Shown: in pieces, positions 1 through 64,000 of the stretch | How positions within the stretch are numbered: position 1 is the first letter of the stretch | Layout: each line of letters opens with the position of its first letter | Source of the DNA: Myxococcota bacterium | GTDB taxonomy: Bacteria; Myxococcota_A; UBA9160; UBA6930 | Direction of reading: 5' to 3' | Length of the DNA: 64,000 nucleotides | Assembly: GCA_028277885.1 (NCBI GenBank) | Contig: JANQFK010000062.1 | Coordinates: forward strand, 16,685 to 80,684 | Translations under genes and position numbers: made by a program | Notes under the pieces: model-generated | Seen by the model: only the letters and a program-made list of their open reading frames with translations | The model's database searches: none | Told to the model about the DNA's origin: nothing

Positions 1-1230
1 CGCAAGGGGCCGGCGGGAAAGCGGGACCTGGTCTGGTTCCTGATCGCGGCCGCCCTGCCCGTGCCCTGGGTGGCGGCCCACGCCCTCGGCGGCCTCGGCC
101 TCCAGCACGAGGGCATCGCGGCGCTCTCCGGCTTCGCCATCCTCGGCGCCGCCTTCCTGCTCTCCTGGTCCATGGAGCTGGCCGAGCGCGACATCCCCCA
201 GAGCCTGGCCCTGCTGGTGCTGGCCCTGGTGAGCGTGCTGCCCGAGTACGCGGTGGACCTGCACTTCGCCATCACCGCGGCCTCGGACCCCACCTACGCC
301 CCCTACGCGATCGCCAACATGACCGGCGCCAACCGGCTGCTGATCGGCCTGGGCTGGGCCGCGGTGGTGCTGATCGCCTGCAGGAAGACCGGCGAGTCCC
401 AGCTCCGCATCGATCCCCAGCACCGCCTCGAGGTGCGCTTCCTGATCCTCGCCACGCTCTGGTCGGTGCTGATCCCGCTGGACGGCTACCTCGGGCTCTT
501 CGACGCCGCCGTGCTGCTGCTGCTCTTCGCCGCCTACGTGGCCTCGGCGATGCGCGGCGAGTCCCACGACTCGGACCTGATGGGCCCGGCGGCGCTCGTG
601 GACCTCGAGTTCCAGGACCTGGGCCGCCGGGTGTGGGCCCTGCTGTTCTTCGTCTACGGCGGCTACGCGATCTGGGTCTCGGCCGAGCCCTTCGCCGAGG
701 GCCTGGTCCACATCGGTCGCAACTACGCGATCGACGAGTTCCTGCTGGTGCAGTGGCTCGCGCCCCTGGCCTCGGAGTCGCCGGAGTTCATCGTCGCCAT
801 CCTGTTCGCCCTGCGCATGCGCGGCTCCCTCGGCCTCGGCGCATTGATCTCCTCGAAGGTGAACCAGTGGACGCTGCTGGTGGGCGCGCTGCCCGTGGCC
901 TTCGTGGCCGCCGGGGGCGGCTGGCGCGGGCTGCCCCTCGACGGCCGCCAGACCGAGGAGCTGCTCCTGACCTCCGCCCAGTCCCTGCTGGCCGCGCTCC
1001 TGATCTGCAACCTGTGGTTCCGCCGCGTCGAGGCCGTGATGATCGCGGCGCTGTTCGCGGTGCAGCTCGTGTTCCCGAGCACCGAGGTGCGCATCGCCTT
1101 CGCGGTGCTCTACGTCGCCATCTTCCTCGGCCTCATGATCCACTCGCCGGAGCGCCGCCACGGGTTCCTCTCCTACCTGAGCCTGCGCGGCCACCGCCAG
1201 GAGGGCCCGCCCGGCCTGCCCGAGTCGTGA
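1..1230 (+). CDS. Sodium:calcium/cation antiporter (CaCA family) membrane protein, probably 5'-truncated by the window edge
   Basis: Frame is open from base 1; many TM helices; alpha-repeat-like motifs SVLPEYAV..ANMTGAN and ASESPEF..SSKVNQ. Confidence 0.8.
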   Translation, partial: RKGPAGKRDLVWFLIAAALPVPWVAAHALGGLGLQHEGIAALSGFAILGAAFLLSWSMELAERDIPQSLALLVLALVSVLPEYAVDLHFAITAASDPTYAPYAIANMTGANRLLIGLGWAAVVLIACRKTGESQLRIDPQHRLEVRFLILATLWSVLIPLDGYLGLFDAAVLLLLFAAYVASAMRGESHDSDLMGPAALVDLEFQDLGRRVWALLFFVYGGYAIWVSAEPFAEGLVHIGRNYAIDEFLLVQWLAPLASESPEFIVAILFALRMRGSLGLGALISSKVNQWTLLVGALPVAFVAAGGGWRGLPLDGRQTEELLLTSAQSLLAALLICNLWFRRVEAVMIAALFAVQLVFPSTEVRIAFAVLYVAIFLGLMIHSPERRHGFLSYLSLRGHRQEGPPGLPES

Positions 1231-2351
1231 GCGCCGCCGCCGACGGGGTCGACGCCCTGGTGGTCGGCGCCGGCGTCGTGGGCCTCGCCTGTGCGGCCGC
1301 GCTGGCCCGCCGCGGGCGCTCGGTCTGGATCCTCGAGCGCCGCGAGGCGCCGGCGCGCGAGACCACCAGCCGCAACAGCCAGGTCGTCCACGCCGGCATC
1401 TACTATCCACCGGGCTCGCTCAAGGCGGAGCTGTGCGTCGAGGGACGCGAGCTCCTCTACGAGCGCTGCGCCCGGCTGCGGGTGCCCCACCGGGTCACGG
1501 GCAAGCTCATCGTCGCCGCCGCCGGCGACGACGAGGCCGAGCTGGAGGCGCTCCGGAGCCGCGGCCTCGGCAACGGCGCGCCGGGTCTCGAGCTGCTGGA
1601 CGCCGCCGCCGTGGCGCGCCTCGAGCCCGCGGTCTCGGCCCGCGCGGCGCTGCTCTCGCCGCGCACCGGGATCGTGGACTCCCACGCCTACGCGGACTCG
1701 TTCCTGGCCGAGGCCGAGGCTCACGGCGCGCGCCTGTTTCCGCGCACCGAGGCCACGTCGGTCGAGCGCTGCGCCGCCGGCTACCGCGTCGAGGCCCGGG
1801 GCCCCGCGGGCCGGCGGGAGAGCGCCGTGGCGGCCACGGTGGTGAACGCCGCGGGCCTGGCCGCGGATCGCGTCGCCGCCGCCGCGGGCCTCGACGTCGA
1901 GCGCCTCGGCTACCGTCTGCATCCCTGCAAGGGCGACTACTTCTGCGTGGCCCCGGCCGCGGGCCTGCGCTTCGACCGGCTCGTCTACCCGCTGCCGGTG
2001 CGGAGCGGCCTCGGCGTGCACGTCACCCTCGACCTCGCCGGGCGCATCCGGCTCGGACCCGACGCCGAGTACGTGGAGCGCATCGACTACGCGGTCGCGC
2101 CCGGCAAGGCCGAGGCCTTCGCGAGGGCGGCGGCGCGCTACCTGCCCGGGCTGCGCGCCGCGTGGCTGACCCCGGACCAGGCGGGCATCCGGCCGAAGCG
2201 GGCCGGGCCGGGCGACGGGTTTCGCGACTTCGTGGTGCGCGAGGAGTCGGGCGAGGGCCGGCCCGGGCTGGTGAGCCTGGTCGGCATCGAGTCGCCGGGC
2301 CTCACCGCGGCCGCCGCCATCGCCGAGCGGGTCGCGCGCCTGCTGGCCTGA
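1227..2351 (+). CDS. FAD-dependent oxidoreductase, L-2-hydroxyglutarate oxidase (LhgO)-like
   Basis: GTG overlaps the upstream stop (GTGA); VVGAGVVG FAD motif, ETTSRNSQVVHAGIYY, GIESPGLT. Confidence 0.85.
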   Translation: MSAAADGVDALVVGAGVVGLACAAALARRGRSVWILERREAPARETTSRNSQVVHAGIYYPPGSLKAELCVEGRELLYERCARLRVPHRVTGKLIVAAAGDDEAELEALRSRGLGNGAPGLELLDAAAVARLEPAVSARAALLSPRTGIVDSHAYADSFLAEAEAHGARLFPRTEATSVERCAAGYRVEARGPAGRRESAVAATVVNAAGLAADRVAAAAGLDVERLGYRLHPCKGDYFCVAPAAGLRFDRLVYPLPVRSGLGVHVTLDLAGRIRLGPDAEYVERIDYAVAPGKAEAFARAAARYLPGLRAAWLTPDQAGIRPKRAGPGDGFRDFVVREESGEGRPGLVSLVGIESPGLTAAAAIAERVARLLA

Positions 2352-2353
2352 GC

Positions 2354-3169
2354 TCAGTCCGCGAGCCAGACCACCGCGGCGGAGGCGTTGTCGCCCGAAC
2401 CGTTGCGGCGCTGGGCCGCGAGGGCGGTCTCGACCACCCCGCGCGCGGTCTCCCGGGCGCGCAGGGCCGCCGGGGCCGCGTCCGCCTTCTCCACCACCTC
2501 GGCCACGGCGGCCTCGGGGTCGGCCACGCCGATGCCCGTCTCCGAGAGCCCGTCGGTCGCGAGCACCAGCGCGCGGGTGTCGCCGAGCTCCCGGTGCCCG
2601 ATGCAGCACTTGCCGGCCAGGCTCTCCGGGGTCTCCGGCGCGTGGCCGAGGAAGGCCGTCTTGCCGTCCTCCGCCTCGTAGCGGCCGAGGTCCTCGACGC
2701 CCACAGGCCTCGCCTGGAAGATGTGGCTGTCGCCGATGGCGGCGTGGAGCAGCAGGTCGCGACCGGGGAGCGCGAGGGCCAGGGCGAGGGTGGTGCGGGC
2801 GCCCTGCTTCTCGGTGTTGGTGAGCTCGCGGAGGATCTGCTCGTTGGCGTCGCACAGCACCGCCAGCACGTGGCGCTCCCAGCTGCGGGCGTCGACCTCG
2901 CCCTGGTCGGTCCAGTGGCCGGCGGGGTGGGCGGAGAGGTGGTCGAGGGCGACCTCGGCCGCCTCGAAGCCCCGGTGCCCGTCGGCCACCGCCACCAGCA
3001 GTCCCGCCTCGCCGTAGGCGAAGAGCGCCGCGTCCTCGTTGGGATCGCGATGGGGGTAGGCCTTCTCGCGGCCCCCGATCGAGATCGCGATGGCGGCGGG
3101 GCCCTCGGCCACGGTGTCCACCGCGCCCAGCTGGAGGTGCTCGCGGCCCCGGAACAGCGCGCTCTTCAT
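2354..3169 (-). CDS. PP2C/PPM-family protein phosphatase
   Basis: C-terminal part of the 2354..5338 ORF from MKSALF; motifs NEDA, VADGH, IGDS, LATDGL, GSGDNA. Confidence 0.8.
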
Positions 3170-3570
3170 CGGGCTCCGCCGCGGATCGCGTCGCCCGCTC
3201 CGCCGCAGGTCCCGCCGGCGAGGGCGTTGTCGGCGAAGCGGTGCGCCTCCACCGGGCGTCCGCCGATCAGGTGCTGCTGGATGATCTCCTCCAGCACGTC
3301 CGGCGTGCAGCCCCGGTACCAGGTGCCCTCGGGATACACCACGGCGATGGGTCCCTCGCAGCAGATGCGCAGGCAGCTGGCCTGGCTGCGGTAGACGCCT
3401 CCCTCGGCGTCGGACAGGCCCAGCTCGCGCAGCCGCTGCTTCAGGAACTTCCAGGACTCCTTGGCGGCCTCGCCCGGTGCGCAGTCGCCGTGGGTGCACA
3501 GGAAGATGTGGCGCCGGGCGCTGTCCAGGCGCAGCACCTTCACGATGCGCTCGAGGTCGGCGGCGGACAT
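3166..3570 (-). CDS. Thioredoxin-like [2Fe-2S] ferredoxin
   Basis: [40 protein letters not shown]. Confidence 0.85.
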
Positions 3571-3613
3571 GGGAGACGCGTAGTATAACGACTCGTTCCG
3601 GAGGAGTGACGCG

Positions 3614-4933
<1,320 letters not shown>

Positions 4934-4942
4934 AATGCCGCC

Positions 4943-5617
4943 ATGACGGCCCCCCACGACGCGCCCGGCCCCGCACCCGGCGAGGCGCCCGAGCCCGCCC
5001 GCCTGGTTCGCGCCCTGGGCCACGAGGTCGGCAACCTGCTGGCCGCGATCCGGCTCACGGCCCACCTGCTCGGCACCGAGGCGGCGCGCGTCGGCGTCGC
5101 GGAGGCGGTGCGCGGCGAGGCCGCCGACATCGAGATGAGCGCGGCGCGGGCCGGTGCGCTGCTCGCCCACCTGCGCCCGCTCCTCGCCCGCGGCCGGGAC
5201 GCCGACCGCTCCCGGCTCCCGGCCCGGGAGCTGCTCTCCGGCGTCGCCGCCGCCCTCGAGGAGCACGGCGCGCGGGTCGAGCTCCACGCCGCCGACGACC
5301 TCCCGGAGCTGCGCGTCGACGCCGACGCGCTGCACCACGTGCTGGTGATGCTGGTGCTGGGGGCCCTCGAGCGCACGCGGCCCGCCGGCGTGGTGCGGAT
5401 CGCCGCGAGCCGCCGCGGCGGGGAGCTGGTGCTCTGCCTGCGGGACGAGTCCGAGGCGGACGCTGCGGCGGCCCCGGAGGCGCCGACCGGGCGCGCCCTC
5501 GACCTGGGCATCGCCGAGGTCGTGCTGGGCCGCGACGAGGGCCGCCTCCAGGCGGGCGCGGACGGGCCGGGCAGCCGGGTCGAGATCGTGCTGCCCGGCG
5601 CAGGCTCCGGGAGCTAG
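4943..5617 (+). CDS. Sensor-less histidine kinase-like protein with a degenerate HATPase domain
   Basis: H-box HEVGNLL is present; N, G1 and G2 boxes are degenerate (VMLVLGA, DESEA, GRALDLG). Confidence 0.6.
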   Translation: MTAPHDAPGPAPGEAPEPARLVRALGHEVGNLLAAIRLTAHLLGTEAARVGVAEAVRGEAADIEMSAARAGALLAHLRPLLARGRDADRSRLPARELLSGVAAALEEHGARVELHAADDLPELRVDADALHHVLVMLVLGALERTRPAGVVRIAASRRGGELVLCLRDESEADAAAAPEAPTGRALDLGIAEVVLGRDEGRLQAGADGPGSRVEIVLPGAGSGS

Positions 5618-5645
5618 CGCCCGGCAAGGGCCCGGGAGCCGGCGC

Positions 5646-6545
5646 TCAGGCCGCCTTGCGCAGGCCCGTGGGGCGCCTCGTGCCGCCCTCCACCACCGAG
5701 GCCGGCGGCTCGCGCAGGTCCCACACCAGGCCCACGGCCGCGAGCGCGCGCAGGATGTAGTAGGTGACGTCGATCTCCCACCAGCGGAAGCCGTTGCGCG
5801 CCGAGGCCATGTAGTAGTGGTGGTTGTTGTGCCAGCCCTCGCCGAAGGTGAGCAGCGCGAGGAGCAGGTTGTTGCGGCTGTCGTCGCCGGTCTCGTAGCG
5901 GCGCGTGCCCCAGACGTGGGCCAGGGAGTTGATGCAGTAGGTGGCGTGCCACAGCAGCACGGTGGAGACCGAGTAGCCCCAGACCATGCCCGTGAAGCCG
6001 CCGATCAGCCAGCACACGAAGGCGAGGGAGAGCGGCGGCAGGAAGTGCCACTCGTTCAGCCAGCGCAGCTCCGGGTACTTCGCGAAGTCCTTGATCAGGT
6101 CGTTCGGGGTGCCGCCCCAGCGCGGATCGAACACCCAGCCCTGGTGGGCGTACCAGAACCCGTCCCGGGGCGAGTGCACGTCGCCGGGGCCGTCGGAGTA
6201 GCGGTGGTGGCGGCGGTGGGTGCCGGCCCACCACAGCGGCCCCTTCTGGGTCGCCATGGCGCCGATCCACGCCAGCACGAACTGGAACACGCGGCTGGTG
6301 CGGTAGCCGCGGTGGGCGAAGTAGCGGTGGTAGACGCCGGTGATGCCGAACACGCGCAGCGCGTAGGTGGCGGCGCACAGCCCCACCGCCCAGGCCGGCG
6401 CTCCCACCCACAGCACGAACAGCACGCTGGCGTGGATGCCCCAGTAGATGCTGCGCGAGAGCAGCGCGGTGCGGGTGAGCCAGCCGTCGCTGGTGGTGAA
6501 GTCGTGGCCCTCGTTCCCGTGAGACGCGTCGACGTGGCTGGCCAT
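5646..6545 (-). CDS. Acyl-CoA (delta-9-like) fatty acid desaturase
   Basis: His boxes HRYFAH, HRRHH, HNNHH; GEGWHNNHH and WWEID motifs. Confidence 0.92.
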   Translation of the reverse strand: MASHVDASHGNEGHDFTTSDGWLTRTALLSRSIYWGIHASVLFVLWVGAPAWAVGLCAATYALRVFGITGVYHRYFAHRGYRTSRVFQFVLAWIGAMATQKGPLWWAGTHRRHHRYSDGPGDVHSPRDGFWYAHQGWVFDPRWGGTPNDLIKDFAKYPELRWLNEWHFLPPLSLAFVCWLIGGFTGMVWGYSVSTVLLWHATYCINSLAHVWGTRRYETGDDSRNNLLLALLTFGEGWHNNHHYYMASARNGFRWWEIDVTYYILRALAAVGLVWDLREPPASVVEGGTRRPTGLRKAA

Positions 6546-6672
6546 GATGAGAGCGTTCCTCCGCTACGGGCGAGGGCAGGCTAGCCGCCGCATCGGCGGA
6601 CGCGGTCTTCGGACTGTGAAACTTGTGTCAATCGCCCCCCGCGCGGGCCGTGAACCCATCCAGGACGGGCAC

Positions 6673-6701
6673 TTGCGCCGCCAGGGGGCGCCGGGGACAC
6701 T
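6673..6701 (+). promoter_or_regulatory. Putative sigma70-type promoter for the PhyH gene
   Basis: TTGCGC-17 nt-GACACT, followed by SD GGAGGA at 6717-6722. Confidence 0.3.
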
Positions 6702-6729
6702 CCCGCCTCCACCGCTGGAGGACGGTCCC

Positions 6730-7572
6730 GTAGCCCTCGAAGCCCCGCCCCCCGCCGCCCCCGCGCGAGCCCCCGCCGCCGGCCTCAACCCCGCCGAGCG
6801 GGAGGCCTGGGAGCGCGACGGCTTCTTCCTGCGCGAGGCGGTCTTCGGTCCCCAGGAGGTGGGCGCCCTGGCGGCGGCCGCGGAGCGGGTGGTGGCCCGG
6901 GCCGCTGAAGGGGCGCCGCACGGCGAGGCCTACGCGATCGACGGCAACCGCTACGTCGAGGCGGCGGGGTCGACGGTGCAGTACGAGCACCGGCCCGGCA
7001 CCCGGACGCTGCGGGTGGTGGAGCCCTTCCACCACCTGGACCCGCTCTTCTCGGAGCTCGTCGACGACCCGCGCATCGTCGAGCCCATGTGCGACCTGGT
7101 CGGCAGCGAGCGGGTGGCGCTCTTCACCGACAAGCTCAACCTGAAGCGCCCCCGGGAGGGCTCGCGCTTCCGCTGGCACCAGGACTCCCCGTACTGGAAC
7201 CACGTCTGCGGCCACGTGGACCGGCTCCCCAACGTGATGCTGGCCCTCGACGACGCGAGCCGGGCGAACGGCTGCCTGCGCGTGATCCGCGGCAGCCACG
7301 TGGACGGGCTGCTGCCGGGCTGCGAAGGGGAGGGGACCCTGGGGCCGCTCTTCACCCACCCGGACCACGTCCGCGAGGAGGACCAGGTGCCCGCGGAGAT
7401 GCCCGCCGGGAGCCTGCTCTTCTTCAGCCCCCACACGATCCACGGCTCGGAGCCCAACGAGACCGGTCTACCGCGCCGCGCCCTGGTGCTCACCTACCAG
7501 CCCGCCGGGCACCCGATGTTCAAGGTGCCCCGGGTGCGCGACGCCGGGCCCCGCGCCGACCGCGCCCGCTAG
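6730..7572 (+). CDS. Phytanoyl-CoA dioxygenase (PhyH)-family Fe(II)/2OG oxygenase; start uncertain
   Basis: [25 protein letters not shown]; the SD points to an in-frame GTA at 6730, with alternative GTGs at 6616 and 6625. Confidence 0.8.
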
Positions 7573-8180
7573 CCCCAGTCGGCCTCGGAGGCCTCGCGGA
7601 AGGCGGCGAGCAGCTCCGGATGGCTGCGCGTGACGGGGAACTGGGGGAACTCCGCCACCACGTTGTCCGGCGGGCAGAACAGGATGCCCGCGTCGGCCTC
7701 GGAGAGCATGCTGGTGTCGTTGTAGGAGTCGCCCGCCGCGACCACGCGGAAGTTGAGCTCGTGGAACGCCTTCACGGCGCGGCGCTTGGGGTCGGCCTGG
7801 CGCAGCCGGTAGTCGGTGATGCGCCCGCCCTCCACCTCCAGCCGGTGGCAGAGCAGGGTGGGATGGCCGAGCTGGCGCATCAGCGGCATGCCGAACTCGT
7901 AGAAGGTGTCCGAGAGGATCACCACCTGCATGTGCTCCCGGAGCCCGTCCAGGAACTCGCGGGCGCCGGGGAGCGGCCCCATCTCGGCGATGACCTTCTG
8001 GATCTCCGGCAGGCCCAGGCCTTCGCGCTCGAGGATGTCCAGCCGATACCGCATGAGCACGTCGTAGTCGGGCTCGTCCCGGGTGGTCCGGCGCAGGGCT
8101 TCGATCCCGGTACGCTCGGCCACGTTGATCCAGATTTCGGGGACCAGCACCCCTTCGAGATCGAGGCAGGCGATTTCCAT
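7569..8180 (-). CDS. thrH: Bifunctional phosphoserine phosphatase/homoserine phosphotransferase
   Basis: [46 protein letters not shown]. Confidence 0.93.
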
Positions 8181-8253
8181 GGCTCCGGAGCATAACCCCC
8201 CGCACCCGCAGCGAAATGGCGTCGGGTCCGGGGGGTTCGATAGTCTCCCTCCG

Positions 8254-9477
8254 ATGGCCCCCTGTCTCGTAGAGGCCCTCCGGGCCGGGGGCCGCGGATC
8301 CCCGCCCCTCCGGCCCCGGCCGGGGCGCCCGGGGCGGTCCCTCCGCCGGCTCGCCCTCGGCCTCGGGCTGGCCCTGGCCCTGCCGGCCCTCGGCTGCGGC
8401 GGCGCCGAGGAGGCCGGGAACGGCCCGAGCGAGGCCACCACGGTGGACATCGTGGGCGTGGCGCCGGAGCTGCTGCGCAACGTCGTGAAGATCCCGGGCC
8501 AGCTCACCGCCGAGATGACGGTGGAGATCGTGCCCGAGATCGAGGGGGTGGTGGAGACCATCGAGTTCCGCGAGGGCCAGCCCGTCGAGAAGGGCCAGGT
8601 GCTGCTGCGGCTGCGCGACCAGGAGCAGCGAGCCCGGCTGCGCGAGGCCGAGGCCGAGCGGCGGCTGGCGGCGGCGGTCTACCGCCGCACCAAGAGCCTG
8701 GCCCGGCGCGACGTCTCCTCCGAGGCCCAGCTCGAGCGCGCCGCGGCGGAGCTCGAGGTGGCGCGCTCCCGGGTCGAGGCCGCCCAGGTGGAGCTCGACC
8801 GCACCCTGATCCGCGCCCCCTTCGACGGGGTGATGGGCGACCTGGTGGTCGCCTTCGGCGACCGGGTCACGCCGGACGACGAGCTGGTGCGCATCGACGC
8901 CATCGACCGGCTCCAGCTCGTCTTCACCCTGCCCGAGGGCGCCGTGGGCCAGGTGCAGCCCGGGATCCCGGTCTCGATCAAGGTGGCCCCCTACCCGGAG
9001 CGCCGCTTCGAGGGGGAGGTCTACTTCGTCTCCCCGACCCTCGACGAGGCGGCGCGGCGCCTGCTCATCAAGGCCTGGATGCCCAACGCCGACCACGCCC
9101 TGCGCCCCGGCCTGTTCGCCCAGATCGAGGCCGAGATCGAGCGCCGCGAGGACGCCCTGCTGGTGCCCGAGTCGGCGCTCCTCTACGCCATGGACGGGAC
9201 CTTCGTGTGGCGCGTGGACGCCGACGACCGCGCCCACCGCGTCCCGGTCACGGTGGGGCTGCGCGACGGCTCCCGGGTGGAGATCGTGGAGGGCCTGGCC
9301 GCCGGCGACCGGGTGGTGGCGACCGGGGTGCACAAGGTCGACCCCGGAGGCCGGGTGCGGGTGCCGGACGCGCCCGGGGCCGGCCAGCCGCTGAAGGCCG
9401 CCGAGGAGGGCGAGGAGGGCGAGGAGGCCGCCCTCGAGTCGCGCGCCGACCCCGGGGAGCGGGGCCTCGAGTCGTGA
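8254..9477 (+). CDS. RND efflux periplasmic adaptor (MFP) subunit, probable lipoprotein
   Basis: ALGC lipobox-like motif, [35 protein letters not shown]. Confidence 0.88.
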
Positions 9478-12400
9478 GGCTCTCCGAGGTCTGCATCGAG
9501 CGGCCCGTGCTCGCCACGGTGATGTCCCTGGTGATCGTGCTGTTCGGCACCCTGGCGCTGACGCGCCTCGCCAACCGCGACCTGCCCGACGTGGACCCGC
9601 CGGTGGTCTCGGTCACCACCATCTTCCCCGGCGCGGCGCCGGAGGTGGTGGAGACCTCGGTCACCCAGCCCCTGGAGGACCAGCTGATCGGCATCGAGGC
9701 GGTGAAGCACGTCACCTCCGAGAGCCGCGAGCAGGTCTCGCTGATCAGCGTCGAGTTCGAGCTCGACCGCGACCTCGAGGCCGCGGCGAACGACGTGCGC
9801 GACCGCGTGGCTCGCTCGCGCAGCGAGCTGCCCGACGAGGTCGAGGAGCCCATCGTCGCCAAGCGCGACTCCGACGCCAGCCCGATCATGTGGCTGGGCT
9901 TCTCGGGCCGGAACTACAGCCAGATCGAGCTCTCCCAGATCGTCGAGACCCAGGTCCAGGACCGCCTGGCGAAGCTGACCGGCGTCTCCGACGTGCTGGT
10001 GAGCGGCGAGCGCCGCTACTCGATGCGGGTCTGGATCGACAACGACCGGCTCACCGCCCGCGACCTCAGCATCGCGGACGTCACCGACGCGCTGCGGCGG
10101 GAGAACGTCGACATCCCCTCGGGCCGGCTGGAGAGCACGGACCGCGAGTACACGGTGCGCAGCCTGGGCGAGCTGCGCACCGTCGAGGGCTACGAGAGCC
10201 TGATCGTGGCCACGGTGAACGGCGAGGCCGTGCGCCTGCGCGACGTGGCCCGGGTGGAGGTGGGCCCCGAGGACGAGCGCAAGATCGTGCGCTTCAACCA
10301 GCAGCCCGCCATCGGGCTCGGCGTGGTGAAGCAGTCGAAGGCCAACACCCTCGACGTGGCCGACCGCATCAAGCAGGAGCTGCGCAGCATCGAGGGGGAC
10401 CTCCCGCCCGGGGTCCGCATCGAGATCGCCTTCAACTCCGCGGAGTTCATCCGCGACTCGATCCGCGACGTCTCGCGCACCATCTTCGAGGCCATCATCC
10501 TCGTGGTGCTGGTGATCTACCTGTTCCTGCGCAGCGCCCGGGCCACGGTGATCCCCGCCGTGGCGATCCCGGTCTCCATCGTCGGCGCCTTCGCGATCCT
10601 CTACTTCCTCGGCTTCACCATCAACACGCTCACGCTGATGGGGGTGACGCTCGCCATCGGGCTGGTGGTGGACGACGCCATCGTGGTGCTCGAGAACGTG
10701 ACGCGCTGGATCGAGAAGGGCACCGCGCCCATGGAGGCGGCCCGCCAGGGCATGCGCGAGATCTCCTTCGCCGTGGTGGCGGCGACCATCTCGGCGGTGG
10801 CGGTCTTCGCGCCGCTCACCTTCCTGCGCGACACCACCGGCCGGCTGTTCCGGGAGTTCGCGGTCACGGTGGCGGCGGCGCTGCTGATCTCGGGCTTCGT
10901 GGCGCTCACGCTCTCGCCGGCCCTGGCCGGCCGGGTGATGCGCCGCGCGCGGGCCGAGACCGGCGTGAAGGCCCGGCTCTCGGCGGCCCTCGAGTCGATC
11001 TCCCGGGGCTACGCGCGCTGGCTGGCCCCGGCCCTGCGGCACCCCGGCCGGGTCGCGGGCCTGGCCGCCCTGTGGGTCGGCCTCGGCGTCGGGCTCTACG
11101 TCTTCGCGATCGACGAGGAGCTGATGCCCTCCGCGGACCGCGGCTTCGTGATGGCCCGGGTGACCGCGCCCGAGGGCAGCACCATCGAGTACACGGACCG
11201 CTACCAGCGCCAGGCCGAGACCGTGGTGGCGGCCCAGCCCGAGGTGCGGCGCATCTTCTCGGTGGTTCCCGTCGGGATCGGCGCGCCGGGCGTGGTGAAC
11301 GAGGGCTTCATGTTCATCAGCCTGAAGCCCCGGGCCGAGCGCGAGGGCTCGGACCGCGACGTGATGAAGGCCATGCGCGAGGGCTTCGAGGAGATCCCCG
11401 GCGTCGAAGCCCACGCCATCCCGCCCTCGCCGATCCGGGGCTTCGGCAGCGACGTGGAGCTGGTGCTCCAGGGCCCCGAGGTGCGCGAGCTGGCCCGCTA
11501 CGGCGAGGAGATCGAGCGGCGCCTCGCCGCGGTGCCGGGTCTGGTGAACGCGCGCAGCAACCTGTTCCTCAACAAGCCCCAGCTCGAGGTGGAGATCGAC
11601 CGCGACCGCGCCAGCGACCTCGGCGTCTCGGTGCGCGACATCGCGACCACGCTCCAGATCCTGCTGGGCGGCATGGACCTCTCGACCTTCAAGCTCCAGG
11701 GCGAGACCTACGACGTGGTGGCCCAGCTGCCCCGGCGGGACCGCTCCCGGGCCTCGGACCTGCTGGGCCTCTACGTGCGCGGCCGCGGCGACCGCCTGGT
11801 GCCGCTGGCCTCGGTGGTGGACGCCCGGGAGACCGTGGCGCCCCGGGCGCTGCCCCACTTCGACCGGCGTCGCGCGGTCACGATCTCGGCCAACAGCCCG
11901 GGCCTCGCCCAGGGCGAGGCCCTGAGCAAGGCGCGCGCCATCGCCGAGGAGGTGGTGGCCGGTGCCCCGGGCTACCGGGTCACGTTCTCGGGCGAGGCCG
12001 AGCGCTTCTTCGAGGCCAGCAACGCGCTGGCCTTCGCCTACGCGCTCGCCATCCTGGTGGTCTACCTGGTGCTCGCCGCCCAGTTCGAGAGCTTCGTGCA
12101 CCCCTTCACCATCCTGGTGGCCGTGGCGCTCTCCTTCACCGGCGCGCTGCTCGCCCTGGTGGTGGTGGGAGAGCTCCAGCAGCTCGGCGGGGGCTCGCCC
12201 CAGACCCTGAACCTCTACAGCAAGATCGGCCTGGTGATGCTGATCGGGCTGGTCACCAAGAACTCGATCCTGATCGTCGAGTTCGCGAACCAGCTCCGGG
12301 AGCGCGGCGTCGAGCTCGGCGAGGCCATCCGCGAGTCGGCCCGCACCCGGCTGCGCCCGATCCTGATGACGGCGCTGGCCACCATGGTGGGCATCCTCCC

Positions 12401-12614
12401 CATCGCGCTCGGCCGCGGCGCCGGCGGCGAGATGCGCGCGCCGCTCGGCATCGCGGTGGTGGGCGGCATGCTGTTCTCCACCCTGCTCACGATCTTCGTC
12501 GTTCCCGCCACCTACCTCTCCATCGAGCGCCTGCGCGAGCGGATCGGCCGCCGGGCCGAGACGGCCGAGGTCGAGACCCCCACGGAACAAGCTCCCCCGG
12601 TGACGGCCAGCTAG
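9474..12614 (+). CDS. RND efflux permease (AcrB/MexF-like)
   Basis: GTG start overlaps the MFP stop; IERPVLATV, GLVVDDAIVVLEN, KNSILIVEFA, RLRPILMT. Confidence 0.95.
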   Translation: MRLSEVCIERPVLATVMSLVIVLFGTLALTRLANRDLPDVDPPVVSVTTIFPGAAPEVVETSVTQPLEDQLIGIEAVKHVTSESREQVSLISVEFELDRDLEAAANDVRDRVARSRSELPDEVEEPIVAKRDSDASPIMWLGFSGRNYSQIELSQIVETQVQDRLAKLTGVSDVLVSGERRYSMRVWIDNDRLTARDLSIADVTDALRRENVDIPSGRLESTDREYTVRSLGELRTVEGYESLIVATVNGEAVRLRDVARVEVGPEDERKIVRFNQQPAIGLGVVKQSKANTLDVADRIKQELRSIEGDLPPGVRIEIAFNSAEFIRDSIRDVSRTIFEAIILVVLVIYLFLRSARATVIPAVAIPVSIVGAFAILYFLGFTINTLTLMGVTLAIGLVVDDAIVVLENVTRWIEKGTAPMEAARQGMREISFAVVAATISAVAVFAPLTFLRDTTGRLFREFAVTVAAALLISGFVALTLSPALAGRVMRRARAETGVKARLSAALESISRGYARWLAPALRHPGRVAGLAALWVGLGVGLYVFAIDEELMPSADRGFVMARVTAPEGSTIEYTDRYQRQAETVVAAQPEVRRIFSVVPVGIGAPGVVNEGFMFISLKPRAEREGSDRDVMKAMREGFEEIPGVEAHAIPPSPIRGFGSDVELVLQGPEVRELARYGEEIERRLAAVPGLVNARSNLFLNKPQLEVEIDRDRASDLGVSVRDIATTLQILLGGMDLSTFKLQGETYDVVAQLPRRDRSRASDLLGLYVRGRGDRLVPLASVVDARETVAPRALPHFDRRRAVTISANSPGLAQGEALSKARAIAEEVVAGAPGYRVTFSGEAERFFEASNALAFAYALAILVVYLVLAAQFESFVHPFTILVAVALSFTGALLALVVVGELQQLGGGSPQTLNLYSKIGLVMLIGLVTKNSILIVEFANQLRERGVELGEAIRESARTRLRPILMTALATMVGILPIALGRGAGGEMRAPLGIAVVGGMLFSTLLTIFVVPATYLSIERLRERIGRRAETAEVETPTEQAPPVTAS

Positions 12615-12620
12615 CGCCTC

Positions 12621-13415
12621 GTGGACTGGATCGAGGCGACACTGCTGGGCTTCGTGCAGGGGCTCACCGAGTTCCTGCCCGTGTCGAGCTCCGGCCACCT
12701 CGTGATGGCCGAGCGCCTGCTGGGCGTCCACACCGAGGGCGTGCTGTTCGAGGTGATCGTCCACGTCGGCACGCTGGTGGCCGTGCTGTGCTTCTACCGC
12801 CACCGCGTGCTGGCGCTGGTGCGCGGCACCCTCTCGGGCGGCCAGGACGCCTGGCGCTACGTGGGCAAGCTGGGCCTCACCGTGCTGCCGGGCGCCGTCG
12901 CGGCCTTCACCGCCCGCGACTTCCTCGAGAGCCTGTTCGACCGCCCCGCCGTCACGGGCTTCGCGCTCCTCGCCACCGGCGTCATCCTGTGGACGACGCG
13001 CCGCACCCTCGGCGCCGCCACCCGGGACGAGCCCCGCTGGATCGACGCCCTGGTGATCGGCTGCGCCCAGGTGCTCGCCATCGTGCCCGGCATCTCGCGC
13101 AGCGGCACCACGGTGGCGTGCGCGCTGGCCCTCGGCGTGGCCCCGCTCGCCGCCGCCGAGTTCTCCTTCCTGATGTCGCTCCCCGCCATCGCGGGCGCGG
13201 CGCTGCTCCAGATCCCCGACGCCCAGGCGGTGGGGGGCGACGGCCGGGCGACCCTCCTCGTCGGCGGCGCCATGGCGGCGGTCTCGGGCCTCGGAGCGCT
13301 CTGGCTCTTCGTCCGCGTGCTCCAGCAGCGGACCTTCCACCAGTTCGCCTGGTACACCTGGGCCGCGGGGGCGGTGTTCCTGGCGTGGCTGTGGCGGGCG
13401 GGCGCCGGCCCCTGA
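12621..13415 (+). CDS. uppP: Undecaprenyl-diphosphate phosphatase
   Basis: QGLTEFLPVSSSGH, PGISRSG, AAEFSFL. Confidence 0.95.
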   Translation: MDWIEATLLGFVQGLTEFLPVSSSGHLVMAERLLGVHTEGVLFEVIVHVGTLVAVLCFYRHRVLALVRGTLSGGQDAWRYVGKLGLTVLPGAVAAFTARDFLESLFDRPAVTGFALLATGVILWTTRRTLGAATRDEPRWIDALVIGCAQVLAIVPGISRSGTTVACALALGVAPLAAAEFSFLMSLPAIAGAALLQIPDAQAVGGDGRATLLVGGAMAAVSGLGALWLFVRVLQQRTFHQFAWYTWAAGAVFLAWLWRAGAGP

Positions 13416-13516
13416 CGCCACTTGGGGCCGCACGCTTGCGTGCCCCGTCGCCGCTGTGTTCCAATTCGCGACGATTCCCTGGGCTGACGCTCCTCGGATC
13501 GATCGGCGGACGGGCC

Positions 13517-14782
13517 ATGGCGGACATCTTCATCAGCTACAAGCGCGAGGAGCGCGCCTCGGCATCCGAACTCGCGACCGCGCTGGCCGAGGAAGGCTGG
13601 TCGGTCTGGTGGGATCTCGAGCTGGTGGGCGGCGAGCGCTTCGACGACAAGATCGAGGAGGAGCTGAACGCTGCGGGGGCCGTCGTCGTTCTGTGGTCCC
13701 TACGATCCGTCGTTTCCGACTTCGTGAAGGACGAAGCGACACGCGCCCTCAAGCTCGAGACACTCGTGCCAGCGAGGATCGAGCTCGTCGACCCGCCGCT
13801 CCGCTTCGATCGGCTCGACACGATCGATCTGATCGGATGGAACGGAGACAGGAATCACGCCGGCTACAGAAGACTTCGTGCCACTCTCGTCAAGAGGCTC
13901 GGTGAGCCTCCGGCAAAGGCGCAGGACGTCGTGTCCGGATCGGAGGCGACAGATGACGCGCTGGCCGCCCAGGAGACGGAGCCCGACGCCGAGCGTCGGG
14001 CCTCCGAGGCGGTAGTCGAAGCCGCGGAAGCCCAACGGCTGCCGCTGGAAGAGGCCGTGTCCCCACCACGAGCCGAAGCGGCTCCCCGCGAGAGACGCAC
14101 CCAGGTGCTGGTCCCCATGGGTGCGGTGGTGGTCTTGCTGCTGGTTGCCGCCCTTCTCTACTTCTTGCCTGCCGGGACCTCGCGCGATTCTCCGGAAGCC
14201 GTGCCCGAGCAGGTCGTGCTCGTTGGTCCCCTCTCGGATACCGGCGCCGAGCGCGTGGTCAGGGACTACCTGGCGAACGAGCTCGCCGTGCTGGGCGATC
14301 CGTCACTCTCGACGGCCGAGGCGCACGCACGCCTGCTGGAGCTGGCCAGTGCGTTCTTCGACTACGAGACGATGGCGCGTCTGACGGTCGCTCGAGGCTG
14401 GAGGGGCTTCGATGAAGACCAGCGCAACCGGTTCTTGGAGCAGTTCAGGCGGTCTCTCACGAGCCGGCGTGGAGACCCCGTCGAGCAATACCAAGCCGTT
14501 GCCGCGGAGGTCCGGCCGGCGAACCCGGAGCTACGGGGGGATCTGACGGTGCCTGTCGAGCTCCTCGGTGTCGGTGCTGCCGAGCCGATCGAAATCAGGT
14601 ATCGGCTCCGGGGCGACGCGGGCTCCTGGCGAGCGATCGACCGAATCGTCGCGGGAGCGAGCTTCACCACGCTGACGCGCGCGCGCTTCTCGAAGATCCT
14701 GGAACGCGGCGGGCCGGAGGCACTCATCGACCACGTGCGCGAGATCAACGAGAACCTCGCCGCAGAAGCGATCTCGCCATGA
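13517..14782 (+). CDS. TIR domain - transmembrane helix - MlaC/Ttg2D-like phospholipid-binding domain fusion protein (421 aa)
   Basis: MADIFISYKRE..WSVWWD..VVVLWS..SDFVKDEA (TIR_2); TM VVVLLLVAALLYFL; FFDYETMARLTVARGW..QRNRFLEQF..IRYRL..WRAIDRIVAGASF..RARFSKIL..GPEALI (MlaC-like). Confidence 0.8.
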   Translation: MADIFISYKREERASASELATALAEEGWSVWWDLELVGGERFDDKIEEELNAAGAVVVLWSLRSVVSDFVKDEATRALKLETLVPARIELVDPPLRFDRLDTIDLIGWNGDRNHAGYRRLRATLVKRLGEPPAKAQDVVSGSEATDDALAAQETEPDAERRASEAVVEAAEAQRLPLEEAVSPPRAEAAPRERRTQVLVPMGAVVVLLLVAALLYFLPAGTSRDSPEAVPEQVVLVGPLSDTGAERVVRDYLANELAVLGDPSLSTAEAHARLLELASAFFDYETMARLTVARGWRGFDEDQRNRFLEQFRRSLTSRRGDPVEQYQAVAAEVRPANPELRGDLTVPVELLGVGAAEPIEIRYRLRGDAGSWRAIDRIVAGASFTTLTRARFSKILERGGPEALIDHVREINENLAAEAISP

Positions 14783-14810
14783 GGCGACGGGCGCCAGCCG
14801 TTGACGAGCC

Positions 14811-16190
14811 CTACGGCTCCAGGATCGGGTGCAGCTGCTGGGCCGGCGGGGTCTCGCGGAGCTTCTTCAGCGCCCGGGCCTCGAGCTGGCGGACGCGCTC
14901 CCGGGAGAGGCCGAGGCTCTGGCCGATCTGCTCCAGGGTGTGCTCCTCCTCGCCGCCCAGGCCGTAGCGCAGGCGCAGGATGAGCTGCTCGCGGTCCGAC
15001 AGGCTCCCGATCAGGTGGCCGACGCCGACGCGGATGCGGTCGTCGTCGATGCCGCCGTCGGGGATCACCGAGGCGGGGTCCGAGACGAAGTCCTCGAGGC
15101 GCTTCTCGGTGCCCGCCACCGACGACTCCAGCGAGATGGCCTCGCGGGAGAGCCGGTCGAGGGCCTCGAGAGCCTCGCGCTCCGTGCCCAGGGCCGGGGC
15201 CAGCTCCGCGGGCGTCGGCTCGCGGCCGAGCTTGCCCGTGAGCTCCGCCTTCACGCGCTGGCTGCGCTGCAGCCGGTCGTGGACGTGGGAGGGCAGGCGG
15301 ATGGTGCGCGAGTGGTTCTGGATCGCGCGCACCAGGGCCTGGCGGATCCACCACACCGCGTAGGTGGAGAACTTGAAGCCGCGGCGGTGGTCGAACTTCT
15401 CCACCGCGCGGATCAGGCCCAGGTTGCCCTCCTGGATCAGGTCCGGGAAGGAGAGGCCCAGGTTGCGGTAGTCCTTGGCGATGGCGACCACGAGCTTCAG
15501 GTTGTGCTCGATGAAGCGGTTCTTCACCAGGGACATGCGGTCGTGGGCGTCCTCGATGCGGCCGACGGCCTCGAGGAGGTCGTCCTTGGTGAGGCCGCAG
15601 TCCTGCTCGAGCTCCTTCAGGCGGCGGGTGCCGCGGCGGGCGCGGCGCAGGTCGCGCGCGAGGGCGAGGGCGCGCTCGCGCAGCTCGGCGAGCACCGCCA
15701 GGGAGAGGTGCATGGCCTCCATGTCGCGCACGATGGCGGCGTCGACCCGGGCCAGGGCGGTGCGGGTGCCGCGCTTGCCCACCATCCCGTCGCGGCGCTT
15801 CAGGTGGCGGCGCAGCCGCTGGACCGCGCGCTCCACCCGGGTGGCGATGTCGCTGGTGTCCTCTTCGCCGACGGCCTCGGAGAGCTTGGCCCCGGTGTGG
15901 GAGAGGGCGCGCAGCCGGTCCCAGCGGTCGACGACCCGCTGGGCGGAGGTGGGCAGCGCGTAGATGGCGCCGCGCAGCTCGGCGGTGGCGGCCTCCAGCT
16001 CCTTGGCCAGGACCACCTCCTCCTCGCGCTTCAGGGTCCGGGTGCCCCCGATCTCCTGGAAGTAGGACTCCAGGGGGCGGCGCTCGCGCGCGGCGTCCAG
16101 GTCCTCGGCGGGGAGCACCGCTCCCCGGGTGGACCCGGCACGACGCGCATTGCCGCGGGTGGCTGCCTGGTAGCGTTCCTCGAACTTCAC
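14811..16190 (-). CDS. Sigma-70 family RNA polymerase sigma factor (RpoD/RpoS-like, no region 1.1)
   Basis: Region 1.2 [14 protein letters not shown]; region 2 [42 protein letters not shown]; region 4 [15 protein letters not shown]. Confidence 0.92.
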
Positions 16191-16647
16191 CGACTACCTC
16201 GTTCCCTCGATTCGTGAGGCTCGTCCCGGCCCGTCCGGTGCTCCGGCACCCCCGTAGGGATCCCGCCGGAAGGCCTCTGGTTTCGAACCCCTGTTTGCCG
16301 GGCGCGCTCGGTCGACTCCGCTTCGTCCCGAGGCCCAGAGGGCCCCGTTGTGGCCCCGAGTCACGCCTCTTCGGCGGTCTCGCCGGCCCTGGGGGACGCG
16401 AGCTGCATGCTCGGTGCGCGCCCGGGCCGAGGCAGATTCGGGGGGTACTCCGCGGAGAAAGCATCTTCTTACGTCTGGAGAGCTTTTTCCAGCATTTTTT
16501 CGACTCGCGGATCAGCGGTCCGCTGGGAATGCCCCGAGGGGGACCATCGGACGGAAGGATCCAAGGGATTGTAGAACGTCGTTTGCCTCTGATCGTCGCA
16601 GGCCCGTCCCCGCCGGGTGGGATGGCCCACATCCCGGGCCGGGGGCC

Positions 16648-18429
16648 TCAGAGCTGGAAGGGCCAGAGCCAGGGGATGACGAGCAGGGCGACCGCGGCCG
16701 AGAGCAGGTCGAGGGGCAGGCCCGCCCGCAGGAAGTCCGTGAAGCGGTAGCCCCCGGGCCCGTAGACGATCAGGTGGGTCTGGTAGGTGACCGGGTTGGC
16801 GAACGCGCAGGCCGCCGCGATGGTGGCCGCGATGACGAAGCCCCGGGGCTCGGCGCCCACCTGGCCCGCGGCCGCCACCGCGATGGGGAACATGATCGCC
16901 ACCGCGGCCGCGTGGTGGAGCAGCTCCGAGAGGACCAGGGTCGCGACGTAGACGACGGCCAGGGTGGCGAGGGGGCCGGCCCCCCCGGCGGTTCCCACCA
17001 GCAGGCTGGCCACGCTCTCGGCGGCTCCGGTCTTCTCCATGGCCCGGGCGATGCCGAGCCCGGCGCCGATCACGATCAGGACCCGCCAGTCCACGGAGCG
17101 GTAGGCGGCCGGCCCCGTGATGCAGCGGCTGGCGATCAGCGCCCCGCCGGCCAGGAAGGCGCCGATGTAGATCGGCATCACGCCCGTGGCGGCGGCCAGC
17201 ACCATGCCGGCGAGGATCAGCATGGCGAAGGTGGCGCGATCGGCGCGCGCCGGGCCCTCGGTGGCGACCTCGCTCACCAGGTAGAAGTCCGGGCTGTCGC
17301 CGTGGGTGCGCAGGAAGTGGGGGGCGGCCTGGAGCAGCAGGGTGTCGCCGGGGCGCAGCACGATCTCGCCCACCTTGCCCCCCACGCGCTCGCCGTTGCG
17401 GTGCACCGCGATCACGGCGGCGTCGTAGACGCTGCGGAAGTTGGCGTCGCGCACGCTGCGGCTCACCAGGGGCGAGGAGCGCGACACCACCGCCTCCACC
17501 AGGTTCCGGCCCACCAGCGCGTCGTCGGCCTCCTCGTCCTCGGTGAGCGGCACCAGCCCGGGGATGCGCTGGAGGTCGACGATGGTGTCGACGACGCCGG
17601 CGAAGACGAGCCGGTCGCCCGCGGCGAGCACCTGGTCCGGCGCCACCGGCGTGATCAGGTGGCCGGCGCGGTCCACCTCCACCAGGAACAGCCCCGGCAG
17701 CTGGCGCAGCCCCGCCTCCTCGACGCTCTGCCCGATCAGCCGGCAGCCGGGCTCGATCCGCATGGCGGTGACGTACTCGCGCCGGTGAGCGCCCAGGTAC
17801 TGGGCGGGGTCCTCGCGGCGCGGCAGCCAGCGCGGCGCGACGAACACCAGGTAGAGCAGGCCCACGACCATGAGCGGCAGCCCCACGCCGGCGAGCTCGA
17901 AGAAGCCGAGGCCCTCGGGGTCCAGGCCGGACTCCCGGAGCAGGCCGTCGGTGGTGAGGTTCACGCTGGTGCCGATCAGCGTGGTGACGCTGCCCAGGAT
18001 GGTCGCGTAGGAGAGCGGGATCAGCAGGCGGCTCGGCGCCACGGCGTGGCGGCGCGCCCACTCGATCACCGTGGGCGTCATCATCGCCACGATGGGGGCG
18101 TTGTTGAGGAACGCCGAGGAGACGGCGAGGGGCGGGCACATGCGCGCCAGCGCCGAGAGCTCGCTGCGCGCACGGCCGAACACGCGGGCCACGATGGCCT
18201 CGATGGCGCCGGTGGCGCGCAGCCCCGCCGAGACCACGAACAGCGCCGCGATGGCGGCGACGGCCGGGCTCGCGAAGCCGCGGAACGTCTCCTCGGGCGT
18301 CAGGATCCCCACCGCGGCCAGGGTGAAGAGGCCCGCGCCGATCACCAGGTCGGGCGCGGCGACGCCGCGGACGAGCCCGGCGACCATCACGCCGAGCACG
18401 ACGAGGGTGAACCCGCCCTGCCAGTCCAT
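16648..18429 (-). CDS. SLC13/DASS-family permease with TrkA-C domains
   Basis: SAFLNNAPIV, LIPLSYA, TLIGTSVN, two TrkA-C repeats, PVTYQTH..YGPGGYRFTDF. Confidence 0.88.
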   Translation of the reverse strand: MDWQGGFTLVVLGVMVAGLVRGVAAPDLVIGAGLFTLAAVGILTPEETFRGFASPAVAAIAALFVVSAGLRATGAIEAIVARVFGRARSELSALARMCPPLAVSSAFLNNAPIVAMMTPTVIEWARRHAVAPSRLLIPLSYATILGSVTTLIGTSVNLTTDGLLRESGLDPEGLGFFELAGVGLPLMVVGLLYLVFVAPRWLPRREDPAQYLGAHRREYVTAMRIEPGCRLIGQSVEEAGLRQLPGLFLVEVDRAGHLITPVAPDQVLAAGDRLVFAGVVDTIVDLQRIPGLVPLTEDEEADDALVGRNLVEAVVSRSSPLVSRSVRDANFRSVYDAAVIAVHRNGERVGGKVGEIVLRPGDTLLLQAAPHFLRTHGDSPDFYLVSEVATEGPARADRATFAMLILAGMVLAAATGVMPIYIGAFLAGGALIASRCITGPAAYRSVDWRVLIVIGAGLGIARAMEKTGAAESVASLLVGTAGGAGPLATLAVVYVATLVLSELLHHAAAVAIMFPIAVAAAGQVGAEPRGFVIAATIAAACAFANPVTYQTHLIVYGPGGYRFTDFLRAGLPLDLLSAAVALLVIPWLWPFQL

Positions 18430-18479
18430 GGGCGCGGCACCATACCCGGATCCCGGAGGATCCGCGACACTCGGGCGCC

Positions 18480-19562
18480 ATGGCGAGCCCCGGCGAACCC
18501 GAAGCCCCCGCGTACAGCGAGCGGCGCTTCTACCAGCAGGAGTTCAGCGGCCGCACCCTGGGCTTCGCGCTGGCGGAGCCGGGCGCCGCGGACCCGGCGC
18601 TGCTCGCGCCCGCGCTCGACGCCCTCGCCGAGGGCGGCGCGCGGTCCCTGGTGTTCGCGGGGGAGCGGGCTCCGCTCGAGAAGGCGGGCCTCGAGAGCCT
18701 CCTCGACGCCGGCGCCGAGCGGCTCGAGGGCGAGGTCTGGCGGCGGCTGCGCGAGCGCGGCCGAGTCGGCGTCGCGGTGGGGACGCGGACGGTCTTCGCC
18801 AGCGCCTGCCGGCATCTCGCCGTGCGCCTCGGCCTCGGCAAGCTGGTCTGGATCGACGCGGGGCAGGGGCTGCGCCGCGAGAGCGGGGAGCGCGTCTCGT
18901 TCCTCGACCTCGAGGACCTGCGCCGGCTGCTCGGGCGCGAGGGCGCGCTGGCCGCCGACCCGCGCGCCGCGCTGTGGCGCCAGGTCGAGGCGCTCCTCGA
19001 GGCCGGCGTGGCCGCGGTGAACGTCTGCGACCTCGCGGGCGTGGAGGATGAGCTCTTCACCTACGCGGGCTCGGGCACGCTCTTCACCCGGGAGCGCTAC
19101 GTCTCGGTGCGTCGCCTGGGCGTCGACGACTACGACGCCGCCCACGACCTGCTGCGCCGCGGCATGGAGGAGGGCTACCTGGCGCCGCGCACCCCGGACC
19201 AGATCGACGAGGTGCTCGCCAGCGGCTTCGGCGCCTTCGTCGAGGGCCACCACCTGGCGGGCATCGGCACCCTGCTGGCGCGCCCCGGCGGCCGGATCGG
19301 CGAGATCGCCTCGCTCTACACCATCACGCGCTTCCTGGGCGAGGGCGTCGGCGGCCACCTGGTGGCCTTCGCGGTGGAGCGCGCCCGGGCCCTGGACCTC
19401 GCCTCGGTGTTCGCCTGCACGACCTCGGAGCGGGTGGGCAGCTTCTTCGAGCGCCAGGGCTTCCGCCAGGTGCCGCCCGAGCGCATCCCGGCCGAGAAGT
19501 GGCGCTCCTACGACCCCGAGCGCCGGCCCCGGGTGCGCTGCTACCTCTTCGATCGTCCCTGA
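18480..19562 (+). CDS. ArgA-like amino-acid N-acetyltransferase (shortened AAK-like domain + GNAT)
   Basis: ELFTYAGSGTL linker, EEGYLAPR, GEIASL, GEGVGGHL, FFERQGF. Confidence 0.65.
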   Translation: MASPGEPEAPAYSERRFYQQEFSGRTLGFALAEPGAADPALLAPALDALAEGGARSLVFAGERAPLEKAGLESLLDAGAERLEGEVWRRLRERGRVGVAVGTRTVFASACRHLAVRLGLGKLVWIDAGQGLRRESGERVSFLDLEDLRRLLGREGALAADPRAALWRQVEALLEAGVAAVNVCDLAGVEDELFTYAGSGTLFTRERYVSVRRLGVDDYDAAHDLLRRGMEEGYLAPRTPDQIDEVLASGFGAFVEGHHLAGIGTLLARPGGRIGEIASLYTITRFLGEGVGGHLVAFAVERARALDLASVFACTTSERVGSFFERQGFRQVPPERIPAEKWRSYDPERRPRVRCYLFDRP

Positions 19563-19585
19563 ATCCGCGAGGTCCGGATCCCGGC

Positions 19586-20707
19586 ATGCGCACCGCCCTC
19601 GCCCCCGCGCTCCTCGCCGCCGCGATCGGGCTCGCCGCCGCGGCGGCGGCGGGGGATGCCCTCGAGACCAGGATCCTGGCGGCGGTGGACCGCGTGATCG
19701 CCGAGCGCCACTACGAGGCGTCCCACGTCGACCGCGCCGACATCGTGGCCCAGGCGCGCCGGCTCTCCGAGGCCGCTCCGGGCCGGGAGCTGGCGCCGGA
19801 GTGGATCGCCGCCCAGGTGGACCGGTCCTACTGGGCGTCCCTGGGCGGCCCCGGGGCGGTCCACGATCCGCGCGCGGTGTACCGGCTGCCCTTCGACATC
19901 CGGATCCCCCGCCTGATGATCCAGGGCGTCGGCGGCGAGCGCAGCCACCGCTCCAAGGCGGACTACCACGCCTTCGACTTCGTGATGCCCATCGGCACGC
20001 TCGTGTACGCGTCCCGGCCGGGGCGGGTCGTTCGCTGCATCGACGGCTTCGAGCGCGGCGGACCGAGCGAGGCGCACAGCCCCACCGCCAACCTGGTGGC
20101 GGTCCGGCATCCCGACGGGACCCTCGGCCTCTACGTCCACCTCTCCCCGGGCCTCGCCGTGAAGGAGGGGCAGCGCGTGAAGCGCGGCGAGCTGCTCGGT
20201 CAAAGCGGCAACACCGGCTACACGAGCGGCCCCCACCTCCACTTCGTGGTGCGCAGCGTCGACGCCTCGGGCGCGATGCGCTCCATCCCGGTCGAGTTCG
20301 GAGGCGGGCGCCGCCGCTTCCTCCCGGAGCCCGGCCAGTACTACGGATCCCCGCCGCCGCCGAACCGGACGCTCCGCGTCTACGCCGACGGCCGGCGCGT
20401 CGATGCCAAGGCCGGTCTCCTCCCCACCCGCCGCGGAGCCGCCTTCCGGCTCCGCGCCGAGCTCGTGCTCCCCTCGGGCGAGGTCCGCGACGTCACGCAG
20501 CACCCCGACACCGTGTTCGCCTCCATGACCCCCTGGAGCGTCACCGTCGAGGAGAACGGCCGCGTGACCGCCGCCCCCGGCGAGGGCTTCGACCTCGACG
20601 AGCTGCCCCCCGAGCTCGCCGCCCTCGCCACCATCGCCATCCTCCACGGCCGCGCCGCCACCCCCGACCGCGGCCTCGCCCGCATCGAGCTCAAGATCAC
20701 CGACTGA
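19586..20707 (+). CDS. Secreted M23-family metallopeptidase with a C-terminal Ig-like domain
   Basis: Signal peptide; AFDFVMPIGT, YVHL, GQSGNTGYTSGPHLHF; C-terminal DVT..VTVEENGRVTA. Confidence 0.8.
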   Translation: MRTALAPALLAAAIGLAAAAAAGDALETRILAAVDRVIAERHYEASHVDRADIVAQARRLSEAAPGRELAPEWIAAQVDRSYWASLGGPGAVHDPRAVYRLPFDIRIPRLMIQGVGGERSHRSKADYHAFDFVMPIGTLVYASRPGRVVRCIDGFERGGPSEAHSPTANLVAVRHPDGTLGLYVHLSPGLAVKEGQRVKRGELLGQSGNTGYTSGPHLHFVVRSVDASGAMRSIPVEFGGGRRRFLPEPGQYYGSPPPPNRTLRVYADGRRVDAKAGLLPTRRGAAFRLRAELVLPSGEVRDVTQHPDTVFASMTPWSVTVEENGRVTAAPGEGFDLDELPPELAALATIAILHGRAATPDRGLARIELKITD

Positions 20708-20899
20708 CCCCGCCCCCGCGCCGCCCCGCATCCACGCCCCGCTTCCCCCGCGACGACGACGCGTGCAACGACGAAGCGAGCCCGCTCGGGTGAAGCGCAA
20801 GACGATGCTGAGGCCACGGGAACGTGACGCGCGCAAAGGCGATGCGGGCGCGGGCAGAGCCCGCGCCCGCGAGCCCGCCCGGAAGCCCGAACGTGCACC

Positions 20900-20960
20900 G
20901 ACGCAAGCGCCCGAGTGGGCGCGCGCAGCGCGGCCCGCCTCCGGCGGGCCCGCGCGAAGT
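20900..20960 (+). repeat. Structured REP-like motif GACGCAAGC-hairpin-GCGCGCAGC-hairpin-GCGAAGT, copy 1
   Basis: Same scaffold at 25506-25560 with different stem sequences. Confidence 0.6.
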
Positions 20961-20971
20961 CCAGCAGACCG

Positions 20972-21403
20972 GGCGGGAGGTGGACTGTAAGCCGGGTTCT
21001 GTCTCGTGCCCGGGTCACCCCGGACGCGGAGAGGATCATTCGTCTAGGCACCGCATTGCTGCGGCGCTCGAGCGCTCTCACCCGGACGTCGGCGCCGGAG
21101 CGCGCGGACGGGCCATCCGCAGCGACGTCCCTATTCGAGCTTGCTCCAGGAGGGGTTTGCCCCGCCGCCGGTCACCCGGCCGTCGCGCGTGGGCTCTTAC
21201 CCCACGATTTCACCCTTGCCTGTGCCTCCCCCGCGCGTCCTCTCGAACGCGCGGGATCGCGGGCCATCGGCGGTGTGGTTTCTGCGGCACTTTCCCTCGG
21301 GTCGCCCCGGGTCGCCGTTAGCGACCTCCCTGCCCTGTGGAGCCCGGACTTTCCTCCCACGGGCGGTGGTTGCCCGTCGGCGATCCTCCGTCCACCTCCC
21401 GCC
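20972..21403 (-). ncRNA. rnpB: RNase P RNA, class A
   Basis: Minus strand carries GAGGAAAGTCCGGGCTCC, GGAAAGTGCCGCAGAAA, GGGTGAAA..GGTAAGAGCCCAC and CAGAACCCGGCTTACAG; the ends (GGCGGGAGGTGGAC / GTCCACCTCCCGCC) pair as P1. Confidence 0.97.
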
Positions 21404-21452
21404 ACCTCGGGAAGGCTAAGGACGGCGCCGGGGTGCGCAAGTGGCGGCGCGC

Positions 21453-22658
21453 CTACGGCGCCAGGGGGATCGGGACCGAGACCGCCAGCGGTCGGTAGAT
21501 CCGCATGTCCTCGAGGAGCCGCCGCGGGAAGCCGAGGGGGCCGGGCTCGGCCGGGACCACGTTGCAGACGTAGGTGAGCAGGGCCCTTCCGGGTCGGGAG
21601 AACTGCTCGTGGGCCTTGGCGGCGTAGCAGAAGGTTCCGTCGGCGGGTCCCGCTCGCCGGGGGGCGAGCTCCGGGAACCGGAACAGCACCTCGGGCTCGG
21701 ACCACGGGCCGGCCAGGTCGCGGGCGCTGCGCACGAGCACGCGGTCCGAGGGCCCCTCGGCTCCGGGCTCGAAGGTCGGGTGGCCGTAGACGGCGAGCCA
21801 GCGCCCGAGCCGGGGGTCGTGGTGGACGCTCATCTCGGAGGCGGAGTCGTCCATCAGGATCCGCAGGTCGTCCGCCCCCAGGCCGGGCCTCCAGCGCCCG
21901 TCGGCAGCCAGGTACTCCACGTCGCCGGTGAGGTCGCGGCCCGGCCCGTCGAGGCTCGGGAGGGCGAGGCGCGCCAGGCCCCGGGGATGGCTCACGCCGC
22001 CGCGGTCCAGGAAGGTGAACAGGTAGAGGTGGCCCCCGTGGACCACCAGGCTGCTCGCCGGGAGGACGGCCCCGCTGCTCGACAGCCGACGCATCTCGAT
22101 CTCCCAGTCCGGTGGGGGCGCGCCCGGGTTCGCGACGCGGGCGAGGCGCACGCCGTCGAAGCGGAAGGGCAGGCCGAGGGGGCCGCGGGGCGGGCTGCTC
22201 CGCACCTCGAGGAGCGCGACGTGGAGGGCTCCGCGCACGAAGCCGTCGAAGGGCCAGAGCCAGGTGTCCGGCTCGTCGCTCGCGAAGAGGGCGGCGGGCG
22301 CGCCGTCGTCGCCCGTGCCCCAGTGGTACGCCAGCTCGAAGCGGCCGCTCGGGCCGCACTCGGAGATCGCGACCGAGTTGTGGACGAAGCGGGCCCCGCG
22401 CCGGTCGCCGTCGCCCGCGCTCCCGACGAAGGTGTCGCCGAAGAGCCAGAGGCTGCGGCGACCGGCCAGCGGGACCGAGTAGGCCGCGTCTCCTCCGAGC
22501 CAGCCCTGGGCGTAGGGGAAGGCCGGGACGCACCCGGCCGAGCGTCCGTGGACGGCGTCGGCATGGGGAGCGCGCAGCCCCGGCGCGCTGCAGGCGGCGG
22601 CGACGACCCAGAGCAGGACCCCGGGCAGGGGCCGGAGGCGAGGGCGCGGGCGGGGCAC
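21453..22658 (-). CDS. Secreted DUF4185/DUF5005-like protein (putative beta-propeller)
   Basis: WLGGDAAYSVPL..LWLFGDTF, HNSVAI, GPWSEP, YAAKAH. Confidence 0.65.
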   Translation of the reverse strand: MPRPRPRLRPLPGVLLWVVAAACSAPGLRAPHADAVHGRSAGCVPAFPYAQGWLGGDAAYSVPLAGRRSLWLFGDTFVGSAGDGDRRGARFVHNSVAISECGPSGRFELAYHWGTGDDGAPAALFASDEPDTWLWPFDGFVRGALHVALLEVRSSPPRGPLGLPFRFDGVRLARVANPGAPPPDWEIEMRRLSSSGAVLPASSLVVHGGHLYLFTFLDRGGVSHPRGLARLALPSLDGPGRDLTGDVEYLAADGRWRPGLGADDLRILMDDSASEMSVHHDPRLGRWLAVYGHPTFEPGAEGPSDRVLVRSARDLAGPWSEPEVLFRFPELAPRRAGPADGTFCYAAKAHEQFSRPGRALLTYVCNVVPAEPGPLGFPRRLLEDMRIYRPLAVSVPIPLAP

Positions 22659-22709
22659 GGCGGCGCGAGGGTAGACGGGGTGGGCGGTCCGGGGCTAGCT
22701 TGCGCCGCC

Positions 22710-23690
22710 GTGCGAGCCGTCCTCATCGACCAGCCCGGCGACGAGAGCGTCATGAAGGTGGGCGAGGCGCCGGAGCCGGAGCTCGGCCCCGGCGACCTGC
22801 GCATCCGCGTCGCCGCGGCCGGTGTGAACCGGGCCGACCTGCTCCAGCGCCAGGGCCTCTACCCGCCGCCGCCGGGCGCGTCGCCCCTGCTGGGCCTCGA
22901 GTGTGCGGGCGAGGTCGTCGAGGTGGGGAGCGCGGTGTCGGGCTGGCGCCCGGGCGAGCGCGCCATGGCGCTGCTGGCCGGCGGCGGCTACGCGGAGCAG
23001 GTGGTGGTGGACGCCGGCAGCGCGCTGCGGGTGCCCGAAGCCCTCTCCTTCGAGCAGGCCGCGGCGGTGCCCGAGGTGTTCCTCACCGTCTTCCTGAACG
23101 TCTTCCAGCTGGCGGCGCTGCCCGACGGCGGCGGCCTGCTGGTCCATGGCGGGGGCAGCGGCATCGGGACCGCCGCCATCCAGCTCGCGAAGGCGGCGTC
23201 GGCCCGGGTGATCGTCACCGCCGGCTCGGCGGAGAAGTGCGAGCGCTGCCTCGCCCTCGGCGCCGACGTGGCGGTGAACTACCGCGACGAGGACTTCCTC
23301 GAGGCGGTGAAGAAGGCGACCGACGGGCGCGGCGTGGACGTGGTGCTCGACTCGATCGGCGCCCCCTATCTCGAGGCGAACCTGAAGTCCCTCGCCGTGG
23401 GCGGGCGGCTCGTGCTGATCGGCCTGATGGGCGGCGCCAAGGCCGAGATCGGCCTCGGCCTGCTGCTCGCGAAGCGGCTCTCGGTGATCGGCTCGACGCT
23501 GCGGGCCCGGCCCGCGGAGGAGAAGGCCGCCATCGTGCGCGGCTTCGAGGAGCGCTTCGCGGCCCACCTCGCCGACGGTCGGATCGCACCGGTGGTCGAC
23601 CGCGTCGTGCCCCTCGACGCCGCGGGCGACGCCCACCGCGCCATGAAGGCGAGCGAGCACTTCGGCAAGATCGTGCTGCGAGTCTCCTGA
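22710..23690 (+). CDS. NAD(P)H-quinone oxidoreductase, PIG3 family
   Basis: GVNRADLLQRQGLYPPPPGAS, VHGGGSGIGT, IGSTLRAR, HFGKIVL. Confidence 0.92.
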   Translation: MRAVLIDQPGDESVMKVGEAPEPELGPGDLRIRVAAAGVNRADLLQRQGLYPPPPGASPLLGLECAGEVVEVGSAVSGWRPGERAMALLAGGGYAEQVVVDAGSALRVPEALSFEQAAAVPEVFLTVFLNVFQLAALPDGGGLLVHGGGSGIGTAAIQLAKAASARVIVTAGSAEKCERCLALGADVAVNYRDEDFLEAVKKATDGRGVDVVLDSIGAPYLEANLKSLAVGGRLVLIGLMGGAKAEIGLGLLLAKRLSVIGSTLRARPAEEKAAIVRGFEERFAAHLADGRIAPVVDRVVPLDAAGDAHRAMKASEHFGKIVLRVS

Positions 23691-23734
23691 GGGTCGGCTA
23701 GTCTCCGCCGCCACCCGAGACGGAGGAGCCCGCC

Positions 23735-24178
23735 ATGGCGGTCCAGCGCACGCTCTGCATCGTGAAGCCCGACGCCGTCGAGAAGAACGTGGTGGGAGAG
23801 ATCCTGCGCCGCGTCGAGACCGACGGGCTCGAGATCCTCGCCCTCAAGATGACCCGCCTCACCGACCAGCAGGCCCAGGGCTTCTACGCCGTCCACAGGG
23901 AGCGGCCCTTCTTCAAGGACCTGGTCGCCTTCATGACCTCGGGCCCCATCGCGCTGGCCGTGCTCGAGGGCGACGACGCCATCGCGCGCTGGCGCAACCT
24001 GATGGGCCCGACCAACTCGAGCGAGGCGCCCGCCGGCACGATCCGCGGAGACCTCGGCACCGACATCGAGCGCAACGCGGTGCACGGCTCCGACGCGCCG
24101 GAGACGGCGGCGGTCGAGATCCCGTACTTCTTCAACGCGACGGAGATCACGGCGCCCGTGGAGGCGCTGGCGGGCTGA
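23735..24178 (+). CDS. ndk: Nucleoside-diphosphate kinase
   Basis: [35 protein letters not shown]. Confidence 0.97.
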
Positions 24179-24216
24179 GGCGCGGAGCGGCGCCGGCGGG
24201 CGGCGCGGAGCCTGGA

Positions 24217-24309
24217 TCAGGCGTAGGCGCGGGCCATCAGGAAGAGCAGGCCCACGTACAGGACCGTCAGCCAGACGGTCTGGCTCTTCAGCGCTCGGGT
24301 CACGCGCAT
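24217..24309 (-). CDS. Small putative membrane peptide, 30 aa (MRVTRALKSQTVWLTVLYVGLLFLMARAYA)
   Basis: ATG preceded by GGAGGCTCCGGAGG; GC3-rich codons; one hydrophobic helix. Confidence 0.55.
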   Translation of the reverse strand: MRVTRALKSQTVWLTVLYVGLLFLMARAYA

Positions 24310-24411
24310 CCTCCGGAGCCTCCGCGGCCCGGGCCGGGCACGGCGGCATGCTCTCTGTTTCGAACGAACCCCCCAGGACTTGAGGGGTTAGCACTTCGGT
24401 CCCTCGGGGTT

Positions 24412-24427
24412 CGTGACGGAGATCACG
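24412..24427. promoter_or_regulatory. CRP/FNR-family-like box CGTGA-N6-TCACG
   Basis: Palindromic GTGA-6nt-TCAC about 100 nt upstream of the small ORF. Confidence 0.35.
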
Positions 24428-24437
24428 CTTCCTCGGC

Positions 24438-24473
24438 GTGTGCCGCCCACCCCCGGTGTGCCGCCCACCCCCG
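24438..24473. repeat. 18-bp perfect tandem duplication GTGTGCCGCCCACCCCCG x2
   Basis: Read directly; followed by hairpin CCCGGAGT-GGG-ACTCCGGG. Confidence 0.85.
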
Positions 24474-24488
24474 GAGTGGGACTCCGGG

Positions 24489-25298
24489 TCAGCCCTCGAA
24501 GTTCGGGCTGCGCTTCTCGCGGGCGGCGGCGAGCCCCTCGGCGAGGTCGTCGCTCTCGTAGCAGAGCGACTGCTGCTCGGCCTCGAAGCCGAGCTGGTCC
24601 CCGAGATCGGCGTGGAGGGAGCGCGCCAGGGCCTGCCGGGCCCCGCGCACCGCCAGGGGGGCGGCGGCGGCGATCTGCTCGGCGAGGTCGAGGGCGTGGG
24701 GCAGCACGCGCTCGCGGTCCACGGCCTGGTTCACCAGGCCCATGGCCGCGGCCTCCTCGCCCTCGACCACGCGTCCGGTGAGCAGCAGGTCGGCGGCCCG
24801 GGCCGGCCCGACCAGCCGCGGCAGGGTCCAGGTCGCCCCCATGCCGGGGTGGATGCCCAGGCGGGTGAAGTTGAGGCCGAGCTTGGCGTCCCGCGCCGCG
24901 ACGCGCAGGTCGCAGGCAAGGGCGACGCAGAGCCCCGCCCCGATGGCGGCGCCGTTCAGCGCGGCGACGCTCGGGCAGGGCAGGTCGCGGACCGCCAGGT
25001 AGAGGCGGTAGAAGCCCTCCATGAAGCCGCGGTTGCGCTCCCGCACCGCGCCGCCGGGGCTCTCCCGACCCTCCCGGGCCAGCTTCTCGATCATCGCGAG
25101 GTCGCCGCCCGCGGAGAACGCCCGCCCGGCCCCCGTGAGCACCACGGCCCGCACGCCGGCGGCCCCCGACAGCTCCCCGACCTTGGCCGACAGGGCCCGC
25201 CCCATCGCCTCGGTCATCGCGTTCAGCCGCTCCGGATCGTTGAACCGAAGCACCACGACCCGCCCCCGCCGCTCCTCCTGGATCAGCTCCTCCGCCAT
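24489..25298 (-). CDS. Enoyl-CoA hydratase/isomerase family protein
   Basis: FSAGGDL, ALNGAAIGAG, LGIHPGMG, AREKRSPNF. Confidence 0.9.
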   Translation of the reverse strand: MAEELIQEERRGRVVVLRFNDPERLNAMTEAMGRALSAKVGELSGAAGVRAVVLTGAGRAFSAGGDLAMIEKLAREGRESPGGAVRERNRGFMEGFYRLYLAVRDLPCPSVAALNGAAIGAGLCVALACDLRVAARDAKLGLNFTRLGIHPGMGATWTLPRLVGPARAADLLLTGRVVEGEEAAAMGLVNQAVDRERVLPHALDLAEQIAAAAPLAVRGARQALARSLHADLGDQLGFEAEQQSLCYESDDLAEGLAAAREKRSPNFEG

Positions 25299-25505
25299 GC
25301 CCGCCACCGTCGCCGAGCCTGGGCGTTCGAGCAACCCCTGCCCGTGCGGGCAGCGGAGTCCGGTCGGCGGCGGACGCGCACTGGAAGGAGGCTCGCAGCA
25401 GTCGCCCCGAAGCACCGAGACGGCGAGACCCCGCGCCTGGCCGCGCGGAGAGCGCGGCCGAGCGCGCCGCAGGCGCGCGATCGCTCCCAGCCCGCGCCGC
25501 CTCCG

Positions 25506-25560
25506 GACGCAAGCCGGCCCTAGGCCGGCGCGCAGCGGCGCGCGAACCGCGCCGCGAAGT
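25506..25560 (+). repeat. Structured REP-like motif GACGCAAGC-hairpin-GCGCGCAGC-hairpin-GCGAAGT, copy 2
   Basis: Same scaffold as 20900-20960. Confidence 0.6.
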
Positions 25561-25576
25561 ACACAAGGCCCGACCT

Positions 25577-25616
25577 CCGGGAAGGGCTCCGCCCAGAGGG
25601 GCGGAACCCTTCCCGG
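25577..25616 (-). terminator. 18-bp stem-loop immediately after the ftsZ stop (terminator or 3' stabiliser)
   Basis: CCGGGAAGGGCTCCGCCC-AGAG-GGGCGGAACCCTTCCCGG; the single mismatch becomes G.U on the minus strand; no clear U-tract. Confidence 0.6.
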
Positions 25617-25619
25617 CTT

Positions 25620-27026
25620 TCAGTCGGCGCTGCGGCGGAGGAAGGCGGGAGTGGTCTCGGTGTCGTCTTCTTCCGCTTCGCGGCTGCGGCGGCGCATGAA
25701 GGCCGGGACGTCGAGCTCGTCCTCCTCGAAGGGCGAGACGATCTCGGTGTGGCGCGCCCCCTCCTCGGGGCCCGCCACGATCGGCTCTGGCTCCGGGGCG
25801 GGAGACGGAGCGAGCCCGGCGTGCTCGATGGCGACCGGCACGGGCTCGGGGACCGGGTCGGGCTCCGGGCGCAGCTGCCAGACGTTGGGTGCCGGCCCGG
25901 GGCGCGGCGCGGCGTCGCCGCGGGGCATGGCTTCGCCGCGGCGGGGCTGGCGATCCCGTCCGTCGTCGAGGCCCGTGGCGATCACGGTCACCCGCAGCTC
26001 GCCCTCGGGTACCTGGTCGTCGATCACCGCGCCGAAGATGATGTTGGCATCCTCGTGGGCGGCCTCCTGCACCAGCGTCGAGGCCTCGTTGACCTCGAAC
26101 AGGGTCATGTCCGGACCGCCGGTGATGTTGATGAGCACGCCCCGGGCGCCGTCGATGGAGACGTCCTCGAGGAGCGGGCTCGAGATCGCCGCGTGGGCGG
26201 CGTCGCTCGCGCGGGCCTCGCCCGTCGCCACGCCGGTGCCCATCAGCGCCATGCCCATCTCGTTCATGATCGTGCGCACGTCGGCGAAGTCGAGGTTGAT
26301 GAGGCCGTGCACCGTGATCAGGTCCGAGATGCCCCGGACCGCGTTGAAGAGCACGTCGTCGGCCAGCTTGAAGGCGTCGGTGATCGCCTTGTCCTTGCCC
26401 GCCAGCGCCAGCAGCCGGTTGTTGGGGATCGTGATGAGCGTGTCCACCACGCGGTGGAGCTCGTCCATGCCGTGCTCGGCGTGGCGCGCCCGCACGCGAC
26501 CCTCGAACCCGAAGGGCTTGGTCACCACCGCGACGGTGAGGGCCCCCACCTCGCGGGCCGCCTCGGCGATCACCGGCGCGGCGCCGGTGCCCGTGCCGCC
26601 GCCGAGGCCGCAGGTGACGAACACCATGTCCGAGCCGGCCAGCAGGTCGCGCAGCCGCTCGCGGTCCTCGAGGGCCGCCGCCCGACCGCGGTCGGGGTTG
26701 GCGCCGCAGCCGAGGCCGCGGGTCAGGCCCGTGCCGAGCTGGACCTTCTGCGGTGCGAGGTTGTGCTCGAGTGCCTGGGCGTCCGTGTTGATCGACACGA
26801 ACTCCACGCCCCCCAGACCCTCGCGGATCATGGTGTTGAGGACGTTGCCGCCGCCGCCGCCCACGCCGATCACCTTGATCTTGGCCTGGAGCGGTCCGCC
26901 CTCGTCGAACTCGAGCAGATCGCCCGTGTCCTCGGGCCCGACCTCGAGCAGGTCGATCTCGTCCTGCTTCGAGCCCCGATTTCGCTGCCGCCGCGCGTCG
27001 CGCGGATCCGTCTTCCTGGACGCCAT
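25620..27026 (-). CDS. ftsZ: Cell division protein FtsZ
   Basis: [41 protein letters not shown]. Confidence 0.98.
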
Positions 27027-27215
27027 GCCTCACCCCCCGGTGTGCTCGCCCGACCCCGCGGGATCCTAACAGGTTTCGTCAGGATCCGCGCGGGCTTGGC
27101 ATCATTTTCTGCGAGTCCGGCGGCCCCCCGCCGCCGGCCCCCGGCCGGCCCGCGCCGGCCGCTGGCGCGGGCCCCGGGTCGCCCCCCGTCCGCGGGCGGC
27201 CCGGGGCCGCGCCGC

Positions 27216-28457
27216 TCAGTCCAGCTCGCCGTAGAACCAGTCGCGCATGCGCTGCTTCACCCGCCGGAAGATCGAGTCGTCCCGGATCCGGAAGCGGCTC
27301 GCCGCGTGGCGCCCGCGGCCCTGGCTCGCGCCGTAGAGCACGAGGCCGACACCCGTCGCGTACATGGGGCTGCGCACCACGTCCTGCAGCCCGCCCACGT
27401 GGGCCGGGATGCCGCGGCGCACCGGGGCCTCGAAGATCTCCTCGCAGAGCTCCGCGATCCCGTCCAGCGCCGAGCAGCCGCCGGTCAGCACCACGCCGGA
27501 GGGGATCCGGTCCTCGAGGCCCGCCTTCACCAGCTCCTGGCGGGCGAGGGAGAGCACCTCGTCCACCCGCGGCTCCACCACCTCGCACAGGATCTTGCGC
27601 GAGACCTCCCGGGGCCGCCGGCCGCCCACGCTCGGCACCGTGATGACGTCGTCGCTGCCGAGGAAGCGCGCCGACGCCGCGCCGAAGCGCTTCTTGATGC
27701 GCTCCGCCTCGTCGAAGGGCGTGCGCAGCCCCACCGCGATGTCGTTGGTCAGGTGGTAGCCGCCCAGGCCCAGCACCGAGGTGTTCTTGATCGAGCCGTC
27801 GGCGAACACCGCGATGTCGGTGGTGCCGCCGCCGATGTCGATCAGGCACACGCCCAGGTCGCGCTCGTCGTCGGCCAGCACCGCCTCGGCCGAGGCCAGG
27901 GGCTCCAGCACGATGTCCACCACGTTGAGGCCCGCCTTGTTGGCGCACTTCACGATGTTCTGGGCGCTGGTGACCGCCGCCGTCACGATGTGGATCTTCG
28001 CCTCGAGGCGGACCCCGCTCATGCCCAGGGGCTCGCGGATCCCGTCCTGGTCGTCGATCACGTACTCCTGGGGGATCACGTGGATGACCTCGCGGTCCAT
28101 CGGGATCGCCACCGCCTTGGCGGCGTCGATCACCCGGCGCACGTCGTTCTCCGAGACCTCGCGGTCCTTCACCGCCACGATGCCGTGGGAGTTGAAGCCG
28201 TTGATGTGGCCGCCCGCGATGCCGGCGTACACCGAGCTGATCTCGCAGTCGGCCATCAGCTCCGCCTCTTCCACGGCGCGCTTGATGGACTCGACGGTGG
28301 AGTCGATGTCCACCACCACGCCCTTGCGCAGCCCCCGCGACGGATGGGTACCGATTCCCACCACGTCCACCCCGTTCTCGGTCCGCTCTGCGACGATGGC
28401 GCAGATCTTCGTGGTGCCGATGTCGAGACCGACGATCAGCTCGTCCTTGCGTGACAT
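27216..28457 (-). CDS. ftsA: Cell division protein FtsA
   Basis: IVGLDIGTTKI, DIGGGTTD, VVLTGG, YATGVGL. Confidence 0.97.
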   Translation of the reverse strand: MSRKDELIVGLDIGTTKICAIVAERTENGVDVVGIGTHPSRGLRKGVVVDIDSTVESIKRAVEEAELMADCEISSVYAGIAGGHINGFNSHGIVAVKDREVSENDVRRVIDAAKAVAIPMDREVIHVIPQEYVIDDQDGIREPLGMSGVRLEAKIHIVTAAVTSAQNIVKCANKAGLNVVDIVLEPLASAEAVLADDERDLGVCLIDIGGGTTDIAVFADGSIKNTSVLGLGGYHLTNDIAVGLRTPFDEAERIKKRFGAASARFLGSDDVITVPSVGGRRPREVSRKILCEVVEPRVDEVLSLARQELVKAGLEDRIPSGVVLTGGCSALDGIAELCEEIFEAPVRRGIPAHVGGLQDVVRSPMYATGVGLVLYGASQGRGRHAASRFRIRDDSIFRRVKQRMRDWFYGELD

Positions 28458-28492
28458 GTCCTCACCCCCCTTTGGTGATCGGGCCCGCGGCG

Positions 28493-29395
28493 TCAGCCGG
28501 CGGGCCCGGCTCCGGACGCGGACGCGCCTCCGCGCGTCCCCGTCGCCGCGTCCCCCGTCCGGGACGCGTCGCTCCGGAGAACGGCTCGCTCTCCGAAGCG
28601 CAGATCGATCTCGGAGGCCTCGGCGACCTCCGGAAGGCCGGCGTCGAGCAGCCGGGCGAGACGGCCGAGCTTCGCCTCGAGCTCGCCGCCGCCGAGCCAC
28701 ACGCTGGCGTCGCTCCCCGCCAGGCGCAGCCGCGGCAGCTCGCGCAGGTCGCCGCCGCCGAGCTGCACCTCGCGCAGCCCGGCGATGCCGTGGTCGCGGG
28801 TGGCCCCGGCGATGCGGACCCCCTGGGCGAGCAGCGGGTGCGGCTCCGGGGCGTCGCCCTCCGGCGCGGCCAGGGCCTCGGCCTCGCCCCAGGCGATGCT
28901 CGGGTAGCTCCCGCCCGCGGCGGCGTCGGCCACGGGGGCGAAGGCCACGCCCTCGACGTCGATCCACCAGCGGCTCTCGCCGCGTCCGTCCGCCTCGCGG
29001 AAGACCGCGGTGGCGACGGGCTCGCGCTCGGTCACCGAGACCACGAGGCCGCCGGGCGGGAAGGCGGCCACCCGGGCCCGGGCGATCCAGGGGTGGGCCT
29101 CGATGCGCCGGGCCAGGTCCGCGGCGTCGACGTCGTCGAAGCGCGCCGCCGGCTCGAGGCCGGCGGCGGCCGCGACCTCGGCGGGCGTGAGGCGCCGGGC
29201 GCCCAGCACCGCCAGCTCGCGCACCCGGACGGCCTCGGGGTAGACGGCGCCCACCGCCAGGCCCGCGAGGCGCGGCCCGGCGCTGGCGCCGAGGCCGAGC
29301 GCACCGGCGAAGAGGAGCGCGCCGGCGAGATTCCGCCGGCGCCGCGCCCGCAGGCGCTGGCGCCGCCGGCGCCGGCTCTCGGGACGTCGCGTCAT
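28493..29395 (-). CDS. ftsQ: Cell division protein FtsQ/DivIB
   Basis: TM helix, POTRA (HPWIARARV..PGGLVVSVTEREP), EIDLRF; position in the dcw cluster. Confidence 0.88.
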   Translation of the reverse strand: MTRRPESRRRRRQRLRARRRRNLAGALLFAGALGLGASAGPRLAGLAVGAVYPEAVRVRELAVLGARRLTPAEVAAAAGLEPAARFDDVDAADLARRIEAHPWIARARVAAFPPGGLVVSVTEREPVATAVFREADGRGESRWWIDVEGVAFAPVADAAAGGSYPSIAWGEAEALAAPEGDAPEPHPLLAQGVRIAGATRDHGIAGLREVQLGGGDLRELPRLRLAGSDASVWLGGGELEAKLGRLARLLDAGLPEVAEASEIDLRFGERAVLRSDASRTGDAATGTRGGASASGAGPAG

Positions 29396-30309
29396 GCGGC
29401 CTCCCGGCCGAGGACCCGCACCTCGGTCTCGAGGTGGACCCGGCTGCGCCGCGCCACCTCGCCGCGGGCGCGCTCGATCAGCGCGAGCACGTCGGCCGCC
29501 GTGGCGTCGCCGCGGTTCACGATGAAGTTGGCGTGGACCTCCGAGATCTGGGCCCCGCCCACGCGCGCGCCCTTCAGCCCCGCCGCCTCGATGAGCCGCC
29601 CGGCGAAGTCGCCGCGCGGGTTCTTGAACACCGAGCCGCAGGAGGGCCGGTCGAGGGGCTGGCTGCCCGCGCGCTTCGCCAGGTGGCGGTCGATCTCGGC
29701 CTCCACCCGGTCGCGGCCGCCGGGGCGCACGGCGAGCAGGGCCGAGAGGATCACCGAGCCGGGCGCCAGCCCGCGCAGCGCGCGGTACTCGAAGCGCAGC
29801 CGGCGGCGCCCCAGGTGGCTGCGCCGGGCGCCCGTGGGACTCAGCACCTCGACCTCGCGCACCACGTCCTTGGCCTCGCGCTGGGGCACGCCCGCGTTCA
29901 TGGCGACCCAGCCGCCCACGGTGCCCGGGATGCCGGCGCCGAACTCGAGGCCCGCCAGCCCGCGCTCACGGCAGAAGCGCGTGAGGGTGGTGTGGGTGAC
30001 GCCGGCCTCGGCGCGCAGGAAGCCTCCCGGCCGCTCCTCGAGGCGGCGGAAGGCCGAGAGCCGGATTGCCACGCCGTCGAGGCCGCCGTCGCGCACGATG
30101 GTGTTGAAGCCGTTGCCGAGCACGGTGTGGGGGATGCGGCGGCGCGCGCAGGCGCGCAGCAGGGCCGCCAGCGCCCACCGGTCCGGCGGCGTGGCCACGG
30201 CGTCGGCGGGGCCGCCCACGCGCAGGGAGGTGAAGCGCGCCGTGGGCACGTCGAAGCGCAGGGCGTCGCCTGCCACCTCCGAGAGCGCGTTGCGGTCCGG
30301 GCCCGACAT
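29392..30309 (-). CDS. murB: UDP-N-acetylmuramate dehydrogenase
   Basis: TSLRVGGPA, GIPGTVGG..MNAG, SCGSVFKNP, HANFIVN. Confidence 0.96.
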   Translation of the reverse strand: MSGPDRNALSEVAGDALRFDVPTARFTSLRVGGPADAVATPPDRWALAALLRACARRRIPHTVLGNGFNTIVRDGGLDGVAIRLSAFRRLEERPGGFLRAEAGVTHTTLTRFCRERGLAGLEFGAGIPGTVGGWVAMNAGVPQREAKDVVREVEVLSPTGARRSHLGRRRLRFEYRALRGLAPGSVILSALLAVRPGGRDRVEAEIDRHLAKRAGSQPLDRPSCGSVFKNPRGDFAGRLIEAAGLKGARVGGAQISEVHANFIVNRGDATAADVLALIERARGEVARRSRVHLETEVRVLGREAA

Positions 30310-31697
30310 CAACGCGCGAGCTCCTCCAGGGCTGCGACCAGGCGCGGCGCCAGGCTGGAGACGTTCCCGGCCCCCATCACCAGCACCAGGTCGCCCTCGC
30401 GCAGCTCCGGCGCGAGCTCCTCCACCACCCGCTCGAGGTCCGGGACGAAGCGCACCGAGCGGTGGCCGTGGGCCTCGATGGCGGCGGCCAGGGCGGCGCT
30501 CTCCACGTTCGGGATCTTCTCCTCGCCCGCCGCGTAGATCTCGGTGAGCCAGAGCGCGTCGGAGTCGTGGAACGCGGTGGCGAAGGACTCGAACAGGTCC
30601 CGGGTGCGCGTGTAGCGGTGGGGCTGGAACACGGCCACGATGCGGCCGGCGTGGAGCTCCCGGGCGGCCGCCAGGGTGGCGCGGATCTCGGTGGGGTGGT
30701 GGCCGTAGTCGTCCACCACGCGCACCCCCGCCGCGCTGCCCACGGTCTCGAAGCGCCGCTCCACGCCGCCGAAGGACTCGAGGGCCTCGGCCGCGGTGGC
30801 GAAGGGCACGTCGAGCTCGAGGGCCACGCACAGTGCGGCCAGTGCGTTCTGGACGTTGTGGCGGCCGGGGAGCGGCAGGTGCAGCGCGCCCAGGCGCTCG
30901 CCCCGGCGCCGCACGTGGAAGCGCACGCCCCAGTGGAGCGCCTCGGGGTTGGCCGCCACCAGGTCGGCCTGGGCCGAGAACCCGTAGGTCACGATGCGGC
31001 GGGAGAGCCGCGGCAGGATCGCCTGGACGCCCGGGTCGTCGAGGCACGCCACGGTGAGGCCCCAGAAGGGCACCCGGTTGGCGAAGTCCGCGAAGCCCGC
31101 GTGGATCGCCTCCAGGCTGCCCCAGTGGTCGAGGTGCTCCGCCTCGACGTTGGTGACCACGGCGATCACGGGCTGCAGGCGGAGGAAGGAGCCGTCGCTC
31201 TCGTCGGCCTCGGCCACCAGGAAGTCGCCGCGGCCGAGTCGCATGCCGCCGCTGGCGCCGCGCACCCGGCCGCCGATCACCGCCGTGGGGTCGAGGCCGG
31301 CGGCGTCGAGCACGTGGGCCACCAGGGAGGTCGTGGTCGTCTTGCCGTGGGCTCCCGCGACCGCGATGCCCTCCTTCATGCGCATGATCTCGGCGAGCAT
31401 CTCCGCCCGCGGGATCACCGGGATGCCGCGCTGGATGGCCTCGCGGATCTCCGGGTTGCTGGCGCGCACCGCCGACGAGACCACCACCACGTCGGCGTCC
31501 TCCACGTGGCCGGCGTCGTGGCCCACCGCCACCGCGAGGCCGCGATCGCGCAGCCGCGCGAGGACCGCCCCCTCGCGCAGGTCGGAGCCGCTCACGCGGC
31601 AGCCGAGATCGTGGAGCAGCTCGGCCAGGCCGCTCATCCCGACCCCGCCGATGCCCACGAAGTGGGCGCGGCGCACGCGCCGCAGCATCGGATTCAT
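30309..31697 (-). CDS. murC: UDP-N-acetylmuramate--L-alanine ligase
   Basis: HFVGIGGVGMSG, GAHGKTTT, EADESDGSF, DDYGHHPTE, FQPHRYTRT. Confidence 0.97.
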   Translation of the reverse strand: MNPMLRRVRRAHFVGIGGVGMSGLAELLHDLGCRVSGSDLREGAVLARLRDRGLAVAVGHDAGHVEDADVVVVSSAVRASNPEIREAIQRGIPVIPRAEMLAEIMRMKEGIAVAGAHGKTTTTSLVAHVLDAAGLDPTAVIGGRVRGASGGMRLGRGDFLVAEADESDGSFLRLQPVIAVVTNVEAEHLDHWGSLEAIHAGFADFANRVPFWGLTVACLDDPGVQAILPRLSRRIVTYGFSAQADLVAANPEALHWGVRFHVRRRGERLGALHLPLPGRHNVQNALAALCVALELDVPFATAAEALESFGGVERRFETVGSAAGVRVVDDYGHHPTEIRATLAAARELHAGRIVAVFQPHRYTRTRDLFESFATAFHDSDALWLTEIYAAGEEKIPNVESAALAAAIEAHGHRSVRFVPDLERVVEELAPELREGDLVLVMGAGNVSSLAPRLVAALEELAR

Positions 31698-32854
31698 CCG
31701 TTCCCTCCCCCCTCGGCGCGGATCCTCGCCGACGCCGCGCGATCGCGCGATCCCCCCAGGCCGCGGCAGGCGTCGAGGATCGCCTCGGCGGCGTCGGGCC
31801 GCGCCGTCTCGGCGGCGCGCTCGCCCATCTCGACCAGCCGCTTCGGGTCGCGCCCGAGCTCCTCGATGGCGGCGGCCAGCCGGGGCGCGAGCTCTTCCGG
31901 TCCTTCCAGCACCCGGGCGGCGCCGAGGGCCTCGAGCACGCGGGCGTTGGCGGCCTGCTCGCCGCCGCCCACGTGGGCGAGGGGGACCAGGATCGAGGCC
32001 CGGCCGGCCAGCCCCAGCTCGGCGACGGTGAGGGCGCCGGCGCGGCACACCACCAGGTCCGCCCAGCGGTAGCGCGCCGCCATGTCCCGCTCGAAGGCCA
32101 CCACCTCGGCCGCGACCCCGGCCTGGGCGTAGCTGCGGGCCACGCGCTCGCGGTCCGCCCCGCCGGTCTGGTGCACGACGGCGAGCCGGCTGCGGTCGAG
32201 GCGGGTGAGCGCCTCGAGCATGGCGTCGTTGATCTGCCGTGCCCCCTGGCTGCCGCCGAAGACGAACAGCCGCAGGGGCGGCGCGGGCTCCCGGCGCGGC
32301 GCGCCGGGCTCGAAGGCCTCCACCAGGGAGCGGCGCAGGGGCAGGCCGGTGACGCGCACGCGCGGGTCGCCGGCGCCGCGGCCGAGCCGCGCCGCGGCGG
32401 GCTCGAAGCCCACGAACAGCAGCGAGGCGAAGCGGGCCATGGCCCGGTTGGCCAGCCCGGGGACCGCGTTGGCCTCGAGGAGCGCCATGGGGATGCCGCA
32501 CAGGCGCGCCGCCAGGGCGCCGGGCACCGCCGCGTAGCCGCCCACGGCGATCAGGCGGTCGGCGCCGAACTCCCGCAGCACCTTGCGGGCGGCGAGGGTC
32601 GAGCCGGCCAGCGCGAGCGCGCTGCGGGCCCGCCCGAGCAGCCCCTGGCCGATCACCGGCCGCGCGTCGAGGGCGACCAGCTCGAAGCCGGCGTCGGGCA
32701 CCAGCCGCGTCTCGAGGCCGCGCTGCGCCCCGAGGAACAGGACCGCCTCCCCGGCCTCGCGCAGGCGCTCGGCCAGGGCCAGGGCGGGCATCACGTGGCC
32801 CCCGGTGCCGCCGCCGGCGAGCACCCAGCGCAGGCCGCCGCCCGCCGCGCTCAC
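31694..32854 (-). CDS. murG: Undecaprenyl-PP-MurNAc-pentapeptide GlcNAc transferase
   Basis: GGGTGGHV, GGYAA, FGGSQGA, RAGALTVAE. Confidence 0.96.
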   Translation of the reverse strand: MSAAGGGLRWVLAGGGTGGHVMPALALAERLREAGEAVLFLGAQRGLETRLVPDAGFELVALDARPVIGQGLLGRARSALALAGSTLAARKVLREFGADRLIAVGGYAAVPGALAARLCGIPMALLEANAVPGLANRAMARFASLLFVGFEPAAARLGRGAGDPRVRVTGLPLRRSLVEAFEPGAPRREPAPPLRLFVFGGSQGARQINDAMLEALTRLDRSRLAVVHQTGGADRERVARSYAQAGVAAEVVAFERDMAARYRWADLVVCRAGALTVAELGLAGRASILVPLAHVGGGEQAANARVLEALGAARVLEGPEELAPRLAAAIEELGRDPKRLVEMGERAAETARPDAAEAILDACRGLGGSRDRAASARIRAEGGGNG

Positions 32855-34020
32855 TTCGCCCTCCGCGCGGAGGCCGCGCGGCGGCCCGGCGTGCCACCGC
32901 CGCGCACCTCGTGGGCGGGATCGCGGGCCACGCACAGCAGCCCGCCCACGGCGAGGCAGCACACCAGCAGCGAGGTCCGGCCGTAGGACAGGAAGGGCAG
33001 GGTGAGGCCCTTGGTGGGCAGCAGCCCCATCACCACCGCGGCGTTGAGGGCCGCGGGCGCGACCAGCAGCAGCGTGAGGCCGAAGGCGAGCAGCATGGAG
33101 AAGCGGCGCCGGGCCGCCAGCGCGATGCGCACGCCGGCCACCAGCAGCACCGCGAAGGCGGCCAGCACCACCAGCACGCCCACCAGGCCGAGCTCCTCGG
33201 CCACCACCGAGAGCACGAAGTCCGTGTGGGCCTCGGGCAGGTAGTGGAGCTTCTGGCGGCTGTAGCCCCAGCCCACGCCCGTCGCGCCCCCGCGGCCGAA
33301 GGCCACGAACGACTGCACGAGCTGGAAGCCCTGGTCGCGCGCCGTCTCCCAGGGCTCGAGGAAGCCCGTCCAGCGCCGCCACGCGTAGGGCCGCAGCGCC
33401 ACGTAGGCGGCGACGCCGCCGGCGGCGAGCAGGGTGGGGCCGAGCAGCCAGCGCAGCCGGGCGCCCGAGGCGAACAGCAGCGCGCCCACCAGGCCCACGG
33501 CGAGCACCGCGTTGCCGAGGTCGGGCTGGAGCACGAGCAGCGCGGCGGGCACGACGCCGAGGGCGAGGGCGACGCCGAAGCGGCGCCCCGAGAGCGGCGC
33601 GCGCCCGTCGCGGCGCGCCACCACGGCCGCCACCGCGACCACCCCCGCGAGCTTCGCCACCTCGGCGGGCTGGAACGCGGTGCCGAGGCCCGGCAGCGCG
33701 AGCCAGCGGCGCGCGCCGTTCACCTCGTTGCCGAGCCACAGCGTGAGCGCCAGCGTCACCACGGCGAGGCCCCAGAGCGGCAGGGCGAGCACGTGCCAGG
33801 CACGCAGCGGCAGCCGGGCGGCGCCGGCGGCGAGCAGTCCGCCCGCCGCGAGGGCGCCCAGGTGGCGCAGGAAGTGGGGCGGGACGCGGGCGTCGAGGGC
33901 CAGTGGCGCCGTGGTGCTGTAGCTCATCACCGCGCCCAGGCCGGCCAGCACCAGCACGGCGCCCAGCAGCCAGTGGTCCGGCGGCACGCCGGCGGTGGCG
34001 GGACGGGTCGCCGCGCTCAC
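32851..34020 (-). CDS. ftsW: SEDS peptidoglycan polymerase FtsW
   Basis: NGARRW, FQPAEVAK, QPDLG, LPEAHTDF, PTKGLTLPFLSYG. Confidence 0.95.
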   Translation of the reverse strand: MSAATRPATAGVPPDHWLLGAVLVLAGLGAVMSYSTTAPLALDARVPPHFLRHLGALAAGGLLAAGAARLPLRAWHVLALPLWGLAVVTLALTLWLGNEVNGARRWLALPGLGTAFQPAEVAKLAGVVAVAAVVARRDGRAPLSGRRFGVALALGVVPAALLVLQPDLGNAVLAVGLVGALLFASGARLRWLLGPTLLAAGGVAAYVALRPYAWRRWTGFLEPWETARDQGFQLVQSFVAFGRGGATGVGWGYSRQKLHYLPEAHTDFVLSVVAEELGLVGVLVVLAAFAVLLVAGVRIALAARRRFSMLLAFGLTLLLVAPAALNAAVVMGLLPTKGLTLPFLSYGRTSLLVCCLAVGGLLCVARDPAHEVRGGGTPGRRAASARRAK

Positions 34021-35381
34021 GCCCGGCCCTCCTCGGCTCCCTGGGCTCCCTCTGCGCCCGGCAGGGCGGCCACCGCCTGCTGGAAGCGCCGGCCGCGCTC
34101 CTCGAAGCCCGAGAACTGGTCGAAGCTCGCGCAGGCGGGCGAGAGCAGCACCACGTCGCCGGGCTCCGCGAGCTCGGCGGCCCGCGCCACCGCGGCCTCG
34201 AGGCTCGCCATCCCCTCGGTGGACACGCGGGGCCGCAGCGCCGCCGCGATCTTCTCCGCCGCCTCGCCGATCAGCAGCGCGTGGCGCACGCGCCCCGCCG
34301 CCGTCTCGGCGAGGGCGTCGAAGGAGAGCCCCTTGTCGCGTCCGCCGGCGATCCAGATCACCGGGGCATCCTGGACCGTGAGGGCGCGCGCCGCCGCGCC
34401 GGGGTTGGTGGCCTTGGAGTCGTCCAGCCAGGTCGCCCCGCCGGGCCCGGCGACGCGCTGCATGCGGTGGGGGAGGGGCGCGAAGTCGGCGAGGGCGCCG
34501 AGGGCCCGGCCGGGATCGGCGCCGCTCGCGTGGGCGGCGAGCAGGGCGGCGAGCAGGTTCTCGGGGCCGACCTGGCGCGCGGGCTCCGGGTCCACGGGAT
34601 AGCGCTGCCAGCGCTCGTCGCGGGCCAGCACGATGGCGCCGGCATCCCACCAGGCGCCGTTCGGGACCGGCGCCGCGCGCCGGAACAGCCAGCGCCGGGC
34701 GCGGGCCCCGGCGGTGGCGCCGAGCGCCACGGCATCGTCGCCGTTCACCACCGCGTGGTCCGACGGCTGCTGGTTGGCGAACAGCCGCCCCTTGGTGGCG
34801 GCGTAGACCTCGAGGCTGCCGTGGCGGTCGAGGTGGTCCTCGGTCACGTTGAGCAGCACGGCGACCCGCGGCCGCAGGGACTCGACGGCCTCGAGCTGGA
34901 AGGAGGAGACCTCGAGCACGGCCACGTCGAGGGGCTGGCCCACGAGGTCGAGGGCCGGCTCGCCCAGGTTGCCCGCGGCCCGCGCGCGCAGGCCCGCGGC
35001 GCGCAGCATGGCCTCCACGAGCCGCACCGTGGTGGACTTGCCGTTGGTGCCCGTCACCGCGACCACCGGGACCGAGAGCGCACGCGCCGCCAGCTCCACG
35101 TCGCCCCACACGCGCCGCGCGCCGCCCGCGTAGCGCTCCCGCGGCACCCCCGGGCTCGGCACCACGAGGTCGAAGTCCGCCGGGTCCGCCACCTCGGGGA
35201 GCGCACCCCGCCGCACCTCGACGGCGGCGGGCAGGTCCCCGGCCGGGGCGTCGGCGCGCTCGTCGACGGCCAGCACCCGGGCGCCGTGGGCGGCGCAGTA
35301 GGCCGCGGCGCTGCGTCCGGAGACGCCCAGGCCGAGCACGAGCACGCGCTTGCCGTCGAGTTCGTGGGTCGCCTCGGCCAT
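34017..35381 (-). CDS. murD: UDP-MurNAc-L-Ala--D-glutamate ligase
   Basis: GLGVSG, TGTNGKST, EVSSFQL, DHLDRH, DDSKATN, LSPACASFDQF. Confidence 0.95.
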   Translation of the reverse strand: MAEATHELDGKRVLVLGLGVSGRSAAAYCAAHGARVLAVDERADAPAGDLPAAVEVRRGALPEVADPADFDLVVPSPGVPRERYAGGARRVWGDVELAARALSVPVVAVTGTNGKSTTVRLVEAMLRAAGLRARAAGNLGEPALDLVGQPLDVAVLEVSSFQLEAVESLRPRVAVLLNVTEDHLDRHGSLEVYAATKGRLFANQQPSDHAVVNGDDAVALGATAGARARRWLFRRAAPVPNGAWWDAGAIVLARDERWQRYPVDPEPARQVGPENLLAALLAAHASGADPGRALGALADFAPLPHRMQRVAGPGGATWLDDSKATNPGAAARALTVQDAPVIWIAGGRDKGLSFDALAETAAGRVRHALLIGEAAEKIAAALRPRVSTEGMASLEAAVARAAELAEPGDVVLLSPACASFDQFSGFEERGRRFQQAVAALPGAEGAQGAEEGRA

Positions 35382-36454
35382 CAGCGCAGCTTCAGCGACG
35401 AGACGGACACGATGGCCAGGATGATCGAGATGATCCAGAAGCGCACCACGATCTTCTGCTCCGCCCAGCCCATCTCCTCGAAGTGGTGGTGGATCGGCGC
35501 CATGCGGAACACCCGCCGGCCGGTCAGCTTGAACGAGGCCACCTGGATCATCACCGAGAGCGTCTCGACCACGAAGATCCCGCCCACCACGGCGAGCAGG
35601 ATCTCCTGGCGGATCACCACCGCGATGGCGCCCAGGGCGCCGCCGAGGGCGAGGGAGCCGACGTCGCCCATGAAGAGCTGGGCCGGGTAGGTGTTGAACC
35701 ACAGGAAGCCCAGGCCGCCGCCCACCAGCGCGCCGCAGAAGATGGTGAGCTCCCCGCTGCCGGGCACGTGCTTCACGGCCAGGTAGTCGGCGAAGCCGGC
35801 GTGGCCGGCGATGTAGCAGAGGCCCAGGAAGGTGCCGGCGGCGATCATCACGGGGCCGATGGCGAGGCCGTCGAGGCCGTCGGTGAGGTTCACCGCGTTG
35901 CTGGCCGCGACGATCACCATGGCGGCCAGGGGCACGTAGAACCAGCCCAGGTTCGGCGTGAAGTTCTTGAAGAACGGCACCGCGAGCTCCTTGTCGAAGC
36001 TCGGGTCGGTGTAGATCAGCCAGGCCACGCCGAAGGCGAGCACGAACTGCCACAGCAGCTTGGTGCGGGCGCGGATGCCGTCGCTCTTCTGGCTGCGCAC
36101 CTTGCGGTAGTCGTCCAGGAAGCCCAGCAGCCCGTAGCCGATGGTGAGGCCCAGCACGATCCACACGCCGCGGTTGTCGAGGCGCGTCCAGAGCAGCACC
36201 GAGACGGCCAGGGCGAGCAGGATCAGCAGCCCGCCCATGGTGGGCGTGCCCTCCTTCTCCTGGTGGTCCGGTCCGATCTCCCGGATCGGCTGGCCCACGC
36301 GCAGGCGCCCCAGGGCGCGGATCAGCGGCGGACCGAGCACGAAGGAGAGGAACAGCGCCGTCAGGGTGGCGGCCCCGGTCCGGAAGGTGATGTAGCCGAA
36401 CACGTTGAAGGCGCCGATCCGGTCCGCCAGGGGATAGAGCAGGTGGTAGAGCAT
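35381..36454 (-). CDS. mraY: Phospho-N-acetylmuramoyl-pentapeptide transferase
   Basis: KEGTPTMGG, NAVNLTDGLDGL, FMGDVGSL, MAPIHHHFE. Confidence 0.98.
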   Translation of the reverse strand: MLYHLLYPLADRIGAFNVFGYITFRTGAATLTALFLSFVLGPPLIRALGRLRVGQPIREIGPDHQEKEGTPTMGGLLILLALAVSVLLWTRLDNRGVWIVLGLTIGYGLLGFLDDYRKVRSQKSDGIRARTKLLWQFVLAFGVAWLIYTDPSFDKELAVPFFKNFTPNLGWFYVPLAAMVIVAASNAVNLTDGLDGLAIGPVMIAAGTFLGLCYIAGHAGFADYLAVKHVPGSGELTIFCGALVGGGLGFLWFNTYPAQLFMGDVGSLALGGALGAIAVVIRQEILLAVVGGIFVVETLSVMIQVASFKLTGRRVFRMAPIHHHFEEMGWAEQKIVVRFWIISIILAIVSVSSLKLR

Positions 36455-37848
36455 CAGTCCCCCTCGCAGAGGGCGGCGACGACGCGTTCCATCTGCATCG
36501 AGCGCGAGCCCTTCACCAGCACGTGGTCCCGAGCGCCGAGCCCCTCGCGGGCGGCGGCCGCCGCCGCCTCGTGGTCCGCCGCCACGCGGACGCGCTCCGC
36601 CGGCAGCCCCGCCTCCCGCGCGCTGCGGGCCGCCGCCTCGGCGTGGCCGCCGAGCAGGACGAGGCGGTCGAGGCCGAGCTCCGCGGCGAGCCGGCCCGCC
36701 GCCGCGTGGGCGTCGGCGGCGTCGTCGCCGAGCTCCCCCATGTCGCCGAGCACCGCCACCGCGCGCCCCGCGCCGCGCAGCCCGGCCAGGGCGCGCAGCG
36801 CCGACTCGAGGGACTGGGGGTTGGCGTTGTAGGTGTCGTTCACCACCACGCTGCCCGCGGGCCCGGCGACGGGCTCCATGCGCCCCGGCACCGGGCGGTG
36901 GCTCGCGAGCCCCTCGGCGATGGCGTCGAGGTCCGCGCCCGCCGCCGCGGCGGCGGCCGCCGCCGCCAGGGCGTTCGCGACCGTGGGCTCGCCGAGCCCC
37001 GCCACGTGCACGGCGCGGCGGCCCGGCGGGCCCACCAGGGCGAGGTCGAAGCCGTCGCCCGCGCGGGCGACGTCCTCGGCGCGCCAGTCGGCCTCGGGGC
37101 CGAGCCCGAAGTGCACCACCCGCGCCGGGGTCCGGCTCGCCTGGGCCATCACCCGGGCGTCGTCGGCGTTCAGCACCGCCGTGGCGCTCGCCTCGAGGGC
37201 GGCGACGAGGTCGCCCTTCTCGGTGGCGATCGCCTCCCGGGAGCCCAGGAACTCGATGTGGGCCGTGCCCACGTTGGTGATCACGCCCACCGTGGGCCGC
37301 GCGATGCGCGCGAGGGGCGCGATCTCGCCGCGGTGGTTCATGCCGATCTCGACCACGAGGGCGACGTGGTGGGGCTCGCGCTCGAGCAGCGTGAGGGGCA
37401 GCCCGAACTGGTTGTTCAGGTTGCCGCGGGTCTTGAGGCAGGGCCCGGTGCGCGCCAGGATCGCGGCGCACATCTCCTTGGTGGTGGTCTTGCCGTTGCT
37501 CCCGGTGATCGCCACCACCGGCCCGTCGAAGCCCGCCCGGTGGCCGGCGGCGAGGTCGCCGAGGGCGCGCGTCGTGTCCGCGACCTCGAGCACGGCCAGG
37601 TCCTCGCCCGCCGAGGCCGGCAGCGTGCGGCCGCGCTCCACCACGAGGCCGCCGCAGCCCGCGGCGAGCGCCCGCTCGAGGAAGTCGTGGGCGTCGAAGC
37701 TCGGCCCGCGGATCGCGAAGAAGAGCTCGCCCGCCTTGAGGGTGCGCGTGTCCGTGGAGACCCCCTCGAAGCGCACGGCCAGGTCGCCGCGCACCCCGTC
37801 GGCGCCCATCCAGGTCGCGGCCTCGGCGGCGCGGAAGGCCACGCTCAT
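36454..37848 (-). CDS. murF: UDP-MurNAc-tripeptide--D-Ala-D-Ala ligase
   Basis: TGSNGKTTTKE, NNQFGLP, EIGMNH, DTYNANP, VKGSR. Confidence 0.96.
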   Translation of the reverse strand: MSVAFRAAEAATWMGADGVRGDLAVRFEGVSTDTRTLKAGELFFAIRGPSFDAHDFLERALAAGCGGLVVERGRTLPASAGEDLAVLEVADTTRALGDLAAGHRAGFDGPVVAITGSNGKTTTKEMCAAILARTGPCLKTRGNLNNQFGLPLTLLEREPHHVALVVEIGMNHRGEIAPLARIARPTVGVITNVGTAHIEFLGSREAIATEKGDLVAALEASATAVLNADDARVMAQASRTPARVVHFGLGPEADWRAEDVARAGDGFDLALVGPPGRRAVHVAGLGEPTVANALAAAAAAAAAGADLDAIAEGLASHRPVPGRMEPVAGPAGSVVVNDTYNANPQSLESALRALAGLRGAGRAVAVLGDMGELGDDAADAHAAAGRLAAELGLDRLVLLGGHAEAAARSAREAGLPAERVRVAADHEAAAAAAREGLGARDHVLVKGSRSMQMERVVAALCEGD

Positions 37849-39380
37849 CGGCTGCGCCCCTCGAGTGCCCGCCGGGCCTCGCGGCGGTCGTCGAAGGGGA
37901 GCTTCTCCCGCCCGATGATCTGGTAGTCCTCGTGTCCCTTGCCCGCGATCACCACCGTGTCGCCGGGGCCGGCGATGGAGATGGCGAGCTGGATCGCCTC
38001 GCGCCGGTCCACCAGGGACACGTAGGCGGAGTCGGTGGCGTCGAGGGCCTCGGGCGCGACCCGGCGCAGCTTCGAGAGGCCGGTCTCCACGTCGGCGAGG
38101 ATCGCCGCGGGGTCCTCGGTGCGCGGGTTGTCGCTGGTCGCCACGGCGCGGTCCGAGACGCGCGCCACGGCCTCGGCCATGAGCGGGCGCTTGCCGCGGT
38201 CGCGGTCGCCGCCGCAGCCGAACACGGTGATGAGGCGCCCCCCCGCCAGCGGCCGCAGCGTGCGCAGCAGCTTCTCCACCGCGTCCGGCGTGTGGGCGTA
38301 GTCGACGAGGACCGTGGGCGCCTGGGGGCCGCCGGCGTCCACGCGCTCGACGCGACCCGGCACCTGGGGGCAGTCCGCGATGCCGGCGCGGATCACGTCG
38401 GGGGCCACGCCGAGGGCCAGGGCCGCGCCCGCGGCCACCAGGGCGTTCTCGACGTTGAAGTCGCCGACCAGCGGGATCGAGAGGGGGAGGGCCGTGCCGT
38501 CGGGGAGCCGCACCCGCGCCTCGGTCCCGTCGAGCCGCACCTCGGACTCCTCGACGCGCAGCTCGGCGTCGGCCCCGGGCTCGCGCGAGACGCGCAGGAT
38601 GCGCGCGCCCGACTCGCCCGCCGCCTCGAGGAAGCCCGGCGCGGAGGGGTCGTCCACGTTCACCACGGCGCTGCCGCCCGCGCCGAGGTGGGCGCGGAAC
38701 AGCTGCTGCTTCGAGCCGCGGTAGGCCTCCATGGTGTCGTGGAAGTCGAGGTGGTCCTGGGTCACGTTGGTGAACGCCGCCACCGCGAAGGGGCAGCCCG
38801 CCACCCGGCCCAGGGCCAGCCCGTGGGACGAGACCTCCATGGCCACCACGTCCACGCCCGCGGTGCGCATGGCGCGCAGGGTGCGCTGGAGATCGAGGCT
38901 CTCGGGCGTGGTGTTGACGGCGCGCTCGCGGTGGCCGGGAAAGCGCGTCTCGAGGGTCCCGATGAGGCCCGGGGTGCGGCCGTCCGCGGCCAGGATCGAC
39001 TCGATCAGGATCGTGGTGCTGGTCTTGCCGTTGGTGCCCGTGACCCCGACCAGCTGGAGCTCCCGGGCCGGCTCGCCGTAGAAGCGCGCGGCCAGCGGGG
39101 CCAGCGCGCGGCGGGTGTCGGGCACGCGGGCGACCGCGACGGAGGCGGCATCGACGCCCTCGGGCGGCGCCTCGACGAGGAGCGCCACGGCGCCGAGCCC
39201 GACCGCCTGGGCGAGGTAGTCGTGGCCGTCGGCGAGGGACCCGCGCAGCGCGACGAAGAGGTCTCCCGGCGACACGGCGCGGGAGTCGTAGGTGATGCCT
39301 CCGATGGGGGGATCGCCGGCCGGGCCCGGGGCCTGCACCGGGGCGGGCAGCGCGGCGAGGAGGTCGGAGAGCCGGATCAT
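37845..39380 (-). CDS. murE: UDP-MurNAc-dipeptide--meso-DAP ligase
   Basis: GTNGKTS, TTPES, MEVSSH, DYAHTPD, DNPR (DAP specificity), AGKGHEDYQ. Confidence 0.97.
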   Translation of the reverse strand: MIRLSDLLAALPAPVQAPGPAGDPPIGGITYDSRAVSPGDLFVALRGSLADGHDYLAQAVGLGAVALLVEAPPEGVDAASVAVARVPDTRRALAPLAARFYGEPARELQLVGVTGTNGKTSTTILIESILAADGRTPGLIGTLETRFPGHRERAVNTTPESLDLQRTLRAMRTAGVDVVAMEVSSHGLALGRVAGCPFAVAAFTNVTQDHLDFHDTMEAYRGSKQQLFRAHLGAGGSAVVNVDDPSAPGFLEAAGESGARILRVSREPGADAELRVEESEVRLDGTEARVRLPDGTALPLSIPLVGDFNVENALVAAGAALALGVAPDVIRAGIADCPQVPGRVERVDAGGPQAPTVLVDYAHTPDAVEKLLRTLRPLAGGRLITVFGCGGDRDRGKRPLMAEAVARVSDRAVATSDNPRTEDPAAILADVETGLSKLRRVAPEALDATDSAYVSLVDRREAIQLAISIAGPGDTVVIAGKGHEDYQIIGREKLPFDDRREARRALEGRSR

Positions 39381-41497
39381 CCCTCGTCTCCCCCGCCCTC
39401 GAAGCGCAGCTGGAGCGGCCCGCCCCCCACCGCCACGACGCTGCCCGGCGCCGGCTGCTGGGCCACGGCGCGCCCGCGTCCCACCATCTCGACCTCGAGG
39501 GCGTGCTCGCGGGTGATGCGAGCCACCTCGGCGGGACGCAGGCCCCGGAAGTCCGGCAGCAGCAGCCGGTCGCCGAGGCGCACGATCTCCACGCTGCGGT
39601 CCACGGGCTCCGGCGCGGGCGGCTCGACTCGCTCGGGCGCGGGCGGCGCCGGCGCCTCCGCGCTCGGCCTCGCCCGGGGATCGGGCTTCGCGTTCGGCGC
39701 CGGCTGCGCCTGCGCGGTGCGCTCGGGCTCGGGGCTCGCCGCGGGCTCGGGCCGGGCCGGGGGCTCCGCCGCCTCGGCCACGCGCACCGGGCGCAGCGGG
39801 GGAAGGGTCGGCGCCGTGGCGATGCCGAGACGCGCGAGCTGGGCTGCTGCCACCCGGGCGAAGACCGGTGCCGCCACCGCTCCCCCCGTATGCACCCCAC
39901 CCTGGGGCTCGTCGATCACGACCACGATGGCGAGGCGCGGGTCGTCCGCCGGGACCACCCCGGCGAACCAGGCAAGGTAGCGCTCCGTCGAGTACGCCCC
40001 CGTCCCGGGGTCGAGCTTCTGGGCGGTCCCGGTCTTGCCCGCGACGCGCACGCCGCGCAGCGCGGCGCGCCGCCCGGTGCCCTCGGGCCCCGCCGCCTCC
40101 TCGAGCATGGCGAGGACCGTGCGCGCGACCTCGGGAGCCACCGCGGCCCGGGGCGCCGCGGCGACGACGGGCTGCCAGTCGCCGTCGGCCGTGCGGCGCT
40201 CCGAGACGAGGCGCGGGGTGCGCAGGCGTCCCTCGTCGGCGAGGGCCGCGAAGGCGGCCGCCATCTGGAGCGGCGTCACGCCCAGGCCCTGGCCGAAGGC
40301 CACGTTGGCGTGGTCGATGGGTCGCCAGCGCTTCGCCGGCCGCAGCAGGCCGGCCGACTCCTCGGGAAAGCCGCTGCCCGTGGGCGATCCGAAGCCGAAG
40401 CGGCGCAGCGCCGCGTGGTGGGCCTCGGCGCCGAGCCGGAAGCCGATCTTCGCCGCGGCCACGTTGCTCGACTCGCGCAGCACGCCGGTCACGTCGAGCC
40501 GATCCTCGGGGTGCAGGTCGCGGACCGAGCGCCCCCCCACGCGCAGGATCCCCTCCTCGCAGTCGATCACCTCGGACGCGTCCAGCACGCCGGCCTCCAG
40601 CGCGCTCGCGACCAGCACGGGCTTCAGGGTCGAGCCGGGCTCGACGGCGTCGAGCAGGGTCCGCGAGCGCGTCTCCCGGTAGGGAACCCGCCGGAAGTCG
40701 TTCGGGTCGAAGCCGGGGCGCTCGGCGAGGGCCAGGATCTCGCCGCTGCGCGGGTCGAGGGAGACCACGCTGCCGCCGAGGGCGCCGGTCGCCTCCACGG
40801 CCTCGGCGAGCAGGCGCTCGGCGTCGCCCTGGAAGGCGGCGTCCAGGGTGAGGGTGATCTCGCCGCCGGCGGCGCGCCGCGGGTCGGCGCCGTTCTGGAT
40901 GAGCAGGCGACGGTGCGCGTCGCGCTCGGCGGCGAGGCGCTGGGCGCGACCCCGCAGCCAGCCGTCCTCCTGCTGCTCGATGCCCCGGACGCCGGTGCCG
41001 TCGATGTTGGAGAAGCCGAGCACCGGGCCGGCCACGGAGCCCAGGGGATAGGCGCGGCGCGGCTCCTCCACGACTCCCACCCCGGCCAGCCCGAGGGCGC
41101 GCACCGCCTCGGCGCGCTCCTGGTCGACCCAGCGCGCGAGGTAGACGAAGGCGGAGCGGCGGGAGAGGCGCGCCTCGAGGCGAGCGGCGGGAACCTCCAG
41201 CACGCCGGCGAGGGCGCGGGCCGCGGCGCGGGCGTCGGCGACCTGGAGCGGCGCCGCGTAGACCGAGGGAGCCGGCACGCTCAGCGCGAGCGGCCGGCGG
41301 TTGCGGTCCAGGATGGAGCCGCGCGCGGCGGTCATGCGCCGCACCGCGACGATCTGGTCCTCGCCCTGGTCGGCGCCGCGCCGGTCCATCAGGGTGAGCT
41401 GGGCGGCGCGGCCCGCCAGCACCACGAACACGAGCCCGAGCGCCCAGGCGGCGACGCGCACGCGGCGCGCGACGCTGGCGCGCTCGGGCGACCTCAC
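39377..41497 (-). CDS. ftsI: Penicillin-binding protein FtsI/PBP3 with a C-terminal PASTA domain
   Basis: RGSILDRN, EPGSTLK (SxxK), SSN, KTGTAQK; Pro-rich linker then LPDFRGL. Confidence 0.95.
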   Translation of the reverse strand: MRSPERASVARRVRVAAWALGLVFVVLAGRAAQLTLMDRRGADQGEDQIVAVRRMTAARGSILDRNRRPLALSVPAPSVYAAPLQVADARAAARALAGVLEVPAARLEARLSRRSAFVYLARWVDQERAEAVRALGLAGVGVVEEPRRAYPLGSVAGPVLGFSNIDGTGVRGIEQQEDGWLRGRAQRLAAERDAHRRLLIQNGADPRRAAGGEITLTLDAAFQGDAERLLAEAVEATGALGGSVVSLDPRSGEILALAERPGFDPNDFRRVPYRETRSRTLLDAVEPGSTLKPVLVASALEAGVLDASEVIDCEEGILRVGGRSVRDLHPEDRLDVTGVLRESSNVAAAKIGFRLGAEAHHAALRRFGFGSPTGSGFPEESAGLLRPAKRWRPIDHANVAFGQGLGVTPLQMAAAFAALADEGRLRTPRLVSERRTADGDWQPVVAAAPRAAVAPEVARTVLAMLEEAAGPEGTGRRAALRGVRVAGKTGTAQKLDPGTGAYSTERYLAWFAGVVPADDPRLAIVVVIDEPQGGVHTGGAVAAPVFARVAAAQLARLGIATAPTLPPLRPVRVAEAAEPPARPEPAASPEPERTAQAQPAPNAKPDPRARPSAEAPAPPAPERVEPPAPEPVDRSVEIVRLGDRLLLPDFRGLRPAEVARITREHALEVEMVGRGRAVAQQPAPGSVVAVGGGPLQLRFEGGGDEG

Positions 41498-41835
41498 GGT
41501 CGGTCCTCGCCCGGGGGCGCCGCGGGCGCCCCGTCACCGGTCGTGCCGGGATCGAGCCGGATCACGCGCTCGGGGAGCGCGAAGCCGCGCTCCTCGGCCA
41601 GGGCGCGCAGGCGCAGCGGGTCGCGCAGCCGCGCCACCTCGACCTCCAGGGCGCGGCGGCGCTCGAGGAGGGCCTCCTCCTCGGAGAGCGCCTCGCCGAG
41701 CGCGTAGCGCAGTCGGAAGATCTCGAGCCGCATCGACGACAGCACCAGCGCCGCCGCCAGCGCGACGCCCAGGGCCACCGCCAGGGGGCGGCGCCGCGGG
41801 GCCGGCGCCCGGCGCTCCTCGCCGCGCCGGCTCAC
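41494..41835 (-). CDS. ftsL: Cell division protein FtsL
   Basis: TM + coiled coil, LEVEVARLRDPLRL..A..GF..P; lies between rsmH and ftsI. Confidence 0.8.
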   Translation of the reverse strand: MSRRGEERRAPAPRRRPLAVALGVALAAALVLSSMRLEIFRLRYALGEALSEEEALLERRRALEVEVARLRDPLRLRALAEERGFALPERVIRLDPGTTGDGAPAAPPGEDRP

Positions 41836-42785
41836 GAGGCCAGCCGCTCCGCGGCGCGCAGCCGCGCCGAGCGCGCCCGGGGATTGCGCGCCACCTCCTC
41901 GGGGCTCGGCACGATGGGCCGCTTCGTCACGCGGCGCAGGGTCGGGACCTGGCCGCAGCGGCACTCGGGCAGGCCCGGCGGGCACACGCAGCCGCGCTCG
42001 CGGTCGCGGAAGCACTGCTTCACGCGTCGGTCCTCGAGGGAGTGGTAGGCGAGCACGACCAGGCGCCCGCCCGGCGCCAGCCGGCTCACCGCCGCCTCGA
42101 GGCCCTCCTCGAGGGCGGCGAGCTCGTCGTTCACCGCGATGCGCAGGGCCTGGAAGACCCGCGTCGCCGGATGGTGGCGCCGGCCGCGCCCGACCCCGGT
42201 CTCCTCGACCAGCGCGACCAGGTCCGCGGCGGTGCGCAGGGGCCGCTCCTCGCGCGCCGCCACGATGGCGGCCGCCAGGCGCCGAGCTCCCGGCAGCTCC
42301 CCGTAGCGGCGCAGCCAGTCGGCGAGCTCCGCCTCGGACGCCGTCGCGAGCCGCTCCGCGGCGTCGCGCTCGAGGCCGGGGTCCATGCGCATGTCGAGGG
42401 GCGTCTCCCGGGCCGTGTCCGCGGCGAAGCGGAAGCCGCGCTCCGCCGCGTCGAGCTGGAGCGAGGAGACGCCGAGGTCGAGCAGCACCCCGTCGACCCG
42501 CTCGATGCCGAGCTCGTCGAGCACGCGGTCGAGTCGCCGGAAGGAGGAGGGCACCAGGGTCACGCGTTCTCCGAAGCTCGCGAGCCGCTCCCCCGCTCGC
42601 TCGAGGGCGGCGGGGTCCACGTCCAGTCCGATCAGGAGCCCGTCGGGCGCCGTCGCGCGCAGGATCGCCTCGGCGTGGCCGCCGAGACCGACGGTGCCGT
42701 CCACCACCCGGGCGCCGGGACGCAGGGCCAGGAGCCGAGTCGCGTCGTCGAGAAGGACCGGCTCGTGGCTCGATCGGGTCACCAT
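41832..42785 (-). CDS. rsmH: 16S rRNA m4C1402 methyltransferase
   Basis: HEPVLL, DGTVGLGGH, DLGVSSLQLD, PLDMRMD, FQALRIAVN, HSLEDR, NPRARSA. Confidence 0.97.
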   Translation of the reverse strand: MVTRSSHEPVLLDDATRLLALRPGARVVDGTVGLGGHAEAILRATAPDGLLIGLDVDPAALERAGERLASFGERVTLVPSSFRRLDRVLDELGIERVDGVLLDLGVSSLQLDAAERGFRFAADTARETPLDMRMDPGLERDAAERLATASEAELADWLRRYGELPGARRLAAAIVAAREERPLRTAADLVALVEETGVGRGRRHHPATRVFQALRIAVNDELAALEEGLEAAVSRLAPGGRLVVLAYHSLEDRRVKQCFRDRERGCVCPPGLPECRCGQVPTLRRVTKRPIVPSPEEVARNPRARSARLRAAERLAS

Positions 42786-42972
42786 GGCCGGGAAGGGGAG
42801 GCGAGGGCGGGAAGGGACCGATCGGAGGAGATCGGGGTGCTCCGGAGCGCCGCGCGGGCGAATCGACAACCGCCCCCCAACAGTCGCCGCGCCGCCACTG
42901 CGGGCGCTCCGGAGACACCCCATCCTCTCACCCGGAGGTCATCATGCCTCCGGCCCCCCATCTCATGAACGC

Positions 42973-43419
42973 CTACAACCCTGCTTCCGCCGCGACGGAG
43001 GCGATCTCGTGCGCCTGGTTCCGCAGGCGCTCCATCTCGCCGTCGAAGCGGGCCTTGTCCCAGATCTCGATCCGCGAGCCGACGCCCGCGATGGTGATCT
43101 CCCGCTCGAGCCCACCGTGCTCGCGCAGGTGCGGCGGGATCAGGATGCGTCCCTGGCCGTCCAGGCCGCACTCCTCCGCGCCGGAGACCAGCATGCGTCG
43201 CACGGCCTGGACCTCGGGCTTCATGTTCGACATTCTCGCCAGCGCGGCCTCGACCTCGAGCCAGTGCGCGTTGGAGTAGAGGCCGAGGGCGCGGCAATCG
43301 ACCAGGGCCGCGAGCACCGGCGGCGCGTCGCCGTCGGCCTGGAGCTCGGTCCTGAATCCCGCGGGGATACTCACTCGACCCTTCGCATCCATCGTGTGGT
43401 GAAAACGCCCACGTGCCAT
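42973..43419 (-). CDS. mraZ: Division/cell wall cluster transcriptional repressor MraZ
   Basis: Two DxxGR motifs (DAKGRV, DGQGRI), RIEIWD. Confidence 0.96.
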   Translation of the reverse strand: MARGRFHHTMDAKGRVSIPAGFRTELQADGDAPPVLAALVDCRALGLYSNAHWLEVEAALARMSNMKPEVQAVRRMLVSGAEECGLDGQGRILIPPHLREHGGLEREITIAGVGSRIEIWDKARFDGEMERLRNQAHEIASVAAEAGL

Positions 43420-43492
43420 CGGCGGCTGGTCTCACTCGATTCGACGGTGGGACGGGACTCGGTGCCCTTGGTGCCCTCTCTGGGGCCGGTTT

Positions 43493-43517
43493 GACACTGC
43501 ATCCCACTCATCCCCAC
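43493..43517 (-). promoter_or_regulatory. MraZ-binding GTGGG-type direct repeats
   Basis: Minus strand GTGGGG-ATGA-GTGGGA-TGCA-GTGTC with 10-nt periodicity, just downstream of the promoter. Confidence 0.7.
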
Positions 43518-43527
43518 CTCGTGCCCT

Positions 43528-43556
43528 GGTATACCCCCGGCCGTTCGCAATTGCAA
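43528..43556 (-). promoter_or_regulatory. Sigma70-type dcw/mraZ promoter
   Basis: TTGCAA-17 nt-TATACC on the minus strand, with an upstream A-tract (43583-43590). Confidence 0.6.
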
Positions 43557-43682
43557 CAGCCAAATCTACGAAAAGTTTGATCTTTTTTTTGGACCGCGAG
43601 ACCCCAACATGTGGGGGTCTGCGGGGGGCTGACGCACCAGATGGGGAGGTGGAGCCCGGGAGGGCCCGGGCGGGTCGGTCCG

Positions 43683-44741
43683 TCAGGCGGCGCCGAGATC
43701 CGGCACGCGGGCGCCGTGGACCGCGGCCGCGGCCCCCACCACCTGGCGCAGGGTGCTCCCAGGCGGCGCCTCGACGGTGGGGGGAAGTGGGGGAAGCTCG
43801 GGCGCGAGCAGCACGCCGAGCAGCGCCTCGGTTCCCTCGGCCAGGCCGGAGAGCGCGTAGCCGCCCTCGAGCACGCATGCGAGCCGTCCTTCGCACAGCT
43901 CGTCGGCGAGGGCGCGCGTGAGCGTCGCGAGGGCGGCGAAGCCCGCGCCGCTCACCTGCATCGACGCGATGGGGTCGTCGCGGTGCGCGTCGAAGCCGCA
44001 GGACACCAGGATGATCTGCGGGCGGAACGCGCGGGCCACGGGCACCAGGACGCGCTGGAAGCAGCCCACGTACTCCGCGTCGCCGCAGCCCGCCGGCAGC
44101 GGGACGTTCACCGTCGCGCCCTCGCCCCTGCCGCGCCCCGCCTCGCCGGCGGCACCGGTGCCCGGGTAGAAGGGGTACTGGTGCGTGGAGAAGAACAGCA
44201 CCGACGGATCGCTCTCGAAGCTGTGCTGGGTGCCGTTGCCGTGGTGCACGTCCCAGTCGATCACCAGGATGCGCTCGACGCCCTCCTGCTCCTGGAGCGC
44301 GCGGGCCGCGATGGCGACGTTGTTGAACAGGCAGAAGCCCATGGGCCGCACGGCCTCGGCGTGGTGGCCCGGCGGTCGCACCGCCGCGAGGCCGGCGTGC
44401 AGCTCTCCGCGCGCCACGGCGCGCACCAGCTCCACGGCGCCCCCGGCGGCGAGCCGCGCCACCTCGAGGCTGCGCGGCGAGACGTAGGTGTCCGGGTCGA
44501 GGTGGGCCGGCGCCGCCGCCACCGCCTCCACCACGTGGGCCAGGTGGCCGTCGCCGTGCACGCGCAGGATCTCGTCGTCCTCGGCGGGCCGCGGCGGCAC
44601 GGCGGTGAGCGCGTCGCCGTGTCGCTCCACCACCGCGCCCACGGCGGCGAAGCGGTCGGGTCGCTCGGGGTGGCCCGGGGGGGACTCGTGGGCGAGGTAG
44701 CGCGGGTCTGCGACGACGCCCACGGAGCGCGTTACCTTCAT
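43683..44741 (-). CDS. Histone deacetylase-family protein (class II-like)
   Basis: HPERPDR, RPPGHHA, GFCLFNNVA, DWDVHHGNGTQ, GFDAH..DP, LEGGY. Confidence 0.93.
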   Translation of the reverse strand: MKVTRSVGVVADPRYLAHESPPGHPERPDRFAAVGAVVERHGDALTAVPPRPAEDDEILRVHGDGHLAHVVEAVAAAPAHLDPDTYVSPRSLEVARLAAGGAVELVRAVARGELHAGLAAVRPPGHHAEAVRPMGFCLFNNVAIAARALQEQEGVERILVIDWDVHHGNGTQHSFESDPSVLFFSTHQYPFYPGTGAAGEAGRGRGEGATVNVPLPAGCGDAEYVGCFQRVLVPVARAFRPQIILVSCGFDAHRDDPIASMQVSGAGFAALATLTRALADELCEGRLACVLEGGYALSGLAEGTEALLGVLLAPELPPLPPTVEAPPGSTLRQVVGAAAAVHGARVPDLGAA

Positions 44742-44811
44742 CGCCGCCGAGGGTATCCGACGAGCCGGAGGATTCCGAGCCGGCGGCTGCGGACGCTGGA
44801 TCCCGAGGGAG

Positions 44812-45786
44812 GTGGGGGCGTTGGCACCGCGCACCGTGGCGATCACCGGGCTCGCGACCTTCGTGGGCCGGCGGCTCACCGAGCGGCTGCGCGAGAGCCA
44901 CCCGAACCTCCAGCTCGTCGGCGTGGACCGCCGCAAGCCCTACTCCCTCGACCTCTCGGTCCGCTACCACGAGGTGGACCTCACCGATCCCACCGCGGAC
45001 TCGCGCCTGGCCGAGGCCTTCGAGAAGGAGGGCGTGGAGGCGGTGGTGCACGCCGCCTTCCGCCGCACCCCGACCCCGGACCTCGAGACCGACCACGAGC
45101 TCGAGACCATCGGCAGCCTGCACGTGCTGAACGCCTGCGCGGCGACGCGGGTGCGCCGCGTGGTCCTCGCCTCGACCTCGATGCTCTACGGGCCCTGGCC
45201 CGACAACCCGAACTTCCTGACCGAGGAGCACCCGCTGCGCGGCCACCCGCGCGCCCACTGCATCAACAACCGGGTCGAGGTGGAGGAGATCGTGGCGCGC
45301 TGGAGCGCGCGGCACCCCGAGGCCGAGGTGACCGTGCTGCGGCCCTGCTGGGTGATGGGGCCGCGCCACGTGGACTCGGTGGTGAGCTACTTCGAGCCCC
45401 CGGTGGTTCCGACGCTGCTCGGCTACGACCCGCTGCTCCAGTTCGTCCACGAGGAGGACTGCCTGCGCGTCTTCGAGCAGGCGGTGATGGAGAGCCATCC
45501 CGGCGTCTTCAACGTCGTGGGCCGCGGCGTGCTGCCGCTCTCCACGGTGCTGCGCACCGCGGGCAAGCGCGCGCTGCCCGTGCCCGCGGCGATCCTCTAC
45601 CGCCTGCGCGCCATCCCCTCCCAGGCCCAGACCGGCGACCCGCCCGAGGCCTTCTTCGACTACCTCCGCTACCTGTGGACCGCCGCCGGCGAGAAGGGCT
45701 GGGACGCCTTCGGCGAGCCGCTCTACTCCACCCGCGAGGCGTGGGCGTCCTTCGTGTCGTCGCGCCGCATGCGGCGCTACCGCTAG
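44812..45786 (+). CDS. NAD-dependent epimerase/dehydratase (atypical extended SDR)
   Basis: ITGLATFVG, STSMLYG..DNP..TEEHPL, LGYDPLLQFVHEED, GVFNV; no clear YxxxK. Confidence 0.8.
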   Translation: MGALAPRTVAITGLATFVGRRLTERLRESHPNLQLVGVDRRKPYSLDLSVRYHEVDLTDPTADSRLAEAFEKEGVEAVVHAAFRRTPTPDLETDHELETIGSLHVLNACAATRVRRVVLASTSMLYGPWPDNPNFLTEEHPLRGHPRAHCINNRVEVEEIVARWSARHPEAEVTVLRPCWVMGPRHVDSVVSYFEPPVVPTLLGYDPLLQFVHEEDCLRVFEQAVMESHPGVFNVVGRGVLPLSTVLRTAGKRALPVPAAILYRLRAIPSQAQTGDPPEAFFDYLRYLWTAAGEKGWDAFGEPLYSTREAWASFVSSRRMRRYR

Positions 45787-45806
45787 GTGGCGACGCGAGA
45801 GGACCC

Positions 45807-46802
45807 ATGAGCCGACCCCCCGAGCTCGAGCCCCGCGAGTCCGAAGCCGAGCCGCGCGAGGCCGACGTCCTGACCGAGGCCCTGGGCGAGCTGCGCCGCG
45901 CCATCCTCGCCCGGCTGCCCGGCGGCGCCGCGGCCCGGGCCGCGGCGGAGGACGCGAGCATCGACTGGTTCGCGTTGTTCGACGAGCTGCGCCATCGGCT
46001 GAACAGCTTCGGCATGGACGAGCGCACCGGCGAGGTGGACGAGTTCGGCATGGACGAGCTCGCCGTGCGCCGGGCCGAGCCGCTTCTCGAGTTCCTGCGG
46101 CGGCGCTACTGGCGCGTCGAGGTGACCGGGCTCGAGGAGGTCTCCTCCACGGGGCCGGTGCTGTTCGTCGCCAACCGCTCGGGGCTGCTGCCCTGGGACG
46201 GCCTGATGCTCTCGCACCTGGTGGCGGCCGCCCATCCCGAGGGCGCGCGACCGCGCTTCCTGGTGGCAGACTGGCTGATCACGCTGCCCTTCGTGCAGCC
46301 CTTCCTGGCGCGCCTCGGCGGCGTGCGCGCCTGCCGCGAGAACGCCGAGCGCCTGCTCGGCTCCGGCCACTCGGTGGTCGCCTTTCCGGAGGGCGCGAAG
46401 GGCGCCGCCAAGGTGTTCCGCGAGCGCTACCGCCTGCAGCGCTTCGGGCGCGGCGGCGTGGTGAGCCTCGCCATCGAGGCCGGCGTGCCCGTGGTGCCCG
46501 TCGCGGTGGTGGGCGCCGAGGAGGTGCACCCGATCCTGTTCAAGCTCGAGAGCGTGGCGCGGGGCTTCGGGCTGCCGTTCCTGCCCGTGACGCCCACCTT
46601 CCCGATGCTCGGGCCGCTCGGCGCCGTGCCCCTGCCGTCGCGCTGGTCGGTGCGCTTCGGCGCCCCCCTCGACGCCGGCGCCTTCGACCACGACGCCGCC
46701 CGGGACGAGCTGTTGATCTCGCGTCTCACCGAGGAGATCCGCCAGCAGATCCAGGCCATGCTCGACGTCGAGCTGCGCGCCCGGGAGTCGGTCTTCGCCT
46801 AG
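45807..46802 (+). CDS. PlsC-type (lyso)phospholipid/glycerol acyltransferase
   Basis: DEFGMD, VANRSGLLPWDG (His of NHxxxxD replaced by Arg), FPEG, PVAVVGAEE, PLPSRW. Confidence 0.8.
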   Translation: MSRPPELEPRESEAEPREADVLTEALGELRRAILARLPGGAAARAAAEDASIDWFALFDELRHRLNSFGMDERTGEVDEFGMDELAVRRAEPLLEFLRRRYWRVEVTGLEEVSSTGPVLFVANRSGLLPWDGLMLSHLVAAAHPEGARPRFLVADWLITLPFVQPFLARLGGVRACRENAERLLGSGHSVVAFPEGAKGAAKVFRERYRLQRFGRGGVVSLAIEAGVPVVPVAVVGAEEVHPILFKLESVARGFGLPFLPVTPTFPMLGPLGAVPLPSRWSVRFGAPLDAGAFDHDAARDELLISRLTEEIRQQIQAMLDVELRARESVFA

Positions 46803-46927
46803 GAGGCTGACCCGAGAGGGTCGGCCGACGACGCGAGAGATCCCGCGAAGCGGATCGCAGCCAGCTGAGCGAGCCCTTCGGGCTCGCTTTGCGGCGGAAG
46901 CCGACCCATCCTGGGTCGGCCGCCTAG
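46799..46927. repeat. CTAG-bounded REP/REPIN-like palindromic element, copy A
   Basis: 58-bp core 46864-46921 identical to 55421-55478; inverted CTAGG(A/C)GG..GACCC..GGGTCGGC termini. Confidence 0.85.
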
Positions 46928-47508
46928 GGCGCCTCGGGCGGTGGAGGCGAGAGCTCCGTCGCCAGGGGCTCGCTGCGGGGCTTGGAGCGGTCCTGCTCGA
47001 GGCGCTCCAGGGCCTTCGCGACGCGGTCGAGGCGCTCGTTCAGCGCCTCGACGTCGGCGCGCCGCGGCAGGTCGAGGACCTTGAAGACGCGCTCGAGGGT
47101 GCGCTGCACCAGGCGATCGAGGTCCGGCGGCGTGAAGGCGATCCAGTCGCCGCGCTCGCCGGCCTCGCGATCCCGGGGCCGCAGCACCCGGCGCAGGCGG
47201 CCCTGGATCTCCTCGATCCCGCCGCTGGCGTCGTCCACGCTGCGCCGCAGGGCGCTGTAGAGCGCGTCGCCGCCCTTCTGGAACAGGCCCGAGAGCAGGT
47301 TGCCCGGCACCTCGCGGTTGGCCCGCTCGGTGTCGACCAGGATCTGCGAGAGGGTGATGGACGTGATGTCCTCGCCCGTCTCGTTGTCGATCACGCGAAC
47401 CTCTTCGTCCTGCTCCAGCAGCTCGGCGATGCCCTTGAGGGTGATGTACCGGCTGGTCTGGGTGTTGTAGAGCTTGCGGTTCGCGTAGCGCTTGATGAGG
47501 ACCGCCAT
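46924..47508 (-). CDS. PhaR-like PHA synthesis regulator DNA-binding domain protein with a phasin-like C-terminus
   Basis: IKRYANRKLYNTQTSRYITL..VIDNETGEDITSITLSQI; C-terminal LDLPRRADVEALNERLDRVAKALE. Confidence 0.82.
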   Translation of the reverse strand: MAVLIKRYANRKLYNTQTSRYITLKGIAELLEQDEEVRVIDNETGEDITSITLSQILVDTERANREVPGNLLSGLFQKGGDALYSALRRSVDDASGGIEEIQGRLRRVLRPRDREAGERGDWIAFTPPDLDRLVQRTLERVFKVLDLPRRADVEALNERLDRVAKALERLEQDRSKPRSEPLATELSPPPPEAP

Positions 47509-47542
47509 GGGGGACACAGACTAGCGACCGTGCCGCGCTGCG

Positions 47543-48031
47543 TCATCCCTCGACGGAGACCCGCTGCAGCCGGGTCTTGCGGGGCTTTCGCCGCTCCACC
47601 GGTCGCTCGCCGGGGGTCGCGGTCGGGGCCGGTTGACGCGGTGCGCGCACGCCGAGCTCCCAGAGGATCTCGCGCAGGCCGAGGAAGGCGCGCAGCACGG
47701 CGCGGGCCTCCGGGTCCTCCTGGGCGCGCCGCTCCCAGCGCGCGATCTCGCCCTCGAGGGCGTCGAGCACGCCGGCCACCAGCTCCGCCCCCGAGGCGCC
47801 GGCGTCCTCGGCGAGCAGCCGCGCCACGGCCTCGAGGCCGCCGGCCAGGGGCGGCAGCGTCTCGGAGCCCGGCGTGCCCGTGGCGGCCAGGCTCGCGGCG
47901 TCGAGCAGCGCGCCGAGGGCGGCCGTGGCCTCGGCGCCCGCGGCGCGGGCGTGGCGGCGGGCCCGGGCCAGGGCCTCGGCGGGCGTCTCCGCCGCGCCTC
48001 CCGCGCGATCCCGGCGGTCACTCGGATCCAT
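47543..48031 (-). CDS. Hypothetical helical protein
   Basis: GC3-biased frame coupled to the upstream ArsA stop; ends RLQRVSVEG. Confidence 0.6.
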   Translation of the reverse strand: MDPSDRRDRAGGAAETPAEALARARRHARAAGAEATAALGALLDAASLAATGTPGSETLPPLAGGLEAVARLLAEDAGASGAELVAGVLDALEGEIARWERRAQEDPEARAVLRAFLGLREILWELGVRAPRQPAPTATPGERPVERRKPRKTRLQRVSVEG

Positions 48032-49227
48032 CAGGGGGTCTCCCGCTCGGCCTCGCCGAGCACCAGGGAAGCGACGTGGGCGAGCCCGTCCAGATCGTGC
48101 ACGTCGCGATCGAGCAGCGGAACGCAGCGCCAGAAGTAGCCCGAAGCCCGCGCGCGTTCACGCAGCGGAGCCACGTTCTCGGCGTCGCGCTCGACGAGGG
48201 CCGCGTAGCCGCGCAGCGCCGCGCGCGTGGCCTCGGCGGCGGCGCGCGCATCGAAGCCCGCGCCCTCGCTGAGCGCGAAGGCCTCGGCGAGCTTCTCGAG
48301 CGCCGCCGCGTCGGCTCCGTCGCCGGGCTCCAGCCCGGCGTCGGGCCACAGGTGCATGCGGTTCACCACGATGCCCGCCACCCCGGCGCGGCCCGACTCG
48401 AGCCGCTCGAGGAAGCTCTCGGCGTGGCGCACCGACTCGCGCGCGGGCCCGGCGGCCAGCAGGAAGGCGGTCTCGGGCCCGAAGAGCAGCGCCTGCACCC
48501 TGTGGGCGCGGTCGCGGAAGCCCTCGGACATGCCCTCGAAGGCGAGCAGGAACTCCGAGATGTCCTGGAGGAAGCCCACGCCCGACACCTTCTCGAGGGT
48601 GCGCAGGACGCGCTGGGCGCCACGCTGGAACAGCCGGAACCCCATGCGGCCGGCCGCGAAGGCGGGGTGCAGCAGCAGCTGCACGACGCGGCTGTCGAGG
48701 AAGCCGAGCAGCCGCTCCGGGGCCTCGAGGAAGTCGAGGGCGTGCTGCGAGGGCGGCGTGTCGAGCACGATCAGGTCGAAGTCCTTCTGCTCGGCCAGCT
48801 CGTAGACCTTCTCCATGGCGGAGTACTCGGCGCTCCCCGCCAGCGCGTCGGAGACGTGCTGGTAGATCGGGTTGCCCAGGATGCGGTCCCGGGCCTCGGG
48901 GCTCTCGGCGAAGCGCTCGACCAGGTCGTCGAAGGTGCGCTTCATGTCGAGCATCATGGCCGAGAGCTCGCCTTCGGGCGGCACGCCGAGGCGGTCGAGC
49001 ACGTCGCGGGGCAGGGTCTGGGGCTCGTTGCCGAGCTCGCGGATCCCGAGGGCGTCGGCGAGCCGCTTGGCGGGGTCGATGGTGAGCACGAGCACGCGGC
49101 GGCCGCGCCGCGCCGCCGACAGGCCCAGTGCGGCGGAGATCGTGGTCTTGCCGACGCCGCCGGTGCCCACGCACACCAGCACGCGGCGCGAGTCGAGGAG
49201 CACGTGGGGCGCGGGAGCCGGCGTCAC
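48031..49227 (-). CDS. ArsA/GET3-family ATPase (Rv3680-like subunit)
   Basis: CVGTGGVGKTT, TIDPAKRLADALG, EYSAMEK, DTPPSQHALDFL. Confidence 0.88.
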   Translation of the reverse strand: MTPAPAPHVLLDSRRVLVCVGTGGVGKTTISAALGLSAARRGRRVLVLTIDPAKRLADALGIRELGNEPQTLPRDVLDRLGVPPEGELSAMMLDMKRTFDDLVERFAESPEARDRILGNPIYQHVSDALAGSAEYSAMEKVYELAEQKDFDLIVLDTPPSQHALDFLEAPERLLGFLDSRVVQLLLHPAFAAGRMGFRLFQRGAQRVLRTLEKVSGVGFLQDISEFLLAFEGMSEGFRDRAHRVQALLFGPETAFLLAAGPARESVRHAESFLERLESGRAGVAGIVVNRMHLWPDAGLEPGDGADAAALEKLAEAFALSEGAGFDARAAAEATRAALRGYAALVERDAENVAPLRERARASGYFWRCVPLLDRDVHDLDGLAHVASLVLGEAERETP

Positions 49228-50210
49228 GCCGCCTCCGCCGCGGCGGGCTCGAGGAGCGCCGTGCCGAGCCGGTCGAGGTCCTCGGGTCCGCGGACGCCCT
49301 GGGGGAGCAGGGGGAGCGTGCAGATCGGCAGCCCGGTCCAGGCCTCGATCGCGCCGACGTAGTGGGCGTTGAGCCGATGGCGGGAGCGCAGGTGGGCGGC
49401 GCAGCGGGCGAGGGTGCGGGGCCCCGGCAGCCCCGGGACGTGCAGCTCCGCCGGCAGGCGGGCCAGTCGCTCGTCGAGATCCTCGAGCCCGGGCGGGAAG
49501 GGCGGAGGCGTCACGGCGTTCACCACCACCCGGTCCACCGCGACCCCCACCTCCTCGCGCAGGCGCTGCACCAGCTCGGCGGTCTCCCGCGCCGGCAGCT
49601 CCTCGGCGAGGGCCACGGGCAGCAGCAGGGTCGAGTCGGGATCGGTGATCATCTGCTGGACCAGGGAGGCGTTGCGCCGCAGCGGGCCCGCCCGCACCGC
49701 CGACGAGACCACCCGCGGCACGTCGAGGAAGGTGAGGCCGTGGCCCGTGGCGGGCGCGTCCACGAGGAGCAGGTCGAACTCCGGCGCTCCGCCGGGCCGG
49801 CGGCCCTGGGCCATGTGCCACACCTTTCCCAGGGTGATGAGCTCGCGCCAGCCCGGCGCCGCCTCCATGAGCTGGCGGAAGCCCGGGTTCCGCAGCACCC
49901 GGCTCACCAGGCCGCGGACCGGGAGCTGGAGGCTCAGGTACTCGGCGAGGGCCTCGAAGGGATCGATGCGCATGGCGGTCAGCCCGGGCTGGAGCTCCCG
50001 GCCCGCGTAGCCCACGGGAGGCGTCGCCGGGTCCAGGAGGCGCGGGACGTGCTCCTCGCGGCCCGTCTCGGCCACCAGCACCCGCCTGCCCGCCTGGGCG
50101 GCCGCGCGCGCCAGGGCCGCCACCACGCTCGTCTTCCCGGTGCCGCCCTTGCCCGTCACGATCACCAGGCGGCGCTCGAGGAGGCCGCGGCGGGGCAGGG
50201 GCAGGGGCAA
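49224..50210 (-). CDS. ArsA/GET3-family ATPase (Rv3679-like subunit)
   Basis: TTG start after GGAG; VTGKGGTGKT, APGWRELITLGK, DAPATGH, EELPARET. Confidence 0.85.
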   Translation of the reverse strand: MPLPLPRRGLLERRLVIVTGKGGTGKTSVVAALARAAAQAGRRVLVAETGREEHVPRLLDPATPPVGYAGRELQPGLTAMRIDPFEALAEYLSLQLPVRGLVSRVLRNPGFRQLMEAAPGWRELITLGKVWHMAQGRRPGGAPEFDLLLVDAPATGHGLTFLDVPRVVSSAVRAGPLRRNASLVQQMITDPDSTLLLPVALAEELPARETAELVQRLREEVGVAVDRVVVNAVTPPPFPPGLEDLDERLARLPAELHVPGLPGPRTLARCAAHLRSRHRLNAHYVGAIEAWTGLPICTLPLLPQGVRGPEDLDRLGTALLEPAAAEAA

Positions 50211-50345
50211 GCGGGTCTCCGTCCCCGCGGGCGCCGCCCCTCTCAAGCGGGGTCGCCACGCGTCCGAAACGACCGTAGACGGCCGGGTTCCCTCGGAAAC
50301 TAGCGTAGGAACGAGGTCCCAGGGCAAGCCACGGAGAGCTCTCGG

Positions 50346-51668
50346 GTGGTCATCGCCTGCAGCCAGTGCCAGACGCGCTTCCACGTCGCCGACGAACGCA
50401 TCCCGGCGGACGGCATCAAGGTCCGCTGCTCGCGCTGCAAGCACTCCTTCTTCGTGCGGGCGCCGGGGGCGTCGCCCGACGAGGCGGTCCACGCCGTCGC
50501 GGAGCGCGCTGCCGAGTCGCCGGCGCCCGAGCCGAGCCTCGACCTGGCCGGCAACACCGCGCCGCCGGAGGAAGAGGAGGAGGACTGGCAGTTCGCCATC
50601 GACCCGCCGAGCGCTGCCGCCTCCCGCGCGCCGGAGCCCGAGCCCGCCGAGGCCGAGAAGCCCGCGCCGAAGGCCGCCACGGACCCGGGGATCGCGAACG
50701 GGCTGGGCCTGGGCGAGCGCAAGCGCGGGAGCAGCCCGCTGCCGGAGCCCGAGACCTCGTCCCTCGCCGACCTCTCGAACCCCGAGAGCTGGGATCTCCT
50801 GGGCGGCGACGCCGGCGCGCGCGCCGACGACGCCGGCGAGCCGATCCCCGAGGTGACGGCCGAGCCCGAGACCGAAGCCGGCCTCGACGACGCCGAGGAC
50901 TGGCCCGCCGATCCGAGCCGGCCCGCGCCGGCCGGCCCCGTCGCGATCGAGGAGGAGGAGGGCTGGGAGGAGACGCCCTACCTCGACGAGCCCGACGACG
51001 TGCGGCGCTCCATGCGTCCGCCGCGGCGGAGCGCGCTCCCCGCCCTCGGCGTCGCCTTCCAGGCGGCCGGCTGGCTCGCCCTCGTGACGCTGCTCGCCCT
51101 GGTGGTGCGCGGCGCCTCGCTCGGGGACCGCTCCGCCTCGCGGATCGCCCCGCCCGTGGCCCTCGCGGGCCTCGAGGCCCGCAACGTGCAAGGCCGCGTG
51201 GTCGAGAACGCGGCGGCCGGTCCGCTGCTGGTGGTGACCGGCAGCCTCGCCAACCCGACCCCGACGCCGCTGGCCCCGGAGCGGGCGGTGCGCGTGGTGC
51301 TGCTCGACGACGACTCGCGCTCGCTCCCGGCCTCGGCCCTCGCCGGCCTGCCCCTCGACCCGGTGCGACTGCGCGTGGAGGACCCGGACGCCCTGCGCGC
51401 CGAGCTCGAGGTGTCGGCCGCGCACCTGGCGCGGCGTCGCGTGGGCGCGGGCGAGGTCGTGCCCTTCCAGGCCCTGTTCGCCGCGGCGGACCCGAGGGCC
51501 TCGGCGTTCCGCCTCGAGGAGGCGCCCGCGCCGGCGCTGCCGGCTCCGCCCGTGGCCGTGCCCGCGGAGGAGGTCCTCGACGCTGCCGCGGAGGCCGGCG
51601 GGCGGGCTCCCTCCGACTCCGCCGGGTCGGGTGCGGGGCCCGGCGAGGCTTCCGGCACCCGGGGCTGA
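50346..51668 (+). CDS. MJ0042-family zinc-ribbon + acidic linker + TM + DUF3426-like protein
   Basis: CSQCQTRF..IP..G.KVRCSRCKHSF; acidic/Pro linker; TM; LLVVTGSLAN..GEVVPFQALF. Confidence 0.75.
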   Translation: MVIACSQCQTRFHVADERIPADGIKVRCSRCKHSFFVRAPGASPDEAVHAVAERAAESPAPEPSLDLAGNTAPPEEEEEDWQFAIDPPSAAASRAPEPEPAEAEKPAPKAATDPGIANGLGLGERKRGSSPLPEPETSSLADLSNPESWDLLGGDAGARADDAGEPIPEVTAEPETEAGLDDAEDWPADPSRPAPAGPVAIEEEEGWEETPYLDEPDDVRRSMRPPRRSALPALGVAFQAAGWLALVTLLALVVRGASLGDRSASRIAPPVALAGLEARNVQGRVVENAAAGPLLVVTGSLANPTPTPLAPERAVRVVLLDDDSRSLPASALAGLPLDPVRLRVEDPDALRAELEVSAAHLARRRVGAGEVVPFQALFAAADPRASAFRLEEAPAPALPAPPVAVPAEEVLDAAAEAGGRAPSDSAGSGAGPGEASGTRG

Positions 51669-51671
51669 GCC

Positions 51672-51869
51672 TCAGTCGCCCTCGGGAACCTCCTTGGGCG
51701 ACTCCTTCTTGGGCGTGACGTCGATCTCGTCCTTGCCCGACATGCCCGAGCGGAAGTTCTTGATGGCCTGCCCGAGGCCCGAGCCGATCTCGGGCAGCCG
51801 CCGGGCGCCGAACAGCAGCACCAGGATGCCGAGGATGACGAGCAGCTCCGGGACGCCGAGTCCGAACAT
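51672..51869 (-). CDS. tatA: Twin-arginine translocase TatA/E subunit
   Basis: [40 protein letters not shown]. Confidence 0.93.
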
Positions 51870-51912
51870 GGGCACTCCCCGAACATGGACACTCCCCGAA
51901 CATCGACACTCC
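51862..51912 (-). repeat. Three tandem 17-bp units, each carrying RBS+ATG (GGAGTGYCSATGTTCGG)
   Basis: Units at 51862-51878, 51879-51895 and 51896-51912, read directly. Confidence 0.9.
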
Positions 51913-51997
51913 GACGAGGACGGGAGGGCCGAGGTGAAAGGGTCGCGTCTCGCGCGGGAGCGGTCAAGGCTCGCCGCTGCGTGTAGACTGCGCCTCC

Positions 51998-53350
51998 ATG
52001 CCGATCTTCAAGGCCTACGACATCCGCGGCGTCGTGCCCGACGAGCTCGACGTCGACGCCGCGCGGCGCATCGGGCGCGGAGTTGCGCGCTACCTGCTGG
52101 ACGCAGCCGGTGGGCAGGGCGAGATCGCGGTGGGCTGGGACGCTCGCGAGAGCTCGCCCTCCCTGCGCGACGCCCTGCTCGACGGCATCGCGGCCGAGGG
52201 CGCCGGCAGCGTGACCCTGGGCGCGGTCTCGACCCCGATCCTCTACTTCGCCGTGGATCATCTCGGGCTGGCGGGCGGCGTGATGGTGACGGCCTCCCAC
52301 AACCCGTCCCAGTACAACGGCTTCAAGGTCTGCGGTCCCCACGCCGTGCCGATCGGCGAGGCGAGCGGGCTGCGCGACATCGAGCGCCTCGCGGGCGACA
52401 CCGGCCGACCGGAGGCGCCGGTCCGCGGCGGCCGGCGCGAGGCCGCGGTGGTGGACGCCTACGTCGACCACCTGCTTCGGGGGCTCGAGGGGCCGGCGCC
52501 GCTGCGCGTCGCCATCGACTGCGGCAACGGCATGGCTGCGGTGGGGCTCGAGCCGCTGCTCGAGCGACTGCCCCTCGAGGTGGAGCGGCTCTACTTCGAG
52601 CCCGACTGCACCTTCCCCAACCACCCCGCGGATCCCCTCAAGGTGGAGAACCTCGCCGACCTGCGCGCCGCGGTGACGAAGGCGGGTTGCGACTTCGGCG
52701 TGGCCTTCGACGGCGACGCCGACCGTGCCTGCTTCGTGGACCCGTCCGGCGAGCCCGTGGCCTCGGACCTGGTGACCGCGCTGCTGGCCCGGGCCCAGCT
52801 GCGGCGCCAGCCCGGCGCGCGGGTGCTCTACGACCTGCGCTCGAGCCGCGCCACCGCCGAGGACATCGAGGCGGCCGGGGGCGTCGCGGAGATGTGTCGG
52901 GTGGGCCACTCCTTCATCAAGGCCCAGATGCGCGAGAGCGGCGCGATCTTCGCCGGCGAGCTCTCGGGCCACTTCTACTTCCGCTTCTCCGACACCCTGG
53001 TGGCGGACGACGGCCTCGCGGCCTTCCTCGCCCTGGTCGACGTGCTCTCCCAGGAGCGCAAGCCGCTCTCGGAGCTCGTCGCGCCGCTGCGCCGCTACGC
53101 GACCAGCGGCGAGATCAGCAAGCCCGTGGCGGACCCGCCCGGCTTCCTGGCCCGCATCGAGGCGGAGCACGCCGGCGCGCCCGAGGTGCTCAAGCTCGAC
53201 GGCCTGCTGGTGCGCTACCCGGACTGGTGGTTCAACCTGCGCGCGTCGAACACCGAGCCCGTGGTGCGGCTCAACCTCGAGGCCGACTCCGAGGCGCGCA
53301 TGCGCAGCGAGCGCGATCGCCTGCTCGCCGCCATGGAGGCGGCCGGCTAG
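51998..53350 (+). CDS. Phosphomannomutase/phosphoglucomutase
   Basis: [37 protein letters not shown]. Confidence 0.95.
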
Positions 53351-53412
53351 GAAGGCCGACCCGGGATGGGTCGGCTTCCGCCGCAAAGCGAGGCCGAAGA
53401 GCTCGCTCAGCC
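53347..53412. repeat. CTAG-bounded REP-like element, copy B (inverted, slightly diverged)
   Basis: CTAGGAAGGCCGACCCGGGATGGGTCGGCTTCCGCCGCAAAGCGAGGCCGAAGAGCTCGCTCAGCC is the reverse complement of the copy A/C core with a few substitutions. Confidence 0.85.
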
Positions 53413-53456
53413 CGCTCCGCGGCGTCGGCCGCCCCGCGCCGGGGCGTCCTCCCGGA

Positions 53457-54479
53457 TCAGGACGCGTCTTCCGCGGCCTTCAGCTCGCGCTCGATCAGGC
53501 GCTCGAAGTCCTCGAAGGGCCGCGCGCCCGAGAGCCGCACGCCGTTCACGAAGAAGGCGGGCGTTCCCTGCACCCCGAGCCGCTGGCCGGCCTCCAGGTC
53601 GTTCTGCACCACCTCGCTCACGCGGCCCTCGTCGAGGCAGCTGCCGAAGCGCTCGGCGTCGAGTCCCAGCTCCGCCGCGTAGCGGCGCAGCGCCTCGGCA
53701 TCGAGGGCCGGGGACTTCTCGAAGAGCATGGCGTGGTACTCCCAGAAGCGCCCCTGCTCGTCGGCGCAGCTCGCGGCCTCGGCGGCGCCCTTCGCCTGGG
53801 CGTGGAAGCCCAGCGGGAAGTGGCGGTACACGAAGCGCACCTGCTCGGGGTAGCGCTCGAGGATCTGCTTCACGACGGGCTCGGCGCGCTTGCAGTACGG
53901 ACACTCGTAGTCGCTGAACTCCACGATGGTGATCGGCGCGCCGTCGGGGCCGAGGCCCGGTCCCACGGCCTCGACGTCGAAGCGCGGCGCCTCCAGGGCG
54001 ATCTCGACGCCGGCGGACTCGCGCAGCCGGGCGATGAGGGCGCGCTGTCCCTGGGCCTTCTTCTGCTGCTCGAGCAGCCCGCGGATGCGCTCCTCCACCT
54101 CCTCGAAGGAGCGGCCCGCCATGCGGGCCGCGTTGGCGTCGTAGAACTCCCGCACCTCGGCGTCGCCGATCGCGACCTCGCCGCTGCTCTCGGCCAGCAG
54201 CTCCTCGGCGGAGAGGCCGCGCGCCTCGGTCTCGGCCTCGAGCAGCCGCTCGTCGATCATGCGCTGGAGGGACTGGAGGCGCAGCTCGTGGAGCTCGTTC
54301 TTGATGCGGTCGTCGAGTTCCGCGACCGTGATCGGGTCCCCGGCGACGTAGGCCGCGACGGCCTCCGCGGCGGCGGGGGAGCCGGCCGCGGCCGGGCCTT
54401 CCGCAGGGCCGGGTCCGCAGGCGGGGACGAGGGCGAGCCCCAGCGCTCCCAGGGACGCGACGATGGCAGGCGACGGCAT
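53457..54479 (-). CDS. DsbA-family thioredoxin-domain lipoprotein
   Basis: LVPAC lipobox-like motif, EFSDYECPYC, RHFPL, GVQGTPAFFVNG. Confidence 0.88.
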   Translation of the reverse strand: MPSPAIVASLGALGLALVPACGPGPAEGPAAAGSPAAAEAVAAYVAGDPITVAELDDRIKNELHELRLQSLQRMIDERLLEAETEARGLSAEELLAESSGEVAIGDAEVREFYDANAARMAGRSFEEVEERIRGLLEQQKKAQGQRALIARLRESAGVEIALEAPRFDVEAVGPGLGPDGAPITIVEFSDYECPYCKRAEPVVKQILERYPEQVRFVYRHFPLGFHAQAKGAAEAASCADEQGRFWEYHAMLFEKSPALDAEALRRYAAELGLDAERFGSCLDEGRVSEVVQNDLEAGQRLGVQGTPAFFVNGVRLSGARPFEDFERLIERELKAAEDAS

Positions 54480-54536
54480 GACGGCTCCTCCTTCGGGGTC
54501 CGGACCCGCGGGACCCGCGACCGGTAGCACAGCGCC

Positions 54537-55385
54537 GTGGGCGGGTCCCCGCGCCGGAGCGCGCCGCCGCCGGGCCCGGGGGCGGCCGTGGTGACGCGCG
54601 TCGCCGACGCCGTCGGCCTGCCCTTCGAGGCCCTGGGTCTGCTGTGGCGGGAGCGCCGGCTGTGGGGGCCGGCGGGCGTTCCCTTCGTGCTCTCCCTGCT
54701 GGCCGTCGGCGGCGCCCTCGCGGTCGTGGTGGGGGGCGCGGAGGAGATCCGCGCCGCGCTCTCCCCGTGGCTCCCCACGGTGACGGCGGGCGCCTGGTAC
54801 ACCTGGCTCTGGGTGGGTCCGGCCCGGGCCCTGCTGTGGCTCGCCGAGCAGCTGCTCTTCCTCGCCGCCGCCGCCGTGGTGCTGGTGGCCGCGCTGCTCG
54901 TCGCGAGCCTGCTCGCCTCTCCCTTCCACGACCTGCTGGCGCGGCGCGTGGAGGAGATCGAGACGGGAGCCGTGGTCGAGGCCGAGGGGGACGGCCTCGC
55001 GGGCGCGGTCCGCGAGGGGCTGCGCGCACTGGGGCAGGAGGCGCGGCGGCTCGTCTTCTTCGCGCTGGCCCTCGGCGCCGTGGCGCTGCTCTGGCTGGTG
55101 CCCGGCGGCCAGCTCCTGGCGCCGCCGGCCATGACCCTGCTGGCCGTGTTCTTCCTGCCCCTCGAGTACGCGAGCTACACCCTCGACCGCCGCCGGCTCT
55201 CCTTCCGCGAGAAGCGCGCGTGGCTGCTCGCGAACCGCGGCGCGACCCTGGGCTACGGCGGTGCCGCCTTCCTGGTCTGCGCGGTGCCGGGCCTGAACCT
55301 GCTCGCCATGCCGGTGCTGGTCGTGGGCGGCACGCTCCTCGCCCTGCGCAATCCGCCGGGCGCCGGGGCGCACGCGTCGTCCTAG
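54537..55385 (+). CDS. EI24/CysZ-like membrane protein
   Basis: LASPFHDLLARRVE, LEYASYTLDRR, VPGLNL..PVLVVGGT. Confidence 0.8.
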   Translation: MGGSPRRSAPPPGPGAAVVTRVADAVGLPFEALGLLWRERRLWGPAGVPFVLSLLAVGGALAVVVGGAEEIRAALSPWLPTVTAGAWYTWLWVGPARALLWLAEQLLFLAAAAVVLVAALLVASLLASPFHDLLARRVEEIETGAVVEAEGDGLAGAVREGLRALGQEARRLVFFALALGAVALLWLVPGGQLLAPPAMTLLAVFFLPLEYASYTLDRRRLSFREKRAWLLANRGATLGYGGAAFLVCAVPGLNLLAMPVLVVGGTLLALRNPPGAGAHASS

Positions 55386-55484
55386 GCGGCGGCTCGCGTC
55401 CGCCGAGACTCGCCGGCCTGGCTGAGCGAGCCCTTCGGGCTCGCTTTGCGGCGGAAGCCGACCCATCCTGGGTCGGCCTCCTAG
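55382..55484. repeat. CTAG-bounded REP-like element, copy C
   Basis: Core 55421-55478 identical to 46864-46921; CTAG at both ends overlaps both stop codons. Confidence 0.85.
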
Positions 55485-56257
55485 ATCGCGAGGCGCTCCG
55501 CCAGGAACTTCCACATGGGCTCGAGGCCGTCGTCGTCGGCGTCGAGCCGCTGCACCTGCTTCGGCTCCCCCGCCGCCTCGTGGAGCGCCTCGGCACCGGG
55601 CTCCGCGGGCCGGGGGTCCACGAACAGCACGGGGCGCGGGGAGAGGCGCGCCACGTGGGCGATGGGGTCCACCGCCACCGGCCCCACCCCGCCGCGGCCC
55701 CGCGCCAGGGCGACGGCGCGGATCCGGGGCTCCTCGGCGCAGAAGGGCGCGCCCACGATGCTCCCCAGGCCGAAGCCCGCGAAGCCCACCCGCGAGGCGT
55801 CGATGGACTCGTGGGCGGTGAGGGCCTCGACGCTGCGACGCAGGTCGCTCACGGCCTGGCGCACGAAGTCGATCCACAGCTCGGCGTCGAACGACTCGAG
55901 CACCGCCGCGCCGTCGAGGAGCGCCAGGAAGCGCCGACTCAGCTTCGCGCTGGCGCGCTCGCCGTGGAGCGGCAGGTCCACGGCGGCCACCGCGGCGCCG
56001 CGCCCCGCCCAGGCGGCGAACAGCGCGTCCGTCGCGGTCGAGTCCTTGGAGCCGCCCAGGTCGTGGGCGGTGATCACCAGCGGGAAGGGGATCGGCCCGG
56101 TGGGAAGCTGGAGCCGGCCGGGCACCCGGTCGCCGCGGCTGGTGAGCTCGAAGCGCACCTGGGCCGCGGCCTCGAAGGGCCGGGGCTCCTCGTGGGAGAG
56201 CACCTGGAAGGAGAGGGGCTCGCTCGGGTCGAGCGCAAACGGGGCGGGCGGCTTCAC
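55481..56257 (-). CDS. Alpha/beta-hydrolase-fold protein lacking the nucleophile Ser
   Basis: DLPLHGER, DLRRSVE..IDASRVGFAGFGLG (GxSxG reads GFGLG), PRPVLF, EPKQ with no following His. Confidence 0.65.
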   Translation of the reverse strand: MKPPAPFALDPSEPLSFQVLSHEEPRPFEAAAQVRFELTSRGDRVPGRLQLPTGPIPFPLVITAHDLGGSKDSTATDALFAAWAGRGAAVAAVDLPLHGERASAKLSRRFLALLDGAAVLESFDAELWIDFVRQAVSDLRRSVEALTAHESIDASRVGFAGFGLGSIVGAPFCAEEPRIRAVALARGRGGVGPVAVDPIAHVARLSPRPVLFVDPRPAEPGAEALHEAAGEPKQVQRLDADDDGLEPMWKFLAERLAI

Positions 56258-56266
56258 GCCGCCATT

Positions 56267-56842
56267 CTAACGCGCGAGCAGGGCCTTCCGCGCCCGGTAC
56301 AGGTGGGACTTCACCGAGTCCTCGCTCTTGTCGAGAGCCTCGGCGATCTCCTGGATCGAGCGGTCCTGGAGGTGGTGCAGCTGGAAGAGCAGGCGCTGCT
56401 CCGGCGTCAGGTCCTGCCGGATGGCCGTCTCCATGCGCTGCATGGTCTCGTTGCACTCGTAGGCCTCGTGCGGATTCGGGTCGCGGCTCACGGCGCCGGG
56501 AAGGTTGGCGTTGTCCGGCTCGGTCTCGGGCAACGGAACCATGTCGTGTCGCTTCTTCTTGTAGCGGCCGGCGATGGTCCGGCGGGTCAACCCGAACAGC
56601 CAGGCGGCGAAGGGCGCCTCGCCCCGGAAGCCGTGGATCGACGAGAAGACGTTGACGAAGACCTCTTGCACGGTCTCCTCGGCGTCCGCCCGGCTCGCCA
56701 TCCGCTTGGAGACGAAGCTGTAGACCCGAGGGAAGTAGCGCTCGTACAAGATCTCGAAGGAGGCGCGGTCTCCCGTGCGCAAGCGGTCGATCAGCTCGGC
56801 GTCGGAGAGCGGCTCCGGAAGCGCAGCATTCGCAGCAGCCAT
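56267..56842 (-). CDS. ECF-type RNA polymerase sigma factor
   Basis: GDRASFEILYERY, DAEETVQEVF, FAAWLFG, IQEIAEAL..SVKSHLYRAR. Confidence 0.9.
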   Translation of the reverse strand: MAAANAALPEPLSDAELIDRLRTGDRASFEILYERYFPRVYSFVSKRMASRADAEETVQEVFVNVFSSIHGFRGEAPFAAWLFGLTRRTIAGRYKKKRHDMVPLPETEPDNANLPGAVSRDPNPHEAYECNETMQRMETAIRQDLTPEQRLLFQLHHLQDRSIQEIAEALDKSEDSVKSHLYRARKALLAR

Positions 56843-56998
56843 GGTTCCCTTCCCTGGCGCACCGGCACGCCGGCGCACGTCCCATCCCCCATTGTGGTAG
56901 TGACGAGGTCGGGCGACGGGGTGTCAAAAAATGTCACCGATCGACGAAAAAAGTTGCCGGCTGCCGAAAAGAGGCACCCCGCGGGGCCTCCCGCCCGC

Positions 56999-57559
56999 TC
57001 AGAACGCTCCTGAGGGCGCCTCGGAGCCCGCCTCGCCGAGGTCGTCCTCCTCGAGCCCCGTCCGGAAGACCGACTCCAGGGCCGGGGCCCAGGCGTCGGG
57101 GCCGGGCTCGGCGGGCCCCACGGGCTCGAGCTCCACGGCCCAGCCCGTCGCGGTGCGGCGGGCGCGGTAGACGGCCGGCTCGATCGGCGCTCCCCCCAGG
57201 CCCTGGGCGGCGGCCAGCACCCGCGGATCGAGCCGCGGGGCCAGCAGCAGGGCGCGCACCCCGCGGCCGGGATCCAGGCCGAGCCCGGGAGCGAGCTGCC
57301 GCCAGTCGGCGAGGCGGGGCTCGAGCCAGGCGCGCTGGGCGAGGGCGTCGGTGAAGCGGGCGAGGTCGTCGCCCTCGGCGGCCACGCAAACCACGACGAC
57401 GCCGCCCCGCTCGTCCCGGGCGACGAGGTCGATGCGGGCGTCGAGGCCCAGCACCCGCTCGGCCACCACGCTGAGCGGCGGGTCGAGCTCCACGAGCGCC
57501 TCGCCGATGGCGCGCAGCAGGGCGGAGCGGGGCGGTCGGGGTGCGCGGCTCTCAGCCAC
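56999..57559 (-). CDS. Hypothetical protein with a degenerate NucS/PD-(D/E)XK-like fold
   Basis: RIDLVARDERGGVVVVCV and VRALLLAP resemble the NucS C-terminus, but the E-x-K catalytic motif is absent. Confidence 0.5.
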   Translation of the reverse strand: MAESRAPRPPRSALLRAIGEALVELDPPLSVVAERVLGLDARIDLVARDERGGVVVVCVAAEGDDLARFTDALAQRAWLEPRLADWRQLAPGLGLDPGRGVRALLLAPRLDPRVLAAAQGLGGAPIEPAVYRARRTATGWAVELEPVGPAEPGPDAWAPALESVFRTGLEEDDLGEAGSEAPSGAF

Positions 57560-58325
57560 GGGCGTCCTCCGCGGCGTCCTCCAGCAGGAGCCTCGCCACG
57601 TCGCGCACCGCCCGGGCGCCGCGGGACTGGGGATGGGCCAGCCCGATGGGACGCAGGTTCACGATGGCGCGGTAGACGTCGAGGTCGTCGAGGAGCAGGC
57701 CGTAGCTGAGCAGGCCGCGCCCGAGGTTCTGCTCCGCGGCGGCGGCGAGGCGCCCGAAGGCCTGGCGCGCGTCGTCGATGCTGGCGACGCCGTGGATCGT
57801 GACCCCGACGCGGGCCTCGGGGGCGCCGCGCACCAGGCTCTCCACCAGGCGGTAGGTCGCCTGGAGCTCGCGGGGGTCGGGCGTGGTGAAGAGCAGGGAC
57901 CAGCGCGGCAGCTCCCGGGCGGGCGGGGCGAGCCAGTCGACGGGAACGCAGAGCAGCGCCAGCCCCGGCTTCCCGCGTCCCCAGCCCCGCGACTCGCCGA
58001 GCTCCCGGGCGGTGGCGGCGAGCTCCTCGAGGCCGCGCGCCCCGCACAGCACGAGCTCGGTCCCGAGCGGCCCCACCCCCGGCGCGGGCCACAGGGATTC
58101 GGCGTCCACCCCGCGCGGCGCGATCACCGTGGCCGACGCCCCGGTGCGCGCCACCTCCACGGCCAGGTTCCAGACGAAGGCCGCGCGCACCACGTCGCGC
58201 GGGTCGAGGGGGACGGCGAGCCAGGGCGGATCGGCGCGGGGCGTGAGGGGCTCCCGGGGCGCGGGCTCTTCGCCGTCGGCGCCGTCGAGGAAGTAGTGCA
58301 GGACGTCGCCGAGCTCGCGCGCCAA
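57552..58325 (-). CDS. Degenerate MinD/FlhG-like protein with no Walker A
   Basis: RAAFVWNLAVEVAR, FTTPDPRELQATYRLV, DLDVYRAIVNLRPIGLAHPQSRGARAVRDVARLL. Confidence 0.6.
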   Translation of the reverse strand: MARELGDVLHYFLDGADGEEPAPREPLTPRADPPWLAVPLDPRDVVRAAFVWNLAVEVARTGASATVIAPRGVDAESLWPAPGVGPLGTELVLCGARGLEELAATARELGESRGWGRGKPGLALLCVPVDWLAPPARELPRWSLLFTTPDPRELQATYRLVESLVRGAPEARVGVTIHGVASIDDARQAFGRLAAAAEQNLGRGLLSYGLLLDDLDVYRAIVNLRPIGLAHPQSRGARAVRDVARLLLEDAAEDARG

Positions 58326-58380
58326 ACGGGGGGCTCCTTCCAGCCGATTCTCGGAGCGGCGGGTCGCGGGACCCGCGCGC

Positions 58381-59484
58381 TCAGCTCACCACGAGGACCG
58401 AGTTCTTTCCGCCCACGGGTCCCGCCACGGAGCGCGGGTTGTCCGGGTCCGAGCGCCACTCCCCGTCCACCACGTAGCGGTACTGGTAGGTGCCCGGGGC
58501 GAGGTGCAGCACCTTGCGCCACACGCGGGCCGGCCCGTCGGAGTCGACCCGGGACTGCACCCCCTTGTCGGGCACCCAGCCGTTGAAGTCCCCGGCGATG
58601 CGCACGTCCGCGGCCCGCGGGTCGCGGAACTCGACCACCACCTCCCGGGTGTGGATCGGACCGGCTTCGGGAGCCATCGCGGCGGGCCGCAGCGGTGCGT
58701 CGATCGCGTCGGCGTCGGCGCCGAGGGCGGTCACCTCGACGGCGAGGGCGGCGTAGTCCACGGCTCCGTTGGCGGAGCGGGCGAAGCGGATGATGGGGAG
58801 ACCGCGGCGCGCGGCCTCGCGCAGCTTCACGTTGGCGCGGATCACGGTGTCGAAGCACAGGTCGCCGAAGAGCTTGCGGATCTCCGCCAGGGTCTCCCGG
58901 GCGTAGCGGGTGCGCCCGTCGTACAGGGTCGGCAGGATCCGCACGGTGAGCTCGTGCCCGATGCGGTTGGCGAGCAGCGCGATGGTCTCGAGCAGCTTCT
59001 GCACGCCGTCGATGGCGAAGAAGCTCGTCTCGAGGGGGACGATCACCTCGCGGGCCGCGCGCAGGGCGTTGAAGGTCAGGATCCCGACGTTCGGCGGGCA
59101 GTCGATCAGCGCGTAGTCGTAGCGGTCGGCCACGGTCTCGAGGGCGCCGGCGAGGCGCTCGGTGCGGGTGTCGGCCCGCTCGCCGGCGAGCCTCTGCTCG
59201 AGGGCGGAGAGCACGATGCCCGACGGCGCCACGTGGAGGCCCTCGCGCACCTCCTGGATCACCGGGCCCAGGCGCGCGTCGCCGCCGGGCTCCGCGAGCA
59301 CCTCGTAGAGGTTCTCGTCGAGGGCCTCGGGCTCGAGGCCCAGGGCCAGCGTGGCGTGGGCCTGGGGATCGATGTCCACCACCAGCACCCGGGCTCCTTC
59401 GGCCTCGAGGCAGCCCGCGAGGTTCACGGTGGTGGTGGTCTTCCCGCAGCCACCCTTCTGGTTGACGATCGCGATGGTTCGCAT
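58381..59484 (-). CDS. ParA/Soj-family ATPase fused to a C-terminal AMPK-beta/CBM48-type glycogen-binding domain
   Basis: NQKGGCGKTTT, DIDPQAHAT, IDCPP, YDGRT, IRANVKLREA; C-terminal V.IAGDFNGW..W...L.LAPGTYQYRYVVDGEW.SDPDNP..GGKNS. Confidence 0.9.
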   Translation of the reverse strand: MRTIAIVNQKGGCGKTTTTVNLAGCLEAEGARVLVVDIDPQAHATLALGLEPEALDENLYEVLAEPGGDARLGPVIQEVREGLHVAPSGIVLSALEQRLAGERADTRTERLAGALETVADRYDYALIDCPPNVGILTFNALRAAREVIVPLETSFFAIDGVQKLLETIALLANRIGHELTVRILPTLYDGRTRYARETLAEIRKLFGDLCFDTVIRANVKLREAARRGLPIIRFARSANGAVDYAALAVEVTALGADADAIDAPLRPAAMAPEAGPIHTREVVVEFRDPRAADVRIAGDFNGWVPDKGVQSRVDSDGPARVWRKVLHLAPGTYQYRYVVDGEWRSDPDNPRSVAGPVGGKNSVLVVS

Positions 59485-59616
59485 GGCGTCCGATCCCTCC
59501 CGCTCCCGCGCCGTCCGGTTCGGGAGCGTTCCGTCGGCGGCTCCTGCCGCCGGGGGGTCGGGGGAACGCCAGCGCAGCGATCCGGGCTCCACCCGTGCCC
59601 GGACCTGCCCTCCCAG

Positions 59617-60096
59617 CTAGCCGGCCCGGGCGCGGGCCGGCGAGGAGGGCGCGGCGCGCGGTGCGTTGCGGTCCGCGCCCTCGCTCCGACGGAAGGCCGC
59701 GACCTCCCGCTCGAAGCGCGCCACCTCGAAGACCCACTCCTGACCGGTCACGGCCTCGAAGGCGCCTTCCCCGTGCATCACCAGCACCACGTCGCCGGTC
59801 GCGACCAGCACGAGCTCGGCGAGCGGGTGATCCACCTGGGGAAGCGTCCGCCGGAGCGCCTGGATGCTCCGCCGGATCCGCTGCACCGAGACGCCGGCCT
59901 CGAGCAGCCGCTTGGCGGCCTTCAGGGCCACCAGATCGCGAAAGGTGTAGCGGTGGTGGCCACCCGGGGTCTGGCAGGAAGGCCGCACCAGGTCGGTGCG
60001 CGCCCAGTACTGGAGCTGGCGCCGCGAGATGCCCAGCATCTGGGCGACCTCGCCGCTGCGGTAGCGATCCCCGTCGTGGCCCGTGGCCGTGGTCAA
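59617..60096 (-). CDS. MerR-family HTH protein
   Basis: YRSGEVAQMLGISRRQLQYW..LVRPS..GGHHRYTFRDLV, GVSVQRIRR; TTG start. Confidence 0.85.
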   Translation of the reverse strand: MTTATGHDGDRYRSGEVAQMLGISRRQLQYWARTDLVRPSCQTPGGHHRYTFRDLVALKAAKRLLEAGVSVQRIRRSIQALRRTLPQVDHPLAELVLVATGDVVLVMHGEGAFEAVTGQEWVFEVARFEREVAAFRRSEGADRNAPRAAPSSPARARAG

Positions 60097-60127
60097 GTCG
60101 ACGACCCCCCCTGTGCCGTCGCGCTGG

Positions 60128-60182
60128 AAGCTAGAACCGTGTTCTCCATCGAGTCAACCCAAATCGATGCGAATTTGTCGCA
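60128..60182 (-). promoter_or_regulatory. Putative promoter and operators for the merR-parA unit
   Basis: Minus strand TTGACT-18 nt-TAGCTT; palindrome AGAAC-CGT-GTTCT (60133-60145) lies in the spacer, and TGCGA-ATTTG-TCGCA (60168-60182) lies upstream. Confidence 0.4.
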
Positions 60183-60269
60183 ATTACGGGCTTCTGACCC
60201 CGGATCGCGGGGATTTCCCCTTACGGGAACGACCTCGCCGACCCCGGGACCGTGGGGTAGCCTGGCCTC

Positions 60270-61475
60270 GTGACCAGGGGGGAGCCGCGTCCCAAGCAGC
60301 CCTCGCGGCCCGAGGGGGCCGATGGGCGGCTGTGGGTCGAGGACGAGGCCGGCCGCCGCCCCTTCATGCGCGGCATCCTGATCCACTCCCTGATGGCCCG
60401 GGGCTTCGACTTCCAGGAGGCCTACCAGGTCGCGGTGGCGGTGCGGAAGCGCCTGCGGGGAGAGGCGGTGGTGGGCCGCAAGGAGATCGTCGCCGCCATC
60501 GAGGCCGTCGCCGACCCCGACGCGCTGCGCGAGGCCCGGGTCGAGGCGCGCCAGCCGCCCCAGATCCAGGTCAAGGGCTCGTCCGGCGAGCTGCCCTTCT
60601 CGAAGGGCTTCCTCAGCCAGTCGCTGCTGGCCGCCGCCATCGAGCCGAGCGACGCCTTCGACGTGGCGCGCGAGATCGAGGGGGAGCTGCTGCGCCGCGA
60701 GCAGCGCGCCATCGATCGCCACGAGCTGCGCGGCGTCGCCTACCAGACCCTGCACCAGCGCCTGGGTCCCAAGGTGGCCGAGCGCTACCTGGCCTGGCGC
60801 CGCTACCAGGAGCCCGAGCGCCCCGTGATCCTGCTGCTCGGCGGCGCCACGGGGGTGGGCAAGACCGCCCTCGCCCTCGAGGTGGGGCACCGCCTCGGCG
60901 TGGCCCGGGTGATCTCCACCGACGCGATCCGCCAGGTGATGCGCATCATGCTCTCGCCGGACCTGGTGCCCGCCATCCACGCCTCGTCCTTCGACGCCCA
61001 CCGCGCCGTGGGCGACCCGGCCAGCGCGCCCGGCGCGGACCCCGTGATCGGTGGCTTCAGCTCCCAGGCCGACATCGTCTCCGTCGGCGTCCGCGCCATG
61101 ATCGACCGCGCCGTGGCGGAGAACCAGAACCTGATCCTGGACGGCGTCTCGGTGGTGCCCGGCTCCATCGACCTCGAGGCCTACCGCGACAAGGCGGACC
61201 TGATCTTCCTGCTGGTCGCGGTCCTCGACCTCTCGAAGATCGCCGACCGCTTCGCGACCCGGGGGCGCGCCGCCAAGGAGCGCCCGCCCCACCGCTACCT
61301 CGAGAACCTCGAGTCCATCGGCCGCATCCAGAACCACCTGCTCGAGCTCGCCGAGCAGCACGACGTGCCCATCGTGGAGAACGACGACTTCGACCTCTCG
61401 GTGCTCTCGATCATCCGGCACGTGACCGAGACCCTGCGCAAGAAGGACCCGATGGATGTGGCCGACCTGTTCTAG
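60270..61475 (+). CDS. 2-phosphoglycerate kinase-like protein (two ATP-cone-like domains + P-loop kinase)
   Basis: PFMRGILIHSL and PFSKGFLSQSL repeats; LLGGATGVGKT, ISTDAIRQVMR, IHASSF, DGVSVVPG, RIQNHL. Confidence 0.8.
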   Translation: MTRGEPRPKQPSRPEGADGRLWVEDEAGRRPFMRGILIHSLMARGFDFQEAYQVAVAVRKRLRGEAVVGRKEIVAAIEAVADPDALREARVEARQPPQIQVKGSSGELPFSKGFLSQSLLAAAIEPSDAFDVAREIEGELLRREQRAIDRHELRGVAYQTLHQRLGPKVAERYLAWRRYQEPERPVILLLGGATGVGKTALALEVGHRLGVARVISTDAIRQVMRIMLSPDLVPAIHASSFDAHRAVGDPASAPGADPVIGGFSSQADIVSVGVRAMIDRAVAENQNLILDGVSVVPGSIDLEAYRDKADLIFLLVAVLDLSKIADRFATRGRAAKERPPHRYLENLESIGRIQNHLLELAEQHDVPIVENDDFDLSVLSIIRHVTETLRKKDPMDVADLF

Positions 61476-62271
61476 CCCGCGGATCGGAGCGCTCCTGGCG
61501 GCGCTGCTCCTGCTCGGCTGCGGAACCATCAGCATCGACCAGGAGCGGGCCCTCGGCGACGAGTTCTCCCGTGAGATCCGGCGCGAGATCACCTTCTTCC
61601 GCGACGAGATGGTGGAGAGCTACGTCGAGCAGATCGGTCGCGCCATCGTCGACTCGGCGGGCGCCCAGCCCTTCCCCTACAGCTTCTACGTCATCGAGGA
61701 CCCGGAGATCAACGCCTTCGCGGCGCCCGCCGGCCACATCTACATCAACACGGGCATCCTGTTGAACGCGCGCAACGTCTCCGAGGTGGCCGGCGTGATG
61801 GCCCACGAGGTGGGCCACGTCGCCATGCGCCACGTGGCCCAGAACTACAATCGCCGCCGCAACACGGGCATCGCCCACCAGGCGGCCGTGCTGGTGACCG
61901 GCATCCTGGCCGGCGGCAACTGGGCGGGCGCCGCCAACGTGCTCGGCGGGCTGGGGGCCATGTCCTACCTCAACACCTTCACCCGGGACGCCGAGCGCGA
62001 GGCCGACGCCTTCGCGGTGGAGGTGCTGCCCAAGGCGGGCTTCCACCCGAACGGCCTGGTGACCTTCTTCTCCACCCTGAAGAACCAGGGCGGCGGCGGC
62101 AACGTGCCGGCCTTCCTGTCGAGCCACCCGACCACCGACGAGCGCATCGAGAGCGTGCGGCAGATGATCGCCGCCGCGAATCTGCCGCGCGACCTGCTGC
62201 GCAACGACGGCGGCCGCTTCGAGATCATCCAGCACCGCGTGCGCATGCGGACCGGAACGGCGCCGCGCTAG
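61456..62271 (+). CDS. M48-family metalloprotease lipoprotein (BepA/YfgC-like catalytic domain)
   Basis: LLGC lipobox, INAFAAPAG, AHEVGH, EREAD, FLSSHP. Confidence 0.9.
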   Translation: MWPTCSSPRIGALLAALLLLGCGTISIDQERALGDEFSREIRREITFFRDEMVESYVEQIGRAIVDSAGAQPFPYSFYVIEDPEINAFAAPAGHIYINTGILLNARNVSEVAGVMAHEVGHVAMRHVAQNYNRRRNTGIAHQAAVLVTGILAGGNWAGAANVLGGLGAMSYLNTFTRDAEREADAFAVEVLPKAGFHPNGLVTFFSTLKNQGGGGNVPAFLSSHPTTDERIESVRQMIAAANLPRDLLRNDGGRFEIIQHRVRMRTGTAPR

Positions 62272-62288
62272 CCGCGCCCGGAGAGCCC

Positions 62289-63701
62289 ATGACCCCGAGC
62301 CCCCCTCCCGCCCGCACCCTCGGCGAGCTGCGCGCCTCGGGCTGGCACTCGCGCCCGGTGCGCGAGGAGCTGCGCGCGAACCTGCTCGAGCGCCTGCGCC
62401 GCGGCGAGGCGCTCTTCCCCGGCATCCTGGGCTACGACGACAGCGTGGTCCCGGCGGTCGAGAACGCGCTGCTGTGCGGCCACGACCTGATCTTCCTGGG
62501 GGAGCGCGGCCAGGCGAAGTCCCGCATGATCCGCGCCCTCGCCGAGCTCCTCGACCCCTGGCTGCCCGTCGTGGCGGGCAGCGAGATCCACGACGACCCC
62601 CTGGCCCCGGTGTCCGCCGAGGCCCGGCGCGCCGTGGCGGAGCACGGGGACGCCACCGAGATCGCCTGGATCCCGCGGGAGGAGCGCTACGTCGAGAAGC
62701 TCGCCACCCCCGACGTCTCCATCGGGGACCTGATCGGCGACGTCGACCCGGTGAAGGTGGCCCAGGGACGCTCCCTCGCCGACGAGACCACCATCCACTT
62801 CGGCCTGCTGCCCCGCACCAACCGCGGGATCTTCTGCATCAACGAGCTGCCCGACCTGACGGAGAAGGTGCAGGTGGGCCTGTTCAACGTGATGCAGGAG
62901 CGCGACGTCCAGGTGAAGGGCTACCGGGTGCGGCTGCCCCTCGACGTGTTCGTGGTCGCCAGCGCGAACCCCGAGGACTACACCAGCCGCGGCCGCATCA
63001 TCACGCCCCTGAAGGACCGCTACGCCGCGCAGATCCGCACCCACTATCCGCGCACCCGGGAGCTCGAGCTGGCCGTGGTGCGCCAGGAGGCGCGCCTGCC
63101 CGCCGCGCCCGGCGTCGCGGTGCACGTGCCCGCCTTCATGGAGGACCTGGTGGGGGAGCTCACCCTCCAGGCGCGCAGCAGCCCCGACGTGAACCAGACC
63201 TCGGGCGTGTCGGTGCGCATGTCCATCGCCAACCACGAGACCCTCGTCGCCAACGCGGTGCGCCGGGCCCTGCGCCGGGGCGAGAGCGAGGCGGTGCCCC
63301 GGATCAGCGACCTGGAGGCGCTGGTCACCTCCACCGCCGGCAAGCTCGAGCTCGAGTACGCCGGGAGCGATCGCAGCGACGACGAGATCGTGACCGACCT
63401 GATGAAGCGCGCGACCCGCAGCGTGTTCGACGCGCGGGTGCCGCTCGAAGGCGTGGCCTCGGTGGTGGAGTCGTTCCAGCAGGGCTGGGCGGTGGAGGTC
63501 TCCGCCGACCTGCCCGCCGAGGAGTACCTCGAGGGGCTCGACGAGATCCGCGGCCTGCGCGAGGCCGCCGCCCACCTGGCCGGCGGTGACTCGGCGCCGC
63601 GCCTGGCCTCGGCGATCGAGTTCATCCTGGAGGGGCTGCACCTGTCGAACCGGCTCAACAAGCGCGCCTCGGACGGCGCCGCCCGCTACGGGCCGGCGTG
63701 A
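62289..63701 (+). CDS. AAA+ ATPase, Mg-chelatase-like (Rv0958-type)
   Basis: LGERGQAKSR, INELPDL, ANPEDYTSRGRIITPLKDR, EFILEGLH. Confidence 0.85.
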   Translation: MTPSPPPARTLGELRASGWHSRPVREELRANLLERLRRGEALFPGILGYDDSVVPAVENALLCGHDLIFLGERGQAKSRMIRALAELLDPWLPVVAGSEIHDDPLAPVSAEARRAVAEHGDATEIAWIPREERYVEKLATPDVSIGDLIGDVDPVKVAQGRSLADETTIHFGLLPRTNRGIFCINELPDLTEKVQVGLFNVMQERDVQVKGYRVRLPLDVFVVASANPEDYTSRGRIITPLKDRYAAQIRTHYPRTRELELAVVRQEARLPAAPGVAVHVPAFMEDLVGELTLQARSSPDVNQTSGVSVRMSIANHETLVANAVRRALRRGESEAVPRISDLEALVTSTAGKLELEYAGSDRSDDEIVTDLMKRATRSVFDARVPLEGVASVVESFQQGWAVEVSADLPAEEYLEGLDEIRGLREAAAHLAGGDSAPRLASAIEFILEGLHLSNRLNKRASDGAARYGPA

Positions 63702-63711
63702 GCCGCTCCCC

Positions 63712-64000
63712 GTGAAGGTCTGGCGCTACAGCCGCTGGGACGACACCCAGGAGCGCTTCTCCCTGGACCCGCGCCAGGCCCTCGACGCCCTCTCGGACCT
63801 GCTGATGGAGGGCCTCGACGTCGACGAGGCGCTCCGCTGGATGCGCGAGCACGGCTTCGAGCTGGCCGGGCAGGACATGCGCGTGATGGGGACCCGGGAG
63901 CTCATGGAGGAGCTGCGCCGGGAGGCCGAGGCGCTCTACGAGCGCTACCGGCTCGACGCGGCCACCCGCGAGCTGGCGGAGCGCCTGGAGTCGATCCTCG
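63712..64000 (+). CDS. Probable VWA-domain partner protein (Rv0959-type), 3'-truncated by the window edge
   Basis: VKVWRYSRWDDTQ N-terminus typical of this AAA+/VWA pair; frame open to the end of the window. Confidence 0.6.
   Translation, partial: MKVWRYSRWDDTQERFSLDPRQALDALSDLLMEGLDVDEALRWMREHGFELAGQDMRVMGTRELMEELRREAEALYERYRLDAATRELAERLESIL

Follow-up and report, generated by a model that had tools for sequence, protein, structure and literature searches.

What might a bacterial protein do in which a TIR domain is joined through the membrane to a domain of the MlaC/Ttg2D family? An earlier note on this DNA had read the gene as a candidate phospholipid-sensing TIR receptor, and our analysis addresses both the make-up of the protein and the sensing role proposed for it. 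The gene is located in a stretch of 64,000 nucleotides, referred to as the window in the following, and consists of one open reading frame of 421 amino acids without interruption. Its parts and the two neighbouring genes are as follows.

13517..14782, plus strand: gene of the TIR-TM-MlaC fusion (421 aa, GC3 0.80), an insertion between uppP and a sigma-70 gene
13517..13900, plus strand: TIR_2 domain (aa 1-128), predicted to be cytoplasmic
13733..13735, plus strand: codon of Glu73, in helix 68-79
13907..14101, plus strand: linker rich in Ala, Glu and Pro (aa 131-195), with R191, R193 and R194 at its end
14102..14170, plus strand: one predicted transmembrane helix (aa 196-218), hydropathy peak 2.74
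14171..14245, plus strand: short stalk (aa 219-243) of about 25 residues, predicted from sequence to be periplasmic
14246..14755, plus strand: MlaC/Ttg2D-fold domain (aa 244-413), with a remodelled pocket and an unchanged docking cleft
14468..14470, plus strand: Arg318, aligned with the lipid-facing core gate Tyr105 of E. coli MlaC
14642..14644, plus strand: Arg376, aligned with the lipid-facing Met166 of E. coli MlaC
12621..13415, plus strand: uppP/bacA, left flank, given for context only
14811..16190, minus strand: sigma-70 family gene, convergent, right flank, given for context only

Domain architecture and topology

The TIR motifs IFISY (residues 4-8), WWD (31-33) and SDFVKDE (67-73) are present in the fusion protein. 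Pfam searches placed TIR_2 at residues 4-120 (E 3.1e-20, 73.3 bits, cut-off 28) and MlaC (PF05494) at residues 265-408 (E 1.8e-27, 96.6 bits, cut-off 26), both over their cut-offs. A Kyte-Doolittle profile in 19-residue windows showed a single strongly hydrophobic peak (2.74 at residues 197-215), and the only other window above 1.3 (1.54) falls inside the TIR domain. R191, R193 and R194 lie on the N-terminal side of the transmembrane helix and an acidic stretch lies on its C-terminal side. Hydropathy and charge distribution together suggest an N-in/C-out topology of the protein.

AlphaFold2 modelling gave an MlaC fold for the C-terminal domain (pLDDT 87.9) and a TIR fold for the N-terminal domain (pLDDT 90.6). 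All 12 Foldseek matches of the MlaC-domain model at E<=0.001 were MlaC/Ttg2D structures (best TM 0.82), and the possibility raised earlier that the C-terminus is no MlaC fold is thereby answered. The closest solved folds to the TIR model were those of SPARTA TIR-APAZ proteins (TM 0.77-0.83 in the top ten) and SARM1. Pfam, hydropathy and predicted folds thus agree on the order that the earlier note had read from the letters, namely an N-terminal TIR, a linker, one TM helix and a C-terminal MlaC domain. The receptor-like layout stands as well, with an intact enzyme-type TIR, one TM helix and a predicted outside domain. The fused MlaC domain scored below the NCBIfam MlaC cut-off (24.8 vs 195), as did its stand-alone relatives.

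Insertion at the uppP/sigma-70 junction

Both flanks of the fusion gene were identified, and it does stand alone between uppP and a convergent sigma-70 gene. An excess of A/T-ending codons over its neighbours, which had been judged by eye, was borne out by the codon profile: GC3 is 0.803 in the fusion gene against 0.972-0.995 in six neighbouring genes. Values this low were found in 113 of 4319 crudely called genes of the genome, and 339 of the 421 codons are GC-ending where 409 would be expected from host usage (z = -20.6). Among 24 uppP loci of relatives, uppP and the sigma gene directly adjoin in 19 (sigma end <=300 nt from uppP); one of the others carries a methyltransferase in the slot and four are without a sigma gene inside the 1.5-kb flank. 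Furthermore, one contig of run X2 joins the uppP and sigma ends directly, with 25 letters on its short side. From the low GC3 and the abutting genes in the relatives we conclude that the fusion gene is a lineage-specific insertion at this convergent junction, as the suggestion of acquisition had implied.

The insertion at a convergent junction makes the position of the gene uninformative on its function. A functional link to uppP was considered and rejected, the slot being empty in most relatives and otherwise occupied in one. The gene found there encodes a SAM-dependent methyltransferase (L042:590-1489, genome G007), so unrelated genes have entered this junction on at least two occasions. Apart from short chance-like pairs, no flanking direct or inverted repeats were found at the fusion gene.

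The two halves are alike in GC3 (TIR 0.815, MlaC 0.825), which argues that the fusion is not brand-new. A second assembly, a Logan contig of 1881 nt representing the other member of the 90% cluster, encodes the same 421 residues. The sample of origin is probably the same, given that a fraction of 0.98 of the words occurs in run X1, a run labelled coral metagenome; as a separate assembly giving an identical fusion the contig makes a chimera, one of the concerns of the earlier note, unlikely. Contigs built from the filtered reads of 82% of run X1 did not cover the gene, a gap that carries no weight.

Distribution of the TIR-MlaC pairing

The TIR-MlaC fusion is known from one genome only. A word-index search gave 57 matches out of 8000 scored candidates with lengths of 231-737 aa, and both domains occurred only in the query. 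When the MlaC region was compared with proteins of 231-737 aa, 1 of 6687 matched, which was the query itself, and a search with the MlaC domain alone returned 1 of 1463, a stand-alone MlaC at 38%. With phmmer, 20,718 of 1.84 billion representatives of any length matched at E<=0.001, TIR and MlaC matches counted together; apart from the query the best 150 matches were on the TIR side, and among 203 fetched proteins the MlaC part was matched only by the query and one stand-alone MlaC. A metagenome scan found six loci with TIR only and no fusion, and a scan of genomes by pattern yielded 159 matches, none with the fusion. Atlas look-alikes, all with scores <=0.80, consisted of TIR, TIR+YARHG and stand-alone MlaC clusters, which serve as leads only.

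The fusion was likewise absent from 192 other genomes of the order, one TIR-TM gene there (L091) being cut at its 3' end so that its C-terminus was partly seen. MlaC matches at E<=1e-20 were present in 150 of the 193 genomes of the order, host included, with listed identities of at most 39% outside the fusion gene. This TIR subfamily was detected at E<=1e-12 in two of the 193, again including the host. The other genome (G110) contains two stand-alone TIR-TM genes, L091 and L092, whose outside domains were not recognised and which have no MlaC in the part seen. In the mostly open-access literature we found no description of a TIR-MlaC fusion or of any other MlaC fusion, and nothing on envelope TIR decoys or on MlaC as a toxin or phage receptor. 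The pairing with MlaC had been singled out as the unusual part of the protein, and with no second case in any search and none among 201 TIR relatives we agree.

The TIR domain and its relatives

The TIR domain keeps all 23 positions that are conserved in >=90% of 201 homologues and all 39 that are conserved in >=80%, and Glu73 is invariant across the 201; as the homologues were retrieved with this very TIR, agreement at conserved sites is favoured. Glu73 falls at the same position as the conserved Glu of the TIR in PDB 6wt6, which is the catalytic residue of enzymatic TIRs. The domain is an enzyme-type TIR, intact at the conserved sites, for which NAD cleavage is predicted.

By a crude hydropathy rule, 74 of the 201 TIR relatives have one TM helix followed by at least 60 further residues and 106 have no TM helix. 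Pfam domains identified in the 74 included FGE-sulfatase (8), TPR (5), PG_binding_1 (3), PEGA (3), WD40 (2) and ricin-B lectin (2), besides single cases of OmpA, amidase, SBP_bac_3, ankyrin, fn3, Ig and trypsin, among others. Many are without a recognised outside domain and none has MlaC. The ectodomains are often envelope-related (PG_binding_1, OmpA, amidase, solute-binding and lectin-like domains). In view of this variety the fusion gene can be regarded as one instance of a modular TIR-TM-ectodomain class, of which it has the N-terminal TIR of the subfamily, the linker, the single TM helix and a folded C-terminal domain. Tandem double TIR domains were observed in 16 of 202 TIR proteins (P0058-P0065, P0069, P0076, P0077 and others), in some of them followed by a TM helix and an ectodomain.

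Divergence of the MlaC domain

The host genome encodes a complete normal mlaFEDAC operon elsewhere (contig C23). With a normal MlaC available from this operon, the fused third copy is surplus for transport. A second, divergent MlaC-family gene is convergent with an mlaA-like gene and adjoins a large membrane-protein gene (L002, G000:C30:121507-125819); this locus is possibly of the hopanoid type (HpnM/HpnN) of lipid transport.

For comparison we used 44 distinct MlaC sequences from 48 relatives' loci, with duplicates dropped. The fused domain is on average 34% identical to these relatives, among which the identity is 50%. Of 35 near-invariant positions it has lost 10, and each of the 44 relatives 0-7 (median 1). 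The tree does not resolve its placement; the branch leading to it has a length of 2.58, the median being 0.27. A profile of the 44 relatives scored the fused domain at 142.5 bits, E. coli MlaC at 62.6 and its own members at >=230; as the relatives were picked by similarity to the fused domain, an origin of the MlaC half within the lineage is likely, and not more than that.

Individual residues were mapped on the deep mutational scan of E. coli MlaC (PMC10245069, supplement file 1). E. coli MlaC is 16% identical to the fused domain, so this mapping rests on the alignment, in which the register of beta2 was set by hand. Y105 is described as a conserved gate at the core of the pocket and A108, Y112 and E169 as gates at its mouth (PMC12153054). 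Y105 corresponds to Arg318 in the fusion, a position that is Tyr in 44 of 44 relatives, and M166 to Arg376, where all 44 have Val or Ile; Arg occurs at either position in none of them. E169 is replaced by Ala379 and A108 by Pro321, each of which is likewise found in 0 of 44 relatives, and E180 is replaced by Arg390. Altogether four of five gating positions deviate. The Arg residues at Y105 and M166 together with the deviating gates indicate that the pocket is remodelled and not canonical.

The docking surface gives a different picture. Residues of the cleft in the outward MlaD pose, the same cleft that takes the tail of MlaA, were deviant in 0 of 9 cases (the tenth is a gap), whereas residues of the inward pose only and of the pocket mouth were deviant in 6 of 10 (cleft vs mouth, Fisher p = 0.011, in a post hoc grouping). 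Measured against the domain-wide baseline of 58 deviant positions out of 167 (35%), p is 0.021 for the cleft and 0.092 for the mouth. Several of the cleft residues are also structural. Taken together, the lipid-facing sites deviate at the baseline rate (6 of 15), and four of these six are still apolar.

Some of these changes are tolerated in E. coli. Y105A showed partial complementation (PMC10245069, supplement file 1), and E169Q and E180A were reported to have no effect on growth or transport (PMC11289387). These losses thus need not end lipid binding. Nevertheless, ordinary phospholipid sensing by the fused domain, as the earlier note had it, appears doubtful, since the residues at the positions of Y105 and M166 are both Arg and most gates have changed.

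Possible functions of the fusion protein

TIR enzymes of this type are turned on by head-to-tail oligomerisation, and the cleft of MlaC binds the beta6-beta7 loop of MlaD and MlaA's C-terminal tail. The explanation that we tentatively favour, at a probability of roughly one in three, is an inner-membrane receptor with a non-shuttling MlaC-fold ectodomain that docks on Mla proteins of the host and controls clustering of the predicted NAD-cleaving TIR. The cytoplasmic TIR would be joined through the TM helix to the periplasmic MlaC domain, the stalk would keep this domain near the inner membrane, which is the site of the MlaD ring, and the retained cleft face may dock on the ring and on MlaA. 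More than one MlaC can bind to the MlaD ring (PMC10245069), and the extent of local TIR clustering could therefore be set by docking. In a guard or decoy role, a disturbed envelope or Mla machinery might then lead to TIR clustering and NAD cleavage. The NADase of SPARTA requires TIR clustering (10.1101/2023.07.12.548734).

Consistent with this receptor, the TIR is under constraint (0 of 23 and 0 of 39 conserved sites lost) while the MlaC half has diverged, and within the MlaC half the cleft is kept while mouth and gates have changed. The MlaC of the host makes the fused copy unnecessary for transport, and the many TM-bearing TIR relatives often carry envelope-related ectodomains. On the other side, the pairing was seen in one genome, so that its conservation and dN/dS are not measurable, and the contrast of cleft and mouth was drawn post hoc, with the mouth at only p = 0.092 against baseline and the lipid-facing class not exceeding it. 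It also counts against the proposed docking receptor that the Y105A, E169Q and E180A changes are partly or fully tolerated in E. coli, that the locus has no defence neighbours and that the genome, which is 89.6% complete, yielded no match to the SIR2_2 or caspase families. A narrower form of the proposal, which we hold to be unlikely as it stands, is that of an integrated decoy: a transport-dead copy of the MlaC of the host lineage would sit beside the MlaD ring, wired to a TIR NADase, and tampering with Mla by a phage, toxin or predator would result in NAD cleavage.

The domain might instead have been repurposed as a ligand sensor, which is possible but on balance improbable. Its pocket, with three new Arg residues (318, 376 and 390) and the loss of Glu169, would prefer an anionic, damaged or foreign lipid, e.g. 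a lyso-lipid or a fatty acid, and binding would cluster or release the TIRs. The charge changes are all towards positive, the predicted fold is intact, nine of the 15 pocket-lining sites are unchanged and four more still apolar, and some members of this TIR family carry solute-binding ectodomains (SBP_bac_3 in P0007, Peripla_BP_6 in P0021 and P0022). However, Arg at lipid-facing sites harms E. coli MlaC, where A163R and A168R failed to complement and V68R complemented partly (PMC10245069). A tethered MlaC would also need a donor for loading, and it is the mouth residues involved in transfer that have changed.

It is rather unlikely, too, that the MlaC domain is an incidental passenger. The TIR and TM helix would then form the working unit, and an MlaC gained by shuffling would drift under fold-only constraint as a periplasmic anchor or spacer. 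Such drift would fit a branch about ten times the median, an ectodomain slot that is highly interchangeable and the lack of a second MlaC among the 201 relatives. The same genome has a foreign-looking TIR in frame on a native MFS transporter, an indication that chance TIR fusions occur. What speaks against a passenger is that frame, TM helix, stalk and fold are all intact despite the heavy divergence, that the cleft surface is kept (p = 0.021 against the 35% baseline) and that the halves share one GC3, so that the fusion is not brand-new.

A canonical MlaC that binds phospholipid and signals to the TIR when the envelope is damaged or foreign phospholipid is present is quite improbable; it has the confirmed fold and the tolerance of single changes at E169 and E180, with Y105A only partly defective, in its favour, but is at odds with the Arg residues at Y105 and M166, which none of the 44 relatives has, and with the four deviating gates. 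It is very improbable that the gene arrived recently and is silent or without function, or that it arose in assembly. Its status as a singleton, the lack of a sigma-70-like promoter in the search (none is expected by chance either) and the lack of a listed RNA run, which says nothing in either direction, are outweighed by the same 421 residues on the Logan contig, which is probably from the same sample in a different assembly, by the perfectly conserved TIR and by flanks that both match conserved gene order.

Comparison with known systems

The enzymatic TIRs (SPARTA TIR-APAZ, SARM1, AbTir/PdTIR/BtTir; Pfam TIR_2, PF13676) share the fold of the TIR domain (TM up to 0.83) and the alphaC Glu, and profile matches were obtained to 7uxr, 3h16 and 7uwg. 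These are soluble, with nucleic acid, metabolites or filament formation as triggers, whereas in the fusion a TM helix links the TIR to an outside domain and the activity of the TIR is predicted only. Closer in layout is the bacterial class of TIR, linker, TM helix and variable ectodomain, with TIRs up to 60% identical, the same order of parts and stand-alone genes; an MlaC ectodomain was found in 0 of 201 fetched and 0 of 74 Pfam-scanned relatives. Fusions of TIR with FGE/FGS have been described, with the FGS domains treated as intracellular sensors and, in the part of that source drawn on here, no description of a membrane layout (PMC8195603). TIR proteins with TM helices occur in some E. coli defence systems (PMC11350192). 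Diverse bacterial TIR architectures are covered by PMC7075850, PMC8195603 and PMC11350192, and the TIR-TM-MlaC layout does not appear in the parts of these sources used here.

With the MlaC/Ttg2D shuttles (PF05494; E. coli PDB 5uwa, Neisseria 8dte) the fusion shares the fold and the cleft residues for MlaA and MlaD, and its mean identity to MlaC from the order of this organism is 34%. The shuttles are soluble and periplasmic, whereas the fused domain is membrane-tethered, with Arg at Y105 and M166 and an altered mouth and gates. Moreover, 47 of 47 MlaC loci of relatives lie beside mlaA, whereas the fusion gene has no mla neighbours.

With Thoeris (types I-XI) and further systems of TIR signalling the fusion has in common a TIR that could produce a signal derived from ADPR. 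Weak matches, confined to the TIR, were obtained to models of ThsB, TIR-SAVED and ThcB4 (ThcB4 26.6 vs cut-off 220). PADLOC likewise matched only the TIR part of the protein, and the gene has no defence neighbours; evidence in favour of a part in defence against phages or predators was not found, nor was any to the contrary. SIR2_2 and Peptidase_C14 were not found in the 89.6%-complete host genome. Without an adjacent effector gene and without a SIR2_2 or caspase match, the fusion gene falls outside the definition of Thoeris. The TM helices in Thoeris belong to the effectors, and the part of the source on which this rests makes no mention of the periplasm (10.64898/2025.12.03.692087).

Animal Toll-like and IL-1 receptors share a TIR inside, one TM helix and a sensor outside. 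Their TIR is, however, C-terminal and of the adaptor type, with LRR or Ig domains, whereas the fusion has an N-terminal enzyme-type TIR, neither LRR nor Ig and an inverted topology. Plant NLRs with integrated decoy domains contain a copy of a host protein fused to an immune module; the decoy logic would be the same, and the fusion is without NB-ARC. The likeness to Toll-like receptors and NLR decoys is an analogy and not homology of whole receptors. By prediction the fusion protein would work as a TIR of the SPARTA/SARM1 type that is coupled to an outside domain in the manner of Toll-like receptors. By defining features it belongs to none of Thoeris, Toll-like receptors and MlaC shuttles.

The gene is a real, single-copy case of a broad and uncharacterised TIR-TM-ectodomain class, to which the MlaC ectodomain is the new part. 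Membrane-spanning bacterial TIR proteins are abundant, and about one third of the fetched TIR relatives have a TM helix and an ectodomain, most ectodomains of the class being without a known ligand. In the mostly open-access literature searched we found no paper on how any membrane-spanning bacterial TIR protein is triggered. For MlaC, structures have been solved, partners are known and a complete mutational scan is available; ligand, partner and activation are therefore directly testable here. Since the fusion is a single gene of one uncultured genome, it carries general weight as a test case for the class. If it does guard the Mla system, the fusion would represent a trans-envelope decoy receptor in bacteria.

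Further observations in the host genome

The second TIR fusion of the host genome consists of an MFS_2 sugar transporter running in frame into a C-terminal TIR_2/SEFIR domain (L004:1438-3393, minus strand, G000:C89). Its MFS_2 part has native codon usage (GC3 0.99) and its TIR_2/SEFIR part looks foreign (0.84); the fusion is apparently recent. Inside the window, an RNase P RNA gene was identified at 20972-21399 on the minus strand (Rfam RF00010, 244.5 bits), which is ordinary. A lone gene of low GC3 (0.70) with a C-terminal TIR_2 domain is located between high-GC3 genes (L007, G000:C76:52117-52788) and shows the same pattern of a single-gene insertion.

Follow-up and report, generated by a model that had tools for sequence, protein, structure and literature searches.

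In McdAB, PomXYZ and ParC/PpfA, an orphan ParA and a dedicated partner encoded next to it act on a non-DNA cargo; the activator is carried on the cargo, whose genes are usually adjacent. A ParA of another make, fused to a C-terminal AMPK1_CBM, is the subject of a preprint by Li, Burroughs and Aravind (October 2026, bioRxiv 10.64898/2026.10.19.760177). That purely computational work assigns the ParA-CBM architecture to the conflict clade ConB5 and reads it as immune, the stated ground being rapid divergence of the CBM.

We have analysed a 64,000-nucleotide stretch of Myxococcota DNA (the window) containing three genes of this kind, parA-CBM, g3 and g4. A sequence-only reading had called the system undescribed, which was wrong, as the trio corresponds to the second variant in the preprint. 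The two share the fusion of ParA to a C-terminal AMPK1_CBM, an adjoining fast-evolving inactive ParA-like gene (here g3), an adjoining inactive REase-fold gene (here g4) and a sporadic distribution across phyla; the Omnitrophota-type loci that have a single-TM gene upstream correspond to the first variant. Unlike in the preprint's argument, however, the CBM does not diverge rapidly within the order of the present organism, a difference that bears on function and not on architecture. The main text of the preprint contains no mention of MerR, LGRGL, 'N-terminal peptide' or 'stimulat', and its supplements and Figure 5K may hold more. A literature search on ParA with AMPK1_CBM returned that preprint alone, and nothing relevant was found on the ParA/MinD family with glycogen or storage granules, on LGRGL, or on glycogen in UBA9160.

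Organisation of the locus

The features of the locus are collected in Table 1. The open reading frames on the minus strand bear out the earlier description of four co-oriented genes, the last two of which overlap by 8 nt; the remaining intergenic gaps are 132 and 55 nt. The start of parA-CBM is an ATG behind a GA-rich stretch, and a longer start at 59592 was ruled out because conserved sequence starts only at 59484.

Table 1. Features of the parA-CBM locus (positions in the window)
Feature	Position	Strand	Description
merR-like gene	60096-59617	(-)	159 aa; MerR-family HTH; MerR_1 E 2.8e-17 (Pfam)
parA-CBM	59484-58381	(-)	367 aa; AAA_31 E 5e-50 and AMPK1_CBM E 7e-11 (Pfam)
g3	58325-57552	(-)	257 aa; N-terminal peptide, disordered linker and P-loop-less FlhG/FleN-like domain
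g3 N-terminal helix, aa 1-13	58287..58325	(-)	predicted ParA-docking/activating motif; ParB register match
g4	57559-56999	(-)	186 aa; NucS/EndoMS C-domain, PD-(D/E)xK fold, then linker and short conserved C-terminal motif
sigma-70-type promoter	60128..60157	(-)	conservation across merR and merR-less loci
ACA-containing element	60172..60182	(-)	candidate MerR operator, about 20 nt 5' of the -35 box

All four genes had been taken as one unit, with MerR as part of the machine. The conserved unit is instead the three genes parA-g3-g4, from which merR is separable: the trio has relocated as a block, without merR, in genome G025, and is missing as a block from G033, where merR is retained. The merR gene adjoins the trio at 17 of 34 loci in the order and at 0 of 60 more distant loci. 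It remains in place whether the trio relocates or disappears, and MerR is likely to be at most a lineage-specific regulator of the promoter in the lineages that keep it. Synteny within the order was dropped as evidence for a unit because the entire region is syntenic.

The promoter, earlier judged plausible, is real by its conservation and consists of a -35 box TTGACT (60157-60152), an 18-nt spacer and a -10 box TAGCTT (60133-60128); TTGAC(T/G/C) is found upstream at 18/18 merR loci and 15/17 merR-less loci, although a scan for consensus promoters and terminators returned 0 sites. The palindrome noted in its spacer is present (60145-60133, 5-bp arms), but its sequence is not conserved across loci and 5.5% of shuffles are equally good, so that it was rejected as a MerR operator and is probably due to chance. 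A candidate operator is the upstream element, whose ACA occurs at 17/18 merR loci versus 3/15 merR-less loci, counts in which kin are not independent.

The ParA-CBM ATPase

ParA-CBM, the core of the system, consists of a ParA/Soj-type ATPase (residues 1–255), a variable linker and an AMPK-beta-type CBM (residues 280–367). Its nearest relatives in the PDB are 8RAY (E 2e-43) and HpSoj; a monophyly test on a tree with chromosomal ParA did not resolve the basal branching. The hallmarks of ParA/Soj, a deviant Walker A with its signature Lys, DxD-x-Q and the Walker B Asp, are present in all 79 rows of the alignment, and Lys10, Lys15, Asp37, Asp39, Gln41 and Asp128 are unchanged in each. The basic residues Arg191 and Lys/Arg220, the latter aligned with Arg238 of Myxococcus xanthus ParA, are each kept in 78/79 rows, from which we infer non-specific DNA binding. 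A hand mapping on the ParA alignment pairs Tyr60/Glu61, Val133, Ile135, Phe138, Leu170 and Ile175 with the partner-pocket residues Tyr81/Glu82, Leu150, Leu152, Leu155, Leu187 and Leu192 of M. xanthus ParA, whose roles are those given in PMC12462528. As judged from these alignments, the catalytic, DNA-binding and partner-pocket residues of ParA-CBM are retained. Two acidic pocket residues of the M. xanthus protein are altered here, Asp110 to Val91 and Glu117 to Lys/Arg98, which could signify a private specificity or a loss of stimulation.

The locus resembles ParABS (Soj/Spo0J; M. xanthus ParA–ParB, 8RAY, PMC12462528) in its Soj-type ATPase, its nucleoid-binding residues and its partner pocket, and also in that the partner encoded downstream starts with an aliphatic/basic helix of the same register. 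It differs in that the ATPase bears a CBM and in that the partner, in place of a ParB/Srx CTPase or HTH domain, has a dead FlhG and/or NucS fold; moreover, a D-V-x-H-x-F-L turn is added in the g3-type peptide. The genome also encodes a separate, canonical parAB.

In the CBM, Trp303, Arg336 and Trp343, invariant in 40/40 rows from the order, are the equivalents of the glycogen-binding residues Trp100, Lys126 and Trp133 of AMPK (PMC2642990), and the positions equivalent to AMPK Leu146 and Thr148 are variable. This match to the three residues of an AMPK-beta-type, glycogen-binding CBM48 predicts sugar binding. Across the order, mean identity is 0.69–0.71 for the CBM, 0.73–0.75 for the ATPase and 0.69 for pmm, and dN/dS for the CBM is 0.05–0.26 in five pairs.

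The partner proteins g3 and g4

The view that two of the encoded proteins are pseudo-enzymes is confirmed, as the Walker A of g3 is replaced and g4 lacks E-x-K. Neither protein has a match in Pfam or NCBIfam. A profile of g3 matches FlhG/FleN (E 7e-13), and its structure model matches FlhG 4RZ2 (E 1e-13, TM 0.69); the closest structures to the model are FlhG and FleN, the FleN one being bound to the regulator FleQ. The fold is shared with these proteins as the ancestral type, but the Walker A of active FlhG/MinD is absent throughout the class of the organism, other phyla keeping it in a partly degenerate form, and no C-terminal membrane helix was seen in g3. For g4, a PDB search by sequence gave noise only, and the structure model matches NucS/EndoMS 2VLD (E 2.9e-5, TM 0.48). 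Here, too, the ancestral fold is kept and the D...E-x-K of the active enzyme is incomplete: the motif Asp is retained in 22 of 25 rows, no Glu or Lys is among the common residues of the E-x-K columns in these rows, and the NucS N-terminal domain is missing. Both proteins diverge fast (mean identity 0.49 for g3 and 0.44 for g4), yet dN/dS is 0.10–0.32 in four of five pairs and 0.65 in the fifth for g3, and 0.15–0.28 for g4. By their motifs, g3 and g4 are catalytically dead yet under purifying selection.

The first residues of g3 form a helix in which Arg3-Leu5-Val8-Leu9 falls in register with Arg13-Leu15-Leu18-Ile19 of M. xanthus ParB (residues from PMC12462528). Arg/Lys3 is conserved in 108, Leu5 in 110, Asp7 in 107 and Val8 in all of 113 peptides. 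A profile of 23 peptides from other phyla places the g3 peptide first among the 15,922 open reading frames of its own genome. At 29 of 34 loci in the order, the peptide begins the next gene by score, and at four more it is recognised by eye on a decayed body. At the 60 distant loci, a profile seeded from its own matches finds it in 25 next genes, with no other above-threshold match there, and six more are evident by eye; a downstream peptide gene was not found at the other 29, whose ParA retains most pocket residues. The literal LGRGL starts 7 of the 23 peptides from other phyla and likewise the ParB peptide of the genome itself. The profile fails to recover that ParB, 3,351 to 12,074 of the 15,922 open reading frames scoring as high, and the kinship of peptide and ParB hence rests on the register and the seven LGRGL cases.

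The peptide rides on at least four bodies: the FlhG-like one; a NucS-like body in Rokubacteria, Desulfobacterales and the same-family loci L043 and L055; an FlhG-like/NucS-like fusion in Phycisphaerae (hhalign E 6e-5 and 4e-5, probability 66–71%); and a small domain adjoining a CBM-less ParA. The helix survives decay of the partner, and the body that bears it differs from phylum to phylum. From the alignments, we conclude that what the partner conserves at its core is an N-terminal helix whose register is that of the ParA-activating motif of ParB, and we predict that it is likely to switch the ParA ATPase off. The proposal that the dead proteins are repurposed partners of ParA gains support, in part, from selection, from cross-phylum retention with parA-CBM, from their mutual fusion and from the ParB-register peptide on g3.

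Distribution and inheritance

The system is present in 35 of 41 relatives and in 25 of the 28 genomes of the class, as one copy in a constant 12-kb neighbourhood of housekeeping genes, and its tree agrees with that of pgk2 and pmm in 8 of 11 supported splits. It was found in 0 of 122 genomes elsewhere in the phylum (E<=1e-58) and is present in Planctomycetota, Rokubacteria and others, so that patchiness is seen only between phyla; g3 and g4 accompany parA-CBM across phyla and are fused to each other in some. Patchy inheritance of the mobile, island type was not found in the class, where the system behaves like housekeeping, which argues against immunity.

The REase fold, a typical component of defence systems, counts, with the fast divergence of g3 and g4 and the patchiness between phyla, towards an anti-phage sensor, as does the ConB5 assignment by Li, Burroughs and Aravind, according to whom the CBM would detect an infection-linked carbohydrate, ParA would block infection by forming multimers and the dead REase would act as a DNA sensor; sugar-modified phage DNA as the CBM target is an extension proposed here. 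However, the CBM (0.71 identity) is conserved on a par with the ATPase (0.75) and pmm (0.69), the system is near-core and vertically inherited at its fixed locus, a lethal effector is absent, and PADLOC gave short P-loop/HTH matches only, with none for g3 or g4. Because the system is near-core at a fixed locus, with a CBM as conserved as the ATPase, we hold the immune role to be decidedly unlikely.

Alpha-glucan genes and the nature of the cargo

The CBM residues shared with AMPK would also suit a device dedicated to glycogen granules, the CBM gripping them and ParA spacing them along the nucleoid. Consistent with this, glgB adjoins a glucan phosphorylase and a GT4 in the genome itself, and a GH57 gene lies upstream at seven Omnitrophota-type loci. 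In the same genome (90% complete), glgC, GlgE and GT5 were not found. Against granules, glgB is present in only 16 of the 41 genomes (and in 15 of the 35 carriers), GlgE in 6 and GT5 in 9 of the 41, and in 19 of the 35 carriers none of these markers was found, which rules out glycogen granules as the general cargo. Moreover, in five carriers at least 94% complete, GH57 BE_C, glgA, glgC, GlgE and phosphorylase are each found in 0/5, yet the CBM is kept; genome G028 is ambiguous, a weak GT5 adjoining GH57. Dedicated granule positioning is very improbable in our estimation.

Alternatively, the trio may be a stationary, AMPK-like switch for carbon status, in which maltodextrin bound by the CBM would adjust the ATPase activity of ParA, and g3 and g4 would relay the signal to an output, either transcription or an enzyme. 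No cargo would be moved. The CBM of AMPK is an allosteric sensor (PMC2642990), the structural kin of g3 include the FleN complexed with FleQ, and the trio is flanked by genes for a MerR protein and an ECF sigma factor. Yet MerR and sigma part from the trio in G025 and do not recur at distant loci, ParA strictly retains its DNA-binding surface, and none of the alpha-glucan markers tested was found in genome G002. We consider such a switch unlikely.

Discussion

The explanation to which we give an even chance is that the trio, equipped with an activator of its own, is a ParA switch that positions a putative sugar-bearing cargo, serving housekeeping and not phage defence. ATP-bound ParA-CBM dimers would coat the nucleoid, with their CBMs gripping an alpha-glucan or a glucosylated structure. 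The N-terminal helix of g3 would dock on the ParA dimer and trigger ATP hydrolysis, and g4, a dead nuclease fold, would scaffold g3. By presenting the peptide, the g3–g4 complex would strip ParA locally, giving a gradient or a timed release, and the trio would thereby position or tether its cargo on the nucleoid.

As in McdAB, PomXYZ and ParC/PpfA, ParA has a dedicated adjacent partner; unlike in those systems, the ATPase itself carries the putative cargo-binding module, and the trio has no cargo genes beside it. We propose a wiring that reverses that of ParABS and McdAB, with cargo binding on the ATPase and the activator on a separate, exchangeable scaffold. Whether this extends to a cross-phylum machine, in which a portable ParB-derived helix, swapped among dead-enzyme and membrane scaffolds, sets cargo release from a lectin-tailed ATPase, is more doubtful, and we advance it tentatively. 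If true, a carbohydrate cargo would be a first among ParA systems, and the sole paper to list this one would have misassigned it to immunity.

For this lineage, the published immune function fits poorly, and the published architecture is computational only. The glycogen-granule story is corrected as well, over half of the carriers being without any glycogen-synthesis marker. Should the positioning role hold, ParA biology would gain a new class of cargo and a new wiring, in which two former enzymes have been put to use in carrying a ParB-like switch.

Gene content and protein identities

Four co-oriented genes lie on the minus strand where the sequence-only reading had placed them, with an 8-nt overlap of the last two. 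A Pfam scan assigns gene 1 to MerR_1 and gene 2 (parA-CBM) to AAA_31 plus AMPK1_CBM; the products of genes 3 and 4 (g3 and g4) match nothing in Pfam or NCBIfam, and homologues carry the database label uncultured Myxococcota. ParA-CBM is an intact Soj-type ATPase whose closest PDB entries are 8RAY and H. pylori Soj. None of its catalytic residues varies among the 79 aligned homologues, and the basic DNA-binding residues are retained in 78. The tail aligns to the AMPK β CBM (E 1e-5) and has counterparts of W100, K126 and W133, which are reported to be required for glycogen binding (PMC2642990).

By profile and by fold, g3 is an FlhG/FleN homologue (model pLDDT 88; 4RZ2, E 1e-13), with a P-loop that is lost across the whole class and merely partly degenerate in other phyla. 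The g4 model (pLDDT 88.5) has the NucS/EndoMS nuclease-domain fold (E 3e-5) and contains no E-x-K. Both genes are under purifying selection, one g3 pair at a dN/dS of 0.65 being the exception. At its C-terminus, behind a disordered linker, g4 has a short FR(T/S)GL..DL motif (residues 165–175; ~22 of 25 homologues), possibly a second binding motif. In distant homologues, g4 is extended by a further C-terminal domain of ~100 residues, which gave no Pfam match in the three scanned.

A predicted ParA-activating peptide

Conservation in g3 is highest over residues 1–13, a predicted ParA-docking or activating helix (the peptide), with a disordered linker behind. In 29 of the 34 loci from the same order it starts the gene after parA-CBM by score, and in four more by eye, the gene body there being decayed; it is missing from one, in the relative G011, where the parA match has a stop. 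We surveyed the best 80 of 596 genome matches, 60 of them more distant loci. A self-seeded profile, which matched nothing elsewhere in these loci, placed the peptide 21–166 nt 3′ of the parA stop in 25 of these 60; six more were seen by eye and, among these best 80 matches, 29 of the 60 are without it. With an independent profile of 23 other-phylum peptides, seven of which have the literal LGRGL start, g3 tops the 15,922 ORFs of its own genome (17.2 bits versus 15.4 for the next).

A study of M. xanthus ParB describes ParA contact via L11, L15, L18 and I19 and stimulation via R13 (PMC12462528); M1, R3, L5, V8 and L9 of g3 fall in the same register as these motif residues. The partner pocket of M. 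xanthus ParA, mapped by hand, is mostly retained in ParA-CBM, with D110 replaced by V91 and E117 by K/R98. Against kinship with ParB stands the profile of the 23 peptides, which does not lift the genome's own ParB above background.

The peptide is borne by FlhG-like bodies, elsewhere by a NucS-like domain alone and, in Phycisphaerae, by what modest probabilities indicate is a fusion of the two. At two Desulfobacterales loci, a ParA of this group without a Pfam CBM match precedes a peptide-bearing protein of ~105 residues, and the pairing of ParA with the peptide may be older than the CBM or have survived its loss. Six Omnitrophota-type loci (L094, L112, L116, L118, L124 and L141) have the order GH57, single-TM gene, parA-CBM. 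The single-TM product, which begins with a conserved amphipathic helix that is loosely peptide-like and failed the peptide profile, may be a membrane-anchored form of the same switch.

We give about an even chance to a housekeeping ParA switch, all binding and catalytic steps of which we infer: ParA-CBM would tether sugar-bearing cargo to the nucleoid, and the g3 peptide would trigger release. That an ATPase with such a tail is instead a stationary carbohydrate sensor seems unlikely.

Boundaries, inheritance and regulation

ParA-CBM was found in 35 of 41 relatives, and five of the six without it have genomes of 2.1–2.8 Mb; the gene occurs in 25 of 28 genomes of the class and, at E ≤ 1e-58, in none of 122 other genomes of the phylum. 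Because the ~12 kb around it are syntenic within the order, adjacency there is weak proof of a unit, and natural rearrangements in two relatives are more telling. In G025, parA-g3-g4 lie elsewhere in the genome, with merR and the sigma gene still at the native locus; in G033, merR is kept at a locus that lacks the trio, and we did not find the trio elsewhere in that genome. Membership of merR, as first proposed, is not upheld, since it adjoins in 17 of 34 order loci and in none of the 60 distant ones (L085–L144). For 24 taxa, the ParA-CBM tree agrees with pgk2+pmm at 8 of 11 supported splits, matching them as well as pgk2 and pmm match each other (6 of 11). Of the 34 order loci, 33 have the ATP-cone gene alongside, which belongs to the general synteny. 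The TGACA element of the sigma gene is apparently conserved in relatives. A third, orphan ParA of the genome, presumably PomZ-like, has EKGG in Walker A.

Table. Coordinates of the features discussed
Feature	Position	Strand	Remark
Four-gene unit	56999–60182	−	
MerR-like protein	59617–60096	−	
g4 C-terminal motif	~57025–57066	−	
ATP-cone/2-phosphoglycerate-kinase-like gene	60270–61475	+	divergent; NCBIfam E 3e-92, below cut-off
ECF sigma gene	56267–56878	−	downstream of unit
Promoter-like element of sigma gene	56921–56937	−	two copies of TGACA spaced by 10 nt
Two tandem ArsA/Get3-like P-loop ATPase genes	~48031–50300	−	judged from motifs in the ORFs
Orphan ParA	G000:C68:24748–25554		own genome
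Desulfobacterales ParA–peptide pairs	L092:1161–2564; L093:5001–6561		
g4 homologues with extra domain	L095:6901–7734; L087:4250–5050; L101; L122; L133		

The promoter proposed for the unit is conserved: of 35 upstream regions, 33 contain TTGAC(T/G/C) and 27 a complete −35/−10 pair; the palindrome noted in its spacer is present, but it is not conserved and 5.5% of shuffles match it. Some 20 nt upstream of the −35 box, an ACA element is present at 17 of 18 merR loci versus 3 of 15 merR-less loci, and an 18-nt spacer at 14 of 14 versus 3 of 13 scorable loci. These contrasts suggest MerR autoregulation, with the caveat that a single family supplies most of the merR-less loci. The MerR-like protein may resemble mycobacterial McdR/Rv1830. 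The McdR site is reported to contain ACA half-sites (PMC9040748), and ACA is found in the element here too.

Cargo and the published immune reading

Among the 35 carriers of ParA-CBM, glgB is present in 15, and 19 have none of glgB, GlgE and GT5. In five carriers at least 94% complete, picked for absence of glgB, we did not find BE_C, glgA, glgC, GlgE or phosphorylase; four have one GH13, three a GH57-like match, and G002 neither. The window's own genome has glgB together with phosphorylase and a GT4; searches of it for glgC, GlgE and GT5 found none. Glycogen granules may be a cargo in some lineages but cannot explain CBM retention in all carriers, and a system dedicated to glycogen positioning is very doubtful.

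The trio had been thought undescribed; its architecture is already in a preprint by Li, Burroughs and Aravind (bioRxiv 10.64898/2026.10.19.760177), the only source of a ParA with AMPK1_CBM that our literature search found. In its section 29, ParA-AMPK1_CBM is accompanied by two inactive proteins, a ParA and an REase, and rapid divergence of the CBM is the ground given for a proposed immune role triggered by carbohydrate. Within the order we see no such rapid divergence: identity over 11 loci is 0.71 for the CBM, with the ATPase at 0.75 and pmm at 0.69. PADLOC returned nothing specific for the unit, and we consider phage defence rather improbable. The system is already known computationally, and the unit described here is a new member of it; the predicted activator peptide, together with the mismatch to the immune role in print, opens it to direct testing.

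Follow-up and report, generated by a model that had tools for sequence, protein, structure and literature searches.

The window, meaning the whole 64-kb stretch of DNA analysed here, carries a set of three genes (A, B and C; Table 1) in which a ParA-type ATPase fused to an AMPK-beta-type carbohydrate-binding module (CBM) is followed by two partner genes. We put the chances at about even that A-B-C is a housekeeping ParA switch that binds the nucleoid, is served by an activator complex of its own and takes input through a sugar-binding domain. This reading draws on a peptide in gene B that lies in the register of ParB, on the pocket residues kept in gene A, on the tendency of the peptide to travel with the module and on the core-gene behaviour of gene A in the host class.

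Table 1. Features of the A-B-C module and its immediate neighbours (positions in the window)
Feature	Position	Strand	Details
Gene A, ParA-CBM fusion	58381..59484	-	367 aa; ATG start; GGAG-rich site upstream; GC3 0.96
Gene A, ParA/Soj-type ATPase domain (aa 1-252)	58729..59484	-	profile, PDB match, alignment
Gene A, Ala/Pro linker (aa 253-279)	58648..58728	-	unconserved
Gene A, AMPK-beta-type CBM48 (aa 280-367)	58381..58647	-	profile, AMPK alignment
Gene B	57552..58325	-	257 aa; TTG start; AAGGAG upstream; FlhG/FleN-derived fold, Walker A lost
Gene B, N-terminal peptide M-A-R-E-L-G-D-V-L-H-Y-F-L	58287..58325	-	predicted activator of gene A
Gene C	56999..57559	-	186 aa; 8 nt overlap with gene B; NucS/EndoMS-like PD-(D/E)XK fold
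MerR-family HTH gene	59617..60096	-	upstream; in 15/21 class loci (window and L010-L029)
ECF sigma factor	56267..56878	-	downstream; conserved class neighbour (15 loci)

The fusion of ParA with AMPK1_CBM was confirmed. The preliminary description had proposed an intact ParA with a deviant Walker A, followed by an Ala/Pro linker and a C-terminal AMPK-beta/CBM48 signature, and had suggested a profile search and a survey of the architecture. Every motif it named was located in the 367-aa ORF (KGGCGKT, DIDPQ, IDCPP, YDGRT, NVKLREA and the CBM signature), and both Pfam profiles matched above cut-off (AAA_31 at residues 1-180, E 5e-50; AMPK1_CBM at residues 283-363, E 7e-11, 42.6 bits versus a cut-off of 26.8). 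The top PDB match of gene A was ParA (8ray, 4e-43), whilst the last 90 residues searched alone recovered AMPK beta CBMs. The linker is present as described but little conserved, with 17-18 % identity between host-class members, and family lengths range from approximately 350 to 570 aa due to longer linkers. Both domains were found in 120/120 homologues listed, of 6671. Across 81 surveyed loci (80 genome loci kept from 575, plus the window), the CBM lay within the ParA ORF at 72, was absent at seven, and was cut by contig ends at two, indicating that the fusion is not a chance or assembly join. The nearest family loci were in Myxococcota, with Planctomycetota, Omnitrophota, Rokubacteria, Eisenbacteria, Desulfobacterales and Auribacter further out.

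Residue counts for the ATPase domain refer to 45 aligned family members from loci partly found by their Walker A pattern, such that the conservation of that motif is biased. K10, K15, D37, D39, R191 and E223 of gene A were constant in 45/45 members, as was the Walker A Cys, itself part of the pattern used for selection, and all 45 carried a basic residue (K/R220) aligning with R238 of Myxococcus xanthus. We take R191 to be the equivalent of the DNA-binding R189 of Bacillus subtilis. By these basic residues, gene A is predicted to be a DNA-binding-type ParA. Its description as an orphan of this type also held, given that the basic residues are conserved and that the genome has a separate canonical parA-parB pair on G000:C6, beside dnaA; for the same reason, we rejected gene A as the chromosomal ParA. 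The earlier remark that no parB is adjacent was literally correct, but missed that the next gene bears a ParB-type peptide. Pfam identified no ParB domain in genes B or C, a parS consensus had no match in the window at three mismatches, and promoter and terminator scans were empty. A third ParA-type ATPase, with no adjacent parB, was noted at G000:C68:24715-25620 (minus strand) and presumably resembles PomZ.

Five of the six hydrophobic residues of the ParB pocket are kept in gene A (V133, I135, F138, L170 and I175), along with the equivalents of M. xanthus Y81/E82 (Y60 and E61). The acidic patch that accommodates ParB R13 is altered (D110 to V91 and E117 to R98), V116 is replaced by Q97, and His43 replaces the catalytic Asn of Motif 2 (M. 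xanthus N64) in 45/45 members. According to the available text of the M. xanthus study (PMC12462528), such changes in ParA lower ParB-stimulated hydrolysis, so activation of gene A may work differently or weakly. The residue pattern is consistent with a pocket adapted to a dedicated activator.

Genes B and C had no matches in Pfam or NCBIfam when searched alone. A profile of 18 gene B homologues matched FleN/FlhG at 1e-24, and a class-only profile (13 sequences) matched nine FlhG-like proteins at 1e-10 to 3e-18 versus 0.005-0.055 for three ParA controls; the Walker A motif of gene B decays stepwise across phyla. The predicted structure of gene C (pLDDT 85) matched NucS in Foldseek (2vld, E 2.6e-5) and keeps D44 but not the catalytic (D/E)xK motif, and its family comprises 1790 clusters. 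The first 13 residues of gene B line up with the motif through which M. xanthus ParB binds ParA (L11, R13, L15, L18 and I19, as given in the available text of PMC12462528), and in other phyla the peptide reads LGRGLxDVSHxFL. It accompanies the module in three layouts: on a dead FlhG (host class; L035/38/42; L046/64/74/75), on an FlhG-restriction endonuclease (REase) fusion in Phycisphaerae, and directly on the REase in Rokubacteria.

Whether a partner follows gene A was surveyed at the 75 loci where 700 nt or more of downstream sequence was available. A B or C domain was present at 46/75 and the peptide pattern at 41/75, which leaves the earlier claim that the cargo adaptor is built into the fusion unsupported; a lone fusion with a built-in adaptor was rejected by this neighbourhood analysis. 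The mechanics also argue against it, since a cargo binder fixed to the ATPase could tether but would give no local stimulation by itself. Approached from the partner side, ParA-CBM lay upstream in 57/57 metagenome partner loci with 1.5 kb of upstream sequence (79 loci in all, of close kin), and gene B was found in 40/40 fetched class loci. Neither B nor C was found near gene A at the remaining 29/75 loci, 18 of them planctomycete, indicating that the partner is not obligatory. A remote partner was considered for these 18 planctomycete genomes and rejected, as a search with one partner profile found only ordinary FlhG. Amongst 150 REase-domain proteins, a C-terminal L[ST]xxE motif occurred in 61/127 without the peptide and in 0/23 with their own peptide, against a shuffle expectation of 2.6 of 150; the lineages counted are not independent, and one protein (P0134) looks exceptional by eye. 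A similar motif was present in cis in five of nine aligned fusion proteins. This distribution suggests that the tail docks C on the FlhG fold of B, though the window's own gene C does not carry the motif.

Inheritance in the host class was assessed in 121 genomes, comprising 120 that were at least 90 % complete and the host genome (89.6 %). Gene A was matched in 117 at 1e-50, one of which proved to be canonical ParA only, leaving 116 carriers, three of them matched over the ParA part only. A tree of 41 gene A sequences required 6 family changes, the fewest possible, versus 25.5 when shuffled. Gene A is vertically inherited, near-universal, single-copy and syntenic in the class, and the host genome holds one copy each of A, B, C and the peptide pattern. 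The upstream MerR-family gene, not seen beside gene A in other phyla, is likely co-transcribed with gene A, whilst the downstream ECF sigma factor probably reflects synteny and is not part of the system.

The CBM of gene A has an intact-looking, putative glucan site. W303, R336, W343 and N361 align with W100, K126, W133 and N150 of the AMPK beta CBM (residue roles from the available text of PMC9788615), whereas V357 and G359, at the AMPK L146 and T148 positions, vary in the family. The first three were invariant in 40/40 class carriers compared (20 glg-negative and 20 glg-positive, chosen), and the stacking Trp pair and the K126 and N150 equivalents were nearly invariant across phyla. CBM identity was 0.67 versus 0.71 for ParA within the class, and 0.39-0.42 versus 0.46-0.48 across phyla. 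Amongst close pairs picked from low-divergence rows, CBM dN/dS was 0.015-0.14, like that of the ATPase; distant pairs were saturated (up to 0.6) and were left out. The CBM is under purifying selection.

The preliminary description had cast glycogen as the cargo, with the CBM binding granules and the ParA domain holding or spreading them on the nucleoid. Such a role might be ancestral and persist in glycogen-producing lineages. We regard the glycogen reading as unlikely. The retained AMPK glucan-binding residues speak for it, as do glgB, glgX, malQ and two phosphorylases in the host genome and a GH57 gene just upstream of gene A at five loci (three Omnitrophota); moreover, Escherichia coli nucleoids are displaced by glycogen condensates, according to the available text of PMC11042326, so there would be a problem to solve. 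However, the host genome, at its 89.6 % completeness, yielded no GT5, glgC or glgE, and 62/116 class carriers, near-closed genomes included, had no glgB, GT5 or glucan phosphorylase, absence here meaning that none was found with the profiles used in genome sets that are samples. Across all 121 class genomes, glgB was found in 49, GT5 in 38 (28 strong) and phosphorylase in 39. Five carriers assembled in 1-3 contigs lacked glgC over cut-off, phosphorylase and GH77, and two of these lacked any GH13/GH57; GH15 was present in four of five near-closed carrier genomes. Nor does the CBM decay where glycogen genes are missing (identity 0.67 in the 20 glg-negative versus 0.63 in the 20 glg-positive carriers). 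Conversely, glgB and phosphorylase were present in two of the five class non-carriers, and the genomes of the seven family members without a CBM all carried phosphorylase, six of them with GT5.

The co-occurrence check suggested with the original proposal thus divides: it fails in the class, but outside it GT5 was found in 24/50 genomes, phosphorylase in 38/50 and either in 47/50, counts that stand without a background set and come from genomes reached via 59 non-class loci, seven of the 50 having a CBM-less family member. On the strength of these 47 genomes the ancestral role may have been in glycogen. A glycogen-granule machine is nonetheless unlikely in the class, where gene A is more likely a housekeeping positioning switch with sugar input. 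Two substitutes were also rejected. GH57 branching as a hidden glycogen route had a full-length match in only one of the 62 marker-negative carriers (61 had none full-length, and 47 no GH57 match at all). Trehalose as a universal ligand was set aside because otsA was patchy (58/121) and 31 carriers had none of glgB, GT5, phosphorylase, GH57 or otsA. No single ligand emerged that all carriers could share.

Several features of the glucan genes and family variants were noted alongside. A GT4 glycosyltransferase (G000:C9:14873-16225; L005:12874-14226, minus strand) sits in a glgB-glgP-malQ-glgX-treT cluster of the host genome, which is without GT5 glgA or glgC. All 22 genomes with this gene carry glgB, and it occurs in 15/22 glgB genomes without a strong GT5 versus 7/27 with one, making it a candidate alternative glucan synthase. 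The loci with GH57 upstream of ParA-CBM (L041, L055, L060, L068 and L081) have no B or C, and some GH57 variants also have a porin of the alginate-export type together with a membrane protein whose N-terminal helix, KDIYEHLAxIYL, is conserved. In six Desulfobacterota members (L039, L040, L056, L065, L083 and L087), an acidic tail with S-Y-S-x-M-(I/V) replaces the CBM, and two of these keep a downstream peptide-type partner.

Another possibility is that the CBM fold now binds a protein or glycoprotein, so that the ATPase is linked to a complex of the envelope or of polysaccharide handling, much as BcsQ serves cellulose synthase. No endogenous alpha-glucoside pathway tracks gene A, which would suit such a role. 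One variant lies with genes for a porin, a GH57 protein and a membrane protein that has an outer domain (the same variant appears in the available text of the Li, Burroughs, Aravind preprint), and short segments of partner proteins, the N-terminus of FliM for example, are bound by FlhG (available text of PMC12826062). Against this stand the exposed stacking Trp pair and the K126/N150 equivalents, whose near-invariance across phyla is as expected of a sugar site, and we consider a protein ligand quite improbable.

Least probable of all, and very doubtful, is the immune lectin sensor that Li, Burroughs, Aravind (bioRxiv 10.64898/2026.10.19.760177) predicted, in the text available, on the grounds of a sporadic distribution and a rapidly diverging CBM, in which the CBM would detect phage glycans or infection-released carbohydrate and ParA would multimerise to limit infection: it has a published prediction, the restriction-endonuclease fold of gene C and the scatter of the gene A family across phyla in its favour, and accounts for the independence from glycogen, but gene A is near-universal (116/121), single-copy, syntenic and vertical in the host class, the CBM is not fast-diverging by the identities and dN/dS given above, PADLOC returned nothing for either partner gene and, for A, just weak matches to the Walker A, and the module contains no effector, gene C being without its catalytic motif.

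Returning to the switch with its own activator complex, gene A would form dimers on binding ATP and spread over the nucleoid. Gene B, its Walker A lost, may then bind the pocket of the A dimer through its peptide, as ParB binds ParA, and trigger release, whilst C would dock on the FlhG fold of B via its short C-terminal helix, such that B-C could act as an adaptor marking a site or cargo. The CBM would not be this adaptor; it would give the ATPase a further anchor or input by sequestering or anchoring it on sugar. Judged by known enzymes, that sugar is likely not the cell's own glycogen in over half of the class; lineages with glycogen synthesis may use glycogen itself as the ligand. Counted against the switch are the changed acidic patch and N64, the 29/75 partnerless loci and the missing tail motif in the window's gene C.

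The glycogen-cargo and immunity labels both fit the host class badly, which makes the question of the ligand a sharp one and one reducible to a 90-residue domain and a 13-residue peptide. A broader proposal, to which we assign a low probability, is that A-B-C constitutes a third lineage-wide ParA circuit from recycled parts (a ParB peptide, a dead FlhG and a dead NucS), whereby carbohydrate would steer a nucleoid-bound ATPase, placing glycogen granules where present and, in that half of the class without known glycogen enzymes, reading a cytoplasmic glucan yet to be described. If true, a carbohydrate-gated ParA would be a new input type for bacterial spatial organization.

McdAB is a cargo-positioning ParA system with a dedicated partner. 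The module resembles PomXYZ and McdAB in having an orphan, predicted nucleoid-binding ParA with dedicated partners, but those partners are coiled-coil or condensate adaptors, in contrast to the dead FlhG and dead NucS fold here. PomZ is described as a cargo-positioning ParA with partners in the available text of PMC13170346. With M. xanthus ParABS (PDB 8ray; available text of PMC12462528), the module shares the ATPase fold, basic residues, hydrophobic pocket and a peptide in the next gene; it differs in lacking both a ParB CTPase and any parS-like site within the window, and in having His in place of N64, an altered acidic patch and an extra CBM. That CBM resembles AMPK beta CBM48 at the four aligned positions and departs from it in the variable L146/T148 positions and its attachment to an ATPase, glucan binding being putative here. 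The closest likeness, judged by gene content from the text available, is the second variant of ParA-CBM ConB5 in section 29 of the 2026 preprint (bioRxiv 10.64898/2026.10.19.760177), which had already listed the three-gene set computationally: a ParA with C-terminal AMPK1_CBM, an inactive second ParA (gene B here, FlhG-like without Walker A) and an inactive REase (gene C here, a NucS fold without (D/E)xK). Neither the ParB-type peptide, nor the derivation of the second ATPase from FlhG, nor the tail motif is mentioned in that text, and its characterization of the system as sporadic, fast-diverging and immune does not hold in the host class. The earlier statement that no glycogen-positioning system has been characterized is accurate insofar as our literature search found no study of a ParA-glycogen system and no experiment on the gene set, but the architecture itself was already on record.

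Further genes in the window were noted around the module. An ATP-cone and 2-phosphoglycerate-kinase-like gene (60270-61475, plus strand) is divergent from the module and lies beside it in approximately 20 class loci, and a MoxR-like AAA+ and vWA gene pair (62289-64000, plus strand) is conserved upstream in the class. Two tandem ATPase frames, recognized by eye at 48031-50303 (minus strand), are presumably ArsA/Get3-like.
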